NCBI GenBank assembly: GCA_019058275.1 | Contig: JAHLVW010000066.1 | Location: 96,001-160,000 of the forward strand | Origin: Candidatus Heimdallarchaeota archaeon | Lineage (GTDB): Archaea; Asgardarchaeota; Heimdallarchaeia; JABLTI01 | DNA length: 64,000 nucleotides | Direction: 5' to 3' | Shown here: piece after piece, positions 1 to 64,000 of the stretch | How the letters are laid out: each line of letters opens with the position of its first letter | Position numbering within the stretch: the stretch's first letter is position 1 | Program-made: the position numbers and the translations under genes | Notes under the pieces: model-generated | What the model saw: the letters and a program-made list of their open reading frames with translations, nothing else | What the model was told of the DNA's origin: nothing | The model's database searches: none

Positions 1-9181: not shown

Positions 9182-10001
9182 ACTCTAGTGATGGTTGTTC
9201 TGCATCTGGGTGAACATTATTGTACCAATAAAGCTCATCACAGAAACTAGCATGGTGTAATGTTTGGGTTCTCCTCATGTTCCAGAATTTTCCTGGATGT
9301 GCTCCTTGTACATTTCCTCTATAGCAAGATGCAATGTAAGCAATGTTCGGATCTTGAAAATCTTTAAGAGCTTCATGTATAACACATTTATCGAATCTGA
9401 ATAATACTTTGTAATCATCAAAGAAGCATGAAGTGAAATTTCCTAATCCAGTTTCAGTCCAATATTTAATTGATTTCTCACCGGATTCCCTTTGAGTTTT
9501 TCTCTTATAATCAGCATTTCTCACTTCTTCATCAACTATTTTAGCAAGAATCTGTTTGTATAACTCAAGACCCTTCTCTTCACCTAAAACATCAATAAAC
9601 GATTTGACGCGATAATAAGAAATTCGTATATAGGCTTTTGTGTAATTTAAATTGAAAATTTCTACTCTGTCATCTTTGGTTTTTGTTCCATCAGGCAAAT
9701 CCCAATATTTGCAAACAAATTGGCTGATTATGTCTTGTAGTTCTTTTTTATCTTTCAAAATTGTTAGATTTTTAACAACTTCTTCAAGTTCTAAGAAACT
9801 TGAATTAACCTTTTTATTATCCACATCTTCGTTTAACCGTTTTTTCAATGCCTGAATGTATTCACTTTCTATCTCTGGTTTGATTTCCATGAGATATTTA
9901 AGAAAAGGTTCAGTTGCTTGAATAATGCGTCCAAGATTTTCAGATGGATTGACATTATGAATTGCTTTAGTATTATAACACTTATGATTCTCAACTTTCA
10001 T
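9156..10001 (-). CDS. ATC-hydrolase/V4R-like family protein, subtype A (copy 1)
   Basis: RFDKCVIHEALK...AYIASC...RRTQTLHHASFCDELYW motif shared with neighbouring paralogs. Confidence 0.75.
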   Translation of the reverse strand: MKVENHKCYNTKAIHNVNPSENLGRIIQATEPFLKYLMEIKPEIESEYIQALKKRLNEDVDNKKVNSSFLELEEVVKNLTILKDKKELQDIISQFVCKYWDLPDGTKTKDDRVEIFNLNYTKAYIRISYYRVKSFIDVLGEEKGLELYKQILAKIVDEEVRNADYKRKTQRESGEKSIKYWTETGLGNFTSCFFDDYKVLFRFDKCVIHEALKDFQDPNIAYIASCYRGNVQGAHPGKFWNMRRTQTLHHASFCDELYWYNNVHPDAEQPSLEFTKNLGKE

Positions 10002-10089
10002 AATTGCTAAGTTAGATTCTTGCTTAAAAAGTATACTCTAAATTCTTGGTAAAACTACAGTCATATTCTCAGAATTCGAGAATTTGTAT

Positions 10090-10758
10090 CTACTCTTGAT
10101 ATGTTTCTTGTAATTTCTTGATTAGTTCTGGGTCTTTTATTAATACAAGTAGAGATGATGCTAGATCATTAATGTAGTTTACAGAATCAATGTCTATATT
10201 GATATATAGATCTGTTAGTATCTTGCTCTTTGGAATTTTTGCAACTATGTCTCTATTATATTCTTGTTCTAAATCAAACATTTTAAGCATAAGCTTTTCA
10301 AAAACATTATAGTTGATCAACGGTTTATTATCAATATTCTCTAAAACAGTGTAGAGTTTTTTTAGATGTTCTTTTCTTTTCTCTGCAACTTCAGGATAAA
10401 CCTCTTCTTTCTTAGCTTTGAGAAATATATCAGCTGTTCGTGTGTACAATTTTTCTGATAATCTCTTTCCCTCTGTTAATCGATGACCAGATATCTTTAC
10501 TAATTCAGCTTCTTCTAATTTCTCTAGATATCGATAAATAGTCTTAATGGTATAGGTGTGCTTATTCGTTTCTTCATCAATATATAGCTCATGAATCTCT
10601 TTTGCAGTCATGTATTTATTGGCTCTTAAAGCCTTAATGATAGTTAGATGTTCTTCTGCAAGTTTTGTTTGCTCTGGATTTAGAAATTTAATAATCGGCG
10701 TTTCATAATCAATATAATTCTTGAATTTGCTGTTTTCTTTTTTTGTCATGATGTACAC
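10090..10758 (-). CDS. Winged-helix (ArsR-like) transcriptional regulator
   Basis: IIKALR..YMTAKEIH...TIKTIYRYLEKLEEAELV...EKLYTRTA wHTH; divergent from the paralog array. Confidence 0.8.
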   Translation of the reverse strand: MYIMTKKENSKFKNYIDYETPIIKFLNPEQTKLAEEHLTIIKALRANKYMTAKEIHELYIDEETNKHTYTIKTIYRYLEKLEEAELVKISGHRLTEGKRLSEKLYTRTADIFLKAKKEEVYPEVAEKRKEHLKKLYTVLENIDNKPLINYNVFEKLMLKMFDLEQEYNRDIVAKIPKSKILTDLYINIDIDSVNYINDLASSLLVLIKDPELIKKLQETYQE

Positions 10759-10827
10759 ACACTATTAGTTCTACTTCTCTTCTAATTAAATCTACTTGCT
10801 ATGTACTTAAGATTAAAGGCAATACTA

Positions 10828-10892
10828 ATATATAATACTGTCCATAAATGTCATTAAGCGACATTTTTTGTCTCTCATAGACAATTAAAGTC
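10828..10892. promoter_or_regulatory. Divergent promoter with TATA-like element and two TGTC-N7-GACA operators (10849-10863, 10869-10883)
   Basis: AAATGTC-ATTAAGC-GACATTT and TTGTCT-CTCAT-AGACAA, 20 bp apart; degenerate third copy at 10839-10853. Confidence 0.7.
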
Positions 10893-10911
10893 TCTTACTT
10901 CTGAACTAAGG

Positions 10912-11760
10912 GTGAAATCAATGAAAGTTGAAAAAGTGGGAAAATTTAATCCAAAACGTACCATTAAAAGGGATATTGCGAGTTCAAATAGATCTTTTCT
11001 TTTATTTCATGAAAGATTTATGAAATATCTCTATGATAAGAAATCAGATATCTATCACTCATATATTGAAAATCTAATCTCTAAATATAAATCTGAAACA
11101 AATCAAGAGTATGAACTTGCTGATGAACTAGATATTAATTCAGTAAAGTCCAAACTAGAATTACTATTGAAAAATCAAGATTTAATCAAAATATGTGTAA
11201 ATTTACATCTTTCGTTGTTAAAAATTCCTCAAAATTATTCTTGGGAACCTGAGGAGCTTTCATTATTACACATAGATGTTGATAGAGCTAATTATGCACC
11301 AAGGTATTTTGCATATAAAACACTGATAGAATTGATTGACAGAAAGGAAGCGATTCGATTTCTTAAGGAATTCACAGATTACTACATTACTAATTTCAGA
11401 GTAGGTAAATATGATGATTTAACATCTATCTTTGATGATGATGTTAAAAGAAGGAAGAAATTCGATTCATCAGTTTATACATGTGTTCTAATTAATGATG
11501 GGAAATATGCTGGAAAATGTGAAAAGTGTATGGGTTATGAATCATTAAAGGATTTAGAGGATAATGAAATATCTGAAATTGTTTTGTGTTATGGTGATTT
11601 TGCTTTAATAAGGAAATTGAATGAGAATTTCCTAGCAACGAGAACCATCACTCTCAATAAAGATCCATATTGTGATTTATGTGTTCACGATACTCGAATT
11701 GTGAAGGAAATTGAGCATCCTTCTCGAGAATTTTTTGATAGTCTAAATAAAAAGAAATGA
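10912..11760 (+). CDS. ATC-hydrolase/V4R-like family protein, subtype C (copy 2)
   Basis: KCEKC...LCYGD...TRTIT...PYCDLCVHDTRIVKEIEHPSREFFD. Confidence 0.75.
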   Translation: MKSMKVEKVGKFNPKRTIKRDIASSNRSFLLFHERFMKYLYDKKSDIYHSYIENLISKYKSETNQEYELADELDINSVKSKLELLLKNQDLIKICVNLHLSLLKIPQNYSWEPEELSLLHIDVDRANYAPRYFAYKTLIELIDRKEAIRFLKEFTDYYITNFRVGKYDDLTSIFDDDVKRRKKFDSSVYTCVLINDGKYAGKCEKCMGYESLKDLEDNEISEIVLCYGDFALIRKLNENFLATRTITLNKDPYCDLCVHDTRIVKEIEHPSREFFDSLNKKK

Positions 11761-11770
11761 GGTAAAAAAA

Positions 11771-12619
11771 ATGGAAGAAAAGTACTACAAATGTTATAAT
11801 GCTGATGCTCTTTTAGGGTTCAATCCTGTTGATAGAATAAGGGATCATATTAAAAGAACAGATTCTATAATAAAATACTTGATAGAATTACAAAAGGATG
11901 TAGCTCCTGATTATGTTGAAGCATTAGTTAAGAGGTTACTTAGTCTAATTAATGATTATAAAATTGATACTAATTCTTTCAATCTAAAAGCAATTGCAAA
12001 AGAACTTAGCTATCTTAAACAAGGAGATCTCTTAACAGATTTGATTATACGCTATATTGCTAAGGAACTCGGTTTACCAGAGAAATCTAAAATCAAATCC
12101 GAATCTGCAGAATTTACTAATCTTAGTCGAGCTAAAGCATCTGAAGGATTTTCTTATTATAGAGTAAAAGCTTTCACTGACATTTTAGGAAAAAAGGATG
12201 GTATAAAGCTCTATTCAAAAATTCTTAGTTTAATTGTCAAAGATATGAATAATTCGATGAAAATTAATGAAAACGATATTATAAAAGCTCGAGGGGAAAG
12301 ATCAGTTAAACGTTGGTGCAAAGTTGGAGCGGGAGATTTTTGTTTCAAGATATTTGATGACAATAAAATACTGTACCGTTTTGATAAATGTGTCACTCAT
12401 GAAGCTCTCAAGAGCTTCAATGATCCTGATGTAGCTTATATCGCATCATGCTTCATTGGTGATATTGAGGAATACAATGTGAGTGATTTTATTCATTTAA
12501 GGAGAACTCAAACATTGCATCATGGAGATTTTTGTGATGAGCTTTATTGGGATAGTAGAGTTCACAATAATCCTGAACAACCGTCTCTTGAGTATGCTCG
12601 AAAAATTGGAAAAACCTAG
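11771..12619 (+). CDS. ATC-hydrolase/V4R-like family protein, subtype A (copy 3)
   Basis: RFDKCVTHEALK...AYIASCFIGD...RRTQTLHHGDFCDELYW. Confidence 0.75.
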   Translation: MEEKYYKCYNADALLGFNPVDRIRDHIKRTDSIIKYLIELQKDVAPDYVEALVKRLLSLINDYKIDTNSFNLKAIAKELSYLKQGDLLTDLIIRYIAKELGLPEKSKIKSESAEFTNLSRAKASEGFSYYRVKAFTDILGKKDGIKLYSKILSLIVKDMNNSMKINENDIIKARGERSVKRWCKVGAGDFCFKIFDDNKILYRFDKCVTHEALKSFNDPDVAYIASCFIGDIEEYNVSDFIHLRRTQTLHHGDFCDELYWDSRVHNNPEQPSLEYARKIGKT

Positions 12620-12659
12620 TCAAATTCATTGAAGTAAATTTAAAAGGAATGAATGAAAA

Positions 12660-13535
12660 ATGAAATTTCAAGAATATGGGTCATATGCTCCAGAAACATT
12701 GAAAAATTTGGAAGAAATACAACCATTAGAGATTGCTCAAAAATCATCATTAAGTCGATTAAATTATTTTATTGGGTTCTTTAAGGAAAAAAGACCAAAG
12801 GATTTTGAAAAATATCTGAAAAATCTGAAAAAGAAATATGTTAGTTTAGTAAAGAAGGATTATTGTGATAAAAGAAAATTCGATGTAACGAAATCATTAG
12901 AAGAATTAACTAATTTACAGAATTACAAAAAATTAGTAACTGATAGTATAAATTATGTATTGCAATTACTTGAATTACCAGATGATGTTGATTGGGTAAA
13001 CGAGAAGGTTAAAGTTCCACTAGGGAATTATTTCAAATCATTTTTAGTTCCTAGATATCAAAATGCAGCTGTTTTTTCTGATACAATTGGACGAGAAGAA
13101 GGGATTAAGCTTTACAAAATCTATAGAACTGAATACGTGAAATTCTCAATTCCTGGAAGTAAAAATCAACATTCAACTTTGGAAAATTTGCATGAAGATA
13201 ATGTTAAGGATTTTGAATGAAATGGAAATCTTGGTTGGGTTCGAATAGAAAGTACAGTTGAGAATGGCAAATTAGTTTATCGAAGAGATTCTTGTCTATG
13301 GGCAGAAGCAATAAAAGATTACCCAGATAATGATTTCAAATTTCTTGCTGCTTGTTATGGTGATTACCAAGGAACAAAGATGATTTGGAATGAAGATTTT
13401 GTCCTAACAATGAATCATACAATAGCAAAAGGCGATTTGTATTGCAGTTGCGTTGTTCACGATACAAAAATAGATTGGGATTTAACTCATCCGCCAGATG
13501 AATTTTGGGAATCTATTTGGCCATTACGAGAATAG
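12660..13535 (+). pseudogene. ATC-hydrolase/V4R-like subtype B (copy 4), in-frame TGA at 13218-13220
   Basis: Same frame continues after the TGA with RRDSCLWAE...ACYGDYQ...LTMNHTIAKGDLYCSCVVHDTKIDWDLTHPP to TAG at 13533. Confidence 0.8.
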
Positions 13536-13571
13536 CAGAAAAAAAGTGATTGAATCATATGAGGTTTTCAA

Positions 13572-14435
13572 ATGAAATTTGAACAGCATGGAAAAGAAGT
13601 TATTAATTTAGAAATTAAATATAATCCATTTGAATTTGCAGAAAGTAACTTATTCAAGAGATTAAGTAATATATATGGTTACGTCAAAGAGAATAAACCT
13701 GAAATATATGATGAATTAATTGAAAAAGTATCACAAAAAATTAAGTTATTACCAAAGAAAGACTTTTTCACAAATAAATCAAAAGTAATTGAAAGAATAG
13801 CTCAATGTAATTATCTTCTAGAAAATCAGGATTCAGTTATAAGACACCTAAATATTTTCATCGATACACAAGGAATAACTGATAGTGAATATTGGCAGAA
13901 AAATGAAATAAAAATCCCAGCTAAGAATTTCATGCATTCAGCAAAAGATCTCTATTTTCTATATATAACCTCGCTTGTGGAAATTATAGGAAAAGAAAAT
14001 ACAATAGAAATTTACAAAAAAATGATTGATAGTTACGTAAGAAAATACGATACAAATCAGCTGAATATTTTCAATGATTTAGAAGACATGCGTACGAGAG
14101 TTATTCGATGGGTTGATAATAATCCATATGGCAGAGTACGTCTCATCAGCACAGTTGAGAATGGACGATTAATAGAAATTTGTAAAAACTGTGAAAAAGT
14201 GCAGTATCTAGATGATTTTGATGAACTAGATGGAGACTTATTGTACATAGAATCTTGTTATTGTCATAAACCTTTGGCAGAAATGTAGAATGATAATTTT
14301 GTATTAACACTTGAAGAATGCATTGCCAAAGGAGATCCATATTGTGCTTATGTCTATCATGATAAAAGAATCGTGGAGAAAATTGAACATACACCAAAGG
14401 AATTCTTTGATGAAATAATTTCAAAATTTGACTAG
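13572..14435 (+). pseudogene. ATC-hydrolase/V4R-like subtype C (copy 5), in-frame TAG at 14286-14288
   Basis: Frame continues NDNFVLTLEECIAKGDPYCAYVYHDKRIVEKIEHTPKEFFD; the TAG aligns with the Trp of paralog WNEDFVLT. Confidence 0.8.
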
Positions 14436-14534
14436 AATTTAAGCTAATTTGAGAAAAGAAGATATTCAAAAAATAATGATAGAAAATTGTGAAATTTATC
14501 GATGAAAGTAATGAGAAAATTATTGGTGAGAAAA

Positions 14535-16298
14535 ATGGAAATAAAATCATATAAATGTTATAATACAAAAGCAGAAATTGAATTTAATCCAAATACTTGG
14601 ATTCAAGACCAATTAGGAAATATGAATTCAGTGATAAAATACCTAACTGAATTCAAACCTGAATTTGTAGTAGATTATGTACAACATTTAATTAAGAGAA
14701 TAAAGAATGCAATAGATTCTATTGAGAAGAAAGATGGATATTATGACTTACCAGCAATAAAGGAGAAATTTGAATTTCTTGATAAATATCCCAATCTCCG
14801 AATATTAACTCAAGAGTTCCTTTTAGCACATATGAATCCAATGAAGAAATCGCCAACTGACTCTAAGAAATTCATTGTATATGGGTTAAATCAATCTATG
14901 GCTTTTAGAAGAATTTCCTATCATAGCGTGAAATCTTTTTCGGAAATGATTGGAAAAGAAGAAGGAATAAAACTCTATACAAAAATTCTTACTCGAATTA
15001 TTGAAGATGCGAACAAGAAAAACCCACAAAAAAGTGATATTTCTGTTACTAAAAGACGAAAAAATGCTATCAAAAGTTGGTGTGAAATTGGTATGGCTGA
15101 TTTCACTTGTTGTGTTTTAGATGAACATAAAATTATTTTCAGATTTAATAATTATTTTGCTCATGAAGCTTTGAAAGATTTCAATGATCCAGATATAGCT
15201 TATTATGCTTCTTGCTATGGTGCTGACATTCCAGCCTTTAATAAAGGAAGAATTATCCATATAAGAAGAACTCAAACACTTCACCATGCTGATTTCTGTG
15301 ACGAAATGTATTGGGATTCTCGAGTTCATAATAATCCAAAACAGCCTTCTTTGGATTTTACAAGAAAACTGGGAAAAAGAATGAAATTGGAAGTAATAAA
15401 GTTTGGTGAATTTAATCCAAACGCGTTAGATCGTGTTTTGGAAATTCAGCCAGTTGAAACCATTCTGAGTATTGCAAATAATAAAGTAAATAATTTTGCT
15501 TGTTTGAAAAGATTGGATCATTTATTAGGATTTATTGATAGAAACTATTCATCATTTTTAGAAAAATACATTGAAAATCTAAACACTAAATTTCAAACTT
15601 TATTAAAGGAAAACCTATTTGGAGATAATAAATTTGTTCTAACTAAGATTTTTGAAGAAACAGATTATTTGAAAAAATCTACTAACCTTGTTGAAAATAT
15701 ATTGAGTTATTACATAGAGCTGTTAAGATTATCAGATAATTTTGATTGGATAAAAGATAGAATTGAAGTTAAACAACGTGATTATTTCCGATCATTCCTA
15801 ATTCCAAACTACTATTACTTGTTAGTATTGACAGAGACAATTGGTCGAGAAGAAGGTATAAGGTTATTCAAGATGCATATATCTGACTTTCTTATTAATC
15901 AAAAACCTAAATCACCTATCAATTTTACAACTCTTGAAGACTCGTTTGAGAAAAGAAAAAATTCTGCAAAGAATCCCTCTGATTGGGTTATAATATATGG
16001 CATGCTATCAAAAAGTAAGCTGGCTTTTCGAAATGATAATTGTCTTTGGATTGATGTTTTGCAAGATTTGCCTGATAAGGAGTTAAAATACTATGTGTGT
16101 TGTTATGGGGACTATCAAAATGCGAATACCTATTCTAATGGAAATGTTGTCTTAACTATGGAACATACAATTGCTCAAGGAGATCAGTATTGTTCTAGAG
16201 TAAAACATGATACAAGAATTGATTGGAACTTGGAGCATCCAAAGAAAGAATTTTTCGACAATATGTGGCCAATACATGACAGCAAAAAAGAAAACTAA
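14535..16298 (+). CDS. Two fused ATC-hydrolase/V4R-like domains (subtype A copy 6 + subtype B copy 7; second ATG at 15381)
   Basis: Two complete family domains; junction GGA AAA AGA ATG is one A away from a GKE-stop/ATG overlap; GGTGAG RBS before 14535. Confidence 0.75.
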   Translation: MEIKSYKCYNTKAEIEFNPNTWIQDQLGNMNSVIKYLTEFKPEFVVDYVQHLIKRIKNAIDSIEKKDGYYDLPAIKEKFEFLDKYPNLRILTQEFLLAHMNPMKKSPTDSKKFIVYGLNQSMAFRRISYHSVKSFSEMIGKEEGIKLYTKILTRIIEDANKKNPQKSDISVTKRRKNAIKSWCEIGMADFTCCVLDEHKIIFRFNNYFAHEALKDFNDPDIAYYASCYGADIPAFNKGRIIHIRRTQTLHHADFCDEMYWDSRVHNNPKQPSLDFTRKLGKRMKLEVIKFGEFNPNALDRVLEIQPVETILSIANNKVNNFACLKRLDHLLGFIDRNYSSFLEKYIENLNTKFQTLLKENLFGDNKFVLTKIFEETDYLKKSTNLVENILSYYIELLRLSDNFDWIKDRIEVKQRDYFRSFLIPNYYYLLVLTETIGREEGIRLFKMHISDFLINQKPKSPINFTTLEDSFEKRKNSAKNPSDWVIIYGMLSKSKLAFRNDNCLWIDVLQDLPDKELKYYVCCYGDYQNANTYSNGNVVLTMEHTIAQGDQYCSRVKHDTRIDWNLEHPKKEFFDNMWPIHDSKKEN

Positions 16299-16317
16299 AA
16301 ATCTGTGTGATAAAAAA

Positions 16318-17190
16318 ATGAAATTTCAAAAATATGGTAAAAAGATTCCAGAAGCTCTTGAGATTGTAATAGAAATACAACCTCTTGATTTTGCTATGAA
16401 ATCACCATTCAAGAGATTGAATTATTTATTGGGTATGGTAAAGAAAAAGAAACAAAGCATATTCTTAGAATATATTAGGAATCTAGGATTGAAATACGAA
16501 TCACTAGTGAAAGAAGATTTCGTATCAAATAGAGAAGATCATAATATCAATGAATTCTTAACCAAATTCGAAATTTTGAAAGACCATCCAAAATTGGTCA
16601 AAAATTATCTAAATTATTTTTTACAAATTCTACATATCCTAGATAAGGACAATTGGTTAAAAGAAAAAGTGAAAGTAATAAATAGAAATCACATTCGTTC
16701 ATTTTTACTTCCAAAATACTACAATTTGCTAACATTAACTGAGACTATAAATCGGGATGAAGCAATTAGTTTGTATAAATTATATGTTACTCAATACATC
16801 AAAGATAATGCAGCTCCTAATAGAAAAATCTTTGATAAATTAAAGGATTTTAAAAAATACTTTGAAAAGGATAAAGAAGAAATAACAATTGGGTGGTATG
16901 GTTTTCTAAGTGATGTCAATGATGGTAAATTCTGCTTTAGAAAAGATAATTGTCTATGGGCAGATATACTAACTGATTTGCCTGATGTAATGTTAAAATA
17001 CCTTGTTTGTTGTTATGGAGATTTTCAGGCAGCAGTAACAAGGAGTAATGATAATTTTATTCTAACAATGAAACATACAATAATTGAGGGAGATCCTTAC
17101 TGTGACTGTATTATACATGATACAAATATTGATTGGGATCTAACCCACCCACCAAAGGAATTCTGGGATAATCTAAATTCAATTGAATAA
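16318..17190 (+). CDS. ATC-hydrolase/V4R-like family protein, subtype B (copy 8)
   Basis: Start MKFQKYG matches paralogs; FRKDNCLW...CCYGDFQ...HTIIEGDPYCDC..HDT.IDWDLTHPP. Confidence 0.75.
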   Translation: MKFQKYGKKIPEALEIVIEIQPLDFAMKSPFKRLNYLLGMVKKKKQSIFLEYIRNLGLKYESLVKEDFVSNREDHNINEFLTKFEILKDHPKLVKNYLNYFLQILHILDKDNWLKEKVKVINRNHIRSFLLPKYYNLLTLTETINRDEAISLYKLYVTQYIKDNAAPNRKIFDKLKDFKKYFEKDKEEITIGWYGFLSDVNDGKFCFRKDNCLWADILTDLPDVMLKYLVCCYGDFQAAVTRSNDNFILTMKHTIIEGDPYCDCIIHDTNIDWDLTHPPKEFWDNLNSIE

Positions 17191-17374
17191 GTTGTGAGTT
17201 TATTTTGATGAATACAAAAGAAACTAATAAAAAAAATGTAAAATTCATCGATAATTTCTATGCAAATAGAAATCTGAATTAACTATTGAACAATCCTTAT
17301 TATTTCATAATAAGATATTAACACAATATAATCAATTCAATAACCTTAATATTTCATCCAAGCTTCCTTTTTTC

Positions 17375-17998
17375 ATGAAAAAAAACACCAAAATCATTCT
17401 AGGTGTAATTATTCCATTAGTAGTTATAGGTGCAAGTATAGGAGGAATAATGCTCTATAATTTTCTGCAGAAAAGAGCTATAGCAAAATTAGAACCTCCC
17501 ATAATTGATTTTCCTGTAGAAAATACTGATACAATAGATATTATCTGGGGTTATGGTGATCAAGGAGGAGATTTTCATAATGGTATTGACTTTGGTTGTA
17601 ATTCATCAGTAAGCATTTTGGCTTGGTGTGATATGACTGTTGTAGATGTTACAACCTTTTTAAATGATAGAAATGGACTTTGGCAAACTAATGTATTTCT
17701 AGAATTTAACAAGCGCTTTACTTTCGATTGTGCTTTTGAACCTGGATCACAAAATGAAACATATGCCAATTTACAAAGAGATGCGATAAATGTAGAAGTA
17801 GGCCAAACAATTCAAAGAGGAGAAGTACTAGGCGAGTTGTTAATTCATAGAGGTGGAACACACATACATTTTGGGATGCATGATCAAGGAGAATCTGTAT
17901 GTGCTTATCACTATTTTTCCGAAACAGCTAAAGCAATTTTTAATCCTCTTTGGATTAAATATGGTTTTGGAGATGATAGTTGGTATGACGATCCTTAA
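17375..17998 (+). CDS. Membrane-anchored M23-family metallopeptidase-like protein
   Basis: N-terminal TM, FHNGIDF (HxxxD), V.VGQ.IQRGEVLG and HIHF (HxH) motifs. Confidence 0.7.
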   Translation: MKKNTKIILGVIIPLVVIGASIGGIMLYNFLQKRAIAKLEPPIIDFPVENTDTIDIIWGYGDQGGDFHNGIDFGCNSSVSILAWCDMTVVDVTTFLNDRNGLWQTNVFLEFNKRFTFDCAFEPGSQNETYANLQRDAINVEVGQTIQRGEVLGELLIHRGGTHIHFGMHDQGESVCAYHYFSETAKAIFNPLWIKYGFGDDSWYDDP

Positions 17999-18054
17999 TC
18001 TAAAAAAATACTGATTTTTTAGTTAATGAATTTATATTAATAAAATAAATTTGG

Positions 18055-18879
18055 TTGATAGAATTGAACGAAAAGAAATTTCAACATGTTGAAGGCAAAT
18101 ATGTCAGAATAAAAGATCTAAAAATGTATTATGAGGAATATGGTTATGGGTATCCTCTAATATTAATTCATGGTGGAGCAAGCTCTATTCAGATGTGGGA
18201 TCATCAGATTCCGGATTTTTCAAGTTTTTTCAAAGTAATTGCTGTTGATTGTCGTGGTCAAGGTAAAACAAACAATCCAAGTGGTGAATTTCACTATAAG
18301 CAAATGGCTGATGATTTTGCTAATCTGATAAAGAAATTAGAATTGGAAAAAGTACTGATTTGTGGATGGAGCGATGGTGCACAGATTGCTCTTGAGATGG
18401 GATTACTTTATCCTGAATTAGCAAAAGCATTGATTGTAGGTGGAGCATTACTAGATGTCAGCCAAGAAATGATTGAAGGTATGAAAGCTATTGGTACTGA
18501 AGGACCAGGAAAAATTAATTATGAGCATTTAGAAAAATCTCTTCCTTGTTTTGTAAAATTGCTTAAGGAACATCATTCCTTTGTCTATGGTGAGGAATAT
18601 TGGAAAGAAATGTTAGCAAATATAACGAAGATGTGGTTAGATCCTAAAGAATTTCTTGGGGATAAAGTTAAGAAAATACCAACTCCTTCACTTATACTTC
18701 AAGGTGATCGTGATGATTACATACCAATTTCTGATGCTATTAAAATGCATGAATTGATGCCTAAAACAGAATTAGCAATAATACCAAATGCCAATCATGA
18801 TGTATATGAAACTAGTACAGAAATATTCAATAAAATTACCTTGGGCTTTCTTTTAAGACAAACTAAAGATGATGAATAG
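18055..18879 (+). CDS. Alpha/beta-fold hydrolase
   Basis: LILIHGG, DCRGQG, GWSDGA nucleophile elbow, QGDRD, NANH. Confidence 0.9.
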   Translation: MIELNEKKFQHVEGKYVRIKDLKMYYEEYGYGYPLILIHGGASSIQMWDHQIPDFSSFFKVIAVDCRGQGKTNNPSGEFHYKQMADDFANLIKKLELEKVLICGWSDGAQIALEMGLLYPELAKALIVGGALLDVSQEMIEGMKAIGTEGPGKINYEHLEKSLPCFVKLLKEHHSFVYGEEYWKEMLANITKMWLDPKEFLGDKVKKIPTPSLILQGDRDDYIPISDAIKMHELMPKTELAIIPNANHDVYETSTEIFNKITLGFLLRQTKDDE

Positions 18880-18883
18880 TACT

Positions 18884-19054
18884 CTAAAAACATAATGCTA
18901 AGTAAATGAATCCAAACATTAGTACGGAGAGCAATAAACCAATAAGAAGTGCTTTAATTGGTGAAACTTTTAGATTATCTCGAGCCATTTTTGCTGAATA
19001 TTCTTCATCATAATCAGCTGGATATAACCTATTGTATCTGATATCATAACCCAA
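18884..19054 (-). CDS. Small (56 aa) protein with C-terminal TM helix
   Basis: Below ORF-track cutoff; TTG start, MGYDIRYNRLYPADYDEEYSAKMARDNLKVSPIKALLIGLLLSVLMFGFIYLALCF; fills the gap after the hydrolase. Confidence 0.55.
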   Translation of the reverse strand: MGYDIRYNRLYPADYDEEYSAKMARDNLKVSPIKALLIGLLLSVLMFGFIYLALCF

Positions 19055-19197
19055 TGAAATCCCTAGGTACTTATTATTCAGCGTTACTAATTAATATTTC
19101 CGATTTCAACAAACATCTTATCCTATAGTTTTAGATAATTAGCAAGAAAAGTATATTAGAAAAGGGGTTGATAATTGAATATGGGTTGGGATGAATA

Positions 19198-19746
19198 ATG
19201 TCATATTCTTTTGATGTCACATATGAATATGATTCTGCAGAATTATATCGTTTACGTGAACTAACAGATGATTTTGTTTTTTGTCCAAAATGTGGAACGA
19301 AGAATTCTTTTGAGATTAGACAAACAGAAATTAAACTTAAACACTTTTGTAAAAGATGTAGTGCAAGACTAAATGATTTTTGGGATAAATTTTATGATGG
19401 GAAGCTAACAGATGCTTGTTGTAAAGCATGCCAACAACCAACTTTTGAAGAGCACAAATACTGTATTTCTTGTGGCGAAATACACTACAAAGCAACAGGA
19501 AAAGACCAAAGACAAATCATCAAATCTAAAAATCGGAATGTTATCTCTATTTACGATGTTCTATTTTTCTTGTGTTGTGCTGGAAGTTGTACTGGTAGGC
19601 CGGCTATTGATAATAGATCTAAAACTCAGAGAAAATCAGAAAGAATAATTATAGGAGTGATAATTGCTTGGTTTAGCATACTTTTAATCGTTTTTACCCT
19701 ATTATTACGTTTCAATGTATGTGATAATGTATGCAGGTGTGATTAG
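19198..19746 (+). CDS. Multi zinc-ribbon protein with C-terminal TM
   Basis: CPKCG, CKRC, CKAC, CISCG pairs; hydrophobic C-terminal segment. Confidence 0.7.
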   Translation: MSYSFDVTYEYDSAELYRLRELTDDFVFCPKCGTKNSFEIRQTEIKLKHFCKRCSARLNDFWDKFYDGKLTDACCKACQQPTFEEHKYCISCGEIHYKATGKDQRQIIKSKNRNVISIYDVLFFLCCAGSCTGRPAIDNRSKTQRKSERIIIGVIIAWFSILLIVFTLLLRFNVCDNVCRCD

Positions 19747-19842
19747 AGTGGAATTAGACTTAATTTTTAAATATCTAACCATTTTCTATTTTTGTAGTAA
19801 TCTTTTTAATATGAATCTTTACAAAAAAACCTAGACGAATTA

Positions 19843-19919
19843 GCCGTTGTAGCACAGCCTGGTAGTGCGACTCCTTGGTAAGGAGTAGGTCCCGAGTTCA
19901 AGTCCCGGCAACGGCTCCA
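19843..19919 (+). tRNA. tRNA-Thr(GGT)
   Basis: GCCGTTG/CAACGGC acceptor, ACTCC-TTGGTAA-GGAGT anticodon arm, GTTCAAGT T-loop, encoded CCA. Confidence 0.95.
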
Positions 19920-19928
19920 TTATTCTTT

Positions 19929-20342
19929 TCAATCACCTTTGCTATCCAATGATAAGGGCTCAAAAAGCATTATAAACGATTTTTCTTTGCTTATTGTTTT
20001 ATATTCAATTCCTTTGTTGATAACTATCATATCCCCTTCATTCAATTGCTGATCTGGATGTCCTTTTTGCTGTATGGTGATATTACCAGATACAACATAG
20101 AATAATTCATCTTCCTTTTCATGTTTATGCCAATGATATTCCCCTTCAAAAAGTGCTAATCGAACAATTTGATCATTTATTCTTAGAATTTCAACTGGTG
20201 ACCATGGCTTTTTTATTTCTTTGCTTTTCTCAACTATATTTATTGGTTGATTCATAAACATTTGATGATTGATTTCGAGTAAAAATTTTTCCCAGAAGAA
20301 TTTGCACAGTATTTCAAATCGAAGTAAACAAATTTCTTCCAT
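19929..20342 (-). CDS. Cupin-domain protein
   Basis: GEYHWHKHEKEDELFYVVSG...LNEGDMIVINKG; true start probably downstream (MNQPINI). Confidence 0.85.
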   Translation of the reverse strand: MEEICLLRFEILCKFFWEKFLLEINHQMFMNQPINIVEKSKEIKKPWSPVEILRINDQIVRLALFEGEYHWHKHEKEDELFYVVSGNITIQQKGHPDQQLNEGDMIVINKGIEYKTISKEKSFIMLFEPLSLDSKGD

Positions 20343-20401
20343 GGGGGTTTTTATCTCTCATTGTAAAATTCATATTACTAACATTTCTGTCGGGATAAAG
20401 A

Positions 20402-21358
20402 ATGGTTCATAACGTGAATGGTGTTACTAAACTTCTAAATACTAAAGAAGTTTATTTGGAGCATACACCCAAAAACAAGTATAGTGAAATGGTTAAATTA
20501 ATGGAAGATAAAACCATATATGAGCTTTTACAAATTGCTACTAAAGATAAGAATCATTATCACCGTATTTTCGCTGTACATTTACTAGGAAAAAAGAGCG
20601 AGAAAAGAGATGAAATAGTTAACGTTTTACGAGAAGTTGTAACTTATGAGCACTATTCCGTTAGAAACGAAGCAATTTGGGCTTTGGCTAGATTAGGTGA
20701 TTTGAATATACAAGTATCACTTATTGAGATATATGCTACAAATAAGACGAATTTAGAAAAGACACTTACGGTAAAATTATTGGGTAAAATCGGAGACGAA
20801 AACTCAATTCCATTTCTTCTTAATGTCTGTGTAAATTCTGATAGCATTACTAGTTTAAGTGCCGGATCATCAATTCACGAAATATTAGATCGAATTGGTG
20901 TTAAACCACTTTTAAGAGAATTGCATAATGAAGATCTAAAAATAAGACAAGAAGTTGTATGGATTCTAAGTGCTCGCTGTAAATTTCTATATCGCTCAAA
21001 TGAGAAGAAAATCATCATTGAAGCTCTTAAAAATAAACTAGCTCAAGATCCTTCCATTCTTGTTCGTTTAGCAACAGCTTACAATCTGTCTGCACTAAAC
21101 ATTTCTGAAGGATCAAAAGAATTACTTATCTTGTGTATCTCAGGAAAGATTAAACGAGAAAGGCAAGCTTTCTTCCTAAACGAAGTTATTAGAGCATTTG
21201 TCTACAGACAGAAAGAATCATCATTAAAGCTTGTGAACAAGTTACACTTAGCAATTGAAAATTCTGAGGATTTTAGAAAAGATACTAAAACAACTAGAAT
21301 CATTTCAAAAATCGAGAAATCTATAAAGAATTTTGATAAAATTTTTGATATTATGTAA
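20402..21358 (+). CDS. HEAT-repeat protein
   Basis: Repeated VRNEAIWALARLG / LLGKIGDENSIPFL / VRLATAYNL units. Confidence 0.8.
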   Translation: MVHNVNGVTKLLNTKEVYLEHTPKNKYSEMVKLMEDKTIYELLQIATKDKNHYHRIFAVHLLGKKSEKRDEIVNVLREVVTYEHYSVRNEAIWALARLGDLNIQVSLIEIYATNKTNLEKTLTVKLLGKIGDENSIPFLLNVCVNSDSITSLSAGSSIHEILDRIGVKPLLRELHNEDLKIRQEVVWILSARCKFLYRSNEKKIIIEALKNKLAQDPSILVRLATAYNLSALNISEGSKELLILCISGKIKRERQAFFLNEVIRAFVYRQKESSLKLVNKLHLAIENSEDFRKDTKTTRIISKIEKSIKNFDKIFDIM

Positions 21359-21400
21359 GTAATTTTTATTTGATAAAAAAAGATATTTTAGTATAGTAAT

Positions 21401-21490
21401 AATTAACACAATCATGTTAATTAACAATTTTAATTACTAGCTAATTTGACCTTGAATTAACACATCTATGTTATATTTACCTATTTATAA
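21401..21490 (+). promoter_or_regulatory. Promoter of putative ncRNA: two TAACA-N6-TGTTA palindromes plus TTTATAA box
   Basis: AATTAACA-CAATCA-TGTTAATT (21401-21422), AATTAACA-CATCTA-TGTTAT (21455-21474), TTTATAA at 21484-21490, about 25 nt before the RNA 5' end. Confidence 0.6.
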
Positions 21491-21511
21491 GAAGATGCTG
21501 ATATATTTATT

Positions 21512-21671
21512 GGCGATTAGGAAGCTAATGTATCGACAAGAAATCAACAAGGGTCTTGTATGTTGGTTTTTCTGGTGGTGCATTAGAAATAGACGAAAAG
21601 AAAATAGTCAAGATTCCTTTACCCAAAGGAGCTTGATGACATTCGGAAACGTCGACTAATCGCCCCTTTTT
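21512..21671 (+). ncRNA. Unassigned structured ncRNA (multi-branch junction)
   Basis: Closing stem GGCGATTAG/CTAATCGCC; internal hairpins GAAATCAACA/TGTTGGTTTT, TTCTGGTG/CATTAGAA, GTCAAG..TTCCTTT/AAAGGAG.CTTGAT; G-U pairs favour + strand; T-tract follows. Confidence 0.7.
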
Positions 21672-21690
21672 GGTTATGGGATAATTTCAC

Positions 21691-22566
21691 TCAAATTGTA
21701 TCTGATCCAAATTCCTTGATTTTTTCTATGACTCTGATAGCTTCTAATGTTTCTCTTACATCATGAGTTCTAATCAAGCTTGCACCATGTAGAACAGCAA
21801 TACTAGTTGCTCCGAGAGAACCGTAAAGCCTATCTTTTGGGTCCTTGATGTCTAATATCTTCCCAATAAATGATTTTCTTGATAATCCAATGCAAATTGG
21901 TTGATTGAATTTCTTACCTATATCCTGCAGATGTTTCAAAATATGAGCATCAATCTTATACCACTTAAAATCTTCAATTCTATGAAAGCCAATATCTGGA
22001 TCAACAATTATCTTATCGAGCCCAATACCTGCGTCTTGAGCGATTTTTAGAGAATGATCTAGTGCTGAAATAACTCTCTCTGTTGGATTTCCTTTGAATC
22101 TGTTTAGCTTAGTGGCTCCAATGATAATTGGTACATCAAAATCTGCTGCTACTTTCGCTAAGCTAGGATCATCATTTAGTCCACTAATATCGTTAATCAT
22201 TTTAGCACCATTTTTTAAAGCTGCTTTAGCAACTATAGCTCTGGTAGTATCAATTGAGATTGGTTTTTTTATTTCATCAAGAATGATTTTTAATCCCTTT
22301 ACCACTCTATCACTTTCCTCTTTAGGAGAAATCTCAGTCTCGAGATAAGGAGCTGTACTTTTTGCACCAATATCAATTATATCTGCGCCCTCTTTTATTT
22401 GTCTGATAGCAGTTTGCAAAATACTTCCAGGACAAGTTTTAATTGAATCCTTGTAGAACGATTCTGGACTAAGGTTGATTACTCCTTGGATCTTTACAGA
22501 TTCATTTATTCCTATCTTCAATTCATCTAATTTAACAATACTCAATTGAAAAGCTCCTATCTTCAT
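21691..22566 (-). CDS. folP: Dihydropteroate synthase
   Basis: GVINLSPESFY, GADIIDIGAKSTAP, ISIDTT, MINDISG, IIVDPDIGF, GLSRKSFIG, IRTHDV. Confidence 0.9.
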   Translation of the reverse strand: MKIGAFQLSIVKLDELKIGINESVKIQGVINLSPESFYKDSIKTCPGSILQTAIRQIKEGADIIDIGAKSTAPYLETEISPKEESDRVVKGLKIILDEIKKPISIDTTRAIVAKAALKNGAKMINDISGLNDDPSLAKVAADFDVPIIIGATKLNRFKGNPTERVISALDHSLKIAQDAGIGLDKIIVDPDIGFHRIEDFKWYKIDAHILKHLQDIGKKFNQPICIGLSRKSFIGKILDIKDPKDRLYGSLGATSIAVLHGASLIRTHDVRETLEAIRVIEKIKEFGSDTI

Positions 22567-22661
22567 ACACTAATTAATCCATTAAAAATTAAACGGATAA
22601 TTTTCCAAAGACTTTTTTAATTCTTTTGAGATGTTAGTTCGCATTTCACAAGGTTAGAGCA

Positions 22662-24713
22662 ATGAAAATCATGAAGAACAAAAGATTTAATCGTCTTAAA
22701 GAGAAATTTAGATATTTTGATGATTCATTAGATTTAGAAGAACGTGTTAATATACTTCTCGGTGAGTTAAGGTTAAAGGAAAAGTTTCGCTTAGTATCTG
22801 GGTTAAACTTCTCTTGGTGGACAACAAAACCAATAAGACGATTAAAAATTAAACGACTTGGAATGACTGATGGACCAATTGGTGCAGCAACCCATTCATC
22901 ACATTTCAAGAAAAATACCGAATTCCCTTGTAGTAAAAATTTAAGTTCAACTTGGAATCGCACTCTAGCATATGACTATGGTCTTGCTATTGCAAAAGAA
23001 GTTCGAGATTTAGGTCGTCATGTTTTACTTGGACCAGGAATAAATATTGATCGAACACCATTAAACGGTAGAACTTATGAATATCTTAGTGAAGATCCAC
23101 ATTTAACACAAGAAATGGCTATTCCTTATGTTCAAGGTGTTCAAAGCCAACGAATTGGTGCTTGTATTAAGCACTATGTAGCTAATAACCAAGAAACTAA
23201 TCGCTTTTATGTCAATGTTAATGTTGATGAAAGAACACTAAATGAAATTTATTTGAAAGCTTACAAAGGTGTAATTGAAAAAGCGGATCCTTGGGTATTC
23301 ATGAGTTGTTATAATAAAATAAATGGAACACATGGTTGTGAAAATAAAGAATTGCTCCGAGATACATTAATGGATAAATGGGGATTCAATGGTTTTGTAG
23401 TAACTGATTGGTTCGCAACAAGAAGAATATCTGAACCTGTGAAGAGTTTGCTTGCTGGATTATCTTTAGAAATGCCATTAACACTTATTTACAAATTGAG
23501 ATTCCTAAAAAAAGCATTCAAAGAAGGAAAGTTCTCAGAGGATGATCTTAATTTTGTCATTAGACGTTTACTTCGAGTTATGTTCTTAGTTGGTTTATTT
23601 GATAGTTCAGATAAAGTTCCAAAGGGAGAAAGAAATACCCCTGAACATCAAATGCTTGCAAAAAAAATAGCAGAAGAAAGTATCGTACTACTGAAAAACG
23701 ATAACAATCTTTTACCACTAGACATCAATGAAGTTAGAAAAATTGCAGTTCTTGGTCCAAACGCTAAGAAAAAAATGGGTCGGCTTCTTTACGGTGGAGC
23801 AGCAGCAGTCCATCCACCATACGAAATCACACCTTTACAAGGTTTAGAAGAGATAAGTGAAGGGAGAATAGAGCTAATAAATGACGTAGCATCTGCTGAT
23901 GTATGCATTCTATTTTTAGGACTCAATCATAGCAAAGGAAATGATTGTGAGAATTTTGATAGAAAGAACTTAGAATTACCTATAAAACAAATTCAATTAA
24001 TTAAGGAAACTGTAAAGAAAAATCAAAATGTAATTGTTGTTTTGAAAAACGGTAGTCCAATAGCAATGGATAATTGGATAGATTTGGTACCTGCTTTAGT
24101 AGAAGCTTGGTACCCTGGATTGGAAGGAGGAAGAGCTTTAGCAAATGTCCTATTTGGTGATGTTAATCCCTCAGGAAAATTACCAATAACATTTCCAAAA
24201 AGATTAGTGGATTCACCAGCACATAAATCTCAAAGAACCTATCCTGGAGATGAGAATGTGTATTATGAGGAAGGTCTGTTTGTAGGATATAGACATTTTG
24301 ACATTGAAAACATTGAACCTCTATTCCCATTTGGGTTTGGACTCTCTTATACCACCTTTGAATATAGTAATTGTAAATTAGATAGGAAAACGATTACACC
24401 AGAAGAAGAACTGACTATTTCATTAGAAATAAAAAATACTGGAGAAAGAAAAGGTTCAGAAATAGTTCAAATGTACATATCTGATAATGAATGTTCAGTT
24501 AAAAGACCTAAGAAGGAATTGAAGAATTTTGCAAAAGTCAATTTGCAACCTGGCGAAAAGAAAGCAGTAAGCTTTAAGCTAACTATTGATGATTTAACTT
24601 TTTATGACATGGACGCTCATAATTGGAAATATGAACCAGGAACATTTACAGTGTTAATTGGTAGTTCATCAAGAAACATACATTTGGAGCAAAAGATTGA
24701 ACTAAGAGAGTGA
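22662..24713 (+). CDS. Glycoside hydrolase family 3 beta-glucosidase
   Basis: MTDGP, LLGPGINIDRTPLNGR.YEY.SEDP, KHYVANNQE, VVTDW, PFGFGLSYT, Fn3-like C-terminus. Confidence 0.95.
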   Translation: MKIMKNKRFNRLKEKFRYFDDSLDLEERVNILLGELRLKEKFRLVSGLNFSWWTTKPIRRLKIKRLGMTDGPIGAATHSSHFKKNTEFPCSKNLSSTWNRTLAYDYGLAIAKEVRDLGRHVLLGPGINIDRTPLNGRTYEYLSEDPHLTQEMAIPYVQGVQSQRIGACIKHYVANNQETNRFYVNVNVDERTLNEIYLKAYKGVIEKADPWVFMSCYNKINGTHGCENKELLRDTLMDKWGFNGFVVTDWFATRRISEPVKSLLAGLSLEMPLTLIYKLRFLKKAFKEGKFSEDDLNFVIRRLLRVMFLVGLFDSSDKVPKGERNTPEHQMLAKKIAEESIVLLKNDNNLLPLDINEVRKIAVLGPNAKKKMGRLLYGGAAAVHPPYEITPLQGLEEISEGRIELINDVASADVCILFLGLNHSKGNDCENFDRKNLELPIKQIQLIKETVKKNQNVIVVLKNGSPIAMDNWIDLVPALVEAWYPGLEGGRALANVLFGDVNPSGKLPITFPKRLVDSPAHKSQRTYPGDENVYYEEGLFVGYRHFDIENIEPLFPFGFGLSYTTFEYSNCKLDRKTITPEEELTISLEIKNTGERKGSEIVQMYISDNECSVKRPKKELKNFAKVNLQPGEKKAVSFKLTIDDLTFYDMDAHNWKYEPGTFTVLIGSSSRNIHLEQKIELRE

Positions 24714-24749
24714 TATTCAATACATAAAACTATTTTGCGCTGATTCCTC

Positions 24750-26119
24750 TTGGAAAATGCTGAAGAAACCAATAATAAAATGAAACGTATTTCAGCTAAA
24801 CAAAAGTCATATATGGGAATGACAAAAGCTGGTGGAGATATACTGGGTGTTTTGTTCAATGGTGCTCTTCTTACTTTTTATATTGATGAACTCAATATGG
24901 ATCCAAAACTGTTTGGAATAGTCATGATAATATTCGCAGTATGGAATGCTATCAACGATCCAATGTTTGGCTATATTTCTGACAAAAGAAAAATGGATTC
25001 AAAAGGAAAAAGAACATTCTTCATAAGACTGTCTATACCAATATACTTGATTGGTTATCTATTGTTTTGGGTAGCATTTCCGAATTGGTCTCAAGCTTCA
25101 CTGTTTATTTTCTTACTAATTGCTTTATTCATTTTTGATACTGGGCTAACAATTTACGGTCTTAATTTAAGTGCTATACAAACAAGCCAAACCACAGATT
25201 CAAATGAAAGAACAAGAATCATGGTTGTTGCTTCTGTAATTAGTTTTCTGCCTTTAGGTTTAGCAGCTATTTTACCGAATATAGTTTTCACATCTAACCT
25301 TTCTTTAATCCATATTCGATTAATTTTCTTGGTAATGGCTATTATTGCAGCCATTTTTATGTTTGTAGGATCTTTTAAAATGAAAGAACACTCGCTAGAA
25401 GAAGAAGGTGTTGAACCACTACCTGTTTGGTCAGCAGTTAAAGAAACTTTCAAATCAAAATCCTTCATATTGTTTGTTATAGTTAATTTCATGCTTGTTG
25501 GTGTAGCTACAAATATCGTTGGTGTAATGCCTCTTTATTTCAAGTACGTATCTCAAATTGATGGATTAACAGTTTTATTTGTTAGTATTCCAAAGGTGTA
25601 TTACAAATACCTTTCTATTTTCTGTATGGTTATCTACAAAGGAAAATAGGTATAAAATATTCAGCATGTATTATAGTCAGTGTAATGTTAGTTGGGTTAG
25701 TTGGTTTATTCTTCCCAATACATATTGTATTTACAACAATATCCTATGGATTAGTTTTAATGATGATTACTTTCTGGTATGTAATAGTCAATCCAATGAT
25801 TGGAGATGTTGCAGATGAGGATGAAATAAGAACTGGCTGTCGAAGGGAGGGAATGTTCTTTGGAATTAATGCATTGATAACAAAACCAGCAATTTCGCTA
25901 ATTATCTTCCTTTTTACAATAATCATAGATCGATTTGGTTATGATTCTGAACTAGATTTACAAACAGCACAAACACAACTAGGCATTCGTATTGGAATAA
26001 GTATGTTGTCTTTAGCTTTTCTTGTACTTGCTATAGTACCATTAATACTGTATCCATTGTATGGAAAGAAAATTCAAGAAATAAAAATGGTGTTAAAAAC
26101 AAAACATGAGAAATTATAG
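24750..26119 (+). pseudogene. GPH/MFS sugar transporter, frameshifted near 25595
   Basis: AVWNAINDPMFGYISD in the first ORF; DEDEIRTGCRREGMFFG in the second ORF, in another frame. Confidence 0.8.
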
Positions 26120-26190
26120 TAAGACAAATGCAAAAACTAGCTATGATAAATCTTATAAAATGGTGTCTTTCATATCAAATAAATGGCTTT

Positions 26191-26279
26191 GCCGAGGTAG
26201 CCAAGCCCGGACCACGGCGCTGGTCTTGAAAACCAGTTCTCGTAAGGGAGCGCGAGTTCGAATCTCGTCCTCGGCACCA
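26191..26279 (+). tRNA. tRNA-Ser(TGA)
   Basis: GCCGAGG/CCTCGGC acceptor, CTGGT-CTTGAAA-ACCAG anticodon arm, long variable arm, GTTCGAATC, encoded CCA; discriminator is A. Confidence 0.95.
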
Positions 26280-26298
26280 ATTTTTTTCTTTATATTAT

Positions 26299-27072
26299 TC
26301 AAATTCTATATTCTGCTTTTCTAATATTTTTGACAATATTGTTGCTTGAATCTTCGATTATCTCTTTAGCGTAAGCTGTTTTAGTAATATATTGTACATT
26401 ATTTTTAATACCTAATTCCTTATTCCATTGTTGCTTCTTTTCATCTGATAATTTTTCAAAAAATTTATCCCATTTTGATAACCACTCTTTATAATTCTCT
26501 TTTAATTCTTCATCTGTAGGAATTTTGTAAGTATTTTTGTGAACAAGAGTATCGACAGGTAAACAAGTCCGTAATCCAGGAATATTTGCAGGATAACCAA
26601 TTGATAACATCCCAGCAGCAAAGACATAATCTGGTAATTCAAATAATTCTTGATTTTCTGTTCCTAAAATCATTCCAATATAACAAGTTCCCAACCTCAT
26701 GCTCTCAGCAGCTATTGCAATATTATGTAGAGCAATGAGTGCATCCCACATACCAATGAAAATACTATCAATTGAATCGAAATGAAATGGTGCATCAAAA
26801 GCATCACATAATCTTTTAAAACGATAATAATCAACTAGTGAAACGATGCAAATTGGTGCTTCTGCAATAAAAGACGCAACAACTTCTTTCCCAATTTTCT
26901 TTAATTTCTCCTTATCATCTAAAACCTATAGTGAAAAATTTTGTAAATTTCCTGAAGAAGGAGCCCTAATACCAACCTTCAGAAGCAGATCTAGAACCTT
27001 AGGTTCTATGGATTTGTCTTAGTATTTTCTAATAGACCTATGATTTAAAAGACATTCAATAGTTGTATCCAT
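26299..27072 (-). pseudogene. NfsA-like nitroreductase with two in-frame stops (TAA 27019-27021, TAG 26926-26928)
   Basis: MDTTIECLLNHRSIRKY*DK...RAPSSGNLQNFSL*V... in frame with the ORF containing AAESMRLGTCYIG and SIGYP. Confidence 0.85.
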
Positions 27073-27234
27073 AATTAACAAACAACCTTTACAGATTTTG
27101 CTTTATAACAACTTTATTTGTCATTAAAAGAAATTGGTTAGTCTTATTTGGAGTAAGAAGAAAAATATTGCCCTTTAAGGGATCTTTTTATTTCTTCTTT
27201 TAGACAATTTTATGTCAGTAATCATATCAAATCA

Positions 27235-27777
27235 ATGTCTATATTCACTGAAAAGGGATTTCTCTCAATGAAAGTAAATGAGAATCAAACCTTCTTTATA
27301 GCTGGGAAGAATACAAAGTACTTTAATGAGATTGAAAATGAATATCAACAACAAGAATCAATTGTTCGAAATTTCATCAAGGATCAACAACGACCAGCAA
27401 ATGATCTTTGGGTAGCTGCCTCAGTACAAGCTATAGGAAAAATAGCTAAATCTGTTGAAAATAATGATTATTCTAAAACAAGAAAGTTAATTGTAAAATT
27501 CATTTCACAGTTGCTAGTGTGGGTAGATATTTTTAATCATGATGATTTTAACGAAGTAACTACAAAAACAAAACAAATCTATCATCTTTCTTTCAATACA
27601 ATCCTAGTTAAATTAATTGGCGAGTTATCACAGGAAGTTTTAAGAAATGACAATGAAACTATACAGCAAAAATTAGCTATTTTTCGTTCATTTTGTGAAC
27701 AGTGGATTGATAGGATAGCCAACCCGGATATGAAACAAATAGATATAAAGGATCTTTCTCACGAGATAGAAGAATAG
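27235..27777 (+). CDS. Hypothetical helical protein (possible degenerate tandem MazG-like fold); frame stays open past the TAG to 27849
   Basis: Two similar units (IGKIAKSVENND..W / IGELSQEVLRND..W); protein-like extension after the stop. Confidence 0.55.
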   Translation: MSIFTEKGFLSMKVNENQTFFIAGKNTKYFNEIENEYQQQESIVRNFIKDQQRPANDLWVAASVQAIGKIAKSVENNDYSKTRKLIVKFISQLLVWVDIFNHDDFNEVTTKTKQIYHLSFNTILVKLIGELSQEVLRNDNETIQQKLAIFRSFCEQWIDRIANPDMKQIDIKDLSHEIEE

Positions 27778-27931
27778 TACTGGCATACAGAGGCTGAAAA
27801 ACATGATGGATTAGATGTTCTTTTTTCAGAATTAGAAGAAGAGATCTAGTTTTTTGTCTAAAAGTTAGATTTTTTAGCTTTTTTCAGATTTATGTCTATT
27901 TTTATATTAATTATTGTACATAGTATATCTT

Positions 27932-28062
27932 GAACCTATATCTCGGCCAAATTTAGGGTTCCTAGCTGCGTCCGTGTTGGGAAACCTTCTATCATCAATT
28001 CAACACCCTCCTAAATAGAAGGAATTTAACTCTTCCCTTTTTAGCCAGCACGGACCGACTAG
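27932..28062. ncRNA. Unassigned structured RNA upstream of archease
   Basis: GC island; stems CTAG..GTCCGTGTTGG/CCAGCACGGAC..CTAG, CCTTCTAT/ATAGAAGG, GAACCTA/TAGGGTTC. Confidence 0.6.
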
Positions 28063-28116
28063 TAATTAGTAGTATGTTATTGATATTCTTATACTGAAAA
28101 ACTTTAGAAAGGATAA

Positions 28117-28575
28117 TTGAGTTTAATGCTATTGAAGATAATTAAGGAAGATCCTGTTTTGAGTTATGAATTTCTTGAACACACAGCCGATGTCATCATC
28201 AATGCAAAAGGTAAAGATTTGAAAGAAGCATTCGAACAAGCTGCTTTAGGTTTTTATGATATGATTACGGATTTAGCAATTATTGATACAAAAATAGAAC
28301 TGGAAATTGAATTTGAATCTGAAGACTACGAATCATTATTGTATGATTGGATTGATTGGCTTATCTATTATTTCGACACTAAACATTTTATTTCTAACAA
28401 AATACAAGTAATAACTTTGGAAAAGATAAATGAGAGCAAAATTACCTTTAAAGCAACCTTAAAGGGAGAAAAATTTAATTTGGAAAAACACACTCAAGGA
28501 ACAGAAGTAAAAGCAATGACTTATTCTTTTATGAAAATTGGCGATAATTTCGTTGAATTTACTCTTGATTTATAA
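28117..28575 (+). CDS. Archease (RtcB cofactor)
   Basis: YEFLEHTADV, LKEAFEQAALG, GTEVKAMTYS, C-terminal LDL. Confidence 0.95.
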   Translation: MSLMLLKIIKEDPVLSYEFLEHTADVIINAKGKDLKEAFEQAALGFYDMITDLAIIDTKIELEIEFESEDYESLLYDWIDWLIYYFDTKHFISNKIQVITLEKINESKITFKATLKGEKFNLEKHTQGTEVKAMTYSFMKIGDNFVEFTLDL

Positions 28576-28660
28576 TATTATTAGCTTGAAGATAGACATA
28601 ATAAACTGATAATGTTGTTCATGGTAATAATAAAACTCAAAAAGTACCTCCATATGAGCT

Positions 28661-30301
28661 TTGAAGAGTGAGATTATGTCAAAGAGAAGAGATCTAGTTA
28701 GAGAATTATTGGATAGACACTGCTTAATTACTCCTGAGTCCTACGAAATTCTCGAAGATCTTGATGAAGATGTTATAGATATTGATAAGCTTGCTGAGGT
28801 TTTGAAGGATGAAATTGTTGTTACTGCTGAAAAATTAAATGAAGCCCTATCATCATTTGTAGAAATTCTCTCAGAGGGGGAAATTGATGCAGAATTAGAA
28901 ATAAATCAACCTACAATAGAAATAAGACAAGAAATCGACAAGCAAGAGATTAGAGAGAAAAGTTCTGATGTAACAGAAATGAAAATAAAACCTAAGAAAA
29001 AAATTACAAAGGTTGAATTTGATCCAATAGGTAAAAAGATAAAACCTAAGATAAAAGTTCTGCAAGATTCTTCAGGTAAAACAACTATTGAAGGTACTAT
29101 TGTTGATTTTCGTAAATACTTTTTGAGTAGATATAATCAATTAAGAAATATTTTGAAGAAAAGAGGAGATATTGCAGGATTACTTAGCATTAGAGATTTA
29201 GATAGGGCAAAACTAGAAGCAAATGAACGGATTACTGTTATTGGTATTGTTACAGAAAAAAAATCTTTGAAAAATGGTGGTATGTTAATTGATGTTGAGG
29301 ATCCAACTGGGCACTTGACGCTAACAATTTCTGCTAAAAATCCTGAATTGGTAGGCAAATCAGGAACGCTATTACAAGATCAAATTGCTGGTTTTTATGG
29401 TAGGTTATACGAAGAAATGTTTATTGTTGAGGATTTGATTTTTCCAGACATCCCAATAAGCGCTACGAAACCAAAAATTTCAGATCAAATTAGTGTATGT
29501 ATGACAAGTGATCTACATATTGGTAGCAAAGAGTTTCTGGAAGATTCTTTCAATAATCTTTTGGATTTTCTTAATGGTCGAATTGATGATCCTTATCAAC
29601 AAACAATTGCTAGCCAGGTTAAATATCTAATAGTTAATGGTGACCTTGTTGAAGGTATAGGTATTTATCCAAAACAAGAAGATGATTTGTTAATTACAGA
29701 TATTTATGATCAATACAAACATGCTGCTAATCTTTTAGCGAAAGTACCGGATTGGATTAACATAATAATCACTTCCGGAAACCACGATGCTTGTCGATTA
29801 GCACTACCACAACCAGCTGTTAGCAAAGAGTATGCTCCAGATTTATGGAAGATGTCTAATGTCACATTTCTTTCAAATCCTTCGACAGTAGAAATTCATG
29901 GAAAAGTTTTCTTAATATATCATGGAAATTCATTTGAAGATGTAGCATCCTTAACTCCGGGTCTAAGTGTGAACGATCCAAATGGTCCCATGATCTACAC
30001 TCTAAGATATCGTCATTTAGCACCAACATATGGAAGAAGAAGTAGTATTGTTCCAACCCTGAAGGACGAACTAGTTATCGAAAAAGTTCCACAGGTTTAT
30101 CATACAGGGCATATTCACATTAATTCTCATACTCGATACCGGGGTGTTGAATGTATTAATTCAGGTACATTTCAATCGCAAACAGATTACATGTTGTCTA
30201 AAAACATAAATCCTACTCCCGGTAGAGTACCAATCTTAAATTTACAAACTAACAAATTGCATGAATTGGTGTTTTTTGAAAAGACTGAACCTAGGAAGTA
30301 A
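28661..30301 (+). CDS. polB: DNA polymerase II (PolD) small subunit DP1
   Basis: EDPTG OB fold, SDLHIGS, NGDLVEGIGIYP, SGNHD, YHG, RHLAPTYG, HTGHIH, NSGTFQSQT. Confidence 0.95.
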   Translation: MKSEIMSKRRDLVRELLDRHCLITPESYEILEDLDEDVIDIDKLAEVLKDEIVVTAEKLNEALSSFVEILSEGEIDAELEINQPTIEIRQEIDKQEIREKSSDVTEMKIKPKKKITKVEFDPIGKKIKPKIKVLQDSSGKTTIEGTIVDFRKYFLSRYNQLRNILKKRGDIAGLLSIRDLDRAKLEANERITVIGIVTEKKSLKNGGMLIDVEDPTGHLTLTISAKNPELVGKSGTLLQDQIAGFYGRLYEEMFIVEDLIFPDIPISATKPKISDQISVCMTSDLHIGSKEFLEDSFNNLLDFLNGRIDDPYQQTIASQVKYLIVNGDLVEGIGIYPKQEDDLLITDIYDQYKHAANLLAKVPDWINIIITSGNHDACRLALPQPAVSKEYAPDLWKMSNVTFLSNPSTVEIHGKVFLIYHGNSFEDVASLTPGLSVNDPNGPMIYTLRYRHLAPTYGRRSSIVPTLKDELVIEKVPQVYHTGHIHINSHTRYRGVECINSGTFQSQTDYMLSKNINPTPGRVPILNLQTNKLHELVFFEKTEPRK

Positions 30302-30364
30302 CCATAATAGCTATTACCAAAAGCTTTTTCTTTTATTATATCTGCGAGAAAATGTTGATTTACA

Positions 30365-31294
30365 ATGACGAATCCTTGGATACGAATTATGCGACCATTC
30401 AATTGTTTTCTAATTACGATGTGTGCAATAGTAGGAATAATGGTTAGCAATCCTGAGGAATTTCTTTATGTGAATCAATTTCTCGATCATCTCCCTTCTT
30501 TAATAATGATTTTTATTGGTGGTTGGGCTCTAAGTGCTTCAGCAATGGTTTTGAATGACTATTTTGATATTGAAATAGATAGAATAAATGATCCAGATCG
30601 ACCTATTCCTTCTGGCCAAATAAAGCCAAAACAAGCATTGACATTCGGAATTATCTTGATAGTGATTGGTATCTTGATGGGAATTGGCATTGACTTGTAT
30701 GAACATTTTAAAGGTTTAGGATCCCAAATTGGCGTTTCAATGATTACTGCTGTTATTGGTGCATTTATGGCATCTCTCTATACTAAATATATGAAAAGAT
30801 ACTCAATTGTTGGAAATCTAGCAGTTTCTATTGGTGTTTGGTTGGGTTTCCTTTATGGCGATTTAGTTTTTGATTTTACACTTGAAGTTTTACCAGAATG
30901 TATGGCTGCATCAGCATTCTTTCTTAATTTTGGCAGAGAAGTTGCTAAAGGTATAATAGATGTTGAAGGTGATAGAGAAAATAAGGTAACTACTATTGCA
31001 ATTGCTTTAGGACCAAGATGGACAGCTATAATAGCTTCTGCAATTGTATTCTTAGCAATACCAACTTCAATTATTCCGGTTATCTTTGCAGGAGCAAGCT
31101 GGGTTTATCTAGGAACAATTATAGTAATTCAAGTATTAAGTTTGGTTACAATAATTTGGTTATTATCTGATCAAAGAGTTGAAACTGTTAAGAAAATTAA
31201 AACCTTAATACTATATGTGATGCTATTATCTTTGGTTTTTTTTACCCTAGAAGCATTTTTAGGTGGATTTGTTGTCCCACCTATTATTTCATAA
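30365..31294 (+). CDS. UbiA-family prenyltransferase, probable DGGGP synthase
   Basis: IMRPFN, NDYFDIEIDRINDPDRPIPSG, REVAKGIIDVEGD. Confidence 0.9.
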   Translation: MTNPWIRIMRPFNCFLITMCAIVGIMVSNPEEFLYVNQFLDHLPSLIMIFIGGWALSASAMVLNDYFDIEIDRINDPDRPIPSGQIKPKQALTFGIILIVIGILMGIGIDLYEHFKGLGSQIGVSMITAVIGAFMASLYTKYMKRYSIVGNLAVSIGVWLGFLYGDLVFDFTLEVLPECMAASAFFLNFGREVAKGIIDVEGDRENKVTTIAIALGPRWTAIIASAIVFLAIPTSIIPVIFAGASWVYLGTIIVIQVLSLVTIIWLLSDQRVETVKKIKTLILYVMLLSLVFFTLEAFLGGFVVPPIIS

Positions 31295-31317
31295 AAAAAG
31301 GATAAATTAGAGATGTA

Positions 31318-32142
31318 TTACATCTCTGTTGGTGACTTTGGATCTGGAGCACCTTCGATTACTGGAGGTTTACTTTCTGTTGTTTTTGAGAGTTTGCTTT
31401 CACAATATGTCAATCTTTGGTTTATCAAATCAAAAGCACGTGATAATTTGCTTAACTCTTCTTTGATTCCAATCATATCAACAGTATCCTCAACGATTTC
31501 TCCTCCTATGGTTCTAGTAGTTATAGTTTTACCTTCAAGCTGAGAGATTTTACCTTCTAATGCTTCTATAGCTGTTAGAATGGAAGGAACTCTGTCATCA
31601 CCTTTAGTAGCAGCTAAGGATTCCTCAATTTTGTCAAGTCTATCATTAATATTTGAAATTAATTCTTCTTCACCTTTATCATCATTTTTGACGATTTCAG
31701 ATTCAAGTCTAGCAACTCGCTCATTTTCTAATGATTCTAATCTTTGGGAAATTCCATTTATGCTCTCTTTAAGTTCCTCATTGACATTTTCAATAGTATT
31801 TTCTAGTAAGTCAATTTTTTGTTTGATTTCATCTAAATCTTCACTATCAACAACTTCCTCAGGAACAGGAGTAGTTATTGGTAAACTTCTTTCTGCTTCT
31901 GCGAATAATTGATCACAAACATTCTTCAGTGGATATTTATCTATGACCAAACGTGAGTTATTGAGCAACTCATTTGCAGCTTTATTGATGCCGTTTTTGG
32001 AGAAGACTGGGACAATAACTTCGTTTTCAGCATCCCCTCGTAATAATAAAGATAAAATCCATCTACCTCTATCTGCAGCAAGTTGCAAATGATACATTGT
32101 TCCTGGAATTTGAATATTAACTTTATCAATGCTATGCGACAT
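31318..32142 (-). CDS. Hypothetical protein: N-terminal globular domain plus coiled coil
   Basis: 274-aa ORF with heptad-rich C-terminal two thirds. Confidence 0.7.
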   Translation of the reverse strand: MSHSIDKVNIQIPGTMYHLQLAADRGRWILSLLLRGDAENEVIVPVFSKNGINKAANELLNNSRLVIDKYPLKNVCDQLFAEAERSLPITTPVPEEVVDSEDLDEIKQKIDLLENTIENVNEELKESINGISQRLESLENERVARLESEIVKNDDKGEEELISNINDRLDKIEESLAATKGDDRVPSILTAIEALEGKISQLEGKTITTRTIGGEIVEDTVDMIGIKEELSKLSRAFDLINQRLTYCESKLSKTTESKPPVIEGAPDPKSPTEM

Positions 32143-32258
32143 GGTTTAACCAATCCTTCAAAACTTCTTGATTTCTCATCAATAGTAACTTAAAAATGTA
32201 TATAAGAATTGTTAAGTCGGTAAATAAAGCAAATAATAATAAAAAAAGAATTGAAGAA

Positions 32259-33182
32259 TTAGAGTTCTTCAATATAATTCTGGGCATATGTAGCAGTAAT
32301 ACAACCATCACCAACAGCTGTTGCGATTTGTTTGATTCTACCACATACATCCCCTGCAGCGAAGACTCCTGGAATATTTGTTTCTAATGTTTCCATTTTC
32401 GTCACAATGAAACCACGATCGTTTACTTCTACACCAAGTTGATTTGCTAGTAAAGTATTAGGAACGCTGCCTGATTCAATGAAGATTCCTTCAACCTTTA
32501 CTTTTGTTTCTTCACCATCTTTCTTGTAGGTAAAGGAGGTAACGTATTCATCACCAGCAATTTCAGTAACTCTAGTTTTATAATGGATTTCGATATTTTC
32601 CTTTGTCTTTAAACGACTTTCGTAAATCGCTTCTGCTCCTAGCTCTTTCTTTGTTACAATTAAATATACTTTAGTTGAAATGTTTGAAAGGTAGAGAGCT
32701 GCTTTAGCAGCACCATCTCCATAACCTAAAACAGCTGTAGGTTTGTTTTGATAAAGTGCTCCATCGCAAACTGCACAATATGAAACACCTTTAGCATAGA
32801 ACTCCTCTTCTCCTGGGATTCTCATTTTTCTATGTCTTGCTCCCATTGCTAAGATAACTGTTTTAGCTTTTACTGTTTCATTATCATCTGTTTTGACAAT
32901 GAATTCTTTCTCTTTCTTCTCTATTTCAATTACATTATCGTAAACGATTTCAGCACCATTTGCTCTTGTCTGATTTTCCATTGCTTCCATCAGTTCTAAT
33001 CCTTGAACTCCTTCAGCAAATCCAGTATAATTTTCTATTAATCCTAGGTTTGCTACTTGAGATTCATAGGGATTACCAAAAACAATAGTTGACAAGCCTG
33101 CTCTTGCAGTATAAATTGCTGCTGTTAAGCCTGCTGGGCCTGCTCCAACTATTACTACTTGATATTCTTTTATTTCTGACAT
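32259..33182 (-). CDS. trxB: Thioredoxin-disulfide reductase
   Basis: GAGPAGLTAAIYTAR, GVSYCAVCDG, TNIPGVFAAGD. Confidence 0.93.
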   Translation of the reverse strand: MSEIKEYQVVIVGAGPAGLTAAIYTARAGLSTIVFGNPYESQVANLGLIENYTGFAEGVQGLELMEAMENQTRANGAEIVYDNVIEIEKKEKEFIVKTDDNETVKAKTVILAMGARHRKMRIPGEEEFYAKGVSYCAVCDGALYQNKPTAVLGYGDGAAKAALYLSNISTKVYLIVTKKELGAEAIYESRLKTKENIEIHYKTRVTEIAGDEYVTSFTYKKDGEETKVKVEGIFIESGSVPNTLLANQLGVEVNDRGFIVTKMETLETNIPGVFAAGDVCGRIKQIATAVGDGCITATYAQNYIEEL

Positions 33183-33327
33183 TTCCCTTGCACCTGTTTT
33201 ATTTTTTTACAAATTAGTCATTTTTTTTGAGCAATATACTCGTAGAATTATATTAAATAATTGTGGTTAAGTAACCATGGTTTTATATAACAAAAATCTA
33301 AATGTATAAAGTTTGAGTGATTGGATT

Positions 33328-34941
33328 TTACTCAGTAAATACTTTAGTTATTTTACCGATTCCTTTAGTTCTTCCTTCTCTAAAGATTATTTGCTGACCT
33401 ACTTTTAGAAATTCAGGAGAATATAGAAATCGAAATTTAACTGTTGCGTTATCTCCAGTTCTTATCACTTCTTTATCCATTTCAACTAATTTAGCTGTTT
33501 GTCTTATAGGTCCACAATGAATAACAGCTTGATAATTAACATGGATAGTCGTAGAATGATAAAGGATAATGACTTCTGCTTCAAATTCCTTGATTGCTGT
33601 AGGCTGCAAATCATTATCTAATAGAACCATTCCTTTCCTGATTGAATCTCTTGGAATTCTCCTTAGAGCAAAAGTCGCTGTTTTACCTGCAACTACACGT
33701 CTCACAGGTAATCTTTTACTTTGAATACTTTTCACTTTTACTTCTTTAAACTCACCAAAATCATCTGGACCAAGAAGTAAAATATCATCTATTGTTACAG
33801 CACCGCTAATAAGTGTACCAGCAACTACTGTCCCAACACCCGTAACTGAAAATGTTTCATCTATGTGAAATTCTACTGGTTTATCAAAGAATTCTTCCCA
33901 ATTCCGATAAGCCGGAATTAAATTCAAAAATTTCCTTAATAAATCTAAGTTTTCACCTGTAACATTTGATACTAGAAATATTGGTGCTATTCTTCCAGAA
34001 ACTAGATTCTTAGCACTAACAATAACATCATCATCATTTCGAGCTATGATTGGTATTTTATTTGATCCTGGAATCTTCAATAATTTAGTTAGATTATCAA
34101 TTGTTTGTTTCAAAATGTGTTCAGGACAAATGTCTACTTTAGTAATAACAACAATGATTGGAACTTTTAAAGCTAAAGCAATTCCCAAATGCTCTTTGGT
34201 CATGCCAACAATACCCATATTAGCTCCAACAACAAGAAGAACATAGTCGGGTTTGTGTCCAGTCAAACCAAATAAAGTTGTTTTAAGATATTTTTCATGT
34301 CCACCTAAATCAATAAACGTCAATACTTTCGAGCTTTCTTCGATTATTCTGGTCCATGATTGATTGCCAATTTGATTATAATTAACAATCTCACCCTTGC
34401 TGTTAAATCCAAGTATTTGCTGACTAACACTTGATGTTCTGCCTGTTTCAACCTCATGTTTATGTCTGAAAACATTTACTCGAGCAAGTCCTCTACCATT
34501 ATCTAAATTCCCTCGAGTAAGAACACCAACCAATGTACTTTTTCCACTATCAACATTACCAGCAACAGCTATTCTAATCTCAAGGAAATCTTCCTCAGCT
34601 AATTTTCTTACAAGAACTTCAGCTATTTTCCCTTTTTCACCTTCTCTTTCTCTAAGCACTGTAACACTTGCATTTAGCTCTTTAGCCATTTTTTTGAGTG
34701 TTTTAATAGATGACTTTAATTCACGTTCAGTTAGTCCTTTGGGATAGCCATTATCTTCAATTCCTATTTCATAAATAGCTTCTCCCAAGCCTTCTTGCAG
34801 TCGGAATTTCATTTGAGTTACAAGATGTACAAATCTAGTTGCAGTCGGATCTATCAGTTTTAATTTGTACTCTATATTTCCTTCTTCGGATTCTTGATCC
34901 ATTTTGACTGCTTTATTATTCTTTTTTGAAGTCATACTCAA
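33328..34941 (-). CDS. GTPBP1/2-like translational GTPase
   Basis: EGNIEYKLKL, AGNVDSGKSTLVGVL, RHKHEVETGRTSS, DLGGHEKYLKTT, TKVD, FREGRTKGIG. Confidence 0.93.
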   Translation of the reverse strand: MSMTSKKNNKAVKMDQESEEGNIEYKLKLIDPTATRFVHLVTQMKFRLQEGLGEAIYEIGIEDNGYPKGLTERELKSSIKTLKKMAKELNASVTVLREREGEKGKIAEVLVRKLAEEDFLEIRIAVAGNVDSGKSTLVGVLTRGNLDNGRGLARVNVFRHKHEVETGRTSSVSQQILGFNSKGEIVNYNQIGNQSWTRIIEESSKVLTFIDLGGHEKYLKTTLFGLTGHKPDYVLLVVGANMGIVGMTKEHLGIALALKVPIIVVITKVDICPEHILKQTIDNLTKLLKIPGSNKIPIIARNDDDVIVSAKNLVSGRIAPIFLVSNVTGENLDLLRKFLNLIPAYRNWEEFFDKPVEFHIDETFSVTGVGTVVAGTLISGAVTIDDILLLGPDDFGEFKEVKVKSIQSKRLPVRRVVAGKTATFALRRIPRDSIRKGMVLLDNDLQPTAIKEFEAEVIILYHSTTIHVNYQAVIHCGPIRQTAKLVEMDKEVIRTGDNATVKFRFLYSPEFLKVGQQIIFREGRTKGIGKITKVFTE

Positions 34942-35052
34942 TTACTCAAGTAATTTGCTGGTTTTATTATAACTATAATTGAAAATGAATTTAAGTTATA
35001 TTAATACTTACAATATTCTTTTGGGATGTAGAAGTGAAAAAGAAGGAATTCT

Positions 35053-36276
35053 CTAATCTTTAATGTTAATCTTCACATCTTGATTAGTTAATCTTCTAAC
35101 ATTTCTTTGTATTTCAGCAGCTAAACTGACTATATACTCATTTAATTCATTGAGTTTATCCTTTAAATCATTAATACTTCTTTCTTTTCTATACTTGCTT
35201 TTTTCAAACTCTTCCTGTTTAGCTTCAAATTTTTGAATCTGCTTTTTCAATCCTGACTCTTCAACTTTTACTTCAATTTCCTTTCTCTTCTCAACTAATT
35301 TCAAAAGATCTGCGTGAAGATCATTTATTGATCCATTAATTATTCCTTTGGACAGAGTTATTGTCTTATTTTTCATAGAAGTTTTTAATTTCAGCTTATC
35401 TGCTTTAGTTGCTTCAATCAAGATTTCTAATAAATCATTGAGTTTCACATGACCAACCGAGCTGCTGTCTAAAGCTTTCAAAGGATTTTCTCGAAGTAAA
35501 TAAGCTAGATCAATCAGGTTAGGGGGAACCATTACTTTGCCATCTTGTGCTCTCGAGGCTAGTTTTTTTAATGGTTTATCTAAACCACCTATAGCCAATC
35601 TAAATTTATTACTAATAATTTTTAGCTCTTTGTTTATCTCATCAAGCTCACGAAGTATAGTTCCAGTTTCAAGATTTTCAGTATTTTCATTTAAATCTGA
35701 AATTTGTTTTTCGATATCCTCTCCTTCTTTAGTTTCACCTTTTATCTGTTTTTTGAGAAGTTCTCGACCCTTTACTTTTTGAATAAGTAATGTTATACTT
35801 TCAGAGGTATCATCGACTTCTTTTAACAAGACAGTTTTACCTTCGAGGAAGTTCTTGAATTCTTGATAACTCTTTTGAATGCGTGTTAATGCTCTGTTTA
35901 AAATGAAAACTCTATTACGATATTTTTTCTTCAGATTAGGTATAAATCTTTGACCTACAGTCATAACCCTTTGAAGAAATTTCTCTAAATCTTTAACAAA
36001 GTCCTCTGCAGTCTTGTAAGTGATTCCTTTAGGGAAAGTAAACTCCTCAACCATTTCAGTCATTTTTTCGTAAATGTTTTGTGATGATCTTGATTCTGCA
36101 TCTATAGTATCGCTTACCTCAAAATCTATAGCAGATATCTTTAAATCTTTAAAATTAGCTTTAATAATCTCGATTCTTTTACTTATTTCTGCTCTAACCT
36201 TTTTCACACTATTTTCCGTTTCGTTTTCAAACCAGTCTCTCATCTTACTTAAGGAAATCACTTTAACTACCCACAA
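35053..36276 (-). CDS. Hypothetical long coiled-coil protein
   Basis: 407-aa K/E-rich helical ORF. Confidence 0.7.
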   Translation of the reverse strand: MWVVKVISLSKMRDWFENETENSVKKVRAEISKRIEIIKANFKDLKISAIDFEVSDTIDAESRSSQNIYEKMTEMVEEFTFPKGITYKTAEDFVKDLEKFLQRVMTVGQRFIPNLKKKYRNRVFILNRALTRIQKSYQEFKNFLEGKTVLLKEVDDTSESITLLIQKVKGRELLKKQIKGETKEGEDIEKQISDLNENTENLETGTILRELDEINKELKIISNKFRLAIGGLDKPLKKLASRAQDGKVMVPPNLIDLAYLLRENPLKALDSSSVGHVKLNDLLEILIEATKADKLKLKTSMKNKTITLSKGIINGSINDLHADLLKLVEKRKEIEVKVEESGLKKQIQKFEAKQEEFEKSKYRKERSINDLKDKLNELNEYIVSLAAEIQRNVRRLTNQDVKINIKD

Positions 36277-36535
36277 AACGTTTTTATCTGCTTTTTTCTT
36301 GAGGTTATTATATTACTATCACACTTTTTGCAATTTCTTTTTATTTATCTTTCTTTTTTCTCATCTATAATTATTACTGCATAGTTGATTTTTACTTTAG
36401 ATTATATAAAATGTTTCAATTGTATATTTAAAACATAGAAAAACTATTTAAGCTCATATATTCGCACAATAAAAGCTAGGATTACATTTAATTAATAGAA
36501 CTGATTTATGTTCTTTGGTATATCGTTCTCTATAG

Positions 36536-37432
36536 GTGATGTTTAGCGTGCCCACAAAACAAGTAAATAAAACAAATTTAAAGGAATCAGTTGATGCCAT
36601 TAAAAAGAAATTTGGAATTATTGGTAGAACAGGTGAACTTATGCGAGCGTTAGCTGCCAAAGCTGCTGGAAGACATATTTTACTTGAAGGTCCAGTAGGT
36701 GTTGGGAAAACTGAACTGGCTCATGCACTTGCAGCATATTTAAATACAGAGTTTGTTAGATTTGATGGAGACGAAAGATATCATCCTGACAAACTTGTAG
36801 GGCATTTTGATCCTCCAGTTGTACTGGAAAAGGGTTATTCATTTGATTCCTTCGTTTCAGGACCATTAATTAGAGCAATGAAAGAGGGAGCCATCCTATT
36901 TGCAAATGAGATAAATCGATGTCCAGAATCAACGCAGAATGTTTTACTATCAGCTATGGATGAGGGAATGATTGTTATTCCTAAATTAGGAGAAGTCACA
37001 GCAAAAACAGGTTTCTTTATTATTGCCACCCAAAATCCAGTAGAGTTCATTGCAACAACTCCTTTGGGGGAAGCAATTAAAGATCGATTTGTATGGATTA
37101 GACTTGAATATCAATCAGAAGCTGAAGAAAAGCAAATCGTTGCAGCAAAAATGAAAGATACTTCACAAGATATCATAGATTATTCTGTAGCAATAGTCCG
37201 TGAATCAAGGCTTTCTACAAAACTTAGAAGAGGAGCAAGTATTAGAGGTGCCATTGATCTTGCTTCTATAATTAATGAGTTTGAAGAACGTACACTTAAA
37301 ACATGGATTGATATTAGTATAATGGCACTAGCAACAAAGATTGAAATTGAAGATGGTGTAGAAGAAAAAATTGAAACTGTAATTGAGGAATTAGTCAGGA
37401 AAATGATTGGCAAGTTTTTTCGGGCCAAATGA
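36536..37432 (+). CDS. MoxR-family AAA+ ATPase
   Basis: LEGPVGVGKT Walker A, ANEINR, IATQNP, DRF, GASIRG. Confidence 0.9.
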   Translation: MMFSVPTKQVNKTNLKESVDAIKKKFGIIGRTGELMRALAAKAAGRHILLEGPVGVGKTELAHALAAYLNTEFVRFDGDERYHPDKLVGHFDPPVVLEKGYSFDSFVSGPLIRAMKEGAILFANEINRCPESTQNVLLSAMDEGMIVIPKLGEVTAKTGFFIIATQNPVEFIATTPLGEAIKDRFVWIRLEYQSEAEEKQIVAAKMKDTSQDIIDYSVAIVRESRLSTKLRRGASIRGAIDLASIINEFEERTLKTWIDISIMALATKIEIEDGVEEKIETVIEELVRKMIGKFFRAK

Positions 37433-38498
37433 AGTAGAAATGCCTAGAACTCCTGGTAGGTTGCCACCTCAATTGGGTCGTATGACTCCAGAAAAATTAG
37501 TACAAGCAGAGATAGTTTCATGTACAAGATCGTCAAAAGATTATAATCAGATGACAAAAAATATGAGTTTTCCCCAGATCAAAAAAATGACTGAATTAGC
37601 TATTGAATATGACAATATTCCTGCATTAAAAGGCATAGCAAAAAGCAATCAATATGCTGTTGCTGAAGCCTTACAATCAAATGAGGGAGTTCGTATACTT
37701 GAACGAAGAGCTGCCAGAGGAGAGGGTAGTGCTCCTGAATTATTCTTTATGCTAAGAAGTAATTTTAATCCGCAGTATAAGAAAATCTATCGTAGATTAG
37801 CTAGAAAATCCGTTCTGAAATCATCGTATCGAGTGGTTGGTAGAGGATTAAAAGGAGAATTGCAAATTAAAAGAGAATACGAACCTGGTATGACTGATTT
37901 TGATATGGATTTGCTCATTGAGAAATATCTTGTTAATCGCTATATACAATATTCGGATATTGTGGCAATTGAAAGAAGGAGTAGAGAGAATATTGGTGTA
38001 TTAATGTTTGATACTTCAGGTTCTTTATATGGTGAGAAGTTTAGGAATGCTGCAATGGCTGTAGCAATTTTAGCTTATCATTTAGCAAAAGAAAAGTATG
38101 CAGTAATCCTATTTAATACAAAAGCTACTGTTATCAAGCTTATGGATGAAAAAATAAAGATTGATGATTTAATTGATAGAGTTCTTGAAAGTGAATCAGC
38201 TGGTTACACAAATTTGACTGATGCCCTTAAAGCGGGACTAAAAGAGCTAAGTAAAGAGAAACGTACAGAGAAATTTGGTGTTTTGATAACCGATGGTTGT
38301 TTCAACAGAGGAGATGATCCTAGACCATTTGCTAAAAACTATTTTAATTTACATGTTTTAGGTTTGCCAACAGAAAAAGAATGGGGAGAAGCTGTTTGTA
38401 GAGATTTAGCAAGGCTAGGCAAAGGACGTTTTATGGCAGTAAAAAGCATGAATCAAATACCCAGAATTCTTATGAGATTGTTAAGAAAAAAGAGTTAA
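37407..38498 (+). CDS. VWA-domain protein (MoxR partner)
   Basis: MIDAS DTSGS, GYTNL, LITDG; overlaps the MoxR stop. Confidence 0.88.
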   Translation: MASFFGPNEVEMPRTPGRLPPQLGRMTPEKLVQAEIVSCTRSSKDYNQMTKNMSFPQIKKMTELAIEYDNIPALKGIAKSNQYAVAEALQSNEGVRILERRAARGEGSAPELFFMLRSNFNPQYKKIYRRLARKSVLKSSYRVVGRGLKGELQIKREYEPGMTDFDMDLLIEKYLVNRYIQYSDIVAIERRSRENIGVLMFDTSGSLYGEKFRNAAMAVAILAYHLAKEKYAVILFNTKATVIKLMDEKIKIDDLIDRVLESESAGYTNLTDALKAGLKELSKEKRTEKFGVLITDGCFNRGDDPRPFAKNYFNLHVLGLPTEKEWGEAVCRDLARLGKGRFMAVKSMNQIPRILMRLLRKKS

Positions 38499-38582
38499 AA
38501 TGATTCAAGTTATTCGAAAACAGCATATCCACTATACTATCAAAAATAAGAATAAAAAATAAAGAAAACAAAGATTTAGGAA

Positions 38583-38888
38583 TCAAAGATTGAACATTTT
38601 AGAAAAATCTTCTTCCTTATCTTCTTCTTTTGGTTTCTTCTTACGAGCATAAGCTGCAATTAATTCTGGATGACATTCTTGGACATGTTCACGCCAATTT
38701 TTAACCATTCGACCACAATAGCCACAAATACTAAGGGCTTCTTTTTCCTCTCTCTTTTGAAGATATTCAGCATATTTAGGATGCTTTCTTCTCATATGCT
38801 CCTCGACATCATCAACTAAGCACTGACAAATTTTACAAAACTTAAGACCTTGTCTCTTGTTTTGTATAATAGACGATTTTGCACACAA
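38583..38888 (-). CDS. Small protein with two C2H2-type zinc fingers
   Basis: CKIC-x9-H-x4-HP and CGYC-x9-H-x4-HP. Confidence 0.75.
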   Translation of the reverse strand: MCAKSSIIQNKRQGLKFCKICQCLVDDVEEHMRRKHPKYAEYLQKREEKEALSICGYCGRMVKNWREHVQECHPELIAAYARKKKPKEEDKEEDFSKMFNL

Positions 38889-39337
38889 ATTGAAATCCTC
38901 GGCAGATATTTTGAGTAAATTTAAGAATTTAGAGAAGTAAATTAATTACAACTCTGTACACAAAAACAAAGCTGGTGTTATGCTTTAAAAATCTTACCCG
39001 TGTGTTAGCATTTTACAACCATGGTTGAAACTTTGTAACTTTTATCGAAGTTTTTATATCACTTTGATACTATTTTAGCACCCGTAATATCTAATTATTA
39101 CCTTTTTATTGGAAAAAATGTCACAAATCAAGTGATTTATTGAAAATTTTTGTGGCAATTTTTGTCAACTTCAAACAATTATTTCATTAAATAAGTAAAT
39201 TTTTGTCTAATCTGATTAATAATGTAACTTTTTTAGACTAGATAGTATAATCTGCAAAGAATTCCAAAAAGAAGGGAAAAAATTAAAATCAGAGGAAATC
39301 AAGGTATGACTGCTTATTTAGGAGCAAATTGTAACAC

Positions 39338-40246
39338 ATGACTATCAGAATAGCCTGGGGAATAACAGGCGCTGGATGTTGGTTGATAGAAAGTTTTGAA
39401 ATTTTGGGCAAGCTTCTTAAAAATACAAAAATTAGCTTAGATTTATTTTTTAGTGAAGCAGGTAGAGAAGTATCACAATTTTATGGTGTATTTAAATCTC
39501 CAGTGCCTTTGGAAACTCCTTTTGTAGATAAAGTACGAGAAATTCCTAATTTCAATCATGAAATTTTTGAAAAGGATTTTGTTAAGAAATTTCACTGGTT
39601 AGGAATAAATGAATCTCGAAAAATTATTGATTACTCTATTAGTAATGGACAAAAAACTACGAAAGAAGACGAATTTGATTATGATGAAGCATTTAATGAT
39701 GTAATTTTTGAGATTGATGAGGGGTCAAGCTTTCCAACTTCTGCAAGAGCAGCAAATAATTACTATGATTTTGTAGTTATAGGTCCTGCAACCGGAAATA
39801 CTGTAGCTAAGATTGCTAATGGCATAGCTGATAACTTACTTGCCAGTTTAGCTATCATGGGAAATAAAAGCTCAGATACACAAGTGATAGTCATTCCAAC
39901 TGATTTGAAGATTGGAGAATCAAAAAGCCATTTACCAATAATGCTTCACAGTGAGACTTGCAAAAAATGCTCTGAATGCTCTGCCCTATGGGCTTGCAAA
40001 CCAGGCGCAATAAGAAGAAAAAGAGGGAAGATACGAATCAATCGTTTGAAATGCATTGGATGTTTGGATTGCGTAAAATATTGTAGGCATGGAGTCATTA
40101 CATTTCTAGAGGAAATAACAGTTAATGTAAGAGATCGAGAAGAAAAAGCTGCAAAACAACTATCTGAACAAGAAGGATTCAAAGTATTTGAAACACCAAA
40201 TGAAGCCTATGAATATATCTGTAAAGCAATAAAGAAAATGAATTAA
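39338..40246 (+). CDS. AfpA/DmrX-like iron-sulfur flavoprotein (dihydromethanopterin reductase-like)
   Basis: RIAWGITGAG, PATGNTVAKIANGIAD, two 4Fe-4S motifs (CKKCSEC...C, CIGCLDCVKYC). Confidence 0.85.
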   Translation: MTIRIAWGITGAGCWLIESFEILGKLLKNTKISLDLFFSEAGREVSQFYGVFKSPVPLETPFVDKVREIPNFNHEIFEKDFVKKFHWLGINESRKIIDYSISNGQKTTKEDEFDYDEAFNDVIFEIDEGSSFPTSARAANNYYDFVVIGPATGNTVAKIANGIADNLLASLAIMGNKSSDTQVIVIPTDLKIGESKSHLPIMLHSETCKKCSECSALWACKPGAIRRKRGKIRINRLKCIGCLDCVKYCRHGVITFLEEITVNVRDREEKAAKQLSEQEGFKVFETPNEAYEYICKAIKKMN

Positions 40247-40317
40247 TTATCATCTTTTAATGCTTTTACTCTTAGGAATACCTAAAATTGAATCAGATGT
40301 AATTCAATATAGAGGTA

Positions 40318-41955
40318 ATGATATTGAAAAAAGGCAACCAACTTGATAAAGCACCAAAAATCCTTGTAATAACAGGTAGAGCTGCTGAGCAAATAGTTCG
40401 CAAGTATATTCCTCACAACGTAGAAGTTAAGATATTATCTGTTGATGTTGCAGCATTCATAAACAAAAAACTAATTTTAGAAAATCTAGACAAAAAAACA
40501 GCACAACAATATGATATAGTTATGGTTCCTGGTTTAGTACAAGATGATTTATCATCATTGAAAGATCATTTTGGTGTTCATGTTGTTAAAGGACCAAGAT
40601 ATGCTAGTGATATCAAAAGTGCTATTCAGGATGTTGATCCTTATACATTATCTCCCAAAATTGCTGCAGATAAGTTACTTAAGAAACAGAAAATTGCTAT
40701 GACAAAAGAAGTTTTACATAAAGGATTCAATGACCCAATTGATAAATCGCAAACAGAGTATTATATTGGTTTCAAACACAAATTCCCAATTGGTATAAAC
40801 AGACCACCAACTGTAATGGCTGAAATCGTTGATGCAACTCATTTACCAATGGAAAAGGTAATCGAAAGGGCAGAATACTATCTAAAATATGGAGCTAATA
40901 TTTTAGATATTGGTGCAATGGCAAATGTCTCTGACCCTAACAAAGTGAAGAAAATAATTACTAAACTAAAATCAATGCAAGAAAAACATGAATTTGCAAT
41001 AAGCATTGATACATTGAATATTGAAGAAATACAAGCAGCGATCAAATCTGGAGTAGAATTGATATTAAGTGTAGATCATGGGAATATTGATCATTTAATA
41101 AATGATATTCCAAAAGATGTTGGTGTAGTTTTTGTTCCCACAAATACCCTAAAAGGGATTCTTCCAAAAACAACAGAAAAACGAATTGCTTCTTTATTAC
41201 AATTGAAGAAACGACTTCTGGATGCTGGGATTACTAAAATAGCAGCTGATCCGATCATTGAAATGCCTATATTTCCAGGATTCGCTAATTCTCTCGCACA
41301 CTATATCGAATATCGTAAAAGAGATACTATTACTCCAATGATGACCTGTGTTGGAAATGTGACAGAATTTATTGCTGCTGATCCGGTTGGTATAAATGCT
41401 CTTTTTGGTTGTTTAGCTGTTGAATTAGGAATACAATTAGTATTAGTTACTGATGTGAGTGTGAAATGTAGAGGAGGAATAAAAGAAGTAGTAAAAGGAA
41501 GAGATATGGCTTTTGTTGCAAAACAGAAAAATGCTCCACCAAAAGGTCATGGTATAGATGTGTTGATGGCTAAAAGTAGAATTGCTAATGATCTAGAAAT
41601 AGTTGATTTTGAAAAAGTAGAAACAATAAAGCTAACCGGTGACGACCATTTACTCTATCAGTTAGATTACGAACCAGATCCAAAGGGTAGTTTTACAATC
41701 TGGGTCGATTATCATAAACAAAAAATCTATGTAACTCATTTAAATCCCGAATCAAACAAACCTGATTTGCTTTTCATTTCAAATAAAGCAAGACACATCT
41801 TTGAGAAAATAGTTGAACTGAATCTAATAACCAAAATAGATCATGCTTTCTATATGGGAAGAGAGCTTGAGCGTGCTGAAGTCAGCTTATATCTTGGTAA
41901 ATCCTATATACAAAACAAGCAAACATTCAATGAGGAAAAACTAAACTTCGATTAG
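40318..41955 (+). CDS. Archaeal dihydropteroate synthase-like protein with C-terminal DUF4346
   Basis: LVITGRAA, MAEIVDA, ISIDT, GNVTEF..AD..G.NA, DPKGSF, HAFYMGRELERAE. Confidence 0.88.
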   Translation: MILKKGNQLDKAPKILVITGRAAEQIVRKYIPHNVEVKILSVDVAAFINKKLILENLDKKTAQQYDIVMVPGLVQDDLSSLKDHFGVHVVKGPRYASDIKSAIQDVDPYTLSPKIAADKLLKKQKIAMTKEVLHKGFNDPIDKSQTEYYIGFKHKFPIGINRPPTVMAEIVDATHLPMEKVIERAEYYLKYGANILDIGAMANVSDPNKVKKIITKLKSMQEKHEFAISIDTLNIEEIQAAIKSGVELILSVDHGNIDHLINDIPKDVGVVFVPTNTLKGILPKTTEKRIASLLQLKKRLLDAGITKIAADPIIEMPIFPGFANSLAHYIEYRKRDTITPMMTCVGNVTEFIAADPVGINALFGCLAVELGIQLVLVTDVSVKCRGGIKEVVKGRDMAFVAKQKNAPPKGHGIDVLMAKSRIANDLEIVDFEKVETIKLTGDDHLLYQLDYEPDPKGSFTIWVDYHKQKIYVTHLNPESNKPDLLFISNKARHIFEKIVELNLITKIDHAFYMGRELERAEVSLYLGKSYIQNKQTFNEEKLNFD

Positions 41956-42054
41956 ATTAGTTACCCAAAAGTTTTAAGAAATAATAATTATTCAAAATAT
42001 GAATAAGTTCTTAATAAAGAACTAAAAATGAATATTGTTTACTAAAGAATATCG

Positions 42055-42462
42055 ATGAAAGAGGTCGACAAAATGAAAACAGATGAGAATGCTAGATACT
42101 CAAAGACACATGAGTGGGCAAGAAAAGAAGATGATGTAATTGCCATAGGTATTACTGATTATGCTCAAAGTCTATTGAAGGATATAGTTTATGTTGAATT
42201 GCCTACTGAAGGAACAACATTTCAGAAAGGTGATAAAGTAGCAGATATTGAGTCTGTAAAAGCGGTAGAAGAGTTAAAGACTCCAATTTCAGGAGAAATT
42301 GCTGCTGTAAATAGTATTCTCGAAGATTCAGCTGAATCAATAAACGAAGATCCATATGGTGAAGGATGGTTCCTAAAAATCAAACCTAGTGATGCAACTG
42401 AATTTGATGAAATGCTGTCTTCAAAAGAATATGAAGAATATGTAAAAACTCTTGATCATTAA
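42055..42462 (+). CDS. gcvH: Glycine cleavage system H protein
   Basis: THEW, GITDYAQ, ESVKA lipoyl-lysine motif, INEDPYGEGW. Confidence 0.97.
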   Translation: MKEVDKMKTDENARYSKTHEWARKEDDVIAIGITDYAQSLLKDIVYVELPTEGTTFQKGDKVADIESVKAVEELKTPISGEIAAVNSILEDSAESINEDPYGEGWFLKIKPSDATEFDEMLSSKEYEEYVKTLDH

Positions 42463-42486
42463 ATTACAAGGAGTACTGGTCTTTTC

Positions 42487-43869
42487 ATGAGTAAAGATAA
42501 GGAAGGATCAGCAAACGACACTCAAAAGGAAATGGAATCATTCCTTAGCATCGCAAGTACTGATGATTTATTCAAGGATATTCCAGATTCTATTCGTTTA
42601 AAACATCCTCTAAAATTATTAGGACCTATGTCAGAAAGAGACTTGTCAATCTATATTGATAAAGTTCTTTCTATGAATAAATCCGTTGTTTCTTTTCTTG
42701 GAGGAGGAGCTCAAGACCATTATATACCAGCTCTAGTTCAAGAAGTAATAACTAAACCTGAATTACTTAATTCTTACACACCTTACCAACCAGAAGTTGC
42801 GCAAGGTATGCTGCAAGGAATTTTTGAGTATCAAAGTTTAATCAGTGAATTAACAGGTTTGAATGTTACAAATTCAAGCATGTATGATTGGCCAACAGCT
42901 ATCGCTGAAGCACTGCTCATGTCTATAAGAATTATGAAAAAGAGACAAAAGGTTTTGATAACTACTAGCATTCATCCAGATAGGCTATCAGTTATCAAAA
43001 ATTACCTTATTGGTCCAAAAATAGAATTTGAGATGGTTGATTTTAATCCAAAAACTGGAGAAGTCGATTTAGCTGACCTAAAAGGAAAATTAACTGAAGA
43101 TGTTGCTGCGTTCTATTTTGAAAATCCAAATAATTTTGGAGTAATTGAAAGCAACGCAGAAGAAATTTGCAATATTGTTCATAATTTTGAAGCAAAGGTT
43201 GTAGTTGGTGTTGATCCAATATCATTAGGCATCTTAAAACCTCCTGGTGAGTATGGAGTAGACATTGCTGTTGGAGAAGGACAAGGTTTAGGAAATCCAA
43301 TTAGCTTTGGTGGCCCACATGTTGGATTCTTTTCAATAAATTACAATCGGAAAACAATTCGACAAATGCCCGGAAGACTTGTTGGGATGACAAAAACAAT
43401 AGAGGGAGATCAACGAGCATATGTTTTAACATTGTCAACTCGAGAACAGCATATAAGACGAGAAAAAGCAACAAGTAATATTTGCACAAATCAGGCAATT
43501 CTAGCGTTTGGTGCAGGTGTTTATTTATCACTGCTAGGACCAGAAGGTGTAAAGAAAACTGCTGAATATTGCTTATCTGCTGCCCATTATTTATCTTCTG
43601 AAATAAATAAATTGGTAAATTTCGATGCCCCAATTTTCAAAGGTTATCATTACAACGAGTTTATTGTTAGAGTCAAGAAGGGAACAATGGCTGATGTTGA
43701 ATCTAAACTAATAGAACATGGTTTAGTAGGTGGATATACTTTAGAGAAATGCCATCTTGAATTTGGCGAAACAGCCATCTTCTGTGTAACTGAAATGCAT
43801 ACTATGGATGATTTAAACAAATTGTTAGCTGTGCTTTCGGAGATAAATAAAGAGTTAGGAGGGCAATAA
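42487..43869 (+). CDS. gcvPA: Glycine dehydrogenase subunit 1
   Basis: YTPYQPEVAQG, NSSMYD, TREQHIRREKATSNICTNQ. Confidence 0.97.
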   Translation: MSKDKEGSANDTQKEMESFLSIASTDDLFKDIPDSIRLKHPLKLLGPMSERDLSIYIDKVLSMNKSVVSFLGGGAQDHYIPALVQEVITKPELLNSYTPYQPEVAQGMLQGIFEYQSLISELTGLNVTNSSMYDWPTAIAEALLMSIRIMKKRQKVLITTSIHPDRLSVIKNYLIGPKIEFEMVDFNPKTGEVDLADLKGKLTEDVAAFYFENPNNFGVIESNAEEICNIVHNFEAKVVVGVDPISLGILKPPGEYGVDIAVGEGQGLGNPISFGGPHVGFFSINYNRKTIRQMPGRLVGMTKTIEGDQRAYVLTLSTREQHIRREKATSNICTNQAILAFGAGVYLSLLGPEGVKKTAEYCLSAAHYLSSEINKLVNFDAPIFKGYHYNEFIVRVKKGTMADVESKLIEHGLVGGYTLEKCHLEFGETAIFCVTEMHTMDDLNKLLAVLSEINKELGGQ

Positions 43870-43870
43870 T

Positions 43871-45412
43871 TTGACAACAGAAAAAACTACAAAATTAGCT
43901 TACTACAAAGAACCATTAGTTTTCGAAATGGAACCAACTAAATATGACAAATATTCGCCACCTAGCATTCCAAAAGAAATATCCAAGAAGGTAAAAGATC
44001 CATTAACTTTAATTCCTAAAGAAATGCAAAGAGAGAATCCTCCTAATTTACCTAAATTAGCAGAATTCCAATTAGCAAGACATTACCTACATTTAGCACA
44101 AATGAATTTTGCAGTGGATAGTGGTTTCTATCCTCTTGGTAGTTGTACTATGAAATACAATCCAAAGATAAATGATTTCATATCTTTAGATCACAGAGTA
44201 GCAATGGTACATCCATTCCAACCAGCAAGAACAGTTCAAGGTAACATTAGAATTCTATATGAAACTGAACAAATGTTAAATGAATTAGCTGGAATGGAAC
44301 GAACAACTTTACAACCTTCTGCTGGTGCTCATGGAGAATTCACTGGAATCATGGTTATTAGAGCTTATCATCAAGATCATGGTGAAGGAGATACAAGAAC
44401 AGAGATTATAGTTCCAGATAATGCTCATGGTACAAATCCTGCTACAGCAGCAATGGCTGGTTATAAAACTGTAGTAATTAAATCAAAAGAGAATGGTTTG
44501 GTGGATTTAGAAGCGTTAAAAGCAGCTGTGAGCGAAAAAACAGCAGCATTAATGTTAACGAATCCAAATACCTTGGGACTGTTTGAATCTGAGATTATTG
44601 AAATAGCTAAGATAGTACATGATGTTGGTGGTCTACTTTATTACGATGGTGCAAACTTTAATGCAATAATGGGTTTCTGTAGACCAGGAGACATGGGTTT
44701 TGATGCTATACATTTCAATTTACATAAAACGTTTGGTACTCCACATGGTGGTGGAGGGCCAGGATCAGGTCCAGTAGGGGTTGTAAAGAAACTAGTTCCT
44801 TATCTTCCCAAACCACTTCCAGAATTTGATAAGAAATCTGGGAAATATTATCTCAATTTTGATATGCCAAAATCAATTGGTAAAATCAAAGGGTATTGGG
44901 GTAATTTTGCTGTAATTGTTAGAGCATATGCCTATATGCTTTCACTTGGAGCTGAAGGTTTGAAACGAGTTTCAGAACAAGCAGTACTAAATGCTAATTA
45001 CCTCAAGAAGAAGCTTCTAGATTTAGGAGGATGGACATTACCATTTGCACCTGAGATTCCAAGAAAGCATGAGTTTGTGCTTGATGGAGAAGATCTAAAG
45101 AAAGAAACAGGTATAAGTACATTGGATGTTGCAAAAAGACTGCTAGACTTAGGATTCCATGCACCAACTGTTTACTTCCCACTAATTGTTCATGAAGCAT
45201 TAATGGTTGAGCCAACTGAAACTGAATCAAAACGAACTCTTGATACATTTGCTGAAGCAATGAAACAGATTCTAAAAGAAAGCAAAGAAAATCCAGAAGT
45301 AATTCTTAAAGCTCCACAAAATACTCCAGTATCTCGAGTAGATGAAGTTTTAGCTGCAAAAGAACCAATACTTACTTGGTTTATGTATAAGCAAAAAGAA
45401 GCAAAGAAGTAA
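43871..45412 (+). CDS. gcvPB: Glycine dehydrogenase subunit 2
   Basis: PLGSCTMKYNP, AHGTNPA, NLHKTFGTPHGGGGPG, EPTETES. Confidence 0.97.
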   Translation: MTTEKTTKLAYYKEPLVFEMEPTKYDKYSPPSIPKEISKKVKDPLTLIPKEMQRENPPNLPKLAEFQLARHYLHLAQMNFAVDSGFYPLGSCTMKYNPKINDFISLDHRVAMVHPFQPARTVQGNIRILYETEQMLNELAGMERTTLQPSAGAHGEFTGIMVIRAYHQDHGEGDTRTEIIVPDNAHGTNPATAAMAGYKTVVIKSKENGLVDLEALKAAVSEKTAALMLTNPNTLGLFESEIIEIAKIVHDVGGLLYYDGANFNAIMGFCRPGDMGFDAIHFNLHKTFGTPHGGGGPGSGPVGVVKKLVPYLPKPLPEFDKKSGKYYLNFDMPKSIGKIKGYWGNFAVIVRAYAYMLSLGAEGLKRVSEQAVLNANYLKKKLLDLGGWTLPFAPEIPRKHEFVLDGEDLKKETGISTLDVAKRLLDLGFHAPTVYFPLIVHEALMVEPTETESKRTLDTFAEAMKQILKESKENPEVILKAPQNTPVSRVDEVLAAKEPILTWFMYKQKEAKK

Positions 45413-45435
45413 TTATCTTCTCTCGTTTTTTTTTA

Positions 45436-46602
45436 TTAATCTTCAATTCTCATAAGAAGATCTTCGTGGTAACTAGTAACTACACGAATAAAACCGTGTA
45501 ATTCTTTATCTAGTTCTAAATCCCCTGTATCAACTCTAAGCCTTTCTGTTTTCTCGAGTTTTGAAACAGTAGCAATTAAAATGATGTTACCAGTACCTAC
45601 CTTTTTTATCACGGCAGGTGAAATCTGTTGATTTCCTCTGCCAAAGATGAACCCTTGGTTTCCAATAACGGTAACAATTATTTTTGCTTCTGGGTATTTT
45701 TCTAATAATTTCAGCATTCCTTGTTCATTCAAATCCTTAGCAATTAGCTTACGATTATATAATGCATCAACACCCAGCAAGGTTTTTTCCAATTCCATAA
45801 AATCTGCAACAGCTTTGCATGTTGTTCCAGACCCTAACAAATACAACGTATCTCTTTGCATATCTTCTGATATTCTTTGAGCAATTACATTTTGATCATG
45901 TTTTTCATCGAATGAAGAAGGTGAGGCCATCTTTCCTCCTTGAAAAGCTGCTTTTAGATATGGTATAACAACCATTCCTTTTAGTTCTGCACTTAACCTT
46001 CCTGCTCTAAATGCTTCTTCATCAATATCCATTACCTCTGAATGAGTGAGATTTAATTGACCACTCTGGAATTGTTTAAAGATCATTCCTGCTATCTCAG
46101 GATTTAACGCAAAACAAGCGCTATGCATTTTTACACCACTGGGAACAGCCAATAATGGTGTTTTATCTTGCACAGCTTCATACATATCACATGCTGTACC
46201 ATCTCCACCAATGATTACAATTAATTTAACTCCTTTCTTGAGTAATTCCTTAGCTGCTTGTACAGTATCTTTTCTTGTTGGTTTTTTGTTCTTTATTTGA
46301 CCAATAATTTCGACATCAAATTCCATTTCTCTAAGAATATCTCCGCCCATTTCTCCGTCATAACTAAAGAAAATTATGTCATTTTTTAATTCAATAATAG
46401 TCTTTAGAAACCTTTTAGCACGAACATTTGAGACCTTTTGACCTTCACCACTTTCGAGTCTTTTCCAGATTTCTTTGGCATCATCACTGCCTTTTAATCC
46501 AATTTTTCCACCTACACCAGCGATAGGATTAATAACTAAACCTACAAGTAATTTCCTTTGATCTGAAATAGGTGTTCCTACATTCAATTTCGTTGTAGTC
46601 AT
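45436..46602 (-). CDS. ATP-NAD kinase family protein
   Basis: INPIAGVGG..GLKGSD, GGDGTA, PSGVKMHS, QGFIFGRGNQQIS. Confidence 0.9.
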   Translation of the reverse strand: MTTTKLNVGTPISDQRKLLVGLVINPIAGVGGKIGLKGSDDAKEIWKRLESGEGQKVSNVRAKRFLKTIIELKNDIIFFSYDGEMGGDILREMEFDVEIIGQIKNKKPTRKDTVQAAKELLKKGVKLIVIIGGDGTACDMYEAVQDKTPLLAVPSGVKMHSACFALNPEIAGMIFKQFQSGQLNLTHSEVMDIDEEAFRAGRLSAELKGMVVIPYLKAAFQGGKMASPSSFDEKHDQNVIAQRISEDMQRDTLYLLGSGTTCKAVADFMELEKTLLGVDALYNRKLIAKDLNEQGMLKLLEKYPEAKIIVTVIGNQGFIFGRGNQQISPAVIKKVGTGNIILIATVSKLEKTERLRVDTGDLELDKELHGFIRVVTSYHEDLLMRIED

Positions 46603-46815
46603 TTTAACCTCTCAGTATATTCTATCATGATTTAAATGAATTCAATGTTCTTCAGATGAATATAAATCTATTAGTTAGTTAAAAATTACTCATAATCGCT
46701 ATTTTGGAATAATATTCTTATTTGAGTAATCAATTACAAAATTAGCTTTAAGAAATCTTAAATAAATCAAAATATGCTTGTTAAGGCAGATTAGATAAGA
46801 TTAGGTGAATTAATT

Positions 46816-48864
46816 TTGCAATATCCTGAAACAAAAAGGGAAGAAGTAGTTGAAGAAATACATGGTGTGAAGATAGTTGATCCATATAGATGGTTAGAGA
46901 ATTTTGATCAACCTGAGGTTCAAGATTGGATAGATATACAGAACAACCATACAAAGGAGCTATTAGCTAAGATTCCAAACTATCAAAGTGCATATGATAG
47001 AATTAAGGAATTTCTCTCTTTAGGGACATTAACAGTGCCAAGTGAGAGGGAAGGTTACATATTTTATCAAAAATCTACTACAGAGAACCAACCAATATTG
47101 TATGAGCAAAAGGGTTTAGATGGAAAGACCAAAGTTCTACTCGATCCAAATGAATTAAGTAAAGAAAACCCAGTGGCATTGGATTGGTTCTTTATATCAC
47201 CAAAAGCCAAATACATTGTCTATGGATTATCAGAAGATGGAAATGAATGGTCTGTATTGCACATAAAAAACATTGAAACAGAAGAAATTTTAGAAGATAA
47301 AATACCTAGAACGAGATATTGCAGTTTGGCTTGGTTACCTGATGAAACTGGTTTTTATTATACAAGGTATCCTGAACCAGGAACTGTTCCAAAAGGACAA
47401 GAAAATTACAATAAACATCTGTTTCTACATAAAATTGGCAAAGACTGGTATGATGATGAGAAAATCTTTGGAGAAGGAAGACCAGGGACAAATCATTATA
47501 ATGTGGAATTGTCAGAAGATGGAAGATATTTGCTAATCTCTGTACACAAATATACAAAAAATGATCTTTATATAATGGATGTTGAGAACAGCAATAAATT
47601 ATCTGAGGTTATTGTGGGAGAAGATGTTCTGACAAATGCTTCTATGTTTGATGATGAATTATGGATTTTAACTAACAAAAATGTGCCTAGAATAGCCTTG
47701 TTTAAAACAAAAATCACTGATCCTACATTCGATAACTGGGAACTAGTCATTCCTGAAAGCGCTAATACAATTAATCAAGCTTTAGTAACCAAAGAGAAGA
47801 TTTTTCTAAAAATAATGAAAAATGCTTGTGATCATATTTTTATTTATGGCAAAGATGGTAAATTGATTTCTGAACTTCAGTTGCCAGAATTTTCAGGTAT
47901 AGTCAATATGGGAACTAGTAATCAAATTTCTGCAAAAGATACTAAGAGATTTTACTTTGGTTTACAAAATTTCTTCTATCCTAGAACAAATTATTGTTAT
48001 GAAATAGAGAAATCTAAACTATTGATTTTTAATGAAATTGAAAAACCACTAGATGTTAAAGATTATTCAGTCAAACAACTGTGGTATGAATCAAAAGATG
48101 GAACTAAAGTTTCCATGTATATAGCGCATAAAAAAGACATTAAACTTGATGGTACAAATCCTACAATGCTTTGTGGATATGGTGGTTTTAATATAGCAAT
48201 TAAACCTCCCTACCTAAAATATACAAGATTCTTCTGGTTGGAAAATGGCGGTGTAGTCGCTATAGCTAATCTCAGAGGAGGTTCGGAGTATGGAGAAGAT
48301 TGGCATAGAGCAGGTATGTTGGAAAAGAAACAGAATGTTTTCGATGATTTTATCTATGCAGCTAAATGGCTTATTGCTAACAAATACACCTCAGAGAAAC
48401 AACTAAGTATCAATGGACGAAGCAATGGAGGGCTTTTAACGGGTGCAGTTGTAACTCAAAAACCTGAGTTATTTGGTGCTGTTTATGTTGGTGTACCTTT
48501 GTTAGATATGATGCGCTATCATCTATTTAGTATCGCAAGGTATTGGATACCAGAATATGGTTCATCAGAAGATCCAGAACAATTCAAGTATATCCTCAAA
48601 TATTCACCTTATCATAATGTCAAGAAAGGAACAGAATATCCTGCAATAATATTAGCATCTGCTGCTTCTGATTCTCGAGTTGATCCTATCCATGCAATGA
48701 AAATGACTGCATTGCTGCAGTGGGCAAATTCATCAAAAGAGCCAATTTCACTTTTCATTGAAAAACAAGCTGGACATGGTATTGGCAAACCACTAGAGAA
48801 ATTAGCAGAAACAGAAACAGACTTGTACACTTTCTTGGGTTGGAAAACTGGATTAAAATTCTGA
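46816..48864 (+). CDS. Prolyl oligopeptidase (S9A)
   Basis: DPYRWLE, GYGGF, NLRGGSEYG, GRSNGG, DSRV, AGHG catalytic motifs. Confidence 0.96.
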   Translation: MQYPETKREEVVEEIHGVKIVDPYRWLENFDQPEVQDWIDIQNNHTKELLAKIPNYQSAYDRIKEFLSLGTLTVPSEREGYIFYQKSTTENQPILYEQKGLDGKTKVLLDPNELSKENPVALDWFFISPKAKYIVYGLSEDGNEWSVLHIKNIETEEILEDKIPRTRYCSLAWLPDETGFYYTRYPEPGTVPKGQENYNKHLFLHKIGKDWYDDEKIFGEGRPGTNHYNVELSEDGRYLLISVHKYTKNDLYIMDVENSNKLSEVIVGEDVLTNASMFDDELWILTNKNVPRIALFKTKITDPTFDNWELVIPESANTINQALVTKEKIFLKIMKNACDHIFIYGKDGKLISELQLPEFSGIVNMGTSNQISAKDTKRFYFGLQNFFYPRTNYCYEIEKSKLLIFNEIEKPLDVKDYSVKQLWYESKDGTKVSMYIAHKKDIKLDGTNPTMLCGYGGFNIAIKPPYLKYTRFFWLENGGVVAIANLRGGSEYGEDWHRAGMLEKKQNVFDDFIYAAKWLIANKYTSEKQLSINGRSNGGLLTGAVVTQKPELFGAVYVGVPLLDMMRYHLFSIARYWIPEYGSSEDPEQFKYILKYSPYHNVKKGTEYPAIILASAASDSRVDPIHAMKMTALLQWANSSKEPISLFIEKQAGHGIGKPLEKLAETETDLYTFLGWKTGLKF

Positions 48865-48894
48865 TTTATTTTAGCAAAATAAGGAGAATATCAA

Positions 48895-49401
48895 GTGAAA
48901 ATTCAGATACTCAAAGGTGATATAACCAAAATAGTGGCTGATGCTATTGTGAATGCTGCAAATAATGAACTTTGGATGGGTGCTGGTGTAGCTGGTGCTA
49001 TTAAACGAAAAGGCGGTATAGCAATTGAAGAGGAAGCAATGAAGAAGGGACCAATAAAACATGGTGAAGCAATTGAAACAACTGCTGGTAATCTCGATGC
49101 AAAATATGTCATACATGCAGCTGGGATGAGAAGTGATGGTTATATTACAGAGGAATCACTAAGGAAAAGCGTTCAAAATAGCTTACAATTGGCAGAAGAT
49201 TTGGAATTAAAATCAATTGCTTTTCCAGCAATAGGAACTGGAGTCGCAGGATTTTCTCCAAAAGAATGCGCGAAAATAATGCTGAAGACAATTGCTGATT
49301 TCAGTTTCTCATTTGTTGAAGAAATCAAGATAGTTTTATTCGATGATGATATGTTTAAATTATTCAAAGAAAGAGCAAAGAAAGAAAATATCAAGATGTA
49401 A
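48895..49401 (+). CDS. Macro-domain protein (ADP-ribose binding/hydrolase)
   Basis: GDIT, AIVNAAN, GAGVAGAI, SIAFPAIGTG. Confidence 0.95.
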   Translation: MKIQILKGDITKIVADAIVNAANNELWMGAGVAGAIKRKGGIAIEEEAMKKGPIKHGEAIETTAGNLDAKYVIHAAGMRSDGYITEESLRKSVQNSLQLAEDLELKSIAFPAIGTGVAGFSPKECAKIMLKTIADFSFSFVEEIKIVLFDDDMFKLFKERAKKENIKM

Positions 49402-49403
49402 AT

Positions 49404-50741
49404 CTATTCTTGTTGATCAAGGTTATCTTGCTCTTGACTTTCTTGAACAGATCCATCTTCAGGAGTTATTTCCTCAGATTTAGATTCTTCCTCTAGCAAA
49501 GCTTCCTTAGCTAATTTCTTTACATCTTCTCTTTTAGCTTCTTCCTCAACAATTCCCATTTCACGAGCGACCAAAATTTCAAGAATCTTATCTGATAACT
49601 TACTACAATCATCAATTATTAGTTCAGCATCTAAAGTATCAATGTGTAATTGCTCTTCATAACCCTTTATTAGTGGTAAAATGGTTGAAGACCAAATTGC
49701 TTTGGTTTCACTAAGCAAAGCTTGGGAATCGGCTGCAAACTCAGTAAGAGCTTCTCTCGAAGCTGTGCTGATAGTAAAAGGAGTCATTTTCTTTTTCAAC
49801 ATTTCATTTAATTGATCCTCATAATTTTTCAAGGCAGCTATAGCATTTCGCATTTCATCTCTTTTAGAAGCAACTATTTTTTCCATGCTTATAGGTGCTT
49901 CAATAGATGTCTCCACTTCTACAACTACAGGTTCAGGTGTATCAGAAGGTACATCAGAAATATCTTTTGGAGTTTTTACAGCTTTAGATTTTTCATCTAT
50001 TTCTTGTCGCTTTTTTAGCATAGCCTGTATTGCTTCACGCTCTTCACTTTCGAAAGACATCTCTCTTCCTTTAGATTTTTGTTTAGTGAAGAGTTCTTTT
50101 TCATCCCTCTCTAGTTCTATGCGTTTTGAAGATTCTCTAGGTCGAAATTGTCTAACAATGAGCAAAGCTCCTATTAAGAATAAAGTAACAATACCAGCAC
50201 TAATCAATATACCAATAATTAAGTTTCGATAATCTTTTGGTTCAGATAAGTCTGGAAAGTCTTCTGGATCGGTAGGATCAGTACCATGAGCAACTTCAAC
50301 ACCATCTGTAACTTGGTCACCATCTGTATCCGGATCAAGTGGGTTTGTATTATAAAATGATTCATACTCTGTAGTAAGACCATCATTATCAGGATCTGCA
50401 TTAATATCATCAACAACTAATGGATCCAAACCCCATTTTACTTCATACCCATCTGTAAGTAGATCGTCGTCTGTATCAGGATCGTTTGGGTCTGTATTAT
50501 AGATGTTAGTCTCATCATCATCTGAGAGTCCATCTCCATCGGAATCAACCTCATTACAGGGAAAAATCTCAGTTACTGAACTATCTAGAACCATTTTTTG
50601 ACAGAAGTTGATGTCCACTTTTGCGCTGGTTTTCGTGATTGCTAAAACACTTAACGAAACCATTAACAAAGTGATAATAAATAATGGACCCATTTTCAAT
50701 GGTTTAGATTTATTTCTTCTATCAATAAATGACTGGAACAT
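49404..50741 (-). CDS. Single-pass membrane protein with TSP3-like Ca-binding repeats and helical cytoplasmic tail
   Basis: Signal-like N-terminus, about four D.D.DGL.D..E repeats, TM helix, long charged helical C-terminus. Confidence 0.8.
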   Translation of the reverse strand: MFQSFIDRRNKSKPLKMGPLFIITLLMVSLSVLAITKTSAKVDINFCQKMVLDSSVTEIFPCNEVDSDGDGLSDDDETNIYNTDPNDPDTDDDLLTDGYEVKWGLDPLVVDDINADPDNDGLTTEYESFYNTNPLDPDTDGDQVTDGVEVAHGTDPTDPEDFPDLSEPKDYRNLIIGILISAGIVTLFLIGALLIVRQFRPRESSKRIELERDEKELFTKQKSKGREMSFESEEREAIQAMLKKRQEIDEKSKAVKTPKDISDVPSDTPEPVVVEVETSIEAPISMEKIVASKRDEMRNAIAALKNYEDQLNEMLKKKMTPFTISTASREALTEFAADSQALLSETKAIWSSTILPLIKGYEEQLHIDTLDAELIIDDCSKLSDKILEILVAREMGIVEEEAKREDVKKLAKEALLEEESKSEEITPEDGSVQESQEQDNLDQQE

Positions 50742-51026
50742 CAGTAACCAAACATCCTACAATTTACTAATATATGTGAATTTACTAGAAAAAAAGCTTT
50801 GTATAGAGCACTAAGGAAAAAAAATTCTTGATTCTTTTCAGAAGGAAATCTTCTTGATACAATAAAAATCATTCAATCACTGTTGGAAACTTAAATCTAG
50901 ATGAAAAAACAAGAATAAGAAACTTCTAGTTTGGATTTTTCTTTGATAAAATTGTCAATTATTTTCTCTCACTAAGAATTCATAATTATCCTACCTATTT
51001 GGAAATTAATCAAAATAAGAAGAAAT

Positions 51027-51140
51027 CTTAAATAACCAATCTTTTAGTTTTTGCGTGTCGACGATCTCAGTATTTAAGAATTATACTAATGTCTTGGTTT
51101 AGACTTAGGAAAAACTTCTTAAAATGAATTCACTCGACGG
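51027..51140 (+). promoter_or_regulatory. Promoter and structured 5' leader of rpl11
   Basis: CTTAAATA box at about 51027; nested stems GTCGA/TCGAC, TTTAAGAA/TTCTTAAA, CTAA.GTCT/AGAC.TTAG. Confidence 0.5.
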
Positions 51141-51179
51141 TTAAATAATTAATATTAGTACACAATTAGGTGCTAAACA

Positions 51180-51668
51180 ATGGCTGATCAAGAAATAAAA
51201 GTTCTCATTGAAGGCGGAAAAGCATCTCCCGCTCCACCATTAGGTCCGGCGTTAGGTCCAACTGGTGTAAACATTGGTGCAGTAATTGGTAAAATCAATC
51301 AAGAGACTTCCCAATTTAGAGGTATGAAAGTACCCGTAAAGATAATCATTCATCCTGACAAATCCTTTGACCTAGATGTAGGTATACCGACCACAAGCGG
51401 TTTAGTTCTGAAAGAAGCAGGATTAGCAAAGGGAGGTCATGGATCAACCGAAGAAGCACCAGAAGAACCTTTTGTAGGTAATCTTAGTTGGGAACAAATC
51501 TTCAAAATAACTGAAATCAAGAAACAAGCTAGTTTTGCTTCTAGCAAGAAGACATTAGTTAAAGAAATTTTAGGAACAATGTTAAGCTGTAAAGTATCTT
51601 GTGAAGGTAAAGATCCTCGAGAAGTACAAAAAGAAATCGACAAAGGTGTCCATGATAGTCGCTTCTAG
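51180..51668 (+). CDS. rpl11: 50S ribosomal protein uL11
   Basis: GGKASPAPPLGPALGP.GVN, F.GMKVPV, KEILGT..S. Confidence 0.96.
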   Translation: MADQEIKVLIEGGKASPAPPLGPALGPTGVNIGAVIGKINQETSQFRGMKVPVKIIIHPDKSFDLDVGIPTTSGLVLKEAGLAKGGHGSTEEAPEEPFVGNLSWEQIFKITEIKKQASFASSKKTLVKEILGTMLSCKVSCEGKDPREVQKEIDKGVHDSRF

Positions 51669-51881
51669 ACAAAAGAAGTAAATACTGACATTACCCAAAC
51701 TTTTATTTTTCTCTTGTTTTGAGTTAAGCTGTGTATGCTACTAAGTATACATTTGAGCCAAAAAAATAACGAACAAAATTGATTTAGAGAAAGACAATGA
51801 ATTTCATCGTTAATCATGAGCTTTACTCTAATGGTTAAATGTTTCAATTTAAGGTTAATATAATTTGAAACCATGTAAGAG

Positions 51882-54014
51882 GTGTTAAAAATTACAAAAT
51901 ATCCTGGTCTGAAATTTATGTTCAGACCCAAAAGTATCGCAGTTATCGGTGCTTCTAAGAAACCTGGGAAAATCGGTTATGAGATAGTGGATAACATTAT
52001 TTCTTATGGTTTTAAAGGAGAATTATATCCTGTCAATCTAAAAGAAACGGAAATTCTCGGGAAAAAGGTTTACAAAACAATTTCTGATGTTCCTGGAGAA
52101 GTTGATTTTGCTGTCATTTCAATTCCTGCAAAATTCGTACCTGCAGCCTTGGAAGAATGTGGAAAGAAAGGTGTCAAATCAGCTGCAGTCATCACAAGTG
52201 GTTTTGGGGAAGTAGGTGACCATGAAACTGAACAAAAACTAGTAGACATTGCTATAAAGTACAATATACCTTTCATCGGACCAAATATCTTTGGTATGGT
52301 ATACACTCCCGCAAACTTAAATGCCTCATTTGGACCTGGTGATGTTAAACCTGGAAAATTAGCTTTTATTACACAGAGTGGTGCATTAGGTATTGCTTTG
52401 ATGGGATGGACTATTACAAATAAAATTGGTCTTTCTGCATTAATTAGCATTGGTAACAAAGCGCAAATTGGTGAGAACGAGCTCTTAGATAGTTACTTGA
52501 AAAACGATCCAAATACAAAAGCAATACTTTTGTATGTTGAGGGATTGAGAGAAGGGCAATTAGCAATGAAGATTTTCAAGGAGGTTGGTTTGAAAAAACC
52601 AATTATTGCTTTAAAATCGGGACGATCAGTAAGAGGAGCAGTTGCAGCAGTAAGTCATACAGGCAGTCTTGCAGGTTCTGATAAGATATATTCTGCTGCT
52701 TTCAAACAAATGGGTGTGCTTAGAGCAATTGATGCTTCCGAAGCTTTTGATTGGGCAAGATGTATCACAAATAACCCACGACCTAAAGGACAGAATGTTC
52801 TTATTATCACAAATGGTGGTGGAGTAGGTGTTATGGCCACAGATGCTTGTGAAGATCACAACATTGAACTTTACAATGATCAAGAAAAACTCAAAGAACT
52901 ATTCTTCAAACCAGAAATAATGCCTCCTTTTGGTTCAACAAAAAATCCTGTTGATATTACTGGTCAAGGTGGGGAATTGGCCTATAAGCGAGCAATTGAA
53001 GCAGCCTATCAAGCTGATGAAATAGATGCAATTGTTGTTCTTTATTGTCAAACTGCTACAACAAATCCTGATTTATTAGCAGATTACGTTATTGAAGAAG
53101 TTAATCAACATAAAGGAAAGAAACCGTTTGTAATTGCTAGTATCGGTGGAGAAGCTGTTGAAGCAATGGTTGATAAATTAAACGAGGAAGAAATTCCTGC
53201 ATTTGATTTGCCTGAAAAAGCAATTTCCGCAATGGCTGCACTATATCGTTGGTCCAATTTCATTGAAAGACAAGAAAGGTTAGGAAAAGATACACTAATG
53301 AAATTGCCATTAGAGGAAATTAACAAGATCATTAAACCGATAAGAAAAGAGGGTCGGGCTCAAATGCTTGAGCACGAAGCTAAAGAATTGTTCAAGCTTT
53401 GTGGTTTAGAAGTTCCTCCATTTGCTTTAGTACAATCTGCAGAAGAAGCTGGTGAAGTGGCGAAAAAAGTTGGTTTCCCGGTTGTTATGAAAATAGTATC
53501 TGAAGATATCATTCATAAGAGTGAAGCTGGTGGAGTTATCATTGGTTTAAATGATATCCTTCATGTTGAAGAAGCATATGACAAAATCATAGAGAATGCT
53601 AAAGCATACAAAACAGGCGCAAATATTCGTGGAATTTTAGTAACACATATGGTACCAAAAGCAACAGAGGTAATTATCGGTGTTACAAGAGATCCATCTT
53701 TTGGACCAGTAGTTATGTTTGGTCTCGGAGGTATCTACGTAGAAATTCTTAAGGACGTCGTTTTCAGAGTTGCTCCATTCCCACCTGATGAAGCTCAACA
53801 TATGATTGATGGAATTAAAGCAAAAGACATGCTTTATGGTGCTAGAGGAAAGAAATCATGTGACATTGATGCACTTAGACATACAATTCACTTAATAAGT
53901 CAATTAGTATCACAAGTAGACGACATAAAAGAACTAGATATCAATCCACTATTTGCTCTTGAAGAAGGAGCAAGTGTTGTGGATGCAAGAATTACTTTAA
54001 CTGATAACAAATAA
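51882..54014 (+). CDS. ADP-forming acyl-CoA synthetase, fused alpha/beta
   Basis: PKSIAVIGAS, QSGALG, SHTGSLAG, NPVD, HKSEAGGV, ELDINP ATP-grasp. Confidence 0.94.
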   Translation: MLKITKYPGLKFMFRPKSIAVIGASKKPGKIGYEIVDNIISYGFKGELYPVNLKETEILGKKVYKTISDVPGEVDFAVISIPAKFVPAALEECGKKGVKSAAVITSGFGEVGDHETEQKLVDIAIKYNIPFIGPNIFGMVYTPANLNASFGPGDVKPGKLAFITQSGALGIALMGWTITNKIGLSALISIGNKAQIGENELLDSYLKNDPNTKAILLYVEGLREGQLAMKIFKEVGLKKPIIALKSGRSVRGAVAAVSHTGSLAGSDKIYSAAFKQMGVLRAIDASEAFDWARCITNNPRPKGQNVLIITNGGGVGVMATDACEDHNIELYNDQEKLKELFFKPEIMPPFGSTKNPVDITGQGGELAYKRAIEAAYQADEIDAIVVLYCQTATTNPDLLADYVIEEVNQHKGKKPFVIASIGGEAVEAMVDKLNEEEIPAFDLPEKAISAMAALYRWSNFIERQERLGKDTLMKLPLEEINKIIKPIRKEGRAQMLEHEAKELFKLCGLEVPPFALVQSAEEAGEVAKKVGFPVVMKIVSEDIIHKSEAGGVIIGLNDILHVEEAYDKIIENAKAYKTGANIRGILVTHMVPKATEVIIGVTRDPSFGPVVMFGLGGIYVEILKDVVFRVAPFPPDEAQHMIDGIKAKDMLYGARGKKSCDIDALRHTIHLISQLVSQVDDIKELDINPLFALEEGASVVDARITLTDNK

Positions 54015-54016
54015 TT

Positions 54017-54039
54017 GAGTGAACTCTGTTCACTCTTTT
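54017..54039 (+). terminator. Hairpin plus T-tract after the acyl-CoA synthetase
   Basis: GAGTGAAC-TCT-GTTCACTC-TTTT. Confidence 0.6.
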
Positions 54040-54126
54040 ACTAATTTTTCTTCTTCGATAATTTAAAAAACACTTAAGTCCATCAGAGATAATTGAGAAA
54101 GAAGTTGTGTTGAATTCCAGTAAAGG

Positions 54127-55317
54127 GTGGTAAGTACAATATACAAATTCTATTACAAAAATGGCCTACAATTTGATTTTCCTAATAATCAAAGATTGCT
54201 TATTGATGGAAAAAGTTCTAAGGTTCCTTTAAATGCCCAGACTATTGTAACACATGCTCACTCTGATCATTTCACTTTTATGTATTCTACTCCGAATACT
54301 CGAGCAACACAAGAAACAATTGACCTATTTCTATGTCAAAAAAAGCCAAGTGGTTCAATAAAATTTGAACCAGTTAATTTTAATGAAAAAGTTGAGTTTC
54401 TATCATCGTTAGATGATTTGGATATACGATTAATTCCCTCAGGGCATATTCTTGGTTCTGCATCTGTCTTGATAAGTTATAAAAGCAAAAACATTCTCTT
54501 CACTAGTGATATAGGTGGAAAAGGTCAGCTTACAGTAAAAGACTCAATGAAGGTGCCAAAAGCAGACATCTTGATTATTGAAGCAACATTTGGATCACCT
54601 GAATTATCATTTCCATCAAGAGAAGAAATTTCAATGGACATTTTGAAATGGTCTGCAGATGTAGTTAAAGAAAAAAGAAATGTAGTGTTTTTTGCAGGGA
54701 AAATTGGTTCAGCACAAGAACTGATTAAGATGTATAATAATCTAACAAATCTTCGAGTTATTACACATGGTGAAGTTACTCCTGTTAGTGAAGTCTATCA
54801 GAAACATGGTATAAAATTAGAGTTCTTTGATTCAAAATCTGAGGAAGGGAGAGAAATTCTAAGAGATGGTGAAGCAATCGTTATACAGCCTCGAGGAAAG
54901 AAAATGGTTCCCTTTTTCATTAAAGAACATGTTAATTGTCGTAGTGCAATTGTTACTGGAATGGCCTCAAGGTTTCAATACAAGGATTTTGATGCTGCAT
55001 TCCCATTATCTTCACATGCAAATTATGCTGAATTAGTAGATTACATTAATACAGTATCTCCTGAAATAATCTTTACAATGTATGGTCTCGAGAAGAAACT
55101 TGCAAATGCTATTACAAATGAACTGAAAATTGAAGCAATACCTCTAAGAGAAAAAAAAGAAGAACCTAATATTCAGCAAACAACAAAGATATCTTATGTA
55201 AAGAAAGAAAAATCTCTCACAAGAGATCAGCAAGATTTTAATCAAAAGAAGGATTTACCATTAAAGAAAGATTCCAAAAAAGTAACAACTTTAGATGATT
55301 TCTTTAGTAAAGAATAA
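54127..55317 (+). CDS. MBL-fold beta-CASP-like nuclease
   Basis: THAHSDH, GHILGSA, FTSD, EATFG, LSSHA. Confidence 0.85.
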   Translation: MVSTIYKFYYKNGLQFDFPNNQRLLIDGKSSKVPLNAQTIVTHAHSDHFTFMYSTPNTRATQETIDLFLCQKKPSGSIKFEPVNFNEKVEFLSSLDDLDIRLIPSGHILGSASVLISYKSKNILFTSDIGGKGQLTVKDSMKVPKADILIIEATFGSPELSFPSREEISMDILKWSADVVKEKRNVVFFAGKIGSAQELIKMYNNLTNLRVITHGEVTPVSEVYQKHGIKLEFFDSKSEEGREILRDGEAIVIQPRGKKMVPFFIKEHVNCRSAIVTGMASRFQYKDFDAAFPLSSHANYAELVDYINTVSPEIIFTMYGLEKKLANAITNELKIEAIPLREKKEEPNIQQTTKISYVKKEKSLTRDQQDFNQKKDLPLKKDSKKVTTLDDFFSKE

Positions 55318-55741
55318 TTTCTTGAGGGATATGATGACTGAAGTTTTCTATATGGATTTAGAGCAAATCCAACCTAGTCAACTGTATATTAGCAAACGAA
55401 AATTAAGGAAAATACAGAAAGCAATTGATCCAACAGATGTGTCAACATTAGAAGTGGTTCCAATTAAAAAATTAGGCTCTGATATTATCTATACCGATGG
55501 TCATACTAGAGCATATGCTGCTTATTTAGCTGGAATTACTAGAATTAGAGTCGAATGGGAAACCGAGGATTTAGATTGGGAAATGTATGAGATTTGTGTT
55601 GGTTGGTGTAAGGAAGCAGGTATTTTCACAGTTGTGGATTTTAAAGGTAGAGAGATCGATCAAAAATCCTATAGAAAATTGTGGTATAAACGATGTGCAC
55701 TAATGCAGAATGAAATTAATGAAAACCGAATGAAAGTATAA
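55295..55741 (+). CDS. Small ParB/Srx-like domain protein
   Basis: IQPSQLYIS and YTDGHTRAYAA motifs. Confidence 0.65.
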   Translation: MISLVKNNFLRDMMTEVFYMDLEQIQPSQLYISKRKLRKIQKAIDPTDVSTLEVVPIKKLGSDIIYTDGHTRAYAAYLAGITRIRVEWETEDLDWEMYEICVGWCKEAGIFTVVDFKGREIDQKSYRKLWYKRCALMQNEINENRMKV

Positions 55742-55753
55742 TTCAATGTTTCT

Positions 55754-56623
55754 TTATATTATTTTACCATATTTAATATCCCGTGCTTTAATAATTTCAA
55801 TATCACGAGTTAAGCATCCATCTTTTATCTTTTGAATTAACTCAGCATTTAAACTACTTCTATCAATAATTACCCATTTAACTTTCTCATATGTTTTATC
55901 AATCATCTGTCCTACAATTTCAGCTGTTAAATTATTTTTTTGGTATTTAGGCAGAATGTGACCAATTGCTACAGGAGTTAATTCCATGAGTTCATTAAAA
56001 CGAGTTGCATAATGGCCCCCACCAAAACAAATGCTAGGAATAATTTCTTCTTTATCTTGATTTAAACAAATATTCATCAAAGTACGAGCTACCGCTAAAA
56101 CTGCTTTTTCATTATTATACTCTACTTCTGTACTCCCAACTTCAACAAATAGCAAAGGAGTTTTCATACTTGTAGGTCCATGATGAGTAGCTTCTACTGT
56201 AACATCAAATTCATCTAAATCAAGTAAGTCTTTTTCCTTCTTCAATCCCAAATATGATTCTCTGATAGCTCGAGTGCATGCATAAGCTAATTCAACTGGA
56301 TTTCCGCCATGGCTGTTATCCTTGCCTAAATTCCCGGTTACGTGAGTTAATAGACTTGGTTTATTTGCTTCACTTTTATGACGAGAACCATATAGTAGCA
56401 AATCAGAATTCAAAATATCACAATGATCAGCGTTAATAACATCTTTCTCAGAATAGACTAAACGAATCCCCCTAAATTCGTAAATTGGTGTTCCATCAAA
56501 AGCCTCTTCAGTTTCCACAAAATCCCAATTATCCAATAGCGCTTTTCTTATATTTATACCACAAACATTTTGTTTCGTTGTGAGAATAACTGGTTTCTTA
56601 AGCTTCATATTAACACACATCAT
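55754..56623 (-). CDS. dtdA: Archaeal D-aminoacyl-tRNA deacylase
   Basis: SRHKS, LTHVTGN, EATHHGPT, FVEVGS, FGGGHY, GHILPKY. Confidence 0.93.
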   Translation of the reverse strand: MMCVNMKLKKPVILTTKQNVCGINIRKALLDNWDFVETEEAFDGTPIYEFRGIRLVYSEKDVINADHCDILNSDLLLYGSRHKSEANKPSLLTHVTGNLGKDNSHGGNPVELAYACTRAIRESYLGLKKEKDLLDLDEFDVTVEATHHGPTSMKTPLLFVEVGSTEVEYNNEKAVLAVARTLMNICLNQDKEEIIPSICFGGGHYATRFNELMELTPVAIGHILPKYQKNNLTAEIVGQMIDKTYEKVKWVIIDRSSLNAELIQKIKDGCLTRDIEIIKARDIKYGKII

Positions 56624-56624
56624 T

Positions 56625-57538
56625 TTACATCGTTTGTTTACTTTTGATAAACTCTTCTACTTCATCCTTTTTCAGCATACCATCTCGAGCATTTGAAAGA
56701 GTAATTTGCAGTGCTGCACAAGCTGCAGCTCTTGTTCCGATGTCTTTTAAATCTAAACCTTCAAGGTAATAGTGAATGAAACCAGTTGCATAGGCTTCAC
56801 CTGCTCCAGTTGTGTCGATTACAGGGACTTTATAACTAGGGATTTCGATTATTTGTCCATCAGCTAATATATATGATCCATTTTCACCCATTGTTATATT
56901 AAAAATATCAACATTTTATTCATTGCTTTTTTTAGTACAACTTTATTAATTTCTGGAGCATTAAATGCTCTTTGAAATCCTAATTGATTCATAAATACAA
57001 TAGAGTAATCAGCTATAGCTTGTAAAATTTGTTCGCTTGATAAAGACATCATTTATCCTCCTAAATCGATGGAAGAGATTATGTTGAGTTTTTTACACAG
57101 CTTAACTACTTTGAGAGCAATCTCTGCATTAACACTTGAGACATGTACTATTTTCACATTATTCAGCAAATTAGTTGTAATTTCTTTGAGTGAAAGCAAT
57201 TCATTTGCTTCTCTATAACCAATCTTTATGGATTGTCCGTTCTTATCAACTAGTATTATAACAAAACCTGTTGGTACATCAACCTCAACAACAACGTTCG
57301 TAGTATCAACGTTTTCTAAAATGAGCGATTCGATTCCTTTCTTGCCATTATGATCATTACCAACATGGTCAAAAAGTGATACATCAGAACCCAATCTTGC
57401 TAATCCTACTGCAAAATTACAAGCACCACCACCAGGAACGATAGAGAGATTAGATACGATTACTTTGTCATCTGGTTTTGGCAAATGTGGCACTGAGCAA
57501 ATAATATCAACGTTAATATTCCCAATTGTAAGAATCAA
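56625..57538 (-). pseudogene. PfkB carbohydrate kinase, disrupted by TAA at 57053-57055 and a frameshift near 56920
   Basis: PGGGACNFAVGLARLG in the 5' ORF; IDTTGAGE (catalytic D changed to E) in the 3' ORF. Confidence 0.85.
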
Positions 57539-57664
57539 TTTACTCTCAATCCTTAATCATTTATATTTTTGTAGACAAGAATTTGGTTGCTACTTTAATC
57601 TTTTGAAACTGCTAATAAAAAATAAAGGAGGGGAGAACCCCAATAAAATTCATTTTTGTTATTC

Positions 57665-58606
57665 TTAATCTTTCATGAAAGCAAGTAAAACTGCTTTTTG
57701 TGAATGTTTTCGATTTTCAGCTTCATCAAAAACTACACTTTGTTTACTATCAATAACTTCGTCAGTTACTTCATAACCACGATGTGCCGGTAGACAATGT
57801 AAGAATATTGCATCACTCTTTGCATGGCCCATTAATTCTTTGTTTACTGTGTAGTCTTTGAATATCTTCAATCGAATTTCTTTTTGTGCTTCATCGCCCA
57901 TGGAAATCCAAGTATCAGTGTATACAACATCTGCATTCTTAACACCAGAAGGTATGTCTTTAGTTATTTCTAATTTTGTTCCCATTTTCTTAGCAATTTC
58001 TAGAACTTTCTTGGTGATTTTTTCATCTGGTCTGTAATCATCTGGACATACAACTGAAACATCCATGCCCATCTTAGTGCAACCAATCAAAAGTGAATGA
58101 CAGACATTATTGCCATCTCCAACATAAACAAGTTTCAATCCTTTTAATTTGCCTTTATGCTCACGAATTGTTTGTAAGTCAGCAAGAATTTGACAAGGAT
58201 GATAAAGATTGCATAAGCCATTAATAACTGGAATAGTAGAATACTTTGCAAGATCTTGTAGTGTTTTGTGTTTGTATACTCGAGCCATGATACCTCCCAA
58301 ATATCTCGAGAGAACTTGTGCAGTATCACCTGGAGTTTCTCCAGTTCCTACAAGTTGAGTATCACGAAAACTCAAGAAAATTGGTTGACCACCAAGCTCC
58401 CAGATGCCTGCCTCAAAAGAAACTCTAGTTCTAGTTGATGTTTTTTCAAACATCATTCCAAGGCTCTTCTTCAATGGCTCTCTGTTGGGATGCCCACCAT
58501 GTTCTTTAAACTCTTTTTTCAATTCACCCCCTAAATCTAGAAAATACTTTATTTCTTCAGTGGTAAAATCAAATAGAGTTAATAAGTGACGTCCTTTAAA
58601 GTCCAT
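57665..58606 (-). CDS. argF: Ornithine carbamoyltransferase
   Basis: FEKTSTRTR, HPCQ, GDGNN, DTWISMG, HCLP, EAENR. Confidence 0.97.
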   Translation of the reverse strand: MDFKGRHLLTLFDFTTEEIKYFLDLGGELKKEFKEHGGHPNREPLKKSLGMMFEKTSTRTRVSFEAGIWELGGQPIFLSFRDTQLVGTGETPGDTAQVLSRYLGGIMARVYKHKTLQDLAKYSTIPVINGLCNLYHPCQILADLQTIREHKGKLKGLKLVYVGDGNNVCHSLLIGCTKMGMDVSVVCPDDYRPDEKITKKVLEIAKKMGTKLEITKDIPSGVKNADVVYTDTWISMGDEAQKEIRLKIFKDYTVNKELMGHAKSDAIFLHCLPAHRGYEVTDEVIDSKQSVVFDEAENRKHSQKAVLLAFMKD

Positions 58607-58980
58607 AATTATTCCTCGTTCAATATTTTTTCAAGTACAGCTGTTTTAATTCATCATTTTAAAATCTGCTGTAGGCTTAAATTCTTTTCACTTCTTGCGA
58701 CCGAGGAAAAGATAAACTCGGATTCACTTGGTTTCAAATAACAACCACTAATAAAATGTTCGTTCTAACTCGAAATTGAATTTTCTGCACATAAGAATGC
58801 TTTTTTTCTCTGAACTGTGAATTATTTGTTACATTTTTTCAGAGAATAAGTTGAAGTGAAAAATTATTAAGAGGTTATTCTTATAATTATAAGAAAAAAC
58901 TTATAAAAAGATTCTAAAATAAAATAAATATCAACTGTTAAATAATTCGTGGTAGATAATTGTATAGAGATGGTAAATAA

Positions 58981-61900
58981 ATGATGAGTAAAAGGAACCA
59001 AATAGTATATTGTTTAATATTTGTTAGTTTCTTTTTATTTAGTACTGCTTCTTTTGATTTAAAAGTGTCTTCGGAATCTAATATAAAAATGATTGATCCT
59101 AATTCTGGTTTATTCATCTTTCCTGACATTCATAGCATAGCTGATGAAGAATTAGAGGTATATGCAAAATCGGAACATAACTACGGTTCTGTATTAGAAC
59201 CAAATTATGAGATGATTGGTTCTTATGGTTGGGAAGATAAGGAAGTAGTAGATGACTATGCACCTTTGAACGATTTAAAAATCGCAGTAGACGGCGATGA
59301 TAATATACATATCTTTTGGTCAGGAATTGTTAGTGGGAATTATTACTTGTTCCATCGAATGAAATACAATTCCACAGGATTATGGGGAGAAAAGGAAACC
59401 CTAGGTACTACTAATAGTGAAATTCGTGGACTGATGGATGCTGAAACTGATCCAGATGGAAAAATCCATTTAACTTGGGTGCAATATAATGGGTTGATAA
59501 GATACAAGATTTATGATTATGGAACTTGGATTGACAGAATTGATAACGGCTATGGTTCTAAACCAATTTTGGTGTTTAATGCTGAAGGTGATGCTAAATT
59601 ATTGTATTCCACAAATCCAACACCATATTCGATAGATTTCAAATATTCACAATTTGTTTCTGCAAGTCAAAGATGGATGACGGAAACAATACCTCCTATC
59701 TCTTATAGTTGGTCTTCTCAAGCAAAAAACTATGATATACATATAATTGAGAAGGATGGAAACGATCAAGTATTTTTCATGGTTAGCTCTATTATGCGTC
59801 ATGGTGGATATTATAGTTCATACTATACAGCAGAATATTTTATGCTCTGGAAAGAAAACAGTTCTACAGGATTTGTTGGGGAAGGGTTGTATAGATCAAT
59901 CAATTTGTCAAGCAATTTCTACAATATGCCCCGACCACAGATATTTAGTACACCAAATGGGAATTTGCATGTAATCTATATAGTTCCAAAAGATGGTACT
60001 AGTGCAAATATAGTCTACCAGAAGAGAAAAAGTACTGGATGGACTGAACCAAACGTAATTTCAAGGAATGCTTCCATTAACTGTTACCTATCTGGCTACG
60101 TTGATGATGTCGGAAGAATTATTCTACTCTGGAATCATGTAGATTATGATGGAACAACAGATGCAGCAGTATACACTAAAATTTACAATTCAGCAAAAAA
60201 CGAATGGACAAATGATGCTTTGGTAAATCCAGGGTATGCTTATAGTCAACTTCCAGCGATGGCATTGGATTCAGAAGGAAACATCCATGCAGCATGGATA
60301 AGACAAGATGGAACAGATAGAATTTTGTACTATCGTAAGGGTTGGACAGATTCTGATGATGATGGCTTGTTGAACATAGATGAACGAGAAATCTATGGCA
60401 CTGATCCCTATGATGACGACACCGACGATGATCAAATGCTAGATGGAGAAGAAATAGATAATGGATTTGATCCATTAAATCCGGATGAAGATAGTGACGG
60501 TATGGCAGACGGTTATGAATTTCACTATGGGTTGAATTGGACTACAGATGATGCTTATGATGATCTAGACAGCGACCTTCTACTAAATATCGAGGAATTT
60601 TGGAACAATACTTTACCAAATGATAATGACACAGACAATGATTTAGTTTCAGACTATGATGAAGTGGTAGTTTATCGAATAGATCCTCATAATACAGATA
60701 CAGATGATGACATGGTACCGGATGGCATAGAGGTACATGTTTTAGGTTCCAATGCAAACTCAACTGATACAGACAATGATACAATGAATGACTACTATGA
60801 ATGGTCTTATGGTTTGAAGATACTAGAAAATGATACTTTAGAAGATCCTGATAATGATTTACTGATTAATATTCTAGAGTATCAGCATGGCATAAACCCT
60901 AAGAAAGCAGATCATGATGATGATGGACTTTTAGATGGTCTGGAAGTGCTTGTTTGGTTTACAAATCCAATAGTTAAGGATACTGATATGGACAGCTTAA
61001 AGGATGGTAAGGAAGTCTATGGAATTTATGCTCCAACTAACCCTGGAGCAAATGCAACAGGTTATATTTTTACACATCCAAATAAATATGATACAGATGA
61101 TGATTTCTTGAATGATGGCACTGAATCAAGAAATGATCTTGATCCAAATGATAACGATACTGATGATGATTTGATGGTTGATGGTTATGAGTATAAATAC
61201 AGATTAAATTCAGAAAAGGGGTATATCCCTGGATTAGATCCTTTAGATCCCTCAGATCCGGATTATGATTATGATGGAGACACTTTGACAAATTATGAAG
61301 AATCATTGCTGTGGACAAATCCATTTAGTATAGATACAGATGGGGATAAATTCACTGATCCTGAAGAATTAATTTTGGGCACTAATCCAGCATTGGCAGA
61401 TACAGATGGGGATGGAATTACTGATTATAATGAACTAGTAATTTTCAAAACAAATGCTACCAATGTTGATACAGATTATGATGATTTGGATGATTATTCA
61501 GAAGTTCATATTTATGGTTCTGATCCGTTAGTCACAGATACCGATGGTGATGGTATTCTAGATGGAATAGAGGTTCACACTTATGGAACTCATCCAGCCC
61601 TTACTGATACTGATGGTGATTTAATCGATGATAATGTCGAATTAGTTTTCGGTTCAGATCCAACCAAAAAAGATACCGATTATGATGGAATGGATGATTA
61701 TTTCGAATGGCTATATAATCTTGACCCTAACTATGATGATTCTCACAAAGATGAAGATGGTGACGGGGTAGTTAATATTGAAGAATACATCCATAAAGCC
61801 AATCCTTTAGTGAATGATACAGACAAAGATGGTTTGACAGATTTTCAAGAAATATTCATCTACTACACATTACCCAATAAAGCAGATACAGACGCAGACG

Positions 61901-62361
61901 GTATTACTGATTACGAAGAAGTATACATCTATGAGACTTTTCCACATGATCCTGATACAGATGATGATCTAGTTTTGGATGGAGAAGAAATCGCTTTGGG
62001 AACTGATCCAAAAAATATCGACAGCGATGGTGATGGTGTTAGCGATGGTAAAGAGTTAAGTGATGGAACTGATCCTTTAGATGCTTCCGATAATAAGAAC
62101 TTAGTTCGATTAAGACTTATTTTAATTACTTTCGGTTCTTTTCTTGGAGCTATTCTTATCTATTATCTCAGTCCATTAGTTATCACTAAACTCTCTCAAG
62201 AGGAAGAAGTCAAATGGGTTCGACAAGGTATTCTCTGGCGTCAAAACAAGAGTAATAATCTTTTCAATAACAATAAGACTGAAGAAACCGATAGTACAGA
62301 TGCTAGTGAAGAAACGACCAAAAATGTTGATAATGATATATCGAATGAAAATGGCAGTTAA
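58981..62361 (+). CDS. Large cell-surface protein: signal peptide, beta-rich repeat domain, long TSP3-like Ca-binding stalk, C-terminal TM
   Basis: D..G.IH..W repeats in the N-terminal half, more than 20 D(T/S)D.D.L.D..E units, TM near the C-terminus. Confidence 0.85.
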   Translation: MMSKRNQIVYCLIFVSFFLFSTASFDLKVSSESNIKMIDPNSGLFIFPDIHSIADEELEVYAKSEHNYGSVLEPNYEMIGSYGWEDKEVVDDYAPLNDLKIAVDGDDNIHIFWSGIVSGNYYLFHRMKYNSTGLWGEKETLGTTNSEIRGLMDAETDPDGKIHLTWVQYNGLIRYKIYDYGTWIDRIDNGYGSKPILVFNAEGDAKLLYSTNPTPYSIDFKYSQFVSASQRWMTETIPPISYSWSSQAKNYDIHIIEKDGNDQVFFMVSSIMRHGGYYSSYYTAEYFMLWKENSSTGFVGEGLYRSINLSSNFYNMPRPQIFSTPNGNLHVIYIVPKDGTSANIVYQKRKSTGWTEPNVISRNASINCYLSGYVDDVGRIILLWNHVDYDGTTDAAVYTKIYNSAKNEWTNDALVNPGYAYSQLPAMALDSEGNIHAAWIRQDGTDRILYYRKGWTDSDDDGLLNIDEREIYGTDPYDDDTDDDQMLDGEEIDNGFDPLNPDEDSDGMADGYEFHYGLNWTTDDAYDDLDSDLLLNIEEFWNNTLPNDNDTDNDLVSDYDEVVVYRIDPHNTDTDDDMVPDGIEVHVLGSNANSTDTDNDTMNDYYEWSYGLKILENDTLEDPDNDLLINILEYQHGINPKKADHDDDGLLDGLEVLVWFTNPIVKDTDMDSLKDGKEVYGIYAPTNPGANATGYIFTHPNKYDTDDDFLNDGTESRNDLDPNDNDTDDDLMVDGYEYKYRLNSEKGYIPGLDPLDPSDPDYDYDGDTLTNYEESLLWTNPFSIDTDGDKFTDPEELILGTNPALADTDGDGITDYNELVIFKTNATNVDTDYDDLDDYSEVHIYGSDPLVTDTDGDGILDGIEVHTYGTHPALTDTDGDLIDDNVELVFGSDPTKKDTDYDGMDDYFEWLYNLDPNYDDSHKDEDGDGVVNIEEYIHKANPLVNDTDKDGLTDFQEIFIYYTLPNKADTDADGITDYEEVYIYETFPHDPDTDDDLVLDGEEIALGTDPKNIDSDGDGVSDGKELSDGTDPLDASDNKNLVRLRLILITFGSFLGAILIYYLSPLVITKLSQEEEVKWVRQGILWRQNKSNNLFNNNKTEETDSTDASEETTKNVDNDISNENGS
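60340..62100 (+). repeat. Degenerate coding repeats encoding TSP3-like Asp-rich motifs
   Basis: Recurrent GATAC(A/T/C)GAT-type units in frame within the CDS. Confidence 0.7.
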
Positions 62362-62401
62362 TAATTTGAATAAAAAAGAAAAGAGAAAAAGGCAAAACTT
62401 G

Positions 62402-64000
62402 CTATTTTTTGTTTGCCTTTTTTTGTTTAATTCTTTTTGACAGATTAATAATCGGTTTTATTGAAATCCCTATAATTATTGGTATTGATAGTAAACTAAG
62501 GTATTTCAATTGCTGTTCATAATAATCAGCAATTCCATTAGCGTTCTTATCACCATTGAATATTACTAAACCTTTGTCTGCACAAGCAGTAAAATAGAAA
62601 TCTTTGTATTTTGTACATCCACGATAACGATTATTTTGATTAGATACACCCGCGATAAGTGTAGGATTAGCTGGAAAAGTTATATTAAAAATCAGAAGTT
62701 TATATGCTGAAACAAAAAGTAGGTCGCCGTTTTTTCTAATGTCATATGCAAAGCCATCAAGGATTACTTTATTTTGAATAACAGGATTTGTTGTATTACT
62801 GATGTCACATGAAATGAGGAACTCTTCAGTTTTAATATATAGATTTTTTTCAGAAATAGTTATCTTCGAAATGTCATGACTCAGATATACTGTTGATATT
62901 GGTTTTGGATTTGCTAAATCTGAGATATTCACTAGCAAAAATCCTTTAGTTGAATAATGATGAACCAAGTACATTGTATTATCGCAAACTGCAAAATCAA
63001 TAATAGACTCATTACTAAAACTGAATTCATTGATTATCCTAGGTGCTTTGGGATCTGTTGCATTAATAGCAATTATTCCGTTAGTGTTATTTGCTACAAG
63101 TACATTACTTTTGACTACTATTACTTTCTTTATAATTCCAATGTTACTAAGTTGTCCGATTTTTACTGGAAAAGCTGGATTTGAAATATTATAATCCTCT
63201 AAACCATCAATACCATCCACGACGAATGCTAGAGTACCATTTAAACATAAATCATTAGCAAAACCTCCATCACTTAAACTCCTTATTTCACTTGGTTTTG
63301 TTGGTTTTTTTAGATCTAATACCTCAAATCCCTTAGAGCCACTAGCTAAGTAAAGGAAATCATTGTTAATTTCTAAATCATAACATAACGCAGAGAAGCT
63401 GAATTGCCAATCAGTGCAATATTTGTTGGATCTTTAATATTGTATATTTGAAAACCTACCTTTCTGCTTGCTACTAATAAATAATTGTCTTTAAAGCAAA
63501 AATCTCTAATAATCAAATCTTGGTCAAACGTATATTGATTTTGGATTTCAAATTCATCATTAAAATCTAAAATCAAAAGATCAAGCTTATCACCACCAGT
63601 TATAAAAACAAAATTGTCTTGAACATTGATATTAAATGAAAGTGTGGAATTATAGCTATTTATGAGGGAAATACTAGTTGGATTAGTTGCATTAAGGATA
63701 TTCATAGAAAATATATGTGTAGTATAAACAATTTTATCTTTCACTATGATATCAAAGATATATCCAATTGATGGTGTACTACTGATTAGTGTTAGTTTAT
63801 GAGGTTGACTGACATCGAATATTAGAAAATCGCCATCAAGATCAAAGTAGAGTAAATTATCTTCTATGCACCCTTTGCAAAACCTTTTGTCACCTTCAAC
63901 TGTATAACTATCAACAATGTTGAGGTTATTAGGATTTGAAATGTCGACAATATGAAATGAATTTTGCCAATTTGGTATGTAAACTACTGAATCTTTGTGA
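62402..64000 (-). pseudogene. LVIVD-repeat beta-propeller surface protein with C-terminal TM, frameshift near 63390 (5' end outside window)
   Basis: Repeats such as FLLVNISDLANP, FQIYNIKDPTN, FHIVDISNPNN; both ORF-track pieces extend upstream without stops and are joined by one frame change. Confidence 0.75.

What the first reader, a model, noticed from the sequence alone, without database searches (positions are those of the whole stretch)
21401..21671. Independently transcribed, apparently regulated ~155-nt ncRNA of unknown class
Seen: between the convergent HEAT-repeat gene and folP lies a GC-enriched multi-branch fold closed by a perfect 9-bp stem (21512-21520/21656-21664). It has three internal hairpins, and its G-U pairs work on the + strand. 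A TTTATAA box sits about 25 nt upstream of the first G and a T-tract follows the closing stem. The loop of hairpin 1 contains GGGU, complementary to the ACCC loop of hairpin 3 (possible kissing loop). A UGAUGA box-C-like word is at about 21634. It is not upstream of any gene on its strand, so a riboswitch is unlikely. I could not match it to tRNA, 5S, SRP or RNase P. Inference: a stand-alone structured RNA.
Basis: partly seen in the sequence, partly recalled or inferred. Interest (0 to 1): 0.8.

Follow-up and report, generated by a model that had tools for sequence, protein, structure and literature searches.

The report
New tuning-fork small RNA family
This is a real, undescribed ~155-base non-coding RNA gene found in one order of Heimdall-group Asgard archaea, in two or three ancient copies per genome; it folds into two long arms clamped by a "kissing" loop pair and shares an unusual upstream promoter element with the 23S ribosomal RNA gene, but its function is still unknown.

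Summary
Window 21512-21671 (+) is a stand-alone RNA gene with a TATA box, a 9-bp terminal stem and an oligo-T terminator. It matches no Rfam family and is not a tRNA. SRP RNA, RNase P RNA and a permuted 5S gene lie elsewhere in the genome.

Homologues occur in all 12 genomes of the order and in 12 further metagenome sequences. They form three ancient paralogues, each at its own syntenic site: A by folP, B by DUF202, C between glycosyltransferases. None turned up in about 210 other Asgard genomes.

Covariation is strong: 36 of 50 pairs have compensatory changes. The layout is fixed in 46 copies: P1 of 9 bp, junction strands of 4, 5 and 2 nt, and two arms of about 62 nt. UGAUGA is not conserved, and the 63-aa ORF is broken in relatives.

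A TTAACA-N6-TGTTAA palindrome sits at -108 (and at -54 in type A). Its five best genome-wide matches are RNA A, RNA B, the 23S rRNA promoter, the purA/rtcB divergent promoter and guaA. My best guess, at about one in three, is an abundant stable RNA tied to large-subunit ribosome synthesis or translation.

The scan had already flagged type B copies in another genome. No expression data were obtainable.

The parts
21403..21420 (.). Distal palindrome TTAACACAATCATGTTAA, about -109 from the RNA's first G
   Evidence: At -107/-108 in all 20 type A and B genes of the order's genomes, and in most type A and B metagenome copies. It is the best PWM hit in the 4.1-Mb genome at 29.0 bits.
21457..21474 (.). 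Proximal palindrome TTAACACATCTATGTTAT, about -55
   Evidence: At -54 in all 11 type A genes of the genomes and in the type A metagenome copies. The 23S rRNA promoter has a TTAACAC half-site at the same distance from its TATA box.
21484..21490 (+). TATA box TTTATAA
   Evidence: Ends 22 nt before G21512. A TATA-like box at the same position is conserved in the alignment of 10 orthologues and in types B and C.
21512..21671 (+). Whole RNA gene: predicted transcript from G21512 to the T run
   Evidence: CM R1 176 bits, R2 156 bits. MFE fold z = -6.0.
21512..21520 (+). P1 5' strand GGCGAUUAG
   Evidence: 9 bp in all 46 copies. 99.5% of cells are paired and 4 of 9 pairs show compensatory change.
21521..21524 (+). 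J1/2, GAAG (consensus RAAG)
   Evidence: Always 4 nt; AAG is nearly invariant.
21525..21586 (+). Arm 1 (P2): 10 bp, a 2x2 loop, 13 bp and an 11-nt loop
   Evidence: 57-66 nt in all copies. 18 of 20 pairs show compensatory change across paralogues.
21551..21554 (+). Kissing-loop strand GGGU in the arm 1 loop
   Evidence: Complementarity to each RNA's own arm 2 loop beats 500 of 500 partner permutations. The pairing covaries between paralogues.
21587..21591 (+). J2/3, AAAUA (consensus AAAAA, followed by an invariant GAC)
   Evidence: Always 5 nt; the sequence is conserved in types A, B and C.
21592..21653 (+). Arm 2 (P3): helices separated by conserved internal loops YAA/GRAA and AAUA/GACR
   Evidence: 60-66 nt. 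Helices 4-7 are 68-93% paired, and 14 of 21 pairs show compensatory change.
21621..21624 (+). Kissing-loop strand ACCC in the arm 2 loop
21654..21655 (+). J3/1, GA
   Evidence: Always 2 nt.
21656..21664 (+). P1 3' strand CUAAUCGCC
21665..21671 (+). CC followed by T5: an archaeal oligo-T terminator, or a 3' U tail
   Evidence: A T run follows P1 plus 2 nt in every copy.
21672..21680 (+). Conserved 3' flank GGTTATGGG, between the T run and the folP stop codon
   Evidence: G234, T235, T236, T238 and G239 are invariant in 10 orthologues. Its role is unknown.

Best explanation
SHOWN. This is a gene for a ~155-nt non-coding RNA. The RNA folds as a 'tuning fork': a 9-bp terminal stem (5'-GGCGA...UCGCC-3'), a three-way junction with invariant strand lengths of 4, 5 and 2 nt, and two ~62-nt arms lying side by side. 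The arms are clamped by a 3-8-bp loop-loop (kissing) helix. The gene carries a TATA box and an oligo-T terminator. Upstream lie TTAACA-N6-TGTTAA palindromes at fixed positions, -108 and, in type A, -54. INFERRED. The palindrome is the binding site of one regulator. Its best genomic sites are these RNA genes, the 23S rRNA promoter, the purA/rtcB divergent promoter and guaA. On that reading the RNA is made as a stable RNA together with large-subunit rRNA, the ATP/GTP branch enzymes and the RNA ligase that the intron-rich 23S and the permuted 5S require. The most likely function, at about 1 in 3, is as a compact protein-binding RNA in ribosome (large-subunit) biogenesis or translation. The partner and the chemistry are unknown.
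For: Fold: z = -6.0 on the + strand. Types B and C fold the same way on their own. Covariation: 18 of 50 pairs among 10 orthologues, with 94.8% of cells paired against 35-49% when the partner is slid. 36 of 50 pairs in 24 sequences. 34 of 50 in 17 distinct metagenome sequences. Distribution: 12 of 12 genomes of the order, 2-3 copies each. None found in 71 other genomes of the class or in 149 sampled from the phylum outside the family. Synteny of each paralogue. Fixed architecture in 46 copies. Kissing loop: own-loop pairs average -5.4 kcal/mol against -4.3 +/- 0.2 for permuted partners, with 0 of 500 permutations as good. Compensatory variants are listed. Promoter element at -107/-108 and -54. 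Genome-wide PWM scan: the top five sites are RNA A at 29.0 bits, RNA B at 24.4, C98:97993 at 22.2, purA/rtcB at 20.6 and guaA at 19.5; the next best is 14.7. C98:97993 lies about 70 bp upstream of a TATA box that heads the 23S rRNA leader, and it is conserved in 5 genomes. The purA/rtcB site is conserved in the genus. The 23S gene is 4282 nt against a 2987-position model and contains several insertions. The 5S gene is permuted. Both need a ligase.
Against: No protein partner was identified. The neighbouring genes (cupin, HEAT solenoid, folP, DUF202, glycosyltransferases) are not RNA-binding families, and the HEAT protein is a generic alpha-solenoid. The shared-regulator idea rests on motif matches only. 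The guaA site is a conserved half-site fused to the TATA box, and it forms a full palindrome only in this genome. No clear site was seen upstream of the 16S, 5S, SRP RNA, RNase P RNA or tRNA genes. In the G008/G010 clade only the purA-proximal site is kept. A regulator's target list says when the RNA is made, not what it does.
Confidence: 0.55

Rival explanations
1. The RNA is a ligand-sensing or catalytic RNA: a riboswitch-like aptamer or a ribozyme. The conserved three-way junction would be the active or binding site. The RNA would act in trans, or would control read-through antisense into the convergent downstream gene.
For: The architecture is that of purine-riboswitch aptamers and hammerheads: P1, two parallel arms, a loop-loop clamp and the shortest junction strand at J3/1. 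Sequence conservation is concentrated in the junction and internal loops. The motif links the RNA genes to the purine genes purA and guaA, and type A always sits beside folP. The downstream gene is convergent, 13-72 nt away, in 19 of 21 loci.
Against: No Rfam riboswitch or ribozyme family matches. There is no expression platform and no downstream gene on the same strand. The arms are three times longer than in known tuning-fork aptamers. The three ancestral loci are only three independent events for the convergent arrangement (p about 0.125). The hammerhead core (CUGAUGA...GAAA) is absent.
Confidence: 0.15
2. The RNA is a Y-RNA-like module of an RNA-repair or RNA-ligation system. It would be made together with RtcB and would tether or regulate RNA-processing enzymes, as YrlA/YrlB do in the bacterial rsr-yrlBA-rtcBA operon.
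For: Twin near-palindromes lie just upstream of the rtcB TATA box, with the same site-to-TATA spacing as in type A. The terminal stem has a conserved sequence and is followed by a 3' U tail.
Against: No TROVE/Ro60 protein was found in the genome (the genome is 92.8% complete). There is no tRNA-like T or D loop. The rtcB-proximal site is missing in the G008/G010 clade, and the conserved site is equally well placed for purA. RtcB is a housekeeping enzyme in archaea.
Confidence: 0.12
3. The RNA is a cis-antisense regulator of the convergent gene (folP for type A). The folP 3' UTR would run through the RNA gene, so the two transcripts would pair or the polymerases would collide.
For: The folP stop codon is 16-25 nt from the RNA's T run in every genome, including the sister genus. 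The first T runs on the minus strand lie inside the complement of arm 2.
Against: An elaborate covarying tertiary fold and a conserved junction are not needed for antisense action. The three paralogues face unrelated genes. Type B faces a co-directional gene in this genome and in G006.
Confidence: 0.07
4. The feature is a known housekeeping RNA in disguise (a divergent 5S rRNA, a split-off 23S domain, a tRNA, a C/D or H/ACA guide RNA) or a 63-aa protein gene.
For: Its three-way topology resembles that of 5S. Rfam's 5S model finds nothing in this genus. A UGAUGA word and an open 63-codon frame are present.
Against: The 23S gene matches the full model, positions 1-2987. ARAGORN and the Rfam tRNA model do not call it. 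UGAUGA is replaced by CAAGAC, GAAGAC or AAAACG in types B and C, and there is no D box or K-turn partner. The ORF is kept only in G000 and G004. There are three paralogues per genome.
Confidence: 0.02

Closest known systems
Purine riboswitch aptamer (Rfam RF00167), the 'tuning-fork' three-way-junction fold
   Same: P1 is closed by the 5' and 3' ends. Two hairpin arms lie side by side and are clamped by Watson-Crick pairs between their terminal loops. The junction nucleotides are conserved, and J3/1 is the shortest strand.
   Different: There is no sequence or covariance-model match. The arms are about 62 nt instead of about 20. There is no expression platform and no downstream gene. It is a stand-alone gene with its own promoter and terminator, and ligand binding is untested.
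5S rRNA
   Same: Small stable RNA. The terminal helix closes a three-way junction with two arms carrying internal loops. It shares an upstream promoter element with the 23S rRNA gene.
   Different: No loop C or loop E motifs and no RF00001 score. It is 153 nt long, not 120. The arms kiss. The genome has its own permuted 5S gene elsewhere, and there are three paralogues.
Bacterial Y RNAs YrlA/YrlB of the rsr-rtcBA RNA-repair operon
   Same: A ~100-150-nt RNA whose ends pair in a sequence-conserved stem. It has a compact tertiary module and a 3' U tract, and it may be co-regulated with RtcB.
   Different: No Ro60/TROVE gene was found. There is no tRNA-like module. It is not in an operon with rtcB. 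Rfam Y-RNA models do not match.
SRP RNA Alu domain
   Same: Two hairpin loops pair with each other (G-rich against C-rich) next to a terminal helix.
   Different: The SRP RNA of this genome is on contig C74 (94.9 bits). The hairpins here are long arms rather than helices 3 and 4, and there is no UGUAAU turn.
Archaeal C/D box sRNAs (L7Ae K-turn RNAs)
   Same: A UGAUGA word occurs in the type A copy.
   Different: The word is not conserved in types B and C. There is no D box, no tandem G-A partner and no guide segments, and the RNA is three times the size.

Membership tests
Any Rfam 15 family | Covariance-model score at or near the gathering threshold | tested here: not met
   The window scan found only two tRNAs. 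Permissive scans of types A, B and C gave only scattered hits of 3-19 bits, with no family recurring.
tRNA / tRNA-Sec | Cloverleaf with T loop, D loop and anticodon loop | tested here: not met
   ARAGORN and RF00005 call the two flanking tRNAs but not this locus. The 17 nt before the 3' strand of P1 cannot form a T arm (read directly).
5S rRNA | RF00001 match with loop C (CCGAAC) and loop E motifs; one essential copy | tested here: not met
   No RF00001 hit at E <= 10. A permuted 5S gene carrying these motifs lies on contig C89.
C/D box sRNA | Conserved C (RUGAUGA) and D (CUGA) boxes forming a K-turn | tested here: not met
   UGAUGA occurs only in type A. There is no CUGA partner, and no strand of the arm 2 loops fits C-stem / 3-nt bulge / GA-AG.
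H/ACA sRNA | Pseudouridylation pocket and an ACA box 3' of the stem | tested here: not met
   The internal loops are 2x2, 2-3x3-4 and 4x4 nt. No ANA box follows either arm consistently.
Y RNA | A Ro60 (TROVE) partner encoded in the genome; a Ro-binding stem with a bulged C | tested here: not met
   PF05731 was not found in the 92.8%-complete genome. P1 has no bulge in any copy.
Purine-type riboswitch | An aptamer placed in the 5' leader of the regulated gene, with an expression platform | tested here: not met
   The next gene is on the opposite strand in 19 of 21 loci. A T run follows P1 directly.
Purine-type riboswitch | Ligand binding in the three-way junction | not testable with these tools
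   Needs in-line probing or ITC.
Hammerhead ribozyme | Junction core CUGANGA / GAAA / UH | tested here: not met
   The junction strands are RAAG, AAAAA and GN.
Protein-coding gene (63 aa) | The reading frame is conserved among orthologues | tested here: not met
   The ORF is 63 aa in G000 and G004 only. It is 47 aa in a shifted frame in three genomes and 28 aa or less on that strand in the other orthologues.

The most novel reading that the evidence does not exclude
The tuning-fork RNAs are a lineage-specific, rRNA-co-regulated stable RNA component of the large-subunit ribosome or of its assembly line, that is, an extra 'ribosomal' or snoRNA/MRP-like RNA. They occur in archaea that already have a ring-shaped permuted 5S rRNA and an intron-rich 23S rRNA. 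The three paralogues would then give alternative particles.
Probability: 0.15. Interest if true: 0.9.

Novelty: categorically new. Interest (0 to 1): 0.72.

Why it matters
Heimdallarchaeia are the closest known prokaryotic relatives of eukaryotes, and almost nothing is known about their non-coding RNAs. This family has a compact tertiary fold supported by extensive covariation. It has three paralogues that have been kept since the origin of the order. It also shares a fixed-position upstream element with the 23S rRNA gene.

Two directly testable questions follow. First, what does a tuning-fork RNA made alongside rRNA do? Second, which factor binds a -108/-54 upstream element in an archaeal stable-RNA promoter? 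Upstream elements at such fixed positions have been little studied in archaea. The covariance model built here would also let the family be annotated in Asgard metagenomes.

Tried and rejected
- 5S rRNA reading: tempting, because Rfam's 5S model finds nothing in the genus. Rejected once nhmmer with permuted 5S genes of relatives found the real gene on C89.
- SRP RNA and RNase P RNA: both are elsewhere in the genome.
- Split-off 23S domain: the 23S gene matches the whole model. My motif greps failed only because introns interrupt those sites.
- K-turn / box C: rejected by inspection of both arm 2 loops in all paralogues.
- Ro60 / Y RNA: no TROVE domain.
- The upstream HEAT protein as an RNA-binding partner: the AF2 model (pLDDT 84) matches only generic designed alpha-solenoids, with no Ro-like ring, and the gene is absent beside the RNA in G006, G009 and G011.
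- The palindrome in other Heimdall families: occurs at chance level, with no RNA next to it.
- 'RNA X' downstream of the C98 palindrome: it turned out to be the 23S 5' leader and processing stem, not a new sRNA.
- Promoters of 16S, 5S, SRP RNA, RNase P RNA and tRNA genes: no clear palindrome.
- Literature searches on Asgard ncRNAs and Gerdarchaeota: no description of this RNA.

Full report
**1. What is in the window**

Between a HEAT-repeat gene (20402-21358, +) and folP (21691-22566, -) lies a 330-bp spacer. Its second half has 35-39% GC, against 15-22% just upstream.

Positions 21512-21664 fold on the + strand into a 9-bp terminal helix enclosing two long arms. The energy is -54.5 kcal/mol with z = -6.0, and none of 200 dinucleotide shuffles folds as well. 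The opposite strand gives z = -2.9.

TTTATAA (21484-90) ends 22 nt before G21512, and CC plus T5 follows the helix. The only error is 'three hairpins': the conserved structure has two arms.

**2. It is not a known RNA and not a protein**

- Rfam 15 at gathering thresholds finds only the two tRNAs of the window.
- A permissive scan of the locus gives one 16.7-bit chance hit. Types B and C give unrelated chance hits.
- ARAGORN does not call the locus.
- The genome's SRP RNA and RNase P RNA are on other contigs.
- Rfam's 5S model finds nothing in this genome or in any of the 10 congeners, which made a divergent 5S worth testing. The weak 5S hits in complete genomes of the class are circularly permuted genes. 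Using them as nhmmer queries finds the same kind of gene in this genome at C89:84565-84730. An earlier follow-up of this scan reached the same result (e1-5538473). The RNA is therefore not the 5S rRNA.
- The 63-aa ORF (21468-21659) is intact only in this genome and its nearest relative. It is frameshifted or truncated in the other nine orthologues, and Pfam finds nothing in it.

**3. Relatives and covariation**

BLAST finds one syntenic orthologue (73-95% identity) in each of the 10 same-genus genomes, in the order cupin, [HEAT], RNA, then convergent folP, then GH3. RNAalifold on 10 orthologues gives 50 pairs, 18 of them with compensatory changes. 94.8% of cells are paired, against 35-49% when the 3' partner is slid by 1-3 columns, and 0 of 500 shuffles reach any observed measure.

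A covariance model (R1) then found a second and a third paralogue. A model built on both types (R2) finds:

- 2-3 copies in all 12 genomes of the order, which comprises one family and two genera;
- a second copy in this genome at C55:15315-15478 (-);
- nothing in 71 other genomes of the class or in 149 phylum genomes outside the family, under Infernal's stricter filters.

A degenerate pattern scan of metagenome contigs gave 22 more loci, 12 of them new sequences.

Across 24 genome copies, 36 of 50 pairs show compensatory change and 90.3% of cells are paired, against 37-49% when slid. The metagenome set alone gives 34 of 50 and 89.8%. Both alignments were fitted to the model, which biases them somewhat towards the structure. 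Against that, types A, B and C each reach the same fold by MFE on their own.

According to the record titles of the closest genomes, the organism is a Heimdallarchaeota / Promethearchaeati MAG.

**4. Anatomy**

In all 46 copies P1 is 9 bp, J1/2 is 4 nt (RAAG), J2/3 is 5 nt (AAAAA-like, followed by an invariant GAC) and J3/1 is 2 nt. Arm 1 is 57-66 nt and arm 2 is 60-66 nt, and the shortest arm 1 goes with the shortest arm 2.

Sequence conservation across paralogues is concentrated in four places:

- the first five pairs of P1 (GGCGA/UCGCC);
- the junction;
- two internal loops of arm 2 (YAA/GRAA and AAUA/GACR);
- the loops.

The helices themselves vary.

The pairings seen are:

| Pairing | Where seen |
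|---|---|
| GGGU/ACCC | this genome |
| GGGUA/UACCC | G002/3/5 |
| GGGUU/AACCC | one metagenome copy (L107) |
| AGGGU/GCCCU | sister genus |
| GGAUUG/CAAUCC, up to AGGAUUGA/UCAAUCCU | type B |
| AGAGA/UCUCU | type C of the sister genus |

Each RNA's own loops pair better than partners permuted among the 36 distinct sequences. The mean run is 4.75 against 4.18 +/- 0.13, and the mean dG is -5.4 against -4.3 +/- 0.2 kcal/mol, with 0 of 500 permutations as good. In type C the pairing is less clear.

UGAUGA is not conserved: types B and C have CAAGAC, GAAGAC or AAAACG at that place. No K-turn can be drawn in either orientation, so the box-C hint is dropped.

**5. Genomic setting**

Each paralogue keeps its own place in both genera. 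Type A is convergent with folP, type B lies beside DUF202, and type C lies between two GT4 glycosyltransferase genes. The three copies therefore predate the split of the two genera.

The downstream gene is on the opposite strand, with its stop codon 13-72 nt from the RNA's end, in 19 of 21 loci. Because these are only three independent ancestral sites, I give this little weight.

No neighbour belongs to an RNA-binding family. The HEAT protein is a generic alpha-solenoid and is missing beside the RNA in three genomes.

**6. The promoter element**

The twin palindromes seen by the first stage are confirmed and extended. TTAACA-N6-TGTTAA lies at -107/-108 from the first G in all 20 type A and B genes of the genomes, and in most type A and B metagenome copies. 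It lies at about -104 to -114 in three of the four type C genes. A second copy lies at -54 in every type A gene. In this genome the strict motif occurs three times, always upstream of these two RNA genes.

A PWM built from the distal sites was scanned over the 4.1-Mb genome. The five best sites, followed by a clear gap to 14.7 bits, are:

| Site | Score (bits) |
|---|---|
| RNA A | 29.0 |
| RNA B | 24.4 |
| C98:97993 | 22.2 |
| C48:10549 | 20.6 |
| C44:18877 | 19.5 |

- **C98 site.** It lies 43 bp upstream of a TTAACAC half-site, which lies 25 bp upstream of a TATA box. The transcript that starts there is the 5' leader of the 23S rRNA gene (RF02540). The arrangement is conserved in five genomes. 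It mirrors the distal / proximal / TATA layout of type A.
- **C48 site.** It is one of two sites in the divergent promoter between purA (adenylosuccinate synthetase) and rtcB (RNA ligase). The purA-proximal site is conserved across the genus. The rtcB-proximal site is kept in the G000-G009 clade only.
- **C44 site.** It lies in the promoter of guaA (GMP synthase). In relatives only the TTAACA half-site next to the TATA box is conserved.

No clear site precedes the 16S, 5S, SRP RNA, RNase P RNA or tRNA genes.

The 23S gene is 4282 nt for a 2987-position model. It carries an ORF-bearing insertion and insertions inside the 2450 region and the sarcin-ricin loop. Together with the permuted 5S gene, this makes the RNA ligase a plausible member of a large-subunit-rRNA regulon.

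All of this is inference from motif matches. It suggests when the RNA is made, namely together with 23S rRNA and the ATP/GTP branch enzymes. It does not say what the RNA does.

**7. Interpretation**

Shown:
- a real, vertically inherited, strand-specific, tightly folded ncRNA family with its own promoter and terminator;
- a covarying kissing loop;
- no membership in any described family.

Inferred:
- co-regulation with 23S rRNA;
- hence a stable RNA working with the large ribosomal subunit, its biogenesis or translation, probably as a protein-bound particle (about 1 in 3).

Rivals are a trans-acting sensor or ribozyme (the fold class is that of purine aptamers and hammerheads), a Y-RNA-like partner of RtcB, and a cis-antisense RNA against the convergent gene.

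**8. Novelty**

The held literature has no description of this RNA. The scan's own first-stage readers had flagged type B copies in another genome without follow-up (e1-5497044 and e1-5497051). I file it as a new RNA family of unknown class.

Noticed in passing
G000:C55:15315-15478 (-) = L072:1501-1664 (-); not in the window: Second paralogue (type B) of the same RNA in this genome. It scores 140.6 bits with R2, has the palindrome at -108 and its own TATA box, and lies next to a DUF202 gene.
   Followed up: yes
G000:C89:84565-84730 (+) = L115; also L042:1505-1700 and L041:1440-1640 (-): Circularly permuted 5S rRNA gene, with the 3' half before the 5' half. Helix I is capped by a loop and the gene is flanked by an 11-bp stem. 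This explains why Rfam's 5S model finds nothing in this genus and hits only 7 of 61 genomes of the class. It was already followed up in this scan (e1-5538473).
   Followed up: partly
G000:C98:97993-98075 = L114:794-875: The 23S rRNA promoter carries the same TTAACA-N6-TGTTAA palindrome, a TTAACAC half-site and a TATA box, with spacing like that of the RNA genes. The layout is conserved in five genus genomes. The 16S gene (C115) is unlinked and lacks a clear site.
   Followed up: partly
G000:C98:98488-102769 = L145:189-4470: The 23S rRNA gene is 4282 nt for a 2987-position model. It has an A-rich, ORF-like insertion about 2040-2860 nt into the gene. Further insertions split the GGGAUAACAGGCUGAU site and the sarcin-ricin loop AGUACGAGAGGACC. 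These are presumably introns that need EndA and RtcB.
   Followed up: partly
G000:C48:10549-10605 = L112:1150-1206: Twin near-palindromes (TTAACATGATAATGCTAA and TTAACAAAATGATGTTGA, 33 bp apart) lie in the divergent promoter between purA and rtcB. The first is conserved in the genus; the second is conserved only in part of it.
   Followed up: partly
L116:1420-1480 (the leader before the rtcB ATG at L116:1501): The rtcB leader is about 120 nt long. It contains a conserved stem (UAGUGAG...CUCACUA, covarying to GAUGAG/CUCAUC and AGCGAG/CUCGCG) that encloses the invariant sequence UCUGAUACCGGUCUUUCC. It could be a cis-regulatory or processing element of the ligase mRNA.
   Followed up: partly
G000:C44:18877-18898 = L113 about 1278-1299: The guaA promoter has a conserved AAATTAACAYAAT half-site directly upstream of its TATATAAA box in 8 genus genomes. 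It forms a full palindrome match only in this genome.
   Followed up: partly
window 21672-21680: GGTTATGGG, just after the RNA's T run and 10 nt before the folP stop codon, is nearly invariant in 10 orthologues. Types B and C have other conserved words after their T runs (ACTTTGG, ATGTAC, ATTTAC). The role is unknown.
   Followed up: no
window 20402-21358 (+): The HEAT-repeat protein upstream of type A is a generic alpha-solenoid (AF2 pLDDT 84; best PDB matches are designed alphaRep and armadillo proteins). It is only 37-61% identical within the genus, apart from 92% in the nearest relative, and it is absent beside the RNA in three genomes.
   Followed up: yes
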